Assembly: GCA_045602485.1 (NCBI GenBank)
Contig: JAZSBQ010000033.1
Span: 1 to 37,195 of the forward strand
Reading direction: 5' to 3'
Origin: Clostridia bacterium
GTDB lineage: Bacteria > Bacillota > Clostridia > Monoglobales > Monoglobaceae
Length of the DNA stretch: 37,195 nt
Translations under genes and position numbers: made by a program
Notes under the pieces: model-generated
Told to the model about the DNA's origin: nothing
Database searches by the model: none
The model's input: only the letters and a program-made list of their open reading frames with translations
Shown here: positions 1-37,195 of the stretch, piece after piece
Position numbering within the stretch: position 1 is the stretch's first letter
How the letters are laid out: each line of letters begins with the position of its first letter

Positions 1-31
1 TGTAACACATCTATTGTAAACCTACAATGTT

Positions 32-244
32 TTGCCGTATTGGTTTGTCACAGCCGTATTTACGGAATTGATAAGATGTGTTATACTTATAATTTATATC
101 TCATATGGATTTTACAAGGATATATCAGGCTTGGTATTCTATTACATATGCAAGGTTATAACAGGGGTACTGTTTTATAAAGTTTGTGACGAATTGGTAT
201 ATCACAAAAAGCCGTCTAACGATATTCAACTTGCTAAATCATAA
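32..244 (+). CDS. Possible small hydrophobic protein or 3' remnant of a membrane-protein gene (TTG start only)
   Basis: The 70-codon ORF has two hydrophobic stretches. It has no ATG and no visible Shine-Dalgarno, and an in-frame stop at 17-19 blocks upstream extension. A strong intrinsic terminator follows at 279-305, so some plus-strand transcript ends here. Confidence 0.2.
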   Translation: MPYWFVTAVFTELIRCVILIIYISYGFYKDISGLVFYYICKVITGVLFYKVCDELVYHKKPSNDIQLAKS

Positions 245-278
245 AAACTTTGCATATCTATGTGATTTGGATATTTTC

Positions 279-305
279 AAAAAGACATCTTCGGATGTCT
301 TTTTT
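279..305 (+). terminator. Rho-independent terminator
   Basis: aaaaAGACATCttcgGATGTCTttttt: a perfect 7-bp GC-containing stem, a 4-nt loop and a T-run. Confidence 0.7.
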
Positions 306-369
306 AGTTATTGTAAAATTTAGATAAAACTAAAATATCCTAATAGTATAATTTTTTGAATATTTTCTT

Positions 370-398
370 TTGACTTTTATATTTATTTGTGATACAAT
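370..398 (+). promoter_or_regulatory. Sigma-A type promoter for the antiporter gene
   Basis: TTGACT (370-375), a 17-nt spacer, then TACAAT (393-398), about 60 nt upstream of the ATG at 460. Confidence 0.5.
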
Positions 399-459
399 AG
401 CCTGCGGAGTGTAAAAGAGATGCTCCGTACTTTTATTTAAAGGAAAGAGGCGCAGTATT

Positions 460-1758
460 ATGAACGGCATTATATCGGTTGCAATAGCCCTGCTTGCAGG
501 TTTGCTTATGACAAGGTTATTTAAGATTTTCAAACTTCCGTCGGTTACGGCATATCTTATTGCGGGTGTATTGATTGGACCGTACTGTCTTGGCAGACTC
601 GGAATCGAAGGTTTCGGCTTTGCAACAGCGGAAGATGTAGAGGGACTCTCTGTTATATCCGAGGTTGCACTTGGATTTATTGCTTTTTCTATTGGTAGTG
701 AGTTTAAACTTGACGATTTGAAAAAGACAGGTAAGCAGGCGTTGATTATTGGTATATTTCAGGCGCTTACGGCAACAGTTTTAGTTGATCTGGCTCTTTA
801 TGGCCTGCATCTTTTGATGCCTGATAAAATCTCTGTGCCGCAACTTATTACCCTTGGCGCAATCGCAACGGCAACGGCGCCTGCGGCAACATTAATGGTT
901 GTGCGTCAGTACAAGGCAAAAGGACCTCTTACAAAACTTTTGTTGCCCATTGTTGCTCTTGACGACGCCGTAGGTCTGATTGTTTTTGCGGTATCATTTG
1001 GTATTGCAAAAACCCTTGTGACAGGCAGTGCAGATATGGTGGCAATAATGATAAATCCCCTGCTTGAAATCGTGTGCTCATTAGGTCTTGGCGCAATACA
1101 CGGATGGATACTTACTCAACTTGAAAAGTTATATAACTCAAACACCAATCGTTTGAATCTGACAATAGCAGTTGTATTGGTTGCGGTTGCTCTAAGTTCT
1201 TTGCATTTTGAAATAGGTCCTGTACATATCGGATTTTCATCACTTCTTACATGTATGATGCTTGGTACGGTTTTCTGTAATATCTGTCCTCTCGCGGACA
1301 ATCTGATGGAAGCTGCCGAGAAGTGGACTTCACCTCTTTATGCAGTATTCTTTGTTGTCAGCGGTGCTGAGCTGGAACTCGGTGCTTTCTCCGATGGGGC
1401 AGTAGCCCTTCTGGGTGTGGTTTATATAGTATTCCGTTCACTTGGTAAATATTTTGGTACATATGTAAGCGCAAAGGCAACAAAATGTACACCAAACACA
1501 TGCAAATACCTTGGTATTACACTCCTGCCTCAGGCGGGTGTTGCCCTTGGTATGTGTGCGACTGCAATGCAACTTGGTGTCGAGGGTGGATTGATCAGAA
1601 ACATTACACTTTTTGCGGTGCTTATATATGAGATAGTCGGCCCGCTCTTTACAAAGATGGCGCTGACCGCGGCAGGAGATATAACACCAATGCCCGACCA
1701 TGTAAAAAACCGTCGTGCAATTTTGCTCGGTCACGCAAAAAACAAAGAAGAACAATAA
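460..1758 (+). CDS. Cation:proton antiporter (CPA2 / Na+/H+ exchanger family membrane protein)
   Basis: 432 aa and polytopic. The N-terminus (ALLAGLLMTRLFKIFKLPSVTAYLIAGVLIGPYCLG) is typical of Kef/NapA-like exchangers. RBS GGAAAGAGG precedes the ATG. Confidence 0.85.
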   Translation: MNGIISVAIALLAGLLMTRLFKIFKLPSVTAYLIAGVLIGPYCLGRLGIEGFGFATAEDVEGLSVISEVALGFIAFSIGSEFKLDDLKKTGKQALIIGIFQALTATVLVDLALYGLHLLMPDKISVPQLITLGAIATATAPAATLMVVRQYKAKGPLTKLLLPIVALDDAVGLIVFAVSFGIAKTLVTGSADMVAIMINPLLEIVCSLGLGAIHGWILTQLEKLYNSNTNRLNLTIAVVLVAVALSSLHFEIGPVHIGFSSLLTCMMLGTVFCNICPLADNLMEAAEKWTSPLYAVFFVVSGAELELGAFSDGAVALLGVVYIVFRSLGKYFGTYVSAKATKCTPNTCKYLGITLLPQAGVALGMCATAMQLGVEGGLIRNITLFAVLIYEIVGPLFTKMALTAAGDITPMPDHVKNRRAILLGHAKNKEEQ

Positions 1759-1760
1759 TA

Positions 1761-1784
1761 AAAAGCACCCCTCGGGGTGCTTTT
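1761..1784 (+). terminator. Rho-independent terminator after the antiporter gene
   Basis: aaaaGCACCCctcgGGGTGCtttt directly after the stop codon. Confidence 0.7.
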
Positions 1785-1822
1785 GTAGTTTGGAGGGAGA
1801 CAAAAATTTGTTATGACAAGTG

Positions 1823-1851
1823 TTGACAATTTATGCTAAGAGTGATATAAT
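1823..1851 (+). promoter_or_regulatory. Consensus sigma-A promoter of the xpt/nucleoside-transport block
   Basis: TTGACA (1823-1828), exactly 17 nt, then TATAAT (1846-1851). Confidence 0.65.
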
Positions 1852-1978
1852 CACATCATAAAATATTTTGTCGATTTTGTTCCAAATAAGTAATTGCGAT
1901 AAACGCAGTTTTGGTTTTTGCAAAATCTGTTATATTGTGATTTAAGTCATTTTAGATTAAGAGGGAATGATTTTGACA

Positions 1979-2005
1979 AGCGTACTTTATAAGTATGCTT
2001 TTTTT
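1979..2005 (+). promoter_or_regulatory. Leader attenuator (intrinsic terminator hairpin immediately upstream of the xpt RBS)
   Basis: AGCGTACTT-tat-AAGTATGCT forms 9 bp including one G-U, followed by TTTTTT at 2000-2005. RBS GGAAAGGA and the ATG at 2025 follow. Confidence 0.5.
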
Positions 2006-2024
2006 CATTTGGAAAGGATTACAT

Positions 2025-2603
2025 ATGAAGGCACTCGAAGATAAGATAATTAAAGACGGCAAGGTTTTATCAAAGGATGTGCTCAAGGTTGGCGCATTTT
2101 TAAATCAGCAACTTGACCCGCAGCTTATGGCTCAGATGGGCGCAGAAATACACAGGTTATATTCAGATTGCGGAATAACCAAGATTTTTACTATTGAGGC
2201 ATCAGGCATTGCTCTTGCTCTTGCGGCAGCATATCATTTTAATGTACCTGCAGTTTTTGCAAAGAAGGGTAAGTCAAGCAACGTTGAGGGTAATTTGATT
2301 ACCACATCGGTAGAATCTTTTACCCGTGGGACAACCTATGAAGTAAGCGTCAGCAACGAATATATAAACGAGAGTGACACAGTTTTGATTGTTGACGATT
2401 TTCTTGCATCGGGAAACGCCCTGATTGGACTTATAGATATTGCGGACAAGGCGGGGGCTAAGGTTGCCGGTGCGGCGATTGCAATAGAAAAGGGGTTTCA
2501 GGATGGAGGCAATCGGTTAAGAAACAGCGGCGTGCGTGTAGAGTCCCTTGCCATTATTGATGAAATGTCAGAGGACGGCATTATCTTCAGAAAACAGGGA
2601 TAA
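2025..2603 (+). CDS. xpt: Xanthine phosphoribosyltransferase
   Basis: MKALEDKIIKDGKVL..VGAFLNQQLDP is the classic Xpt N-terminus. The PRPP-binding loop VLIVDDFLASGNA is present. The start is moved from the track's 1995 to the RBS-backed ATG at 2025, because 1995-2024 overlaps the terminator hairpin. Confidence 0.9.
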   Translation: MKALEDKIIKDGKVLSKDVLKVGAFLNQQLDPQLMAQMGAEIHRLYSDCGITKIFTIEASGIALALAAAYHFNVPAVFAKKGKSSNVEGNLITTSVESFTRGTTYEVSVSNEYINESDTVLIVDDFLASGNALIGLIDIADKAGAKVAGAAIAIEKGFQDGGNRLRNSGVRVESLAIIDEMSEDGIIFRKQG

Positions 2604-2703
2604 GGCGGACAAAGGTATAAGTTTTGCGAATTTGCCAATAATTAATTTGATGTAAAAAAAAATTTACATATATTATTTATGCCAAATGGCAGGAGGTATT
2701 TTT

Positions 2704-3912
2704 ATGAAAAGAATAGTTTCATTGTTGATGGTAGCCGCTATGATTTTGTCATGCGTTGCTCTTACCGCTTGCGGTGGAGAAAAAGCTACAACACAGCTTA
2801 ATGCAGACGCAGATTTCAAAGTTGGTTTTATCTTCCTTCATGATGAAAACTCAACCTACGACAAGAACTTCCTGGATGCAGCCAATGCAGCAACAAAGGC
2901 TCTTGGCCTCACAGCAGAGCAGGTTTTGATCAAGACTAACATTCCTGAGACAAACGAATGCTACGAAGCATCAGCAAACCTTGTTGATGCAGGTTGCGAT
3001 ATTATTTTCGCAGACAGTTTTGGTCACGAAGACTTCATAATCCAGGCTGCTAAAGAGTTCCCTGAAGTTGTGTTTGCACATGCTACAGGTACAAAGGCTC
3101 ATACAGAGAACCTTCCTAACTACTACAATGCATTTGCTTCAATCTACGAGGGCCGTTTCCTTGTTGGTGTAGCTGCAGGTCTCAAACTCAACGAAATGAT
3201 TGAAAAGGGTGAGATTACAGCAGAAGAAGCTAAGATGGGTTATGTAGGTGCATATCCATACGCAGAGGTTAAGTCCGGTTACACATCATTCTTCCTTGGC
3301 GCACGTTCTGTTTGCCCAAGTGTTACAATGGATGTTAAGTTCACAAACTCATGGTTTGATATCGCTGCAGAAAAAGAAATGGCTAACGCTTTGATCGCAG
3401 ACAAGTGCGTACTCATCAGCCAGCATGCTGACTCTGAGGGTGCTCCTAAGGCTTGTGAAGAAGCAGGCGTTCCTAACGTAGCTTATAACCTTGACACACG
3501 TGAGTGGGGTCCAAACACAGCCCTCATTTCTTCAAAGATCAACTGGCAGCCATACTTTGAACACCTCATCACATCTGTACAGAAGGGCGAGGCTGTAACT
3601 CAGGACTTCTGTGGCGGACTTGAAGAAGGCGTTGTTCAGACTCTCGGCCTCAACGATAAGGTTGCAGCAGAGGGTACAGAAGCTAAACTTGAAGAAGTAA
3701 AGGCTAAACTCATTGCAGGTGAAATCAATGTATTTGATACCGCTACATTTACAGTAAAGGGTGAAGAACTCACAACTTATCTTGCAGATGTAGATTCAGA
3801 CGCTGCATTTACTCCTGATACAGAGGTTGTATCTGATGGATACTTCCACGAGTCAGAGATGCGTTCAGCACCTTACTTTGATATTGACATTGATGGTATC
3901 ACCATTAAATAA
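2704..3912 (+). CDS. BMP-family (PnrA/Med-like) ABC transporter substrate-binding lipoprotein, probably for nucleosides
   Basis: Signal peptide plus lipobox (VALTAC|GG). The length and composition fit basic-membrane-protein family binding proteins. GGAGG lies 7 nt before ATG 2704. The partner genes downstream follow the typical ATPase plus two-permease order. Confidence 0.85.
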   Translation: MKRIVSLLMVAAMILSCVALTACGGEKATTQLNADADFKVGFIFLHDENSTYDKNFLDAANAATKALGLTAEQVLIKTNIPETNECYEASANLVDAGCDIIFADSFGHEDFIIQAAKEFPEVVFAHATGTKAHTENLPNYYNAFASIYEGRFLVGVAAGLKLNEMIEKGEITAEEAKMGYVGAYPYAEVKSGYTSFFLGARSVCPSVTMDVKFTNSWFDIAAEKEMANALIADKCVLISQHADSEGAPKACEEAGVPNVAYNLDTREWGPNTALISSKINWQPYFEHLITSVQKGEAVTQDFCGGLEEGVVQTLGLNDKVAAEGTEAKLEEVKAKLIAGEINVFDTATFTVKGEELTTYLADVDSDAAFTPDTEVVSDGYFHESEMRSAPYFDIDIDGITIK

Positions 3913-3930
3913 GTCAATTTGATAAATTAT

Positions 3931-3970
3931 CCTCATGCGGGGCTATATGCCCTGCATGGGGTATTTTCGT
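3931..3970 (+). terminator. Intra-operon hairpin/partial terminator between the binding-protein and ATPase genes
   Basis: CCTCATGCGGGGC-tatat-GCCCTGCATGGGG forms about 13 bp with G-U pairs, followed by tattttcgtttt. Such hairpins are common after ABC binding-protein genes. Confidence 0.5.
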
Positions 3971-4050
3971 TTTCAAAAACGCATATTTTGCGTGTGCTTT
4001 TTTAAAAACGAAAAGTCAAAGATTATGTATGGCTGACAGGAGGTTGAGAT

Positions 4051-5595
4051 ATGTATTTGGATGCGGCAATCGAATTAAAAAACATAACCAAGTCCTTTGG
4101 TTCTGTTGTGGCTAACAAAGACATTTGTATGAAAGTAAATAAGGGAGAAATTCTTTCAATACTTGGCGAAAACGGAAGCGGAAAGACAACCCTTATGAAT
4201 ATGATATCAGGGATTTATTTTCCTGATGATGGGCAGATTTTTATAAATGGCGAGGAGGTAGTTATACGTTCGCCAAAGGACGCGTTTGCCCACAAAATCG
4301 GTATGATACATCAGCATTTTAAACTTGTTGATGTTTTTTCTGCAGCGGAGAATATTATCCTCGGTCTTGATGGAGAAGAGAAGTATGACTTGAAAACTGC
4401 AAAGCAGAGGGTAAGGGAGATTGCAGACAGATACGGTTTTGCTATCGACCCTGATAAAAGGGTTTATGAGATGTCTGTGTCTGAGAAGCAGACGGTTGAG
4501 ATTATAAGAGTTTTGTACAGAGGTGCAGATATTCTTATACTTGATGAGCCGACAGCAGTACTTACCCCTCAGGAGACAAAGAAACTTTTTGCCGTAATGA
4601 AGAATATGAAAAAGGACGGTAAGGCGATAATAATTATTACTCATAAACTCAACGAGGTTATGGAGATTTCCGACCGCGTTTCTGTTCTCAGAAAGGGTGA
4701 ATATATCGGTACCGTAGAGACATCACAAACATCAGAGACAGAACTTACCGAGATGATGGTCGGCAAAAAGGTTTCTTTAAATATAGAGAGAAGCACGCCA
4801 GAGAATCCGGTTGACCGCTTAAAGGTAGAACATATTAACTGTAAAAGCCGCGAAGGCGTAATGCTTCTGCGTGATGTATCTTTTGCGGCAAAGTCGGGAG
4901 AGATTTTGGGTATTGCGGGTATTGCAGGCAGCGGACAGAGAGAACTTCTTGAAGCAATTGCGGGACTTCAGCACATAGATGATGGATCGATTACTTATAT
5001 TGACCCTAAAACAGGAAAAGAAGAAAATCTCAGAGATAAAACCCCTATGGAAATCCGTGATATGGGTGTAAGATTGTCGTTTGTGCCTGAAGACAGACTC
5101 GGAATGGGTCTTGTCGGCAATATGGATATAGTCGATAATATGATGCTGAGAAGTTATCGAAAAGGTAAGTCGGTATTCTTGGAGAGAAAAGAGCCAAAGA
5201 ACCTTGCAGATGAAATTATCAGCCGTCTTGAGGTTGTTACACCAAATGCCAACACTCCGGTCAGAAAACTCTCAGGCGGTAACGTGCAAAAGGTTTTGGT
5301 CGGCAGGGAGATTGCATCATCGCCGACAGTTCTGATGGCGGCATATCCGGTAAGAGGGCTTGATATTAACTCGTCTTATACAATATACAATCTCTTAAAT
5401 GAGCAGAAGAGCCGTGGTGTTGCGGTAATTCTGGTCGGCGAGGATTTAGACGTTCTTCTTGAACTCTGTGACAGAATTATGGTAATATGCGGAGGAGAAA
5501 TCAACGGCATTGTAGATGCGAGAGAAGCAACAAAGGAAGAAGTAGGTCTTCTTATGACAAAGTCTAAAAAGGAGGTGGCAACTGATGAAGAATAA
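4051..5595 (+). CDS. ABC transporter ATP-binding protein with two fused ABC domains (nucleoside/sugar type)
   Basis: Walker A GENGSGKTT, Walker B ILILDEPT, a second P-loop GIAGSGQRE and the signature LSGGNVQK. RBS GGAGG precedes the start. Confidence 0.9.
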   Translation: MYLDAAIELKNITKSFGSVVANKDICMKVNKGEILSILGENGSGKTTLMNMISGIYFPDDGQIFINGEEVVIRSPKDAFAHKIGMIHQHFKLVDVFSAAENIILGLDGEEKYDLKTAKQRVREIADRYGFAIDPDKRVYEMSVSEKQTVEIIRVLYRGADILILDEPTAVLTPQETKKLFAVMKNMKKDGKAIIIITHKLNEVMEISDRVSVLRKGEYIGTVETSQTSETELTEMMVGKKVSLNIERSTPENPVDRLKVEHINCKSREGVMLLRDVSFAAKSGEILGIAGIAGSGQRELLEAIAGLQHIDDGSITYIDPKTGKEENLRDKTPMEIRDMGVRLSFVPEDRLGMGLVGNMDIVDNMMLRSYRKGKSVFLERKEPKNLADEIISRLEVVTPNANTPVRKLSGGNVQKVLVGREIASSPTVLMAAYPVRGLDINSSYTIYNLLNEQKSRGVAVILVGEDLDVLLELCDRIMVICGGEINGIVDAREATKEEVGLLMTKSKKEVATDEE

Positions 5596-6697
5596 AAAAA
5601 CTCACGTTCGCGAGCCTAAGTTTCAGGTAGTTAAGCGTGGCGAAATCAAATGGCAAAAGGCGTGGCTTTTCCGCGCGGTTGCCATTGTTCTTGCTCTTAT
5701 ATTGTGTGCATTTGTAATAGTCCTTTTGACAGGATACAACCCAATACAGATTTACGTATCTATGTTTGAGGGCACGTTCGGTTCTGCGAGAAAAGTATGG
5801 AATACGGTTCAGCGGCTTGCAATGCTTCTGTGTATATCTCTTGCCGTGACTCCTGCTTTTAAAATGAAGTTCTGGAACATAGGTGCAGAGGGACAGACTA
5901 TGATGGGCGGACTTGCGGCGGCAGCATGTATGATATACCTTGGCAACTCACTTCACGGGGCGGTACTTTATCCGCTTATGCTTGTGCTGTCGATTGCGGC
6001 AGGTCTTATATGGGGCGTTATACCTGCATATTTTAAGGCAAGGTTTAATACCAACGAGACACTCTTTACCCTGATGATGAACTACATAGCGATACAGATT
6101 GTATCGTTTTGCATAGTTTATTGGGAGAATCCAAAAGATTCAAATACAGTTGGCGTAATCAACAGCGCAACTCAGGGTGGATGGCTACCGACAATTTTTG
6201 GACAGAAATATCTTTTGAATATACTTATCGTGGCAATTATAACCATTGTAATGTATATATATCTTCGTTACAGCAAGCACGGATATGAGATTTCTGTTGT
6301 TGGCGAGAGTGAAAACACAGCAAGATATATAGGTATAAATGTAAAAAAGGTAATTCTGAGAACAATGGCACTGTCGGGTGCGCTCTGTGGTATTGCAGGT
6401 CTTTTGATTGTTGCAGGTACCGACCATACCATAAACACAACCATTGTTGGAGGTATGGGATTTACCGCGATTATGGTTTCGTGGCTTGCCAAGTTTAATC
6501 CGATAGTTATGACGCTTACCTCATTTTTGATTGTGTTCTTAGAGCGTGGCGCAGGAGAGATCGCAACTGCTTTTCAACTTAACGAGAGCGTATCGGATAT
6601 TCTGACAGGAATAATTTTGTTCTTTATAATCGGCAGTGAATTTTTTGTTCAGTATAAAATTAACGTTCGTTCAAAGCATAGGGAGGGTGAGGAATAA
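5585..6697 (+). CDS. ABC transporter permease (YufP/NupP-like)
   Basis: 370-aa polytopic protein. Its start overlaps the ATPase stop and is preceded by AGGAGGTG. It sits in a BMP-family operon. Confidence 0.85.
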   Translation: MKNKKTHVREPKFQVVKRGEIKWQKAWLFRAVAIVLALILCAFVIVLLTGYNPIQIYVSMFEGTFGSARKVWNTVQRLAMLLCISLAVTPAFKMKFWNIGAEGQTMMGGLAAAACMIYLGNSLHGAVLYPLMLVLSIAAGLIWGVIPAYFKARFNTNETLFTLMMNYIAIQIVSFCIVYWENPKDSNTVGVINSATQGGWLPTIFGQKYLLNILIVAIITIVMYIYLRYSKHGYEISVVGESENTARYIGINVKKVILRTMALSGALCGIAGLLIVAGTDHTINTTIVGGMGFTAIMVSWLAKFNPIVMTLTSFLIVFLERGAGEIATAFQLNESVSDILTGIILFFIIGSEFFVQYKINVRSKHREGEE

Positions 6698-7671
6698 TGT
6701 TTGCAACTATTATAAGTAAGGCAATTGAACAGGGTATCCCCCTCTTGTTTGGCTCAACGGGCGAAATTATAACCGAGAAGTCAGGCAACCTCAACCTTGG
6801 TATTCCAGGAATTATGTATGTTGGCGGAAGCGCAGGCGTAATGGGTGCTTATCTTTATGAGCAATCCGTTGCGGTGCCCCACCCATTCTGGTGCATACTT
6901 ATCCCATTGCTGAGCGCACTTATCGGTGCAGGTTTTGCGGCGTTTATATACAGTTTTCTGACAATAACCCTTCGTGCAAATCAGAACGTAACAGGCCTTG
7001 CGCTTACAACTTTTGGTGTTGGCTTTGGAGACTTCTTCGGTGGTTCTCTTACAAAGATTTTTGCCGATGGCGGCAATTTGTCAGTAAAGACAACTGCCGA
7101 CTATTTTAAGACGAGTCTGCCCTTTGCAGATGACCTTGGAGCAATTGGAGAGATATTTTTCTCATACGGATTTTTAGCATATCTGGCGGTGGTTATTGCA
7201 CTTCTTGCATCCTGGTTTTTAAAGAAGACCAGAGCGGGGCTGCATCTTCGTGCAGTTGGCGAGAATCCGGCAACTGCTGATGCGGCAGGTATAAATGTAA
7301 CCAAGTATAAGTATATTGCAACCATCGTTGGTGGCGCTATTGCAGGCCTTGGTGGACTTTACTTTATACTTGACTATACAGGCGGCTCATGGACAAATGG
7401 CGGCTTTGGTGACAGAGGCTGGCTTGCCATAGCTCTTGTAATCTTTGCACTGTGGAAACCCAATGTCAGCATACTTGGGTCATTTGTGTTCGGTGGTCTC
7501 TACATTGCATATTCATATATTTCAGGTCTTAGCCGCAGTGCGGTTGCTATATTCAATATGCTGCCCTATGTCGTAACAATGGTGGTGCTTATAATTACAA
7601 GCATCCGCGATAAAAAGCAGAATCAACCACCTGCATCACTTGGACTTGCCTACTTCAGAGAAGAACGATAG
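6697..7671 (+). CDS. ABC transporter permease (YufQ/NupQ-like)
   Basis: 324-aa polytopic protein. Its ATG overlaps the preceding TAA (taATG) and GGGAGGGTGAGG lies upstream. Confidence 0.85.
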   Translation: MFATIISKAIEQGIPLLFGSTGEIITEKSGNLNLGIPGIMYVGGSAGVMGAYLYEQSVAVPHPFWCILIPLLSALIGAGFAAFIYSFLTITLRANQNVTGLALTTFGVGFGDFFGGSLTKIFADGGNLSVKTTADYFKTSLPFADDLGAIGEIFFSYGFLAYLAVVIALLASWFLKKTRAGLHLRAVGENPATADAAGINVTKYKYIATIVGGAIAGLGGLYFILDYTGGSWTNGGFGDRGWLAIALVIFALWKPNVSILGSFVFGGLYIAYSYISGLSRSAVAIFNMLPYVVTMVVLIITSIRDKKQNQPPASLGLAYFREER

Positions 7672-7673
7672 AG

Positions 7674-7707
7674 AAAAAATACTGTTGCATACGCAACAGT
7701 ATTTTTT
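7674..7707. terminator. Bidirectional terminator shared by the ABC operon and the convergent comEC gene
   Basis: aaaaaaTACTGTTGC-atac-GCAACAGTAtttttt: a perfect 9-bp stem with A- and T-runs on either side. Confidence 0.75.
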
Positions 7708-9373
7708 ATTGAGTTGTTTTTTTATCTTCTGTAGGCTTTAACAGAATGTATATAAAAACGCATATTGCAAGGTAGACAACAAAGAAAGACTTTGGTGGTG
7801 ATGGAACACTCATACTAAAGTTGCCCGTTGCAAAAAATTCTGTAACCTTGTTGATAGAAAAGAGGCATGGGTTTATAATAAATTTGCCAATAAAGAATGC
7901 AAGTTCTTTAGAGAAGAGCCCTATAATTGAATTAAGATATCCTCCTATAAAAGCGCATGCGGTAAGCGGCGAAATTATAATATTGCCTATAATTCCTCCG
8001 AACTGGAAGTTTCCATAAAAATATGCAAGAAAGTACGAAATGCCGATAATGGCAGAGACGGACAGTGCCATTGACCGCAGAACGAAATCACGAATGGGAG
8101 AGGGAAGTACCCTTAAAATCCGGATAGATATAGATGTCCGGAGAAAGAAATTTCTCTTTTTAAAAACCGATGCTGTCATACGGCCTTTGAGTAGTGGGTA
8201 GTAAACAAGAATGCCAAGTGTTGCGCTATACGACAAAATTGCGCCGCAATTTTCCAAGTAAAACGGATTGTATATCAAAAGCACAAGTGCCGAAACCGAA
8301 AGGGCGGTTATGCTGTCGTTACTTCGCCTGAAGACTGAGCTCAGCAGAAAGACGGTCATCATTATTACCGAGCGCATAACAGATGGTGTGAATAAAGAAA
8401 CCGAGGAAAATATAATCATAATCGGGATTGCCACAAGACAGATACCGCGTTTGGGAAACCTAAACAGACCGAGCAGAATAGCAATGGCATGAAAGAGATA
8501 AGACGTGTGCATCCCCGATACGGATGCAATATGTATAAAGCCCGAATTGGAGTATTTTGCGTATAACTCGTCAGAGAAATCCTCTGTCTGACCGACTAAT
8601 ATTCCGCCAAGCAGAGCCTTCTGGTCATCTTTGTAGTTGTAAAGACTGCTGCAATTTAAAACATGTTTGCGAATAGACATACCTAAAGTCTTTAACTTAG
8701 CAATAAGCCCTGCTTTGGAAGGAAGAGGAGATATAAATTTTGCTTTATCGGCGTTTCCGCAAAACACAATTTTCTCCTGAAGCAGAAATCTGCTGAAGTC
8801 AAAGCCGCCTTTGTATGCACTGTCGGGCATATATGGTGATTTTATTTTGAAACTCATAGAGTCGCCGACATTTGGCAGGGAGGAAAGTTTACTTTTTGAA
8901 ACGTATAGGCGCACAGTCGGTGGCTTATCAAACTGAAAGGTATCATTGTCTGAAGATACAGAATATGCATCAAGAGTGATGCTATAGCTCATACCGCTGT
9001 TGCTGGTCGTGGGCTCGTCTCTTATAACGCCGCTGACTTCACTGTGAGATAAAATGATATTGCGGTTTTCTATGCAGGAACTATAAAAGAAATATGTTCT
9101 TGAAAAGCCAAGGATAAAAATAAAAATAATGATAAATCCGCCTGAAATAAGAGATAAAACATATCGGTTTTTGAGAAAAATCAAATAAAGCACCGCAGAA
9201 AATATAAGTACGGCACTTACATATACTGTTGTGAAAATAATAAAATATGTGCGGTCTATATCACAAAGACCTTTAAGATTTAATGCGACAAAGGTAGAAA
9301 TCGCATACATCAAAATGCCAATGACAAGATATCTTCTGTCAAAGGCAAGTGAATCATCGTATTGGTTTTTCAT
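7706..9373 (-). CDS. comEC: ComEC/Rec2-family membrane protein, short form without a C-terminal metallo-beta-lactamase domain
   Basis: 555 aa with many TM segments. An N-terminal OB/DUF4131-like soluble insert is followed by the competence-domain motif GFIHIASVSGMHTSYL. The protein ends in TM helices with no HxHxDH region. Confidence 0.75.
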   Translation of the reverse strand: MKNQYDDSLAFDRRYLVIGILMYAISTFVALNLKGLCDIDRTYFIIFTTVYVSAVLIFSAVLYLIFLKNRYVLSLISGGFIIIFIFILGFSRTYFFYSSCIENRNIILSHSEVSGVIRDEPTTSNSGMSYSITLDAYSVSSDNDTFQFDKPPTVRLYVSKSKLSSLPNVGDSMSFKIKSPYMPDSAYKGGFDFSRFLLQEKIVFCGNADKAKFISPLPSKAGLIAKLKTLGMSIRKHVLNCSSLYNYKDDQKALLGGILVGQTEDFSDELYAKYSNSGFIHIASVSGMHTSYLFHAIAILLGLFRFPKRGICLVAIPIMIIFSSVSLFTPSVMRSVIMMTVFLLSSVFRRSNDSITALSVSALVLLIYNPFYLENCGAILSYSATLGILVYYPLLKGRMTASVFKKRNFFLRTSISIRILRVLPSPIRDFVLRSMALSVSAIIGISYFLAYFYGNFQFGGIIGNIIISPLTACAFIGGYLNSIIGLFSKELAFFIGKFIINPCLFSINKVTEFFATGNFSMSVPSPPKSFFVVYLAICVFIYILLKPTEDKKTTQ

Positions 9374-9375
9374 AA

Positions 9376-9867
9376 CTAATCTTCAAAATCCTCGTCTGAA
9401 ACTTCGTCGGGGTTTATCCATTCGGTTACTTTTTCGATAAACATATGTCCGTCAAGATGCTCTATTTCGTGGCAGAGAGCCCTGGCAAGCAGACCTTCGC
9501 CGGTAATCTCACGGATGTTGCCGTCTCTGTCTGCGGCCCTTACGGTAACCTTGTTCGGTCTCGTAACGATTCCCCAATGCTCGGGATAACTGAGGCAACC
9601 TTCTGTGCCTGTCTGAGAGCCTTCCTCGGCAATGATTTCGGGGTTGATAAGTTCAATCAGCCCATCGCCGATGTCAATAACCGCCATGCGGCGAAGCATC
9701 CCTACCTGGGGTGCCGCAAGACCCACTCCGCCTGACTCGTAAAGTGTGTCAATAAGGTCATCAAGAAGAGCAATCATTCTGTCGTTCATCTCCTCGACGG
9801 GTCTGCATCTTTTAGCAAGTGCATCTTCTCCGTCAAGACCAAGTTTAAGTATATTTCTTATAGCCAT
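9376..9867 (-). CDS. def: Peptide deformylase
   Basis: All three PDF motifs are present: GVGLAAPQ, EGCLS and HEIEHLDG. Confidence 0.95.
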   Translation of the reverse strand: MAIRNILKLGLDGEDALAKRCRPVEEMNDRMIALLDDLIDTLYESGGVGLAAPQVGMLRRMAVIDIGDGLIELINPEIIAEEGSQTGTEGCLSYPEHWGIVTRPNKVTVRAADRDGNIREITGEGLLARALCHEIEHLDGHMFIEKVTEWINPDEVSDEDFED

Positions 9868-9898
9868 AATAATTACCTCGCTGAATTAGTTTATAATA

Positions 9899-12349
9899 TC
9901 ATAACATATTTGTCGGGTTTATGTCAATTATCAGACATGTATCCTGTCTGTAATTTTCGTGTTGTCTGTGAATGTCTGACAGTAGTGAATGTATACTTTC
10001 GCTGTTTGTGACTTTTATCAGAATACGATATCTGTATTTGTTTTTGATTTTGTATATAGGTGCAGGAGAGGGCCCGATAATTTTTATAATATCGCGGTTA
10101 CATTTCTGCTCTTTTTCAAGCATTTCTCCAATTTTGATTGTCTGCACCTCGGCAACGCTGTCATCCTCACCCGAGACAAGAATGTATACGATGTCAGAAA
10201 AAGGAGGATACTCCATCTTGCTGCGATAGAAAATCTCGTTGTCATAAAAGTCAATATAATTCTGCTCTTTTGCAAAGTTGATGGTTTTGTTCTGTGGCTG
10301 ATATGTCTGTATCACCGCTCTGCCTGCCATATCTCCTCTGCCTGCTCTGCCGCATACCTGGGTGATAAGAGAAAAACACTTCTCGCCTGCACGGAAATCA
10401 TCTACATTAAGAGCGGTATCAGCAGCAAGTACGCCAACCAGCGTAACATCAGGAAAGTCAAGCCCCTTTGTTACCATCTGAGTGCCGAGCAATATATCAG
10501 CCTCGCCATTTTTGAATTTGTTGAGAATATTTTCGTGTCCGCCCTTGCCCGATGTTGTATCGTAATCCATCCTTAGTATGCGTGCATCGGGGAAGAGGGT
10601 TTTTAACTCATCCTCAATTCTCTGTGTACCTGTCCCAAAAAACCTGACATACCTAGAGCCGCAAGCGGGGCAGGTAGTTATATTATTAATAGTGTGGTCA
10701 CAATAATGGCACACAAGTTTATCTGTCTTTTTGTGGTAGGTCATAGCGATGTCGCAGTTTTCACACTTGATAACCTCTCCGCATTCCCTGCAGGAAACAA
10801 AGGTGTTATAGCCTCGTCTGTTGAGAAACAAAACCGTTTTTTCGCCTCTGTCTATGTTAAGACGTATTTCCTCGCGAAGACGTAGGCTGATTGGAGAGTT
10901 GTTGTGTAGGTCAAAAAGTTCACTCCTCATATCCACAATTCTTGCCTTTGGCATATCGTTGTCATTGTAGCGCTTGTTCATCTCAAAAAGCGTATATTCA
11001 CCGTTTTGCGCTTTATAATACGTGGAAACATCAGGGGTGGCAGAAGCAAGAAGAACAGGCGCACCTGATTTAGCGGCTCTTTTTTCTGCAATATCTGCGG
11101 CGTGGTATCTTGGAGAGATGTCTGATTTATAACTGCTCTCGTGTTGCTCGTCAAGAATAATAATGCCTATGTTGTCAAATGGGACAAAAATTGCACTTCT
11201 TGCGCCGACCACAACACTCACCTCGCCACTCTGGATTTTATTCCATTGGTCAAATCTCTCGCCCAGAGACAAGCCGCTGTGCATAACCGCTACGGAGTTA
11301 CCGAATCTGCCCACAAACCTCTCTACCATCTGCGGAGTGAGAGATATTTCGGGCACAAGCATTATTGCCTGACGGCCGCAACTGATACAATGTTTGATTG
11401 CCTGCAGAAAGACCTCAGTTTTTCCGCTACCCGTAACGCCGCGCAGAAGAATTTTTTCGTGAGTTTTTTTGTCAATCAGGGTTTTAAGATAGTCTATTAT
11501 CGGCTTTTGTTCCTCTGTGGGGACATAATCATCCGTCGGCTTGTATTTTTCCTCATCATATGCCTCTCGGATAATCTGCTTTTTATAAATTGACACAAAA
11601 CCCTTGTCACAAAGGGAGTTGAGGGATGCGTAACTTCCATCTGTAGAGGAAACAAGGTCGGCACATGACATATCTCCACAGTCACACAGGGACAGAATCA
11701 TATTTGCCTGAACATGTGCACGGGTGGCAAATAACTCGTCTGCAAGGGCGTATCCGTCCTCTGTGCTGCACTCTAGTTTTGCCATACGGATATAAAGGTT
11801 GCCAACAGCATCCTTTATGTCCTCATATATATAAAGATAGCCATTTTCACCAAGCGTTCGGGCAGAAGCCTTAAGGTTTTTGCCGCCAATACACTCTAAA
11901 AGTTCTGTATATTCAGCCGCCCCGTCACGGGCACGAAGTTCTGCCAATATTTTTTGCTGAGCAGGGGTAAGCCCATCCTCTGCGGGCATATCGTCTCTTA
12001 CTACATACCATTGTTTGATTTTTACCGATGCTCTTGGTGGCCTGATTTGCTTGTATGCCTGAGAAAAAGAACAGAGGTATTTTTTCTGCATCCACATACA
12101 AAGTTCAAGTTGTTCTTCGGTGCACGCGGGTGAATCACCCACAATCTCTTTTATTGCTTTAAGTCTTTTGCACTCACTTGTATCGCTGATGCGCACAATC
12201 AGTCCCTCAGAGGAGGAGTTGCCGGAGCCAAAGGGAACAATTACACGCATTCCGATCTCAGCGCTTTTTTCACGCGCCTCGGGAACCAGATAGTCAAACT
12301 CACGGCTGAGTGCATAGCCTGCGTTTGTAAGCATTATCCCTGCTACCAT
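9899..12349 (-). CDS. priA: Primosomal replication-restart helicase PriA
   Basis: Walker [15 protein letters not shown] box (ILDEQHESSYK) and a Cys-rich zinc module (CRECGEVIKCENCD...CHYCDH...CPACGS). RBS GGAGGGG precedes the start. Confidence 0.95.
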   Translation of the reverse strand: MVAGIMLTNAGYALSREFDYLVPEAREKSAEIGMRVIVPFGSGNSSSEGLIVRISDTSECKRLKAIKEIVGDSPACTEEQLELCMWMQKKYLCSFSQAYKQIRPPRASVKIKQWYVVRDDMPAEDGLTPAQQKILAELRARDGAAEYTELLECIGGKNLKASARTLGENGYLYIYEDIKDAVGNLYIRMAKLECSTEDGYALADELFATRAHVQANMILSLCDCGDMSCADLVSSTDGSYASLNSLCDKGFVSIYKKQIIREAYDEEKYKPTDDYVPTEEQKPIIDYLKTLIDKKTHEKILLRGVTGSGKTEVFLQAIKHCISCGRQAIMLVPEISLTPQMVERFVGRFGNSVAVMHSGLSLGERFDQWNKIQSGEVSVVVGARSAIFVPFDNIGIIILDEQHESSYKSDISPRYHAADIAEKRAAKSGAPVLLASATPDVSTYYKAQNGEYTLFEMNKRYNDNDMPKARIVDMRSELFDLHNNSPISLRLREEIRLNIDRGEKTVLFLNRRGYNTFVSCRECGEVIKCENCDIAMTYHKKTDKLVCHYCDHTINNITTCPACGSRYVRFFGTGTQRIEDELKTLFPDARILRMDYDTTSGKGGHENILNKFKNGEADILLGTQMVTKGLDFPDVTLVGVLAADTALNVDDFRAGEKCFSLITQVCGRAGRGDMAGRAVIQTYQPQNKTINFAKEQNYIDFYDNEIFYRSKMEYPPFSDIVYILVSGEDDSVAEVQTIKIGEMLEKEQKCNRDIIKIIGPSPAPIYKIKNKYRYRILIKVTNSESIHSLLSDIHRQHENYRQDTCLIIDINPTNML

Positions 12350-12384
12350 ATTTACCCCTCCTTATAACCTGAATTTTGTAAAAT

Positions 12385-12412
12385 AAAAGTTCTCTCCTTG
12401 GAGAAAACTTTT
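12385..12412 (-). terminator. Hairpin/terminator between rpoZ and priA
   Basis: The minus strand reads aaaagttttctcc-aa-ggagagaactttt followed by a T-rich tract, with one mismatch in the stem. Confidence 0.4.
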
Positions 12413-12422
12413 GTTTTATATT

Positions 12423-12671
12423 TTACTCTTCGAAATTATCTGCATCGTCTGTTTCTATTCTTGTTGGATGAAACATATTTGAAGAAACGGCGCTAACCTT
12501 TCCTTCGTATATTTCGTTTATAGCAACAGAAACTTCTTTGTTGGAGTCTGCCTTGCTGAGCGGTGTAGCGCCCTGAGACAACTGTCTCGCGCGGCGGGCA
12601 GCCTCAATAACCAAAGTGTAACGGCTTCCTGTCTTCTTTACGAGTTCTGCAATTGGTGGATAAATCATCAT
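12423..12671 (-). CDS. rpoZ: DNA-directed RNA polymerase subunit omega
   Basis: SRYTLVIEAARRARQL is the omega signature. The start overlaps the gmk stop (ATGA), which is the canonical gmk-rpoZ order. Confidence 0.9.
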   Translation of the reverse strand: MMIYPPIAELVKKTGSRYTLVIEAARRARQLSQGATPLSKADSNKEVSVAINEIYEGKVSAVSSNMFHPTRIETDDADNFEE

Positions 12672-13231
12672 AATCTTTCGTCCCCTTTTATAATATTCTT
12701 AACCGTGCCAACGGCTTTGTCGAGCACGTCATTGATAACAACGTAGTCATATCTGTGCTGCGCCTCCAGTTCTACCTTTGCAGCGGCAATGCGTCTTTCT
12801 ATCTGCTTTTTTGATTCGCTGCCGCGTCCCTCAAGGCGGGCATGCAAGGTTTCAAAGTCAGGCGGAGCAATAAAAATAAAGAGGCCTCCATCGTATGTGT
12901 CCATAATTTTTATTGCGCCCTGAACGTCAATCTCAAGAATTACATCTGTGCCGCACGCGAGTTTTTCCTCGACAGGGGCAATGGGTGTACCGTAGTAATT
13001 GCCGTTGTAGGTTGCCCATTCTAAGAAACTACCGCTTTCAATCATAGAGGCAAACTCTTCTTTTGTTTTAAAAAAGTAAGTAACGCCCTCTGTATCCTCG
13101 GCTCTTGGTTCACGGGTTGTGGCAGAGACTGAGAGACAAATGTTGTCACACTCACTAAGCAGACGCTTAACAATAGTGCCCTTGCCAACCCCTGACGGGC
13201 CTGATATAACAATAAGCTGTCCTTTATTCAT
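12668..13231 (-). CDS. gmk: Guanylate kinase
   Basis: P-loop [12 protein letters not shown] place the start at MNKGQLIV (ATG 13231), preceded by GAAGGAG 7 nt upstream. The track's longer start at 13285 would overlap remA by 62 nt. Confidence 0.9.
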
Positions 13232-13496
13232 CGGCTTCTCCTTCGTATGTTTTATCGTCTTCTTTAGGCTCTGCTCTGCCGGCAATGGTCTCTGTCTGAA
13301 TTGCAGACAGAATAACGTGGTCGCTGTCTGTGATTATAACGGCTCTTGTTCTTCTGCCGCAGGTTGCATCTATGAGCAGACCTTTATCTTTTGATTCCTG
13401 TACAATTCTCTTAATAGGAGCAGAATCAGGGCTGACAATAGCGATAACCCTGTTTCCCGAAACAATGTTTCCAAATCCAACGTTAATAAGTTTCAT
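13224..13496 (-). CDS. remA: RemA/DUF370 family regulator
   Basis: [30 protein letters not shown]...[16 protein letters not shown] matches the highly conserved YlzA/RemA sequence. It sits between yicC and gmk as in Bacillus. Confidence 0.9.
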
Positions 13497-13523
13497 AAAG
13501 TTTCCTCCAATTTCATTGGTTTA

Positions 13524-14399
13524 TTACTCTATATTCTGAATTTGTTCACGTATTTTTTCAATAACTGATTTAAGTTCTACTACATAAGATGTAATCTCTG
13601 CGTTGTTGCATTTAGAACCTGTGGTGTTTGCTTCTCTGTTCATTTCCTGAACGATAAAGTCAAGTTTTTTGCCTACGGGCTCGTTTGAGAGCATTGTCTT
13701 TTTAAATGCACAAACGTGACTTCTCAGTCTTACGAGTTCTTCGTCTACCGCAACTTTATCTGCAAAGATTGCAGCCTCGGTAATGATGCGGCTCTCGTCT
13801 GTCAGTTTGTCGGCGAGGACATCCTCAATTTTTTTCTTAAGTCTCTCGCGGTATTCATCAACGCATTTGGGGGAGAGTTTTTCTATAATGTCTGCAATGC
13901 CAAGCAGGGTTTCAAGATGTTCTTCAAGGCTTTTGCCAAGTCTCTCACCTTCGTCAAGGCGCATTGCCATAAAGCCGCTTATTGCATCATCAAACACCTT
14001 TAGCACCATAGATGTAAGTTTTTCTTCGTCGAGTTCTTTATATTCTATGTTAAAGATGTCGGGCAGTTTGCTCATACCTGTAACTGTCAAATCGCCCGAA
14101 ACCCCAAGGTCTTTGAGTTCGTTGAGTGCTTTTATATAGCCCTCTGCAACGGGACGGTTAAGTGTAATCTCGCGGTCGTCATCTTCTTTTTGCTCAATGC
14201 TTACAATGATTTCAACCTTACCGCGGGAGATTGACGCCATAGCAGCATTGCGAATTTTATCCTCAAGAAAATTATAGTATCTCGGTAACTTTATAGTAAA
14301 GTCGCTGTATCTGTGGTTCACAGATTTTAACTGTACTTTTATGAGAAACCCGTCTATTAACTGTTCGCTTCGACCGAAGCCGGTCATACTCTTTAACAT
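13524..14399 (-). CDS. YicC/YloC family stress-induced protein (endoribonuclease family)
   Basis: N-terminal MLKSMTGFGR, C-terminal EMNREANTTGSK...KSVIEKIREQIQNIE, 291 aa, in the conserved position. Confidence 0.9.
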   Translation of the reverse strand: MLKSMTGFGRSEQLIDGFLIKVQLKSVNHRYSDFTIKLPRYYNFLEDKIRNAAMASISRGKVEIIVSIEQKEDDDREITLNRPVAEGYIKALNELKDLGVSGDLTVTGMSKLPDIFNIEYKELDEEKLTSMVLKVFDDAISGFMAMRLDEGERLGKSLEEHLETLLGIADIIEKLSPKCVDEYRERLKKKIEDVLADKLTDESRIITEAAIFADKVAVDEELVRLRSHVCAFKKTMLSNEPVGKKLDFIVQEMNREANTTGSKCNNAEITSYVVELKSVIEKIREQIQNIE

Positions 14400-14508
14400 T
14401 TCTTTTCTCCTCTTTGGAACATTGTGTGATTATTCAATAATAGTCATAATCATTCAATATGATATTATAGCACAATTTTTATGTTTTTGCAAGGCTTTTT
14501 TAATACTG

Positions 14509-15207
14509 TCAGACCGTATCTTTGTCCCGTATTCCCTTGCCGAGTTTGGATATGGCTTTCTTTTCTATTCTTGAGACATAAGAACGGGAAATGTTCAGCA
14601 TTTTTGCAATCTCACGCTGGGTATAGCAATGACCGTCTCTCAGACCGTAGCGCAGAATTATTATTCTTTGTTCCCTTGGCTCAAGTTCTGATTTAATATT
14701 TTTATATAATTGTTTTATCTGAATCCCCGTGTTTATTTCGTCAAAAATGTCTGCGTCATCGCTCTTCATTACATCTATCAGCATTATCTGATTGCCCTCT
14801 TTGTCTGTGCCTATGCTCTCGTTGAGAGAAATATCCCCCTGTGTTTTTTTACCCGAGCGCATAAGCATAAGGATTTCGTTTTCTACACATCTGGCGACAT
14901 AGGTGGCAAGGCGGGCGCCCTTTTGTGGGTTAAAACTTGAAATCCCCTTTATCAGACCAATAGTGCCTATGGATATAATGTCTTCGTTGTCGTGGATGCC
15001 GTCTGAGTATTTTTTTGCGATATGGGCAACAAGGCGCAGATTGTGTTCTATCAGAACTTCTCTTGCGTTGTTGTCGCCCTCTTTGTATAACTTAACATAA
15101 TGTCTTTCTTCTTCGGGAGACAGCGGTTTTGGAAAGGAGTTTCCGTTTGAAAGATAGCCAAGCAGAATAGTAACGGATTGTAAAAGTTGAAACAAAAAAC
15201 CAAGCAT
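14509..15207 (-). CDS. sigK: Sporulation sigma factor pro-sigma-K (uninterrupted)
   Basis: A hydrophobic pro-peptide is followed by FPKPLSPEEE..YVKLYKEGDNNAREVLIEHNLRLVAHIAKKY, which parallels B. subtilis SigK (FPQPLSSSEE...LIEHNLRLVAHIVKKF). Region 4 reads ISRSYVSRIEKKAISKL. Confidence 0.85.
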   Translation of the reverse strand: MLGFLFQLLQSVTILLGYLSNGNSFPKPLSPEEERHYVKLYKEGDNNAREVLIEHNLRLVAHIAKKYSDGIHDNEDIISIGTIGLIKGISSFNPQKGARLATYVARCVENEILMLMRSGKKTQGDISLNESIGTDKEGNQIMLIDVMKSDDADIFDEINTGIQIKQLYKNIKSELEPREQRIIILRYGLRDGHCYTQREIAKMLNISRSYVSRIEKKAISKLGKGIRDKDTV

Positions 15208-15315
15208 TTAAATCACCTCCATAAATTTTATGAGGGTTTTGCGAAAAATCTGCAAGTCCTATAAAATAATAAAGAAGAAGATTATTACTTTGCTGTTACA
15301 AAATCCCTCAAACTG

Positions 15316-15344
15316 TTGACATATAAGGCTAAATGCCGTATCAT
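15316..15344 (+). promoter_or_regulatory. Sigma-A type promoter for the SLH surface-protein gene
   Basis: TTGACA (15316-15321), a 17-nt spacer, then TATCAT (15339-15344). This lies inside the track's over-extended ORF start. Confidence 0.5.
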
Positions 15345-15426
15345 AAACCATAGAATGGTGTCTTTTAAGATATCTTTATACAAATTGATAAATTTAAAAA
15401 TTATAAATCTATTGGAGGTAAAAACA

Positions 15427-18153
15427 ATGAAAAAGACTTTATCAATTATACTTACTTTGGCAATGATACTGAGCATGTTCTCTGTCAGTGTTTTTGCAAC
15501 TGAAGAAGTTGTTGAAGAAACACCTGTAAATGTTGCAAAAATTGACGATCAGACATTTACATCTCTGCAGGAAGCGGTTGATGCGGCAGAGGTGGAAGAC
15601 ACAATTAAACTTGTCTCAAATGTAGAACTTGACGAAACGCTTGTAGTTAGAGACGAAGACGAAATTACTCTTGATTTGGCAGGCTATACTGTTTCTATGA
15701 CAGACTCATCAGGCAGAGGCTCATGCCTACTGAAAAACAGCGGTATTCTTACCATTATGGATTCAAGCAGAAATAAAGCAGGTAAACTTACTTATCTTTC
15801 TACCACACCTGACAGCGTAAATTTCAGTTATTCCACAAGTACTGTTATAAACATCGGCAGCATAACAGTTGAGAGCGGAACTATTGAAAACACCACATCA
15901 GCCGGAGCAAGTTACGCTATTGATAATGGGTGGTATAGCAAGGATGTATCGCTGACTTTTAACGGCGGTAAGGCGCTGGCTGTTAAAACTGCGGTTCGTC
16001 AGGTGTTGTTTACAGAGAATTACAAAAATAAGGTTACTGTAAATAAAGGCGCTACAATTGAGGGTGATTCCGCAGGCCTTCAGTTGCACAGTTACTCCAC
16101 CGGAAATCAATATGCCGAAATTGATATAAAAGGCGGAACATTTATTGGCGACTACGCTTTTTATACCTACTATAATGCTGCTGATTATTCAAAAAACACA
16201 ACTATAAAGATTTCAGACGGAACTTTTGACGGAGCGTTATATCTGTATAACGGCAATGTAGGAAGCAGCGCATACCCTATGGATGTAACAATTACAGGAG
16301 GAACTTACTTAGGCGGTGCTTATGTATATACCTATGACAGCGAACAGAATTTTGCTCCGATTAAGTGCATCTCAGGCGGTGACTTCGTATATGACCCGAT
16401 TGATTACATAGCAAAAGGCTATGCAAGATGCACATCAGAGACAGAGGACTGTGTATACAGCGTAAAGGCACTTGAGAACGAAGATGTTCAGATTGCTCCT
16501 GTTGCTCCGAAGGTAGATGTTCCTGAGGAACTGGACGAAGAAACAAAGACAGAGATCGAGACAAATGCATATAAAGCAACAATAGATGGTATTGATGAAG
16601 TTGTAAATAAGGCAGCAAATGAGGTAACAACAACGGAAACTGCAGGAAAAGAAGCCCTTAGAGAGGCCGATATTGAGGTAGCCGAAGATGCAGCTGTAAA
16701 CATTTTTGTTCAGCCATTATTGGATGTTCAAATTACAGACGTAGATACAGAAAACGGAACTATTGCGCTTGATATCAAAGCAATGGTACAGACCTATGCA
16801 ACAACCGCAGAAACAGTATACGATATGGTTATAGGTAATGCAGTTGCAGTAGGAGAGCCGGAAGAACTGGATACAGAGAATATAGAAGTTACAATCACTA
16901 TTCCTGTTCCTGAAAGTATTATTGGAGAAGCAGAAGAACTTATGGTAAAGCACATTACTGGTGGCGAAGTATACTACTATCCTACAAGAGAAAACAGAGA
17001 GGACAACACCATAACATTTACAAACCCACATGGTTTTTCTGACTTCATAGTATCTGCGGCAGATGACAGAGAAATCGAAGTTAAGTACACAAGTAATGGC
17101 AGACCTGTCAAGGGTACTAATAGTGCAAATATTCCCAATAGTACTCCATATGAGATATATGACATTGGCGTTAAAGAGATTGAACTTCCAACAGCAAGAA
17201 AGTCAGGCTATAACTTCAAAGGTTGGAAACTTGGCGGAGAAAACACCCCCCACAAGAGTGATACAGTAGTCCTGACACAGGACTTGTGGGATGAGGCAGT
17301 AGAGAACGATGGAATTTTAACAGCAGAAGCAGTTTTTGTAAAGGCTAAGGACAATGCAGGCGGTCTTGGTGGTGCAGGCGGAGAAGTTGTAACAAGTTAT
17401 ACAGTATCATTTAATACAAACGGTGGCTCACAGATTGAAAGCATTAAGGTGTTTAAAGGTAATAAGGTATCATATCCCGTGACACCTGTAAAGGATGGCG
17501 CAACATTTGAGGGCTGGTATACAGATAAAGACTGCACAAACAGATATGACTTTAACCAAACTGTATACTCATCATTTACTCTCTATGCAAAATGGATTAG
17601 CGAGAGCGAGACAATTTTTGCAGATGTAACAGAGGGTGACTGGTTCTTCGATGTTGTAAACGAAGCATACAAAAAGGGCCTGATGAATGGTATGGACGAA
17701 GAAAACTTCGGGCCTCAACTTGAAATCAACAGAGCAATGTTTGTAACGGTTCTTCACAGAATAGACGGAAACACAGAAGCAAAGGCTCCTATAACATTTA
17801 CGGATGTTCCCGTTGGAGCATATTATGAAAAAGCCGTTGCTTGGGCGGTTTCAAGTGGAATTGTTGAAGGCTACGGTGATGGTATCTTTGGTTCAACCGA
17901 CCCCATCACTCGTGAGCAGATGGCAGTAATGCTTTACAGATTTGCACAGTACAAGGGTGTAAATAATAGCGGTACAGGAGAGGCCTTCAGCGATGCAGAC
18001 AGTATTGCTGACTGGGCAAAGACTGCGGTAGACTGGGCAACAGGTGCAGGAATCCTCAATGGTATGGGTGATGGAACCTATGCACCAAAGTCAACAGCAA
18101 CACGTGCACAGGGCGCAGCAGTATTTGTAAGAATTGAAGATTTAGTAAAATAA
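15427..18153 (+). CDS. Large secreted cell-surface protein with a Listeria-Bacteroides (Flg_new) repeat and three C-terminal SLH domains
   Basis: GGAGGT lies 7 nt before ATG 15427. The signal peptide is MKKTLSIILTLAMILSMFSVSVFA. The repeat reads YTVSFNTNGG...FEGWYTDKDCTNRYDF...TLYAKW. The three SLH modules are FADVTEGDWF.., FTDVPVGAYY.. and FSDADSIADWA... Confidence 0.85.
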   Translation: MKKTLSIILTLAMILSMFSVSVFATEEVVEETPVNVAKIDDQTFTSLQEAVDAAEVEDTIKLVSNVELDETLVVRDEDEITLDLAGYTVSMTDSSGRGSCLLKNSGILTIMDSSRNKAGKLTYLSTTPDSVNFSYSTSTVINIGSITVESGTIENTTSAGASYAIDNGWYSKDVSLTFNGGKALAVKTAVRQVLFTENYKNKVTVNKGATIEGDSAGLQLHSYSTGNQYAEIDIKGGTFIGDYAFYTYYNAADYSKNTTIKISDGTFDGALYLYNGNVGSSAYPMDVTITGGTYLGGAYVYTYDSEQNFAPIKCISGGDFVYDPIDYIAKGYARCTSETEDCVYSVKALENEDVQIAPVAPKVDVPEELDEETKTEIETNAYKATIDGIDEVVNKAANEVTTTETAGKEALREADIEVAEDAAVNIFVQPLLDVQITDVDTENGTIALDIKAMVQTYATTAETVYDMVIGNAVAVGEPEELDTENIEVTITIPVPESIIGEAEELMVKHITGGEVYYYPTRENREDNTITFTNPHGFSDFIVSAADDREIEVKYTSNGRPVKGTNSANIPNSTPYEIYDIGVKEIELPTARKSGYNFKGWKLGGENTPHKSDTVVLTQDLWDEAVENDGILTAEAVFVKAKDNAGGLGGAGGEVVTSYTVSFNTNGGSQIESIKVFKGNKVSYPVTPVKDGATFEGWYTDKDCTNRYDFNQTVYSSFTLYAKWISESETIFADVTEGDWFFDVVNEAYKKGLMNGMDEENFGPQLEINRAMFVTVLHRIDGNTEAKAPITFTDVPVGAYYEKAVAWAVSSGIVEGYGDGIFGSTDPITREQMAVMLYRFAQYKGVNNSGTGEAFSDADSIADWAKTAVDWATGAGILNGMGDGTYAPKSTATRAQGAAVFVRIEDLVK

Positions 18154-18161
18154 GATAAAAT

Positions 18162-18193
18162 AAAGAAATCCACCCTTGGGGGTGGATTTCTTT
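18162..18193. terminator. Bidirectional terminator between the SLH gene and convergent uvrA
   Basis: AAAGAAATCCACCC-ttgg-GGGTGGATTTCTTT: a 14-bp stem flanked by A/T runs on both strands. Confidence 0.75.
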
Positions 18194-21029
18194 ATTTTTT
18201 ATTCAGATATTTTTTCAGATACTGTCCCGTATAGGACTTTGCCACTTTTGCCACCTTTTCGGGGGTTCCGCAAGCGATAATCTCGCCGCCCTTGTCGCCG
18301 CCCTCGGGACCAAGGTCCACAATATAGTCCGCAGTCTTTATCATATCAAGGTTATGCTCAATCACAACAATTGTGTTGCCTGCATCGACAAGTTTCTGCA
18401 ACACCTCTGTCAGTTTGTGCACATCAGCGCTATGCAGCCCGGTTGTCGGCTCGTCAAGAACATATATGGTGCTGCCGGTGCTTCTTTTGGAGAGTTCAGT
18501 TGCAAGTTTTACTCTCTGTGCCTCGCCGCCTGAGAGAGTGGTGGATGGCTGACCTATCTTGATATAGCCAAGGCCTACATCAAAAAGAGTCTGGAGTTTG
18601 CGTTGAATTTTAGGAATGTTTTCAAAGAACTCGCAGCCCTCTTCAACTGTCATTTCAAGAACATCGTGTATGTTCTTACCCTTGTAGCGTACTTCCAATG
18701 TTTCACGGTTGTATCGTTTGCCGTTGCAGACTTCGCAGGGCACATATACATCCGGCAGAAAGTGCATCTCAATTTTTATAATGCCGTCACCCGTACACGC
18801 CTCACATCTGCCGCCCTTGACGTTAAAACTGAATCTGCCTGAACTGTAGCCCCTAGATTTTGCCTCGGGGGTCATAGCAAAGAGACTGCGTATATCACCA
18901 AAAAGCCCTGTGTATGTGGCAGGGTTACTCCTTGGAGTTCTGCCGATTGGGGACTGGTCTATGGCAATTATCTTGTCAAGATGCTCTGTGCCGATAATCT
19001 TTTTGTATTTGCCGGGCGTTTTTTTTGCGCCGTTCAGTTCGTTTGCAAGGGCCTTGTACAAAATCTCATTGATGAGAGAACTTTTTCCGCTGCCCGAAAC
19101 GCCCGTAACACAAGTGAATGTGCCAAGAGGGATTTTCAGGTTAACATTTTTAAGGTTGTTCTCATATGCACCCTTAATCTCAAGGAAGTTTCCGTTTCCC
19201 TCGCGTCTCTTTTCGGGGACGGGAATTTTCTTTTTGCCGCTGAGGTACAAGCCTGTTTCGGAATTCTCGCACTTCATTATCTCCTCGGCAGTGCCCTGAG
19301 CCACAATCTCGCCACCGTGGATTCCGGCGCCAGGACCGATGTCAATTATATGGTCGGCGGCAAACATAGTGTCCTCGTCGTGCTCAACTACAAGAAGAGT
19401 GTTGCCAAGGTCGCGGAGGCGTTTTAAGGTTTCTATAAGTTTTGCGTTGTCACGCTGATGAAGTCCTATGCTTGGCTCATCAAGAATATAGATAACGCCC
19501 ATAAGACCCGAGCCTATCTGCGTGGCAAGTCGAATCCTCTGTGCTTCACCGCCCGAGAGGGTGCCTGCACTTCTTGACATAGTAAGATAGTCAAGGCCTA
19601 CGTCTACAAGGAATTTAAGCCTTCCAATAATTTCTTTTAATATATTCTTTGCAATGATTATGTCTTTTCCGCTGAGTTTATCAGAGAGGGCGGTAAAAAA
19701 TTCAAGTGCCCTTGCGATAGAAAAGTCAGTCACCTGATTTATATTAAGCCCGTCTATGGTTACGGCAAGAGTCTCAGGCTTGAGCCTTGCTCCATGACAA
19801 TCAGGACAGCACATATCTATCATATAATTCTCGATGTCTGCTCTTGCCCATTCGGAATTTGTTTCCTCATGTCTGCGCTTAAGGTTGGGTATAACACCCT
19901 CAAAGCGGGCGTATTTAACGCCTTTTGCAAAGCGGTTGTCATAGGTCAGTTTAAGTTTTTCACCCTTTGTGCCGTAGAGGATAATGTCAACAATCTCGTC
20001 GGGCAATTCATCAATTGGCGTATCAAGGCTAAATCCGTATCTTGCTGCCATTCCCTCATAATACATTCTTGAAATACTGTTTTGTTCTGTGCCCGACCAT
20101 CCGCTTGCGTGGATTGCACCCTGATTTATGCTCAGGCTTCTGTCGGGGATAACAAGGTCAGGGGATACCATAGTAATAGAGCCAAGACCCATACAAGTCG
20201 GGCAGGCGCCATAGGGGGTGTTGAATGAGAACATTCTTGGTGAGAGTTCTTCTATGTTTATTCCGCAATCATCGCAGGCGTAGTTTCGGCTAAAGGTCAT
20301 ATCCTCGCCGTCAACAACTGAGACTACAACGATTCCGTCTGCCATCTCAAGGGCGGTCTCTATGGAATCAGTCAGACGCTTTTCAATTCCTTCGCGGATA
20401 ACAAGTCGGTCAATGACTATGTCGATACTATGTTTCTTTTGCTTATCAAGCCGGATTGGTTCGCCTGTAAGTTCCATAACCTCGCCGTCAACGCGTACGC
20501 GCACAAAGCCATTTTTTGCAGCATCTTCAAAGGTTTTTGTGTATTCACCTTTTCTGCCTCTTGCAACAGGTGCCATAACCTGAATTTTAGTCTTTTCGGG
20601 CAGAGTAAGAACGGCATCAACAATCTGGTCAATGGACTGCGGCGAAATTTCCTTGCCGCATTTTGGACAGTGTGGCACACCGATGTTGGCATAAAGAAGC
20701 CTTATATAGTCATAAATCTCGGTAACTGTACCGACGGTTGACCTGGGGTTTTTGCTTGTTGTCTTCTGGTCTATGGAGATTGCAGGAGATAAACCGTCAA
20801 TCATCTCTACGTCGGGCTTGTCCATCTGGCCTAAAAACATTCTTGCATAGGCAGAGAGAGACTCTACATAGCGGCGTTGCCCCTCTGCATATATTGTCTC
20901 AAATGCAAGGGATGATTTGCCCGAGCCACTGAGACCTGTCATAACAACAAGTTTGTCACGGGGGATTTCTACCGAGACATTTTTAAGATTATTCTCGTTT
21001 GCTCCCTTTACCACAATATTTTTGTTCAT
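18192..21029 (-). CDS. uvrA: Excinuclease ABC subunit A
   Basis: Two ABC modules ([12 protein letters not shown] and [10 protein letters not shown], with LSGGEAQR twice) and zinc fingers ([20 protein letters not shown]...CEVCNG). 945 aa. Confidence 0.97.
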
Positions 21030-21044
21030 AATATTTCCTCACTA

Positions 21045-23012
21045 TTACTTAATTGATTCTTCAAGCCGTTTTATCTCGTCTCTCAACTGTGCCGCAAGTT
21101 CAAACTGCAAAAGTTCTGCTGCCTTCTTCATCTCGGTAGTAAGCTCTGCAATTGCAAGATGAATATCGGCAATCTGAATATCTCCGCTGCGGGGCTTTGA
21201 TGTTTTACCCTTTACAGACTTTGTCGCTTCTATAACCTCGCTGACAGACTTTTTAATTGTCTTTGGAATGATTCCGTGTTCTTCGTTGAACTTTCCCTGA
21301 AGTTCGCGGCGGCGGTTTGTCTCATCAATGGCTCTTTGCATAGAGCCTGTAATGTTGTCTGCATACATTATAACCTTGCCGTCGGCGTTTCGTGCCGCTC
21401 TGCCGATGGTCTGAATAAGAGATGTTTCGCTTCGCAGAAAACCCTCTTTGTCCGCATCTAAAATTGCCACAAGGGATACCTCGGGGATATCAAGACCTTC
21501 TCTCAGCAGGTTTATCCCAATCAGCACGTCAAAGACGCCAAGACGCAAATCGCGGATAATTTCCATTCGCTCTATTGCCTGAACATCCGAGTGCAGATAG
21601 CGTACTTTTACTCCCATATCTTCAAAGTATTCCGTCAGTTTTTCTGCCATTTTTTTGGTCAGCGTAGTGACTAAAACTCTCTCGTCTTTTTCAACCCTTT
21701 TAATTATCTCACCGTAGAGGTCATCAACCTGACCCGTAATGGGGCGGACCTCAACCTCGGGGTCAAGCAGTCCGGTTGGACGTATAAGTTGCTCTACAAT
21801 GGCAGAGGACTGTTCCTTTTCAAAGTCCGCAGGAGTTGCACTGACAAACACAGCCTGATTTATCTTGGAGTAGAACTCGTCAAAGGTCAACGGTCTGTTG
21901 TCAAAGGCGGAGGGCAGACGAAATCCGTAGTTGACAAGGCTTTCTTTTCTGGATCTGTCCCCTGCATACATCGCGTGGACCTGAGGCAGAGTAACGTGTG
22001 ATTCGTCAACAAACAGGAGAAAGTCTTTTGGCAGATAGTCCACAAGTGTAAATGGTGCACTCCCGGGTGCTCTGCCGCTGATGTGACGGGAGTAGTTTTC
22101 GATGCCATTGCAAAAGCCCGTCTCCCGCATCATCTCTATATCATAGTTGGTGCGTTGCTCAAGGCGCTGCGCCTCTATAAGTTTGTTGTCTGCACGCAGT
22201 TCTTCAAGTCTTGCTTTAAGTTCCTCCTGTATGCTCTCTATTGCAGCTTCGCGCTTTTCTGCCGTAGTAACATAGTGAGATGCAGGGTAGATTGCAACGT
22301 GGTTGCGTTCTGATACAAGTTCGCCCGTTACGGGATTAAAATCGTAAATGCGGTCAATCTCGTCACCGAAGAATTCTATACGTACCGCGTGAGAGGAAGA
22401 GTCTGACGGGAAAACGTCAAGAACATCTCCGCGGACGCGGAACTTGTTTCGGGAAAACGCAATATCGTTGCGCTCGTATTTTATTTCAATAAGTTTTGCA
22501 ATAATATCGTCTCTGTCACGGGTCATTCCCGGGCGGAGAGACACCACCATATTGTTGTAGTCTATCGGGTCGCCGAGACCGTAAATACAGGACACACTTG
22601 CAACGATGATTACATCTTTGCGCTCAAAGAGTGCCGAGGTTGCACTGTGACGCAGTTTGTCAATTTCTTCGTTGGTGGATGCGTCCTTTTCTATATAAGT
22701 ATCCGAATGTGCGATATACGCCTCGGGCTGATAATAGTCATAGTATGACACAAAATATTCTACTGCGTTATTAGGGAAGATTTCTTTAAACTCGCTGCAA
22801 AGCTGCGCGGCAAGAGTTTTGTTGTGGGCAAGGACTAAAGTAGGGCGCTGGACTTTTTCTATGACATTTGCCATTGTAAAGGTTTTGCCGCTGCCCGTCA
22901 CGCCGAGAAGTGTCTGAAACTTCTCTCCGTTTAATATCCCTTTTGAAAGTTTTTTTATAGCCTGCGGCTGGTCGCCGCCCGGCTTATATTTTGAAACTAC
23001 CTGAAAGTCCAT
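21045..23012 (-). CDS. uvrB: Excinuclease ABC subunit B
   Basis: Walker [11 protein letters not shown], a DESH box (FVDESHVT), helicase motif VI (QTIGRAARN) and the C-terminal UVR motif ([14 protein letters not shown]). Confidence 0.97.
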
Positions 23013-23066
23013 TGGCTGACCCTCCTTGCAGAAGATTTTTCAAAATTAGTATGTGCTCAATTTATC

Positions 23067-23095
23067 ATTGTAACACATATAATAAAATTTCGCAA
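23067..23095 (-). promoter_or_regulatory. Sigma-A type promoter for uvrBA
   Basis: The minus strand reads TTGCGA (23095-23090), a 17-nt spacer, then TACAAT (23072-23067). No GAAC-N4-GTTC LexA/Cheo box was seen near it. Confidence 0.5.
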
Positions 23096-23142
23096 GATAT
23101 TTTGAGATAAAAAGGGGCAATGTGCCTACATAAACACCCCTG

Positions 23143-23173
23143 AAAAAATAGTCTGCACATATGTGCAGACTAT
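23143..23173 (-). terminator. Terminator of the barnase-barstar transcription unit
   Basis: A perfect 26-bp palindrome, ATAGTCTGCACAT|ATGTGCAGACTAT, is followed on the minus strand by TTTTTT. Confidence 0.75.
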
Positions 23174-23196
23174 TCTGATTTCTCATTTTTAATAAT

Positions 23197-23583
23197 TTAC
23201 GAAATTATTTCAAATGTTACATTAGGATTTTCGTCGTGGATTCTTTGAAATATTACAAACATTTTTTCACAGTATTTCTGAACTTCTTCATTCATAGAGT
23301 AAAAGTTATGTATTTCGACAGAAATATCTTCATCGTCATACCATAAATATCTCAAGCAATCCCATAATGCACTCCAGTTTTCACCATAGTATTCAGGCAG
23401 ACCAAACTTTTTCTTCAGGACTTTATGAACTGTTCCGCAATACTTGCAATCCTTAAAATCCAGAATAATTGGATTTTCTGTTATTTCCTTAAAGGCGCAT
23501 TCGTCGTTAGTATAATCTATTATGTGCAATCCATCTGTGCCTTCAAAATCGGTTTCGTTGTTATCATAATATCTCGTATGCAA
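23197..23583 (-). CDS. Barstar-family ribonuclease inhibitor (immunity protein) with an N-terminal extension
   Basis: LPEYYGENWSALWDCLRY aligns with the barstar barnase-binding helix LPEYYGENLDALWDCLTG. The gene lies 12 nt downstream of the barnase-like ORF on the same strand. Confidence 0.85.
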   Translation of the reverse strand: MHTRYYDNNETDFEGTDGLHIIDYTNDECAFKEITENPIILDFKDCKYCGTVHKVLKKKFGLPEYYGENWSALWDCLRYLWYDDEDISVEIHNFYSMNEEVQKYCEKMFVIFQRIHDENPNVTFEIIS

Positions 23584-23595
23584 TTCCTTATTGAT

Positions 23596-24048
23596 TTAAT
23601 AAACTTCTATAAATGTTTCGTAATGGTCATATGTTACAAAGATTAGCCCGTCGTTTGAGAAGACGAGTCGTTGCTTGTTACGATACCCTTGTACATAATT
23701 GATATCTGCTTCATACCAAACTCGTCCTTCTTTATGTGGTAGATGACCATCATCATTATTATATACTCCGCCCAAAATTTGATATCCCGGCAATACTTCG
23801 GCAAGATTTCCTTGTTTTGGTTTCCAACCTAATACTTTTGCGTCGTATTCTGTCAAATAATTATCGGTTAGTTGCTCGAGATATTTTACAAACCAATCAG
23901 CGCCGGCGGTTCCGTATGGGGTCAGTGTGCCAGCCTTTTTTGCGGGCAATAATTTAATCATGCATCTGCAAAAAGGGTGCAATGGCGGTCTTGGGTCAAT
24001 AGGGTCATCGGTTGAATAAATCCTTCCATGATTGTCACGACATCTCAT
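23596..24048 (-). CDS. Barnase-type (microbial RNase N1/T1 superfamily) toxin with a vestigial phage MuF/SPP1-gp7 C-terminal motif; the coding region extends upstream through an in-frame TGA to ATG 24105
   Basis: The C-terminal 100 aa align with barnase along its length: LTDNYLT..LGW..GNLAEV.PG, then RVWYEADINY..GYRNKQRLVFS..LIFVTYDHYETF. The equivalents of Glu73, Arg83, Arg87 and His102 are conserved. The N-terminus carries the PLHPFCRC motif typical of MuF-domain ends. Confidence 0.8.
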   Translation of the reverse strand: MRCRDNHGRIYSTDDPIDPRPPLHPFCRCMIKLLPAKKAGTLTPYGTAGADWFVKYLEQLTDNYLTEYDAKVLGWKPKQGNLAEVLPGYQILGGVYNNDDGHLPHKEGRVWYEADINYVQGYRNKQRLVFSNDGLIFVTYDHYETFIEVY

Positions 24049-24194
24049 ACAGGTCTTTTCGTTCAGAATCGCTACCCAATTCTTTCAATTTTCACTGTAT
24101 CGCATTATTTTCACCTCCAATCTTATCATAATAAAAGGGTTTTAGCAACCTTATAGTTTTATTATAATAAAATTAAAGTGTCATAGAGTGCCAT

Positions 24195-24224
24195 AAAAAA
24201 GCCCCCTTTGAGAAAGGGGCTTTT
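24195..24224. terminator. Terminator hairpin (strongest on the minus strand)
   Basis: aaaaaaGCCCC(c)TTT-gag-AAAGGGGCtttt. On the minus strand the stem is followed by six T residues. Confidence 0.65.
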
Positions 24225-24294
24225 GCTGTCTTGTAGGGGACGGCGTCCCGACGTCCCGGACCGTGCAGATATTATCCGCCCCTGAAAAGATAAA

Positions 24295-24318
24295 GGCTCC
24301 CAGGAGCATCAGGGAGCC
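24295..24318 (-). terminator. Hairpin downstream of the XRE gene
   Basis: GGCTCCC-10 nt-GGGAGCC lies 25 nt past the XRE stop. The minus strand continues tttatctttt. Confidence 0.45.
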
Positions 24319-24343
24319 GTTACACAGTGACTGAGGGATTGCC

Positions 24344-24571
24344 TCAATCTCTGAATTCAAATAATTTTTTAAGCGGAATATTAAGAGCATCTGCTATATC
24401 AATCAAAGTATCCAAAGTGCAGGAACAAGCAGCGGTTTCAATTCTCTGCATATATTTTCCGCTAATGTTGGCCTTTTCAGCCAATTGCATTTGTGTCATG
24501 CCCTGTTCTTTTCGATAATGCAGAATATTTAAACCGATTGACAACCATATATCAAAATTCTTATTATTCAT
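24344..24571 (-). CDS. XRE-family helix-turn-helix transcriptional regulator
   Basis: 75 aa. GMTQMQLAEKANISGKYMQRIE is a canonical Cro/C1 HTH. RBS AGAGGTG lies upstream. Confidence 0.85.
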   Translation of the reverse strand: MNNKNFDIWLSIGLNILHYRKEQGMTQMQLAEKANISGKYMQRIETAACSCTLDTLIDIADALNIPLKKLFEFRD

Positions 24572-24632
24572 TTGTAGTCACCTCTGTGACTTATATTATA
24601 TGATAGATATATAACGCAACATACTTATCTAT

Positions 24633-24650
24633 TGTGGGTAAATACCCACA
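24633..24650. promoter_or_regulatory. Perfect palindromic operator candidate between the divergent XRE and SLOG genes
   Basis: TGTGGGTA-AA-TACCCACA has 8-bp arms with no mismatch. It lies 6 nt upstream of the -35 of the rightward promoter. Confidence 0.5.
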
Positions 24651-24656
24651 AATTAA

Positions 24657-24685
24657 TTGACTTTAGTAATGCTTTGTGATAAAAT
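24657..24685 (+). promoter_or_regulatory. Sigma-A type promoter (extended -10) for the SLOG gene
   Basis: TTGACT (24657-24662), a 17-nt spacer, then TGaTAAAAT (hexamer 24680-24685). The track's ORF start at 24676 falls inside this promoter. Confidence 0.5.
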
Positions 24686-24798
24686 ACAAACAAATTAATT
24701 GCAAATATAGGGCTGGAGAGAAGCGGGATAGGGCAAGATATAGCCAACGGCAATCATATTATGAAAAATCTTTCACGGCAAAACGATTGTGTATACAA

Positions 24799-25323
24799 AT
24801 GCGTAAATATTTTGTGCAAAAAGAGGGGAATTATTATGAAAATATTTGTTGCTTTGCAGGGCACAGCACTATCTGGCGTGAGGGGGATATGCCGCAAAGG
24901 GCAGAAAGACTTATTGAGAAGTTGATTACAGAAGAAGATGTTGCTGAGTTTTGGGTCGGGAATTATGGAGAATTTGACAGACTTGCCGGCAACATTGTGT
25001 TGCGGCTTAAATTAAAGTATCCGCATATAGTACTTAATCTTGTTGTGCCATATGTAACAGAAAAAATGAATCAAATAAATTTTTTGTATTATGAAAGATA
25101 TGACGAAATAATAATGGCGGATATGCCTGTAAACACACCGATACGACTTAAAATCTTAAAGTGCAATCAGTATATGGTTAAAAACGCAAGGTTTTTAATA
25201 TGTTATGTTAAAAATGCCTTTGGCGGGGCGGCAAAGACTTTGGAATATGCCGAAAGGCAAAAACACATAAAAATATTTAATCTATGTGAAAAAGCTGCTA
25301 TGTGTCGGGCGTCTGACACATAG
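24799..25323 (+). CDS. SLOG-superfamily protein (DUF1273 / YpsA-YoqJ-like); 5' end uncertain, possible 1-nt frameshift
   Basis: ICCFAGHS...FWVGNYGEFDRLAGNIVLRLKLKYPHIVLNLVVPY...NQYMVKNARFLICYV..AFGGAAKTLEYA follows the DUF1273 pattern (CFTGHR, GGxxGxD, P-rich strand, GGT..YA). The in-frame ATG at 24799 has no SD. The SD-backed ATG at 24836 is in another frame. Confidence 0.7.
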   Translation: MRKYFVQKEGNYYENICCFAGHSTIWREGDMPQRAERLIEKLITEEDVAEFWVGNYGEFDRLAGNIVLRLKLKYPHIVLNLVVPYVTEKMNQINFLYYERYDEIIMADMPVNTPIRLKILKCNQYMVKNARFLICYVKNAFGGAAKTLEYAERQKHIKIFNLCEKAAMCRASDT

Positions 25324-25375
25324 TAGCTTTTGCTTTAATATTATAATTATAGAAAAAGTTTGATTAAATATAACG

Positions 25376-25627
25376 AAAAACAGCCGTCTAATGACGGGTT
25401 ATCTCCGGGTTATCGCTGCGCGCCGGTCGCCGTCGTGAGTCGTTTTGTGCACTGCCGTTTCAAAACTCGTACTTTGGGCGACACCGCTCTCCAAAACAGT
25501 TCCCCGAACTGTTTTGGCTTCGCTAACCCAACGAGCCACGCTCGTCGACCTCATAACTAAAAATCAGGAGATTAAAATCTCAACTACAACGAGAAATAAA
25601 AACAGCCGTCATTAGACGGCTGTTTTT
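25376..25627. repeat. GC-rich structured element of about 208 bp bounded by 22-bp inverted repeats derived from the tRNA terminator hairpin
   Basis: AAAAACAGCCGTCTAATGACGG at 25376-25397 (+) equals the reverse complement of 25606-25627. Internal hairpins include CCAAAACAGTTC-ccc-GAACTGTTTTGG (25491-25517) and 25529-25547. Confidence 0.6.
25598..25627. terminator. Bidirectional terminator downstream of the tRNA pair
   Basis: AAAAACAGCCGTC-atta-GACGGCTGTTTTT: a perfect 13-bp stem including the A/T runs. Confidence 0.75.
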
Positions 25628-25632
25628 ATTTC

Positions 25633-25709
<77 letters not shown>

Positions 25710-25759
25710 ATATATTATTATTTATTTGTTTTTCAAAACAAATTATATGCAATAAACTT

Positions 25760-25847
25760 TGGTGCCGGAGACCGGGATCGAACCGGTACGGGAAAAAATC
25801 CCACAGGATTTTAAGTCCTGGGCGTCTGCCAGTTCCGCCACTCCGGC
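25760..25847 (-). tRNA. tRNA-Leu (anticodon TAA), CCA encoded
   Basis: The minus strand reads GCCGGAGTGGCGGAACTGGCAGACGCCCAGGACTTAAAATCCTGTGGGATTTTTTCCCGTACCGGTTCGATCCCGGTCTCCGGCACCA. It has the long variable arm and the class II Leu architecture. Confidence 0.9.
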
Positions 25848-25887
25848 GCAGGCTTCACTTAGGCAGTGCCACCTACAAAGCCTTATT

Positions 25888-25916
25888 ATAATAACACATT
25901 CTATCTATTTTGTCAA
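25888..25916 (-). promoter_or_regulatory. Sigma-A promoter of the tRNA-Leu/tRNA-fMet unit
   Basis: The minus strand reads TTGACA (25916-25911), a 17-nt spacer, then TATTAT (25893-25888), about 40 nt upstream of tRNA-Leu. Confidence 0.6.
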
Positions 25917-25995
25917 GGCTTTTTTTGTGTGATTTTTAGTCGGTTTATAAAATGTTTGCATAGTACAACCTGAACGATTATTATTTTGCGCTAGG

Positions 25996-26382
25996 TTAAC
26001 TTGTAAAATCTTCTTCAAATGATGCAAGGGCCTGTTTGCCGTCCAGAACTATTCCTTCGCGTAGCAGAGCAAGTTCTTCGGGTGAGATGTCTTCAATGCG
26101 GGCGTCAAGTGTGTATAAAAATTCCTCGCTCTCTCCCGAGCGGGCGTATATCGACAGAGTATTGCCGTCATATCTTGCGACATAATAATCTGCAGGAATT
26201 ATTTCATCGGGGTCAAGTGGAGAGAAACTTTCGGCAGCAGCAGGTGTTACCTCTATAAGAGATCCTGCTACCTTGGTGGCAGATGTTTTCCACATATACA
26301 TAAAGGCAATATATGCTACAAGGGCAGTGATTATAAAAACACAAAAACCGACCATAATACTCTTAAAAAAACGATTTATCAC
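25996..26382 (-). CDS. Hypothetical membrane-anchored protein (single N-terminal TM, small soluble domain)
   Basis: 128 aa with an N-terminal TM segment (IMVGFCVFIITALVAYIAFMYMW) and an acidic soluble C-terminal part. It is divergent from the PBP gene. No family was recognised. Confidence 0.6.
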   Translation of the reverse strand: MINRFFKSIMVGFCVFIITALVAYIAFMYMWKTSATKVAGSLIEVTPAAAESFSPLDPDEIIPADYYVARYDGNTLSIYARSGESEEFLYTLDARIEDISPEELALLREGIVLDGKQALASFEEDFTS

Positions 26383-26563
26383 AAAAATACCCCCTATATA
26401 TTGTGCGTAACTGTTCTTTGTAACACTAATTTAATATATTGTTAACAGATATTGGTCTTTTCATACATATTTTTTTGGACTATAATATAATGGAACATAA
26501 ATATGCGATTATGAAAGTTCTGTTTTAAGTTATACATACCTAAACGAGTAAAGGAGTATTTGT

Positions 26564-28834
26564 ATGAAGCACTACGTAGGTAAGTTCTTTAAAATATTTA
26601 CAATAACAATAGCAAGTTTTTTCCTGGTTGCGATACTGATGATTGTCGGGGCGGTTTTTGGCCTTTGGGGCGGAATAGAAGAACTCGATATGGAGGCACT
26701 TACTCTCAACCGCAACTCTGTAATAGTATCTGTTGATCCCGAGACAGGCGTGGAAACTGAACTGCACAGAATTAATTCGGGCGAAAATCGCGAATGGATT
26801 GACATAGAAAAAACACCGGTACACCTTCAAAATGCTTTTATTGCAATAGAGGACGAAAGATTTATGAAGCATTCCGGTTTTGATTTTCTCAGAACCACTA
26901 AGGCTACGTTTACATATATAGGCAACAAGATAATAGGAAGAAGCGGGGTTAGTCTCGGCGGAAGCACTATTACACAACAACTTGTTAAAAACATAACCGG
27001 AGAGAAAGACCAGACCCCTGTAAGAAAAATCAGGGAGATATCGCGTGCCGTTGCGCTTGAAAAGGAATTTGAAAAGGAAGAAATTTTAGAACTTTACATA
27101 AACTGCATATATTTGTCGCGTGGGTACAACGGTGTGCAGACCGCATCAAGAGCCTACTTTGGCAAGAATGCATCAGAACTTACTCTCGCAGAATGTGCAT
27201 CAATAGCCGGAATCACTCAGAATCCGTCTGCATATGACCCGATCAGCAATCCAGAGAACAACAAAGACAGACAGATGCTTGTGCTTGGTAAGATGCTGGA
27301 ACTTGAATTTATTACTCAGGAAGAATATGATCAGGCAGCAGCAGAGGAGTTGAATTTCCTTGATGCTGAAGAGGCGGCATCTGCAAGCGGAATAACAAAT
27401 TCTTATTTTGTGGATCAGGTAATCACGGATGTACAGAAAGGCCTGGAGGCAAAAGGTTATTCGCCAACTTTAGCATCAAAGATGGTGTATACGGGCGGTC
27501 TTAAGATATATACTCAGTACAAGCCTGAAATACAGAAAATAGTTGAAGATTACTACAGCAATACAAAGAACTTTCCTGGGGCAGGGGTGCAGTCTGCGAT
27601 TACTGTAATTGATGTAAGAAGCGGACAAATCGTGGGTATTGCCGGCGGAATAGGAGAGAAGACAGCGAATCTTACTCTTAACCGTGCATCAGCAAGCCCA
27701 AGACAGCCCGGTTCTACAATAAAGCCTGTTGCGGCTTATGCCCCGGCAATTGAATATAACGTTATAACTCCCGGTTCGGTTTATGATGATGTGGCAAGGT
27801 CATATAATGGATGGACACCGCGAAACTATGACTATGCATACAGAGGTAAGGTGGATGTAAGACGTGCGGTGCGCACATCTCTTAATACTATTCCCGTTGA
27901 AATAATAGACGAAATGGGAGCCCGGAAAAGTTATGATTTTATGACAAAGAATCTTGGCTTTACCACTCTTGTGGAAAGACGCGACGTAAACGGAAAGATA
28001 TACAGCGATATCGGACTTTCTCAGTTGGCACTTGGCGGATTGACAGACGGTGTAACTACTGTCGAAATGGCAGCGGCATACAGTGCCTTTGCAAATGGCG
28101 GAATTTACAATAAGCCACACACTTATACTGAGGTTAAGGACAGCGATGGTAATGTAATCCTTGCTGCAGATCTCACAGGTAAAGTAGCGATGAAGCCGTC
28201 AACTGCATTTATAATGACACAGATGCTCAGAGAGGTTGTGTCATCCGGTACCGGTGGTGGTGCAGCAGTGTCAGGTGTAAACTACACAGCAGGCAAGACG
28301 GGTACCACATCGGACAACAATGACAGATGGTTTGTTGGGTATACCCCATATTATGCAGCTGCAATCTGGTATGGTTATGACACGCCGAAGGAAATTTATG
28401 CATCAGGCAATCCGTGTATTCCTGTGTTTAGGAGCATTATGAATGATATTCACAAGACGCTTGACGACAGAAGCAGAGGTATATCTGTGCCAAACGGTGT
28501 CGTAAGTGTAAGTTACTGCACCTATACCGGCCTTCGTGCAGCAGAAGGATGTGCGGCAGAATCTGCATATTTCCAGAGCGATAACATTCCTAGATATTGT
28601 AGTTCCAATCATCCAAAAGAGGAAGACGAAGAAGAAAAAGAAGGCGAAGAAGGAGAAGAAGGAGAAGAAACAGAAGGTGAGGGGACAACATCGTCCGGAA
28701 CTTCAACCGGCACAAGCGGTACACCATCTTCAGGCTCTGCTGCAGGAGGGGCAACATCGGGCAGTACATCAGCCGGGGCAACATCAGGCGGAATGCAGGC
28801 GGGAAATACTTCCGGTATAACGCCGACGGAATAG
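26564..28834 (+). CDS. Class A penicillin-binding protein (PBP1A-type transglycosylase/transpeptidase) with a low-complexity tail
   Basis: GT51 motifs EDERFMKHSGFD and GGSTITQQL. Transpeptidase motifs STIK (PGSTIKP), SLN and KTGT. RBS AAAGGAG and an N-terminal TM anchor are present. Confidence 0.93.
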   Translation: MKHYVGKFFKIFTITIASFFLVAILMIVGAVFGLWGGIEELDMEALTLNRNSVIVSVDPETGVETELHRINSGENREWIDIEKTPVHLQNAFIAIEDERFMKHSGFDFLRTTKATFTYIGNKIIGRSGVSLGGSTITQQLVKNITGEKDQTPVRKIREISRAVALEKEFEKEEILELYINCIYLSRGYNGVQTASRAYFGKNASELTLAECASIAGITQNPSAYDPISNPENNKDRQMLVLGKMLELEFITQEEYDQAAAEELNFLDAEEAASASGITNSYFVDQVITDVQKGLEAKGYSPTLASKMVYTGGLKIYTQYKPEIQKIVEDYYSNTKNFPGAGVQSAITVIDVRSGQIVGIAGGIGEKTANLTLNRASASPRQPGSTIKPVAAYAPAIEYNVITPGSVYDDVARSYNGWTPRNYDYAYRGKVDVRRAVRTSLNTIPVEIIDEMGARKSYDFMTKNLGFTTLVERRDVNGKIYSDIGLSQLALGGLTDGVTTVEMAAAYSAFANGGIYNKPHTYTEVKDSDGNVILAADLTGKVAMKPSTAFIMTQMLREVVSSGTGGGAAVSGVNYTAGKTGTTSDNNDRWFVGYTPYYAAAIWYGYDTPKEIYASGNPCIPVFRSIMNDIHKTLDDRSRGISVPNGVVSVSYCTYTGLRAAEGCAAESAYFQSDNIPRYCSSNHPKEEDEEEKEGEEGEEGEETEGEGTTSSGTSTGTSGTPSSGSAAGGATSGSTSAGATSGGMQAGNTSGITPTE

Positions 28835-28849
28835 AAGTGTTTTAATAAA

Positions 28850-28886
28850 GGGTATGTATCATATTGCATTGGATACAGCCCTTTTG
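28850..28886 (+). terminator. Hairpin/terminator after the PBP gene
   Basis: GGG(ta)TGTATC-11 nt-GATACA(g)CCC followed by TTTT. Confidence 0.45.
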
Positions 28887-28932
28887 TTGGTATAAACAGC
28901 GTAGATGAATTTAGTTTTTTTGGAGGTACAAC

Positions 28933-30906
28933 GTGAAAAAATATGATAACTCGAGTATATCACAGTTAAAAGGTGCGGACCGTGTCCGTAAACGTCCTGC
29001 GGTTATATTTGGCTCCGAGGGCATAGAGGGATGCGAGCACTCTATGTTTGAGATACTCTCAAACTCTATTGATGAGGCCAGAGAGGGTTATGGAAGTACC
29101 ATTAAGATTACAAGATATATGGATAAATCCATAGAGATTGAGGACTTCGGACGCGGAATCCCCGTTGAGTATAACGAGCGTGAAAAGAGATACAACTGGG
29201 AACTTGTGTTCTGCGAACTTTATGCCGGCGGTAAATATAAGAACAATTCGGGAGGAAACTACGAGTATTCTCTCGGCCTTAACGGACTTGGCGCCTGCGC
29301 TACTCAATATAGTTCTGAATATATGGATGTTGAGGTTTTGCGCGACGGATATAAGTTTAACCTCCATTTTGAAAAGGGAGAAAACAAAGGCGGCCTTCAG
29401 AAGACGGAGTTCCGTCACAGACATACAGGAACAAAAATCCGCTGGAAACCCGACCTTAAAGTTTTTACCGATATTGATATCCCCCTTGACAATTACCGCA
29501 ACATTTTAAAGCGTCAGGCGGTGGTTAACTCCGGTATTAAGTTTATCTTCAAAAACGAAATTTCAAAAGGAGAATTTGAAGAGACCGAATACTATTACGA
29601 AAACGGTATTGTGGATTATGTTGCAGAACTTTCAAACGGTAAAGAAATATCCTCAATACACTATATAGAGGCAGAAAGAAAGGGCAGAGACAGAGAAGAC
29701 CTTGATGAATACAAGGTGAAGATGAGTTTTGCGTTTTGCTTTAATAATGAAAACCATACCGTTGAGTATTATCATAACTCAAGTTTTCTGGAGCACGGCG
29801 GTTCACCTGACAAGGCAGTAAGAAGTGCATTTGTCTATGCAATAGACCAGTACCTTAAGCAAAACGGAAAATATACAAAGAACGAGAGCAGAATTCAGTT
29901 TGCTGATGTTGCAGACAGTTTGCTCCTTGTCAGCAACTCTTTGTCTACTATGACAAGTTACGAAAACCAGACTAAAAAAGCGATAAATAATAAATTTATA
30001 CAAAGTGCTATGACTGATTTTCTGCGAGAGCAGCTGGAGATTTATTTTATCGAGAATAAGATTGATGCAGAAAAACTTTGCGCACAGGTGCTTGTCAACA
30101 AGCGCAGCCGCGAATCTGCCGAAAAAACCCGTATAAATGTAAAGAAGAAACTTGGCGGCAATATTGATATAAACAACAGAGTTAAAAAGTTTGTTGATTG
30201 CAGAAGCCGCGATGTAAGCAAGAGAGAAGTCTATATAGTTGAGGGCGATTCTGCGCTTGGTGCATGTAAACTTGGCCGTGATGGAGAGTTTCAGGCGATT
30301 ATGCCAATTCGAGGTAAGATACTTAATTGTCTTAAGGCCGAGTATGACAAAATTTTTAAAAGTGAAGTAATAGTTGACCTGATGAAGGTTTTGGGATGCG
30401 GAGTTGAAATATCTTCAAAGCACAACAAAGAACTCAACTCTTTTGATATAGCAAACCTCAGATGGAACAAGATAATAATCTGTACCGATGCCGATGTTGA
30501 CGGATATCAGATAAGGACTCTGGTGCTTACGATGATTTATCGTCTGACCCCAAGCCTGATTGATGAAGGGTATGTTTACATTGCTGAGTCGCCGCTGTAT
30601 GAGATTACTTGCAAGGATAAAAGTTATTTTGCCTTCGATGAGGCCGAAAAAGGCGAGATTTTACAAAAACTTGAAGGCAAAAAATATTCGATTCAGCGAA
30701 GCAAAGGTCTTGGTGAGAACCAGCCGGAAATGATGTGGGAAACAACGATGAATCCCGAAACACGCAGACTTATAAAGGTTATGCCTGATGATGTAACAAA
30801 AACACAGGAGATGTTTGACTTGCTTCTTGGCGATAATTTAGCAGGAAGAAAAGAGTATATTGCAAACTTTGGCCATAACTTTATTGATTTGACCGATGTT
30901 TCCTGA
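28933..30906 (+). CDS. parE: Type IIA DNA topoisomerase subunit B (ParE/GyrB-like), GTG start
   Basis: GHKL N-terminus (LKGADRVRKRPAVIFGS, EILSNSIDEA) and Toprim motifs EGDSA, PIRGKILN and TDADVDGYQI. GGAGGT lies 6 nt before the GTG. The ParE versus second-gyrase choice is tentative. Confidence 0.85.
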   Translation: MKKYDNSSISQLKGADRVRKRPAVIFGSEGIEGCEHSMFEILSNSIDEAREGYGSTIKITRYMDKSIEIEDFGRGIPVEYNEREKRYNWELVFCELYAGGKYKNNSGGNYEYSLGLNGLGACATQYSSEYMDVEVLRDGYKFNLHFEKGENKGGLQKTEFRHRHTGTKIRWKPDLKVFTDIDIPLDNYRNILKRQAVVNSGIKFIFKNEISKGEFEETEYYYENGIVDYVAELSNGKEISSIHYIEAERKGRDREDLDEYKVKMSFAFCFNNENHTVEYYHNSSFLEHGGSPDKAVRSAFVYAIDQYLKQNGKYTKNESRIQFADVADSLLLVSNSLSTMTSYENQTKKAINNKFIQSAMTDFLREQLEIYFIENKIDAEKLCAQVLVNKRSRESAEKTRINVKKKLGGNIDINNRVKKFVDCRSRDVSKREVYIVEGDSALGACKLGRDGEFQAIMPIRGKILNCLKAEYDKIFKSEVIVDLMKVLGCGVEISSKHNKELNSFDIANLRWNKIIICTDADVDGYQIRTLVLTMIYRLTPSLIDEGYVYIAESPLYEITCKDKSYFAFDEAEKGEILQKLEGKKYSIQRSKGLGENQPEMMWETTMNPETRRLIKVMPDDVTKTQEMFDLLLGDNLAGRKEYIANFGHNFIDLTDVS

Positions 30907-30927
30907 TAAAGCGAAAGTGGAGAAGAT

Positions 30928-33108
30928 ATGATGAAAGAACCAATTATAGAAAATCAGATTATAACTGAGACTCTCGAAAAAAACTATATGCCTTACGCCA
31001 TGAGCGTAATTATTTCCCGTGCGATCCCTGAGATTGACGGATTTAAGCCGTCTCACAGAAAACTTCTTTACACAATGTATAAGATGGGCTTGCTAAACGG
31101 AAACCGCACAAAGTCTGCAAATGTTGTGGGCCAGACAATGAAACTCAATCCCCACGGTGATGCGGCAATTTACCAGACTATGGTACGTCTGACCGAGGGG
31201 AACGGGGCGTTGCTTGTGCCCCTCGTTGACTCTAAAGGTAACTTTGGCCGTCAGTATTCAAGAGATATGGCGTATGCGGCGTCCCGTTATACAGAGGTAA
31301 GACTTTCAAAAGTCTGTGCCGAGATTTTCAGGGATATTGACAAGGATACAATAGATTTTACAGACAACTATGACGGCACAATGAAAGAGCCTGAGTTGTT
31401 GCCGACAACATTTCCAAATGTGCTTGCAAACCCAAATCAGGGAATTGCCGTAGGTATGGCATCAAATATATGCAGTTTTAATCTGAGAGAATTGTGCGAG
31501 GCAACAATTGCGGTAATGAAAGACCCAGAGGTTGACCTGATGGATATTATGCCGGCACCTGACTTCCCGGGTGGAGGAGAACTTGTCTACAACATTGATG
31601 AAATGCGCGAGATATACAAAACAGGCAGAGGATCTGTCAGAGTGCGCGCGACGTATGAATATGATAAAAAGAACAACTGTATCGAGATAAAGGAAATCCC
31701 CTATACTGCCTCGGTTGAAGTTATAATAGAAAAAATCGTAGACCTTGTAAAGGCGGGTAAGATAAAAGAGGTTTCTGATGTCCGTGACGAAACCGACCTT
31801 AAAGGTCTTAAACTGACCATAGATTTAAAGCGTGGAACAGACCCTGAGAAGTTGATGGCAAAACTTTATAAAACAACTCAACTTGAGGACAGTTTTGGAT
31901 GTAACTTTAATATTCTGGTCGAAGGCTCGCCTCTTGTCCTGGGCGTAAATGATATACTTTGCGAGTGGTTAAGATTCCGCCGCAGTTGTGTAACTAGAAG
32001 CATCAAATACGATATCGAAAAGAAACGTGATAAACTCCATCTTTTAGAAGGTCTTGAAAAAATACTTCTTGATATTGACAAGGCTGTAAAGATTGTCCGC
32101 GAGACAGAGGAAGACGCAATGGTTGTACCAAACCTTATGGCGGGCTTTGGTATAACAGAGGTACAGGCAGAGTTTGTTGCAGAGATTAAGTTGCGTAACC
32201 TTAACAAGGAATATATTATTAAGAGAACTGCAGAAATTGAAAGCCTGAAGGAGGAACTTAAAGACCTTGAGGCGACAGTGAGCAGCAAAGCCAAGATAAA
32301 CAAAATTATAGAAAAACAGTTAAAGGAAATCAGCAAGAAGTATGGTGAGGACAGAAAAACTGTTCTGGTATCAGAAAGTGATATAGAGACAATAGATATT
32401 GCAGAGGCTGTCCCTGATTATGCGGTTAAACTCTTCCGCACGAGAGAAGGATATATAAAGAAGATTTCTCTTGTTGCACTGAGAACAAGCGGAGAGCAAA
32501 AACTAAAAGATGACGATGTAATAGTTGAAGAGGTTGAAACAAACAACAACGCCGAGGTAATATTCTTCGGCGGCGGAAATGCATACAAAATGAAGATAAA
32601 TGATATTCCTGACGGCAAGGCAAGTCAACTTGGTGAATTTATACCAAATCTTGTAGGCATGGAAGAAAAAGCGGATATAATCGGAATGGTGCTTCCGGGA
32701 GATTACAGCGGAAACATTCTCTTCTGTTTTGAAAACGGAAAATGTGCTAAAGTTCCAATTGCTTCCTATGAGACAAAGTCCAACAGAAAACGCCTGACGG
32801 GCGGATATTCTGATAAATCGCCTGTGGTTGCTATGTTTGCCCTGAAAGAAGAGCGGGATATTGTGCTCTTTAGCAACGCGAATAAAGTTTTGTGCATAAA
32901 CACAGAGAAGATACCTCTTAAGACCACCAGATCAACTCAGGGTATTGCCGTAATGACGCTCAGACGTGGCGCGGTTATAAAGTCTGCGTGCTTTGCAGAA
33001 GACAGTGGCCTTGTAGAGCCGAGACGTCACCGCCCAAGAAATATTCCTGCAGCCGGAGCATCAATCCGTGATGAGGATACAGGGATAGAACAAATGTCTT
33101 TTGTATAA
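30928..33108 (+). CDS. parC: Type IIA DNA topoisomerase subunit A (ParC/GyrA-like)
   Basis: DGFKPSHRKLLY, NPHGDAAIY and the catalytic-Tyr context AASRYTEVRL. No GyrA-box (QRRGGKG-like) was seen in the C-terminal domain, which favours a ParC-type protein. Confidence 0.85.
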   Translation: MMKEPIIENQIITETLEKNYMPYAMSVIISRAIPEIDGFKPSHRKLLYTMYKMGLLNGNRTKSANVVGQTMKLNPHGDAAIYQTMVRLTEGNGALLVPLVDSKGNFGRQYSRDMAYAASRYTEVRLSKVCAEIFRDIDKDTIDFTDNYDGTMKEPELLPTTFPNVLANPNQGIAVGMASNICSFNLRELCEATIAVMKDPEVDLMDIMPAPDFPGGGELVYNIDEMREIYKTGRGSVRVRATYEYDKKNNCIEIKEIPYTASVEVIIEKIVDLVKAGKIKEVSDVRDETDLKGLKLTIDLKRGTDPEKLMAKLYKTTQLEDSFGCNFNILVEGSPLVLGVNDILCEWLRFRRSCVTRSIKYDIEKKRDKLHLLEGLEKILLDIDKAVKIVRETEEDAMVVPNLMAGFGITEVQAEFVAEIKLRNLNKEYIIKRTAEIESLKEELKDLEATVSSKAKINKIIEKQLKEISKKYGEDRKTVLVSESDIETIDIAEAVPDYAVKLFRTREGYIKKISLVALRTSGEQKLKDDDVIVEEVETNNNAEVIFFGGGNAYKMKINDIPDGKASQLGEFIPNLVGMEEKADIIGMVLPGDYSGNILFCFENGKCAKVPIASYETKSNRKRLTGGYSDKSPVVAMFALKEERDIVLFSNANKVLCINTEKIPLKTTRSTQGIAVMTLRRGAVIKSACFAEDSGLVEPRRHRPRNIPAAGASIRDEDTGIEQMSFV

Positions 33109-33159
33109 AAGAAATAAAAATGCATTGGTAACTTTGTATAAAAAGACAACGCAAAAAAC

Positions 33160-33188
33160 TTGTAATATTGTTAATTTTGTTGTATAAT
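33160..33188 (+). promoter_or_regulatory. Sigma-A promoter for hpf
   Basis: TTGTAA (33160-33165), a 17-nt spacer, then TATAAT (33183-33188). Confidence 0.55.
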
Positions 33189-33249
33189 ATATATAGTAGT
33201 CAGGTATAATCCGGATAACTGCTAAATTAAAACGACAGGAGGCAATATT

Positions 33250-33783
33250 ATGACTTACAAGATTTTGTGTAAACAGGTAGAACTTGCGGATGCGAGCAAA
33301 GAGAAAATTCTTGCAAAGGTAGAAAAACTTGACAAGTTTTTTGATGATGATACAGACTGCAAAATTCAGGTTTCTCAGCAGAATGAGCAGATGGTAGTAG
33401 AGATAACCTTTGTTTACAAAGGATTTCTCATCCGCTCTGAGGAGAGAAACCGAGATCTTCTCACCGCCGTTGACAGTTGCCTCTCGGGTATTGACCGACA
33501 GATAAGAAAAAACAAGACCAGACTGGCAAAGAGGCTGAGAGATGATTCTCTTGAAAACTACAGTATAGACTTTGGCGGCAATGATGTGGAAGAGGATAAA
33601 GAAGAATTCAACATTATTAAGGTTAAACGCATTGATATAAAGCCGATGATGGTAGAAGAGGCAATTCTTCAGATGAATATGCTCAGGCATGACTTTTTTA
33701 TCTTTACAGATCCGGACACTATGAAGACAAACATTGTATATAAAAGAAAAGATGGCGATTATGCCGTAATTGAAACAAAATAA
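33250..33783 (+). CDS. hpf: Ribosome hibernation-promoting factor, long form (HPF/YvyD)
   Basis: An S30AE-type N-terminal domain (VELADASKEKILAKVEKLDKFF...VEITF) and a C-terminal dimerisation domain (IKVKRIDIKPMMVEEAILQMNMLRHDFFIFTD). RBS AGGAGG is present. Confidence 0.92.
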   Translation: MTYKILCKQVELADASKEKILAKVEKLDKFFDDDTDCKIQVSQQNEQMVVEITFVYKGFLIRSEERNRDLLTAVDSCLSGIDRQIRKNKTRLAKRLRDDSLENYSIDFGGNDVEEDKEEFNIIKVKRIDIKPMMVEEAILQMNMLRHDFFIFTDPDTMKTNIVYKRKDGDYAVIETK

Positions 33784-33848
33784 AAGAACACCCCAAGGCG
33801 TGTTTCTCAAAAGGATGTTTCTGAAAAAAGCCGATTGAGAGAGAAATA

Positions 33849-33885
33849 AGTACAGTTATTGAAAAATAGCTGTACTTTTTCTTTT
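33849..33885 (+). terminator. Rho-independent terminator after hpf
   Basis: AGTACAGTTATT-gaaa-AATAGCTGTACT forms 12 bp with one G-U, followed by TTTTTCTTTT. Confidence 0.7.
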
Positions 33886-33969
33886 GCTCAAAAAGACTTT
33901 AAGTTAATAAGTTATTAAGTCGTATCGCATGATGCGGCTTTTTTTAATGCAAAAAGGAGGCATACTTTT

Positions 33970-34764
33970 ATGAAAATATATACTGAAAATTTTACGATTA
34001 TACTAAACAAGCATATTACAAATACGGAGATAGATACCTATGAGTTTAGAGTTCTTTGCTATCTTCTAATGTTGTCAGATGACGATGGGGCTTGCTTTCC
34101 GTCATACAATACGATTGCTGAAAAAATCGGTATAGGTGAAACAAAAGCAAAGAATGCCATCAAGCATTTGATTGAACTTGGAATTATTAAAAAGACTAAC
34201 CGAACAAAAGAAGACGGCAGTGCCGGTTCCAATTTATATGTGGTGTGTGAAAAGACCACTATGCAGGTCGCAGAAAAACCTGATGAGGTTGTTTCAAGTA
34301 CGACCTCTTGTGTGCCTGATGACCTACCCTATGGTTGTGAAATGAATGAGGGTTGTGTGCAAGACGACTACAATAAATACTCAAATATAAATAATTATTT
34401 TATTAATAATCATCTATCATCAATAGAGGATGTGATGAATCGAGCAGAAACATATGAACTCGAAGGATTAACAAAAAAGAATTACGAAACTGCGATTGAA
34501 ATTATGTTTAATTCAGAATCGATTTCAGTTGGCGGCGAAATCATTCCTTGTGAAATTGTTCGCAAGCGATTAGAAAATATCAGCTACGAGCATATCGTCT
34601 ATGTTGATAATAATATGCGAAGAAAATTAGTTGACGGCAGAGTTGAAATTCAAGTCAGAAGTCCAGTTCCCTATATCATAACTGCTCTGTATAATGCACT
34701 CCGTTATACGGCTGATGAAATTGTAAGAATGGAATATGGAGATGTGTATTTGAATTCGGAGTGA
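33970..34764 (+). CDS. Winged-helix DNA-binding protein of MGE type (replication-initiator-like N-terminal HTH; uncharacterised C-terminal domain)
   Basis: YEFRVLCYLLMLSDDDGACFPSYNTIAEKIGIGETKAKNAIKHLIELGIIKK is the HTH_36-style 'FPS..tIA...g.s..tv..ai..L...G' pattern of plasmid/phage Rep proteins. AAAGGAGG lies 9 nt upstream of the ATG. Confidence 0.65.
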   Translation: MKIYTENFTIILNKHITNTEIDTYEFRVLCYLLMLSDDDGACFPSYNTIAEKIGIGETKAKNAIKHLIELGIIKKTNRTKEDGSAGSNLYVVCEKTTMQVAEKPDEVVSSTTSCVPDDLPYGCEMNEGCVQDDYNKYSNINNYFINNHLSSIEDVMNRAETYELEGLTKKNYETAIEIMFNSESISVGGEIIPCEIVRKRLENISYEHIVYVDNNMRRKLVDGRVEIQVRSPVPYIITALYNALRYTADEIVRMEYGDVYLNSE

Positions 34765-35165
34765 TACATCCGAAATCATAACCGCATAGATTGAGTTTGA
34801 TTTTGCGGCAAGGTATATACACCACCCTGAAAAGTTAGCCTCTCGTATCCGCTATATAAACCGCATAGTCAGCTCCTTGAAGTCGATTTGAAAGAACAAA
34901 CGAAGGTAAGAAAAATCACCTGTCGGGGCGCCCCGAAACGGCGAGGCGTGGTGTTTTAAAAGAAGCAGGATAAAGCTTGGTGCGCTATTCGCCCCAAGCA
35001 GGTTCACATCGCCGTGCAAAGCCCTGCGGAGAGGTTACAAAAGTGCATCTGCTGGTGATGGTTTGGTGCTGAAATGCGGATTTTCCGCACGGTTGAGCCT
35101 TGAAAATGGTGCATATTCAGGTATCAATGATATTTAATGATATTTTGAGAATGGACAGTGGTAAA
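34765..35165 (+). promoter_or_regulatory. ORF-free, comparatively GC-rich, repeat- and hairpin-dense region: candidate oriT/regulatory region of the relaxase
   Basis: The region contains a direct repeat AACCGCATAG (34780-34789, 34859-34868), the palindrome CGGGGCGCCCCG (34924-34935), and hairpins at 34975-34999 and 35075-35089. No ORF of 60 aa or more is present on either strand. Confidence 0.3.
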
Positions 35166-36398
35166 ATGAGTAAAGTTGTATTTAAATCGCCATATGCTCC
35201 GAGTGGCAAAGCTGTCGGGGGAGGTTATATAAACTATATGGCAAAGCGAGATAAAGTTGACAAGAGTATCAACACGAAAAGGGTTGAAATTAATCTGAAT
35301 TATATTGCAACCAGACCTCGTGTTGAAAAGATTGGTGAGCATGGTCTCTTCGGAAGTGAGGACGATGTTAATCTGAACAGAGCAAGGAATGATATCGTAA
35401 ATCATAACGGAATTGTATGGATGCCTATCGTATCTTTGAGACGAGAAGATTCAGACAGACTTGGATATAACAATGCGGATGCATGGAGAAATTTGATTCG
35501 CTCAAAGCAGTTTGAAATTGCAGAAGCGTATAATATTCCGGCAAAGGATTTGGTTTGGTATGGAGCATTTCACGATGAAGGTCACCACCCTCATATACAT
35601 ATGATTGTGTATAACAAGAACCCAGGCAGCGAATATCTCTCACGAAAAAGTTGTAACGACCTGCGTGTAATGTTTACAAAAACTATTTTTAAAGATGAAC
35701 TCAAACAAATCTACGATGAAAAACAAACGCTCCGTGATAAAATTATTGACGAAGTCAAAGAGAAAGTTAATGAGTTTAAAGCTGACATTGGCGGAGCAAA
35801 TGATGAATTTGCCCACGCCTTCAATGAGTTAAAATTCTCTCTCGATGGGTACTCCGGCAAGAGAAATTATAAATTCATTTCTCATGAGCAAAAGGAAAAG
35901 GTCAATGCAGTTGTAAAAGTTGTGTGCAAGGATGATAACCTGCAAGAGTTATATCGCGGGTGGTGTCAGCTGCAGCTTGCGAATCAAAGATACTATCGTA
36001 AGCATCCTGAAAAAAGTTTTGATGCACTTGAGAAGAACAAAAACTTCGAAAAGCGTCTGCAAAATGCAGTGCTGAAATCTGCATTAAAAGATAACAGACA
36101 AGGAAATATTTATACAAATAAAATCGACGCTTCTCCTGTCTTTGGTGACATCATATTCAGTCTCTGTAAAATGTTTGAGCAATCAATTCAGAAAGACTTT
36201 GAGGAAGGCTTCACAAAAACAATTGTCGACTCCAAGGAAAGAGCAAAAGAATACAGACGCGATCATGGTATGGGAATGCATATGTACGATGAAGTGATAC
36301 AAATAACGGAATGTCAAACCTTTATCAAAGGATTCAAATTAGGGGCAAGATTTACTATGTCTTGCTTTGAAAACGAAGACGATATATTCGATGAATAA
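35166..36398 (+). CDS. MobL-type relaxase / mobilization nuclease
   Basis: The N-terminus YINYMAKRDKV...YIATRPRVEK..EHGLF and the metal-binding histidine cluster AFHDEGHHPHIHMIVYN are typical of Firmicute MobL relaxases. The start is placed at MSKVVF (35166); the track's TTG at 35100 is unlikely. Confidence 0.75.
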   Translation: MSKVVFKSPYAPSGKAVGGGYINYMAKRDKVDKSINTKRVEINLNYIATRPRVEKIGEHGLFGSEDDVNLNRARNDIVNHNGIVWMPIVSLRREDSDRLGYNNADAWRNLIRSKQFEIAEAYNIPAKDLVWYGAFHDEGHHPHIHMIVYNKNPGSEYLSRKSCNDLRVMFTKTIFKDELKQIYDEKQTLRDKIIDEVKEKVNEFKADIGGANDEFAHAFNELKFSLDGYSGKRNYKFISHEQKEKVNAVVKVVCKDDNLQELYRGWCQLQLANQRYYRKHPEKSFDALEKNKNFEKRLQNAVLKSALKDNRQGNIYTNKIDASPVFGDIIFSLCKMFEQSIQKDFEEGFTKTIVDSKERAKEYRRDHGMGMHMYDEVIQITECQTFIKGFKLGARFTMSCFENEDDIFDE

Positions 36399-36416
36399 TA
36401 CTTCGAATATATCGTC
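36378..36416 (+). terminator. Perfect 14-bp inverted repeat spanning the relaxase stop codon
   Basis: GACGATATATTCGA-11 nt-TCGAATATATCGTC, followed by aatttatttc. Confidence 0.45.
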
Positions 36417-36629
36417 AATTTATTTCTGCTAATACCCCTACCTCTAAAATCGATTTTAAGCACCGGTTGCAACGGTTGAGACAGGGGTTTGAGCAACAAA
36501 CTATGCAGGATAAGGTAGTTACACAACCCCAATAGTTTAATCGCAAAACAGACGGCTGTTAAAGGGGTATTTAGAAAAAATATTATATATAAAAGAATTG
36601 TACAAAACAGAGAAAAATCCAAAATGGCA

Positions 36630-36658
36630 TTGCTTTTGTTCGAGTTTTGGAATATAAT
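36630..36658 (+). promoter_or_regulatory. Sigma-A promoter for the methyltransferase gene
   Basis: TTGCTT (36630-36635), a 17-nt spacer, then TATAAT (36653-36658). AAGGAG lies 9 nt before ATG 36690. Confidence 0.5.
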
Positions 36659-36689
36659 ATTATTTATAAAACACAAGGAGTGTATGATT

Positions 36690-37195
36690 ATGGGATTTAT
36701 GTGTGCAAGACAGGCAGCTGACAAATGGGGCATCTCACAAAGACGAGTTGCCGTCCTCTGCTCTGAAAATAGAATTGCCAATGCAACAATGGTAGGCAAC
36801 ATGTGGATTATTCCTGATGATGCAGAGAAACCTATTGATGCGAGAAGCACACGATATAACGAATCTGACGAAAAAGGTGTTAAGCCATTCTTGAAATGGG
36901 CAGGCGGAAAAGGTCAGCTTCTAAAAGAAATTGAGCACTACTACCCATTCGATAGCACAATAACCAAGTATGCAGAACCTTTCGTAGGTGGCGGTGCAGT
37001 TCTATTTGATGTGCTCAGTAAGTATAACATCAAAGAAATTTATATAAGTGATATAAACGCAGAATTGATTAACACATATCATATCATCAAGCATAGAATA
37101 GATGATTTAATCATCCTGCTAGAGAGTTATCAGGAAGAATATATAAGCCTTGATACCGAAGACAGAAAAACATATTATATGCGTATGCGAGATAA
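36690..37195 (+). CDS. Dam-class (D12) N6-adenine DNA methyltransferase with an N-terminal HTH domain; 3'-truncated by the window end
   Basis: This ORF is not in the supplied track because it has no stop. My own translation is MGFMCARQAADKWGISQRRVAVLCSENRI...PDDAEKP (HTH), then KPFLKWAGGKGQLLKEIEHYYP...YAEPFVGGGAVLFDV (Dam motifs X and I). Confidence 0.8.
   Translation, partial: MGFMCARQAADKWGISQRRVAVLCSENRIANATMVGNMWIIPDDAEKPIDARSTRYNESDEKGVKPFLKWAGGKGQLLKEIEHYYPFDSTITKYAEPFVGGGAVLFDVLSKYNIKEIYISDINAELINTYHIIKHRIDDLIILLESYQEEYISLDTEDRKTYYMRMRD

Follow-up and report, generated by a model that had tools for sequence, protein, structure and literature searches.

Zhang et al. 2012 already catalogued a barnase toxin domain (Tox-Barnase) with MuF trafficking and a barstar immunity protein (Imm-Barstar). 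Their paper also covers loci with the toxin gene first and plain barnase-barstar pairs (PMC3482391). Jamet et al. 2017 presented MuF toxins as full MuF domains located in prophage head modules, and truncated forms are not described in that work (PMC5576092). On the phage side, the SPP1 portal recruits gp7 into the capsid, and the gp7 family is portal-binding (PMC6316719). In the literature on SPP1 gp7, we found no statement on which part of the protein binds the portal. Likewise, our literature search retrieved no paper on a barnase of ~169 amino acids that carries a MuF tail. An earlier note on this DNA took such a module to be undescribed. That is only half right: the Tox-Barnase, MuF and Imm-Barstar elements appear in the 2012 catalogue (PMC3482391), while no paper was found that dissects the short form.

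The locus analyzed here lies in a window of 37,195 nucleotides (the whole stretch of DNA under analysis). The window is core chromosome, with uvrA, uvrB, a class A PBP gene, topoisomerase subunits, gmk, and yicC. It contains no prophage and no other MuF-like sequence, and the context of the cassette is chromosomal and non-prophage. The toxin and barstar genes form their own transcription unit, with terminators on both sides (24219-24203 and 23174-23147). The features of the cassette are as follows.

24203..24219, minus strand: intrinsic terminator (stem and T-run) that ends the upstream HTH transcript and bounds the cassette transcription unit on its 5' side
24106..24194, minus strand: conserved promoter/leader of ~85 nt, near-identical in L001, L003, L004, and L005
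24193-24178, minus strand: direct repeat TGGCAC-TCTA-TGACAC in the leader
24166-24161, minus strand: TATAAT in the leader
24118-24112, minus strand: Shine-Dalgarno GGAGGTG, followed by an N6 spacer and the ATG
24105-24103, minus strand: toxin ATG, followed by MRYSEN and the TGA; the frame has 169 codons
23596..24105, minus strand: ancestral toxin gene (mini-MuF with a putative zinc-knuckle, plus barnase), broken at codon 7
24085..24087, minus strand: in-frame TGA at codon 7, a conserved Trp site, with G>A at 24085
23956..24081, minus strand: MuF C-terminal sub-domain, residues 9-50, from PF04233, TIGR01641, invariant Cys/His, and Foldseek
23596..24048, minus strand: ORF of 150 aa from the first ATG (24048) past the TGA, with the whole barnase domain inside
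23598-23596, minus strand: toxin stop codon TAA
23197..23583, minus strand: barstar-type immunity gene (PF01337, E 4e-17), directly 3' of the toxin gene
23147..23174, minus strand: hairpin and T-run terminator after the barstar gene, the 3' limit of the cassette transcription unit

We compared the DNA of the cassette with its four closest relatives (L001, L003, L004, and L005). The homology sets in abruptly at ATGGCAC (24194) and runs to just past the barstar stop codon, and the flanks of these leader-sharing loci are unrelated. We found the direct repeat in 22 of 85 upstream regions, where 0.57 would be expected. In its general form, the repeat reads TG[GT]C[AG]-N5-TG[GT]C[AG]. A sigma-54 promoter was considered for TGGCAC-N5 and rejected, since the second element is the repeat itself (TGACAC, TGTCAC, or CGGCAC) and not TTGC.

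The 150-aa ORF matches PF00545 (E 5e-12). Its barnase part spans residues ~60-169 of the read-through product and aligns with PDB binase/barnase at E ~1e-30 and ~45-50% identity. The barnase residues Glu73, Arg83, Arg87, and His102 correspond to E132, R142, R146, and H161, which are invariant in the family; Glu73 and His102 are catalytic, and the two arginines bind phosphate. Lys27, which contributes to transition-state stabilization, aligns with E86 in the window toxin. Among 88 copies, this position holds lysine in 33, arginine in 12, and glutamate in 6, with other residues elsewhere. The alignment agrees with the earlier note, where the same four residues were said to be kept and Lys27 to be replaced by Glu. 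A Foldseek comparison of the model described below with solved barnase and binase structures gave TM values of 0.85-0.89 and an rmsd of 1.2-2.0. Both alignment and model predict a barnase-type RNase.

The N-terminal part was claimed to be the tail of a MuF head protein, with a similarity that continues through the TGA. The PF04233 profile bears this out. On it, the 150-aa ORF reaches 18.3 bits, below the threshold of 29.6, and the read-through product of 169 aa rises to 33.1 bits, above that gathering cut-off. The match lies in residues 9-50, which cover positions 68-111 of the 112 in the profile; the whole MuF domain is not present. The same residues score 39.0 bits on TIGR01641 (phageSPP1_gp7), just under its cut-off of 39.65. 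All eight other members tested, some with longer N-termini, likewise show a MuF match that begins at profile position 60-68. The sub-domain contains the motif C19-x2-C22 ... H43-x2-C46-x-C48. C19, C22, H43, and C48 are invariant and C46 is nearly so, and this invariance suggests a putative zinc site.

An AlphaFold2 model was made for P0002, a protein 78% identical to the window toxin, from an 86-sequence alignment (pLDDT 96.4, pTM 0.90). In this model, the N-terminal sub-domain consists of a strand (2-12), a helix (20-25), and two further strands (29-31 and 48-56). It is confidently placed against the barnase domain. With Foldseek, the first ~48-50 residues superimpose on dozens of MuF-like minor capsid proteins of phages, themselves predicted structures (rmsd 1.3-1.9 A, 30-40% identity). 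The tail motif forms the extreme C-terminus of many canonical MuF proteins (e.g., residues 210-253 of 256). A tblastn search of 50,697 phage genomes matched the tail only in minor-capsid or head-morphogenesis genes, with three weak matches. The N-terminus appears to be a genuine MuF C-terminal piece, followed by a full barnase and a downstream barstar gene, as the earlier note had proposed.

The short form is far from unique. With the read-through protein as query, we retrieved 1629 homologous clusters. Among the 120 clusters listed, almost all are 168-175 aa long, with 98-99% query cover and both PF04233 and PF00545. Relatives are present in at least 582 genomes, with one genome per species scanned. 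The hosts are gut Clostridia (Oscillospiraceae, Acutalibacteraceae, Ruminococcus, mostly unnamed MAGs), except for the closest match, L004, which is labelled Gastranaerophilaceae. The NCBI name for the members is "phage head morphogenesis protein". Judging from these alignments, ~169 aa is what full-length members of this very large family normally have, and the short form is not a one-off truncation.

Analyses of gene neighbourhood covered the best 80 loci, out of at least 582 genomes in which relatives occur. The barstar gene lies directly downstream in 80 of 83 loci. Beyond it, no conserved neighbour was found in the 83 loci, and no secretion or phage partner. The flanking genes vary by locus (e.g., spoVA/sigF regions). 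An XRE-type HTH gene is near 13 loci, and a PBP gene, also present in the window, recurs near L011, L019, and L172. Phage-borne copies are rare, described as morons in the tail modules of prophages. Among 2.9 million viral contigs (IMG/VR), only 2 short-form copies were present. In two of three phage-borne copies, the cassette is within or directly after virion tail genes. It lies between head-tail genes and the tape-measure gene in L084, and after sheath, tube, and chaperone genes in L171. Several loci are more complex. Tandem toxin/immunity pairs are found at L012, L038, and L080, and extra barstar genes at L006, L010, L029, L045, L052, L074, L078, and L172. The toxin fragments at L018, L020, and L046 are barnase C-termini, not MuF tails.

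Within this family, the window copy is broken at its start. A strong ribosome-binding site and ATG followed by an in-frame TGA had been reported, and we confirmed this arrangement (GGAGGTG-N6-ATG at 24105, MRYSEN, TGA at 24087-24085). Around codon 7, the sequence is AAT TGA AAG in the window and AAT TGG AAG in the four closest cassettes (L001, L003, L004, and L005). An alignment of 31 top homologues has Trp in the TGA column and the common start M-x-Y-S-x-x-W-K-N-W. Codon 7 in 88 other full-length genomic copies is TGG in 41, TAT/TAC in 40, and TTT/TTC in 6. This comparison shows that the TGA evidently derives from a single G>A transition at Trp codon 7 (TGG). The doubt once raised about ATG 24048 as the original start was well placed, because the homologues use the upstream ATG as their start, with Trp (TGG) in the place of the TGA. 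ATG 24048 (Met20) has no good Shine-Dalgarno upstream. The 150-aa product from this codon keeps the entire barnase domain and lacks strand 1 and Cys19 of the putative zinc-knuckle.

The TGA is an ordinary stop in this DNA and the code is standard. TGA ends 6 of the 26 genes in the window, and 60 TGG Trp codons are present. An Rfam search around the TGA matched no family, and the local RNA fold near it shows no significant structure (z = -0.9). Relatives carry Trp at this position, not Cys or Sec. Programmed UGA recoding (code 4/25) and selenocysteine were both rejected: TGA is a normal stop here, there is no SECIS or Rfam match, and the structure is not significant.

The immunity gene had been called intact, and this is true of its frame and key residues. 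The ORF is open from TTG 23583, and the barnase-binding Tyr29, Trp38, and Asp39 are kept within the motif LPEYYGEN-x-x-ALWDCL. However, the canonical ATG is lost and the 5' end is rearranged. The codon in its place is ACG (23577-23575), and the AGGAGG of the Shine-Dalgarno has given way to a weaker TAAGGA. A partial duplication of ~56 nt is found at the 5' end, with ATA (23523-23521) where relatives have ATG. Another possible start is TTG 23529. The window barstar matches only PF01337 and has no DNA-binding domain.

Apart from the stop codon, the coding sequence of the window toxin resembles that of intact members. The toxin deviates from the consensus at 2 of 58 positions conserved in at least 90%, and most intact members deviate at 0-4. 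The barstar deviates at 0 of 12 conserved positions. The toxin carries P80T; this position is Pro in 86 aligned proteins and in 88/88 other genomic copies. Since the rest of the gene, apart from P80T, is as conserved as in intact relatives, the lesion appears to be recent. There is no sign of prolonged decay in the sequence, which would fit a sequencing or consensus error or an allele under selection equally well. In short, the lesion is recent, leaky, or an error.

Broken copies also exist at other loci. The second copy of L080 has two TGAs, one at the invariant Trp10 and the other at position 71 (Trp in the family and Cys in the first copy of L080). The third copy of L038 has a frameshift, several cluster representatives are frameshifted near the APGKM motif, and P0186 is a toxin-barstar deletion fusion. 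P0082 was considered as a second N-terminally truncated allele and discarded; its start was mis-called, and the upstream frame reads MRMKSHRYLQW.

Taken together, we consider it likely that the locus belongs to a widespread, stand-alone toxin/immunity cassette of ~1 kb and that its allele was recently inactivated by a nonsense change, or is leaky at most. Of the two readings given in the earlier note, a nonsense-inactivated toxin beside an immunity gene is the one that fits best. In its normal state, gene 1 would produce a cytoplasmic protein of ~169 aa, with a Cys/His piece of ~50 residues packed on a barnase-type RNase. Gene 2 would supply a barstar-type inhibitor that shields the producer. 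In the window, the change of Trp codon 7 to TGA, 18 nt past a strong and conserved Shine-Dalgarno and ATG, would stop translation after six residues. Toxin synthesis would then be abolished or fall to a trickle, with natural UGA-to-Trp misreading or weak re-initiation at Met20 as its possible source. The barstar would stay as an open ORF beside the stopped toxin.

What the intact family does for its hosts can be read in more than one way. One reading is an intracellular toxin-antitoxin or abortive-infection module, in which the mini-MuF senses phage head or portal proteins and is not a delivery tag. We regard it as a tentative explanation, somewhat on the unlikely side. The toxin lacks a signal peptide, and neither secretion nor phage genes are conserved beside it. 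Moreover, the cassette is a compact two-gene unit over scattered chromosomal sites, and an occasional prophage moron, and its N-terminal domain comes from a portal-binding protein family (PMC6316719). On the other hand, PADLOC gave no match for the toxin, and for the barstar only a weak AbiP-like match. The barstar lacks DNA-binding or labile-antitoxin features. The toxin-first order, the orphan immunity genes, and the toxin fragments are typical of inter-bacterial toxin/immunity loci (PMC3482391). The cassette does not match a type II toxin-antitoxin module, with the toxin first and a barstar without a DNA-binding domain. The positions that align with the barstar-contacting barnase residues Lys27 and Arg59 vary across the family. 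This contact-site variability, together with the toxin-first order, the extra barstars, and the tandem pairs, seems to resemble inter-bacterial toxin/immunity loci more than classical toxin-antitoxin systems.

The other reading, which goes with our main explanation, is that the mini-MuF would be a targeting module (e.g., for docking to the phage portal or the capsid interior) and not part of the RNase. The domain stands where Bacillus barnase has its signal peptide, its source is a protein that the SPP1 portal brings into the capsid (PMC6316719), and two of three phage-borne copies are in or directly after tail genes, which makes such a role plausible. Against such a role, most copies are located away from phage genes. 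The abortive-infection role and the docking or targeting role are about equally tenable.

Regarding the window copy, the stop codon might also be real in a gene that is still used, as a leaky or attenuated allele whose output is tuned down to the weak barstar start. UGA-to-Trp misreading would give the exact wild-type protein of 169 aa, and re-initiation at Met20 would give a 150-aa barnase with a non-functional zinc-knuckle. We judge this to be unlikely. The stop is at a Trp codon, and UGA is read as Trp at low frequency in bacteria; TGA at Trp is the sole nonsense change that misreading restores to the wild-type protein. Read-through of ~6% at a TGA codon has been reported for wild-type (prfB+) B. 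subtilis (PMC7918605). In addition, the remainder of the toxin and the barstar are as conserved as in intact members, the degraded start codon and Shine-Dalgarno of the barstar would favour a lower toxin output, and the in-frame stops in the second copy of L080 are also TGAs. Nevertheless, with a transition bias, a Trp-to-stop change is what chance would predict, since Trp codons account for 10 of the 18 transitions that create a stop in the toxin gene. Neither a Shine-Dalgarno ahead of ATG 24048 nor a stimulatory RNA structure (z = -0.9) is present. A degenerate scan for TGA at Trp7 in 241 million metagenome records, run with no positive control, gave 85 matches, none from the family. This argues, if weakly, against a recurrent selected state.

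The docking idea can be extended to such a leaky allele. The zinc-knuckle would be a minimal portal- or capsid-docking tag, through which MuF-type phages, whether resident or invading, take a chromosomal barnase into their heads in trans. Together with the phage DNA, the RNase would then reach cells without the matching barstar, or it would poison the phage progeny as a defence. The TGA allele of the window would be leaky, down-tuned, and under selection. This full scenario seems quite improbable to us.

A sequencing or assembly artefact is another explanation; the cassette would then be a normal, intact member of the family, with TGG as its true codon. The stop is a single-base difference from the relatives, and the reading frame is otherwise pristine. 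The window resembles a metagenome-type contig, where the consensus can pick up minority variants, and cassettes are often near contig ends, which suggests strain-variable regions. A search of the metagenome collection for other assemblies of the same strain, with a 45-nt exact pattern that left the variable base as N, gave 0 matches. However, substitution errors are rare in short-read consensus. The same copy also has P80T, the 5' end of its barstar gene is rearranged and lacks the canonical ATG, and broken copies of the same toxin are known at other loci. We therefore give an artefact little chance and infer that the lesion is genuine, not a base-call error.

Finally, the earlier note offered an orphan toxin-tip/immunity cassette, in which the short MuF homology would act as a recombination handle for moving toxin tips onto full-length MuF genes. 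The tandem pairs, toxin C-terminal fragments, and extra barstars at L012, L038, L080, L018, L020, L046, L006, and others would suit it, as such loci show recombination-driven turnover like that of polymorphic toxin loci. Yet this reading deserves hardly any credence, because more than 1600 clusters have the short form as their complete gene, equipped with a conserved promoter/leader, Shine-Dalgarno, and ATG of its own; the persisting fragments are barnase C-termini and not MuF tails; the best phage MuF tails are 35-41% identical at the protein level, far too low for homologous recombination; the window has no MuF gene; and the mini-MuF was not found on other toxin domains. The earlier note had also proposed a search for full-length MuF-barnase relatives; none with a closely similar tail was found in the 50,697 phage genomes or in the window. 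A tail-only search among 1.84 billion representatives gave, in the sequences read, no other recognisable toxin domain on the mini-MuF. The proteins read with this tail at the N-terminus were barnase-family members (intact, fragmentary, frameshifted, or rearranged), partial MuF proteins, and P0223, which has a hydrophobic segment at its end.

By itself, the nonsense-hit copy in the window has little weight. The family is more useful, being present in hundreds of species of gut Clostridia. It isolates the last ~45 MuF residues as an autonomous Cys/His module, confidently folded in the model, on a well-understood RNase. This could give an experimental handle on MuF toxins, namely on which part targets the cargo to the phage head and on whether these toxins get delivered. 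For annotators, such PF04233/TIGR01641 matches would indicate toxins and not head proteins; members of the family are mis-annotated.

Compared with the known systems, the cassette shares with the barnase/binase-barstar pair of Bacillus the RNase match, the catalytic residues, the Tyr29, Trp38, and Asp39 of the inhibitor, and the toxin-then-inhibitor order. However, Bacillus barnase has a signal peptide, and the toxin of this family has instead an N-terminal Cys/His domain of 50 residues that is MuF-derived. Lys27 of barnase is Glu in the window toxin and variable in the family. The Arg59/Asp35 pair of the barnase-barstar interface is replaced on both sides, with Arg59 changed to Asp in the toxin and Asp35 to Ser in the barstar.

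Like the MuF toxins of temperate phages, the cassette has a MuF-derived N-terminus, a C-terminal toxin, and a small downstream immunity gene. Unlike them, it keeps only the last ~45 MuF positions. The family is overwhelmingly chromosomal, with no adjacent portal or terminase gene, and, among the sequences read, no other toxin type was seen on its module. The short MuF/SPP1 gp7 minor capsid proteins have the same C-terminal motif (W-x-A-x-D-x-x-T-C-x-x-C ... H-P-x-C-R-C) and fold. In contrast to these head proteins, the ~150-250 residues before the motif are missing here, as is the head-morphogenesis gene context. Orphan CdiA-CT/Rhs modules are similar in the displaced toxin fragments and extra immunity genes present at some loci of the family. 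Nevertheless, those modules are promoterless tips, and the window gene and its relatives are complete genes with a promoter. The window copy is an ordinary damaged member of its family, and the family is a variant of the MuF-linked barnase/barstar toxins.

The barstar immunity gene of the window has a rearranged start region.

23500-23583, minus strand: rearranged 5' end of barstar

Here, ACG (23577-23575) replaces the canonical ATG, and the Shine-Dalgarno sequence is weakened. The start region is repeated by a partial duplication of about 56 nt, with ATA (23523-23521) where ATG is expected. Read from TTG 23583, the barstar ORF remains open; an alternative candidate start codon is TTG 23529.

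Other toxin copies are also broken or aberrant. One of them lies in L080, a locus with a relative of the cassette in another genome.

L080 11203-11712: second tandem toxin copy, with two in-frame TGA codons

One TGA replaces the invariant Trp10. The other lies at the position equivalent to Trp71, where copy 1 of L080 has cysteine. Translation with code 4 alters the ORF lengths of L080 little, which gives scant reason to read these TGA codons as reassigned. In the barnase family, many 50%-cluster representatives, a set skewed in favour of aberrant sequences, carry a frameshift around the A-P-G-K-M motif, with the alternative-frame peptide ...GMRQISIT....

Frameshifted representatives: P0125, P0137, P0138, P0174, P0185, P0226, P0248, P0261

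In representative P0186, a deletion joined the toxin N-terminus to the barstar C-terminus. These aberrant representatives, P0186 included, may reflect either genuine pseudogenes or sequencing errors in homopolymers.

One sub-family presents a conserved hydrophobic extension of about 20 residues (M-D-I-F-x-Y-L-L-L-Q-I-I-N-G-x-x-W), N-terminal to the mini-MuF domain. It does not lengthen the MuF HMM match of the members.

Representatives with the extension (189-191 aa): P0048, P0060, P0061, P0102, P0109
Loci with the extension: L007, L016, L021, L042 and others

Upstream of the toxin, at a fixed distance from its start, 22 of the 85 loci show the direct repeat TG[GTA]C[AG]-N5-6-TG[GTA]C[AG]. Shuffles predict 0.57, and the count on the opposite strand is 3. 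Examples are TGGCAC-TCTA-TGACAC and TGTCGGTGAATGTCG.

Window 24178-24193: direct repeat upstream of the toxin
Upstream regions with the repeat: L001, L003, L004, L009, L012, L020, L021, L023, L025, L037, L042, L046, L048, L054, L056, L061, L067, L078

The repeat looks like an operator for a regulator common to the loci. We rejected a sigma-54 promoter as its identity.

In the window, a small islet separates the cassette from the core genes.

24344-25847: islet
24344-24571, minus strand: XRE-type HTH gene, 75 aa
24676-25323, plus strand: 215-aa ORF, whose sole match is a weak one to YpsA/SLOG
25633-25847, minus strand: tRNA-Met and tRNA-Leu

BofC-like and PBP genes adjoin the cassette in locus L172, as in the window. 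Since L172 carries a different cassette allele beside these same genes, the site seems to be a variable hot-spot. In MAG assemblies the contig end is strikingly often within about 1 kb of the cassette (L001, L002, L005, L011, L019, L034, L036, L046, L051, L071, L072, L075, L083 and others). This frequency suggests that the region is strain-variable or repeated, and so breaks assemblies.

Copies on phage are rare (L084, L171, L085).

L084 5899-6821, reverse strand: cassette, a moron flanked by head-tail genes on one side and the tape-measure gene on the other
L171 3001-3471: cassette co-oriented with, and 3' of, genes for the sheath, the tube and TAC_5
L085 5938-6483: cassette, separated by about 4 kb from a gene for an amidase (putative endolysin) on its contig

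The element hosting the L084 copy is a siphophage; its portal is of the HK97 type, and it has a ClpP-capsid fusion.

Toxin/barstar pairs are in tandem in L012, L038, and L080. Some genomes have C-terminal barnase fragments upstream of the full gene, each with its own barstar.

L018 845-1024: barnase C-terminal fragment
L020 8051-8134: barnase C-terminal fragment
L046 47-178: barnase C-terminal fragment

Extra (orphan) barstar genes are present in L006, L010, L029, L045, L052, L074, L078, and L172. The tandem pairs, fragments, and orphan barstars represent turnover by recombination, as in polymorphic toxin loci.
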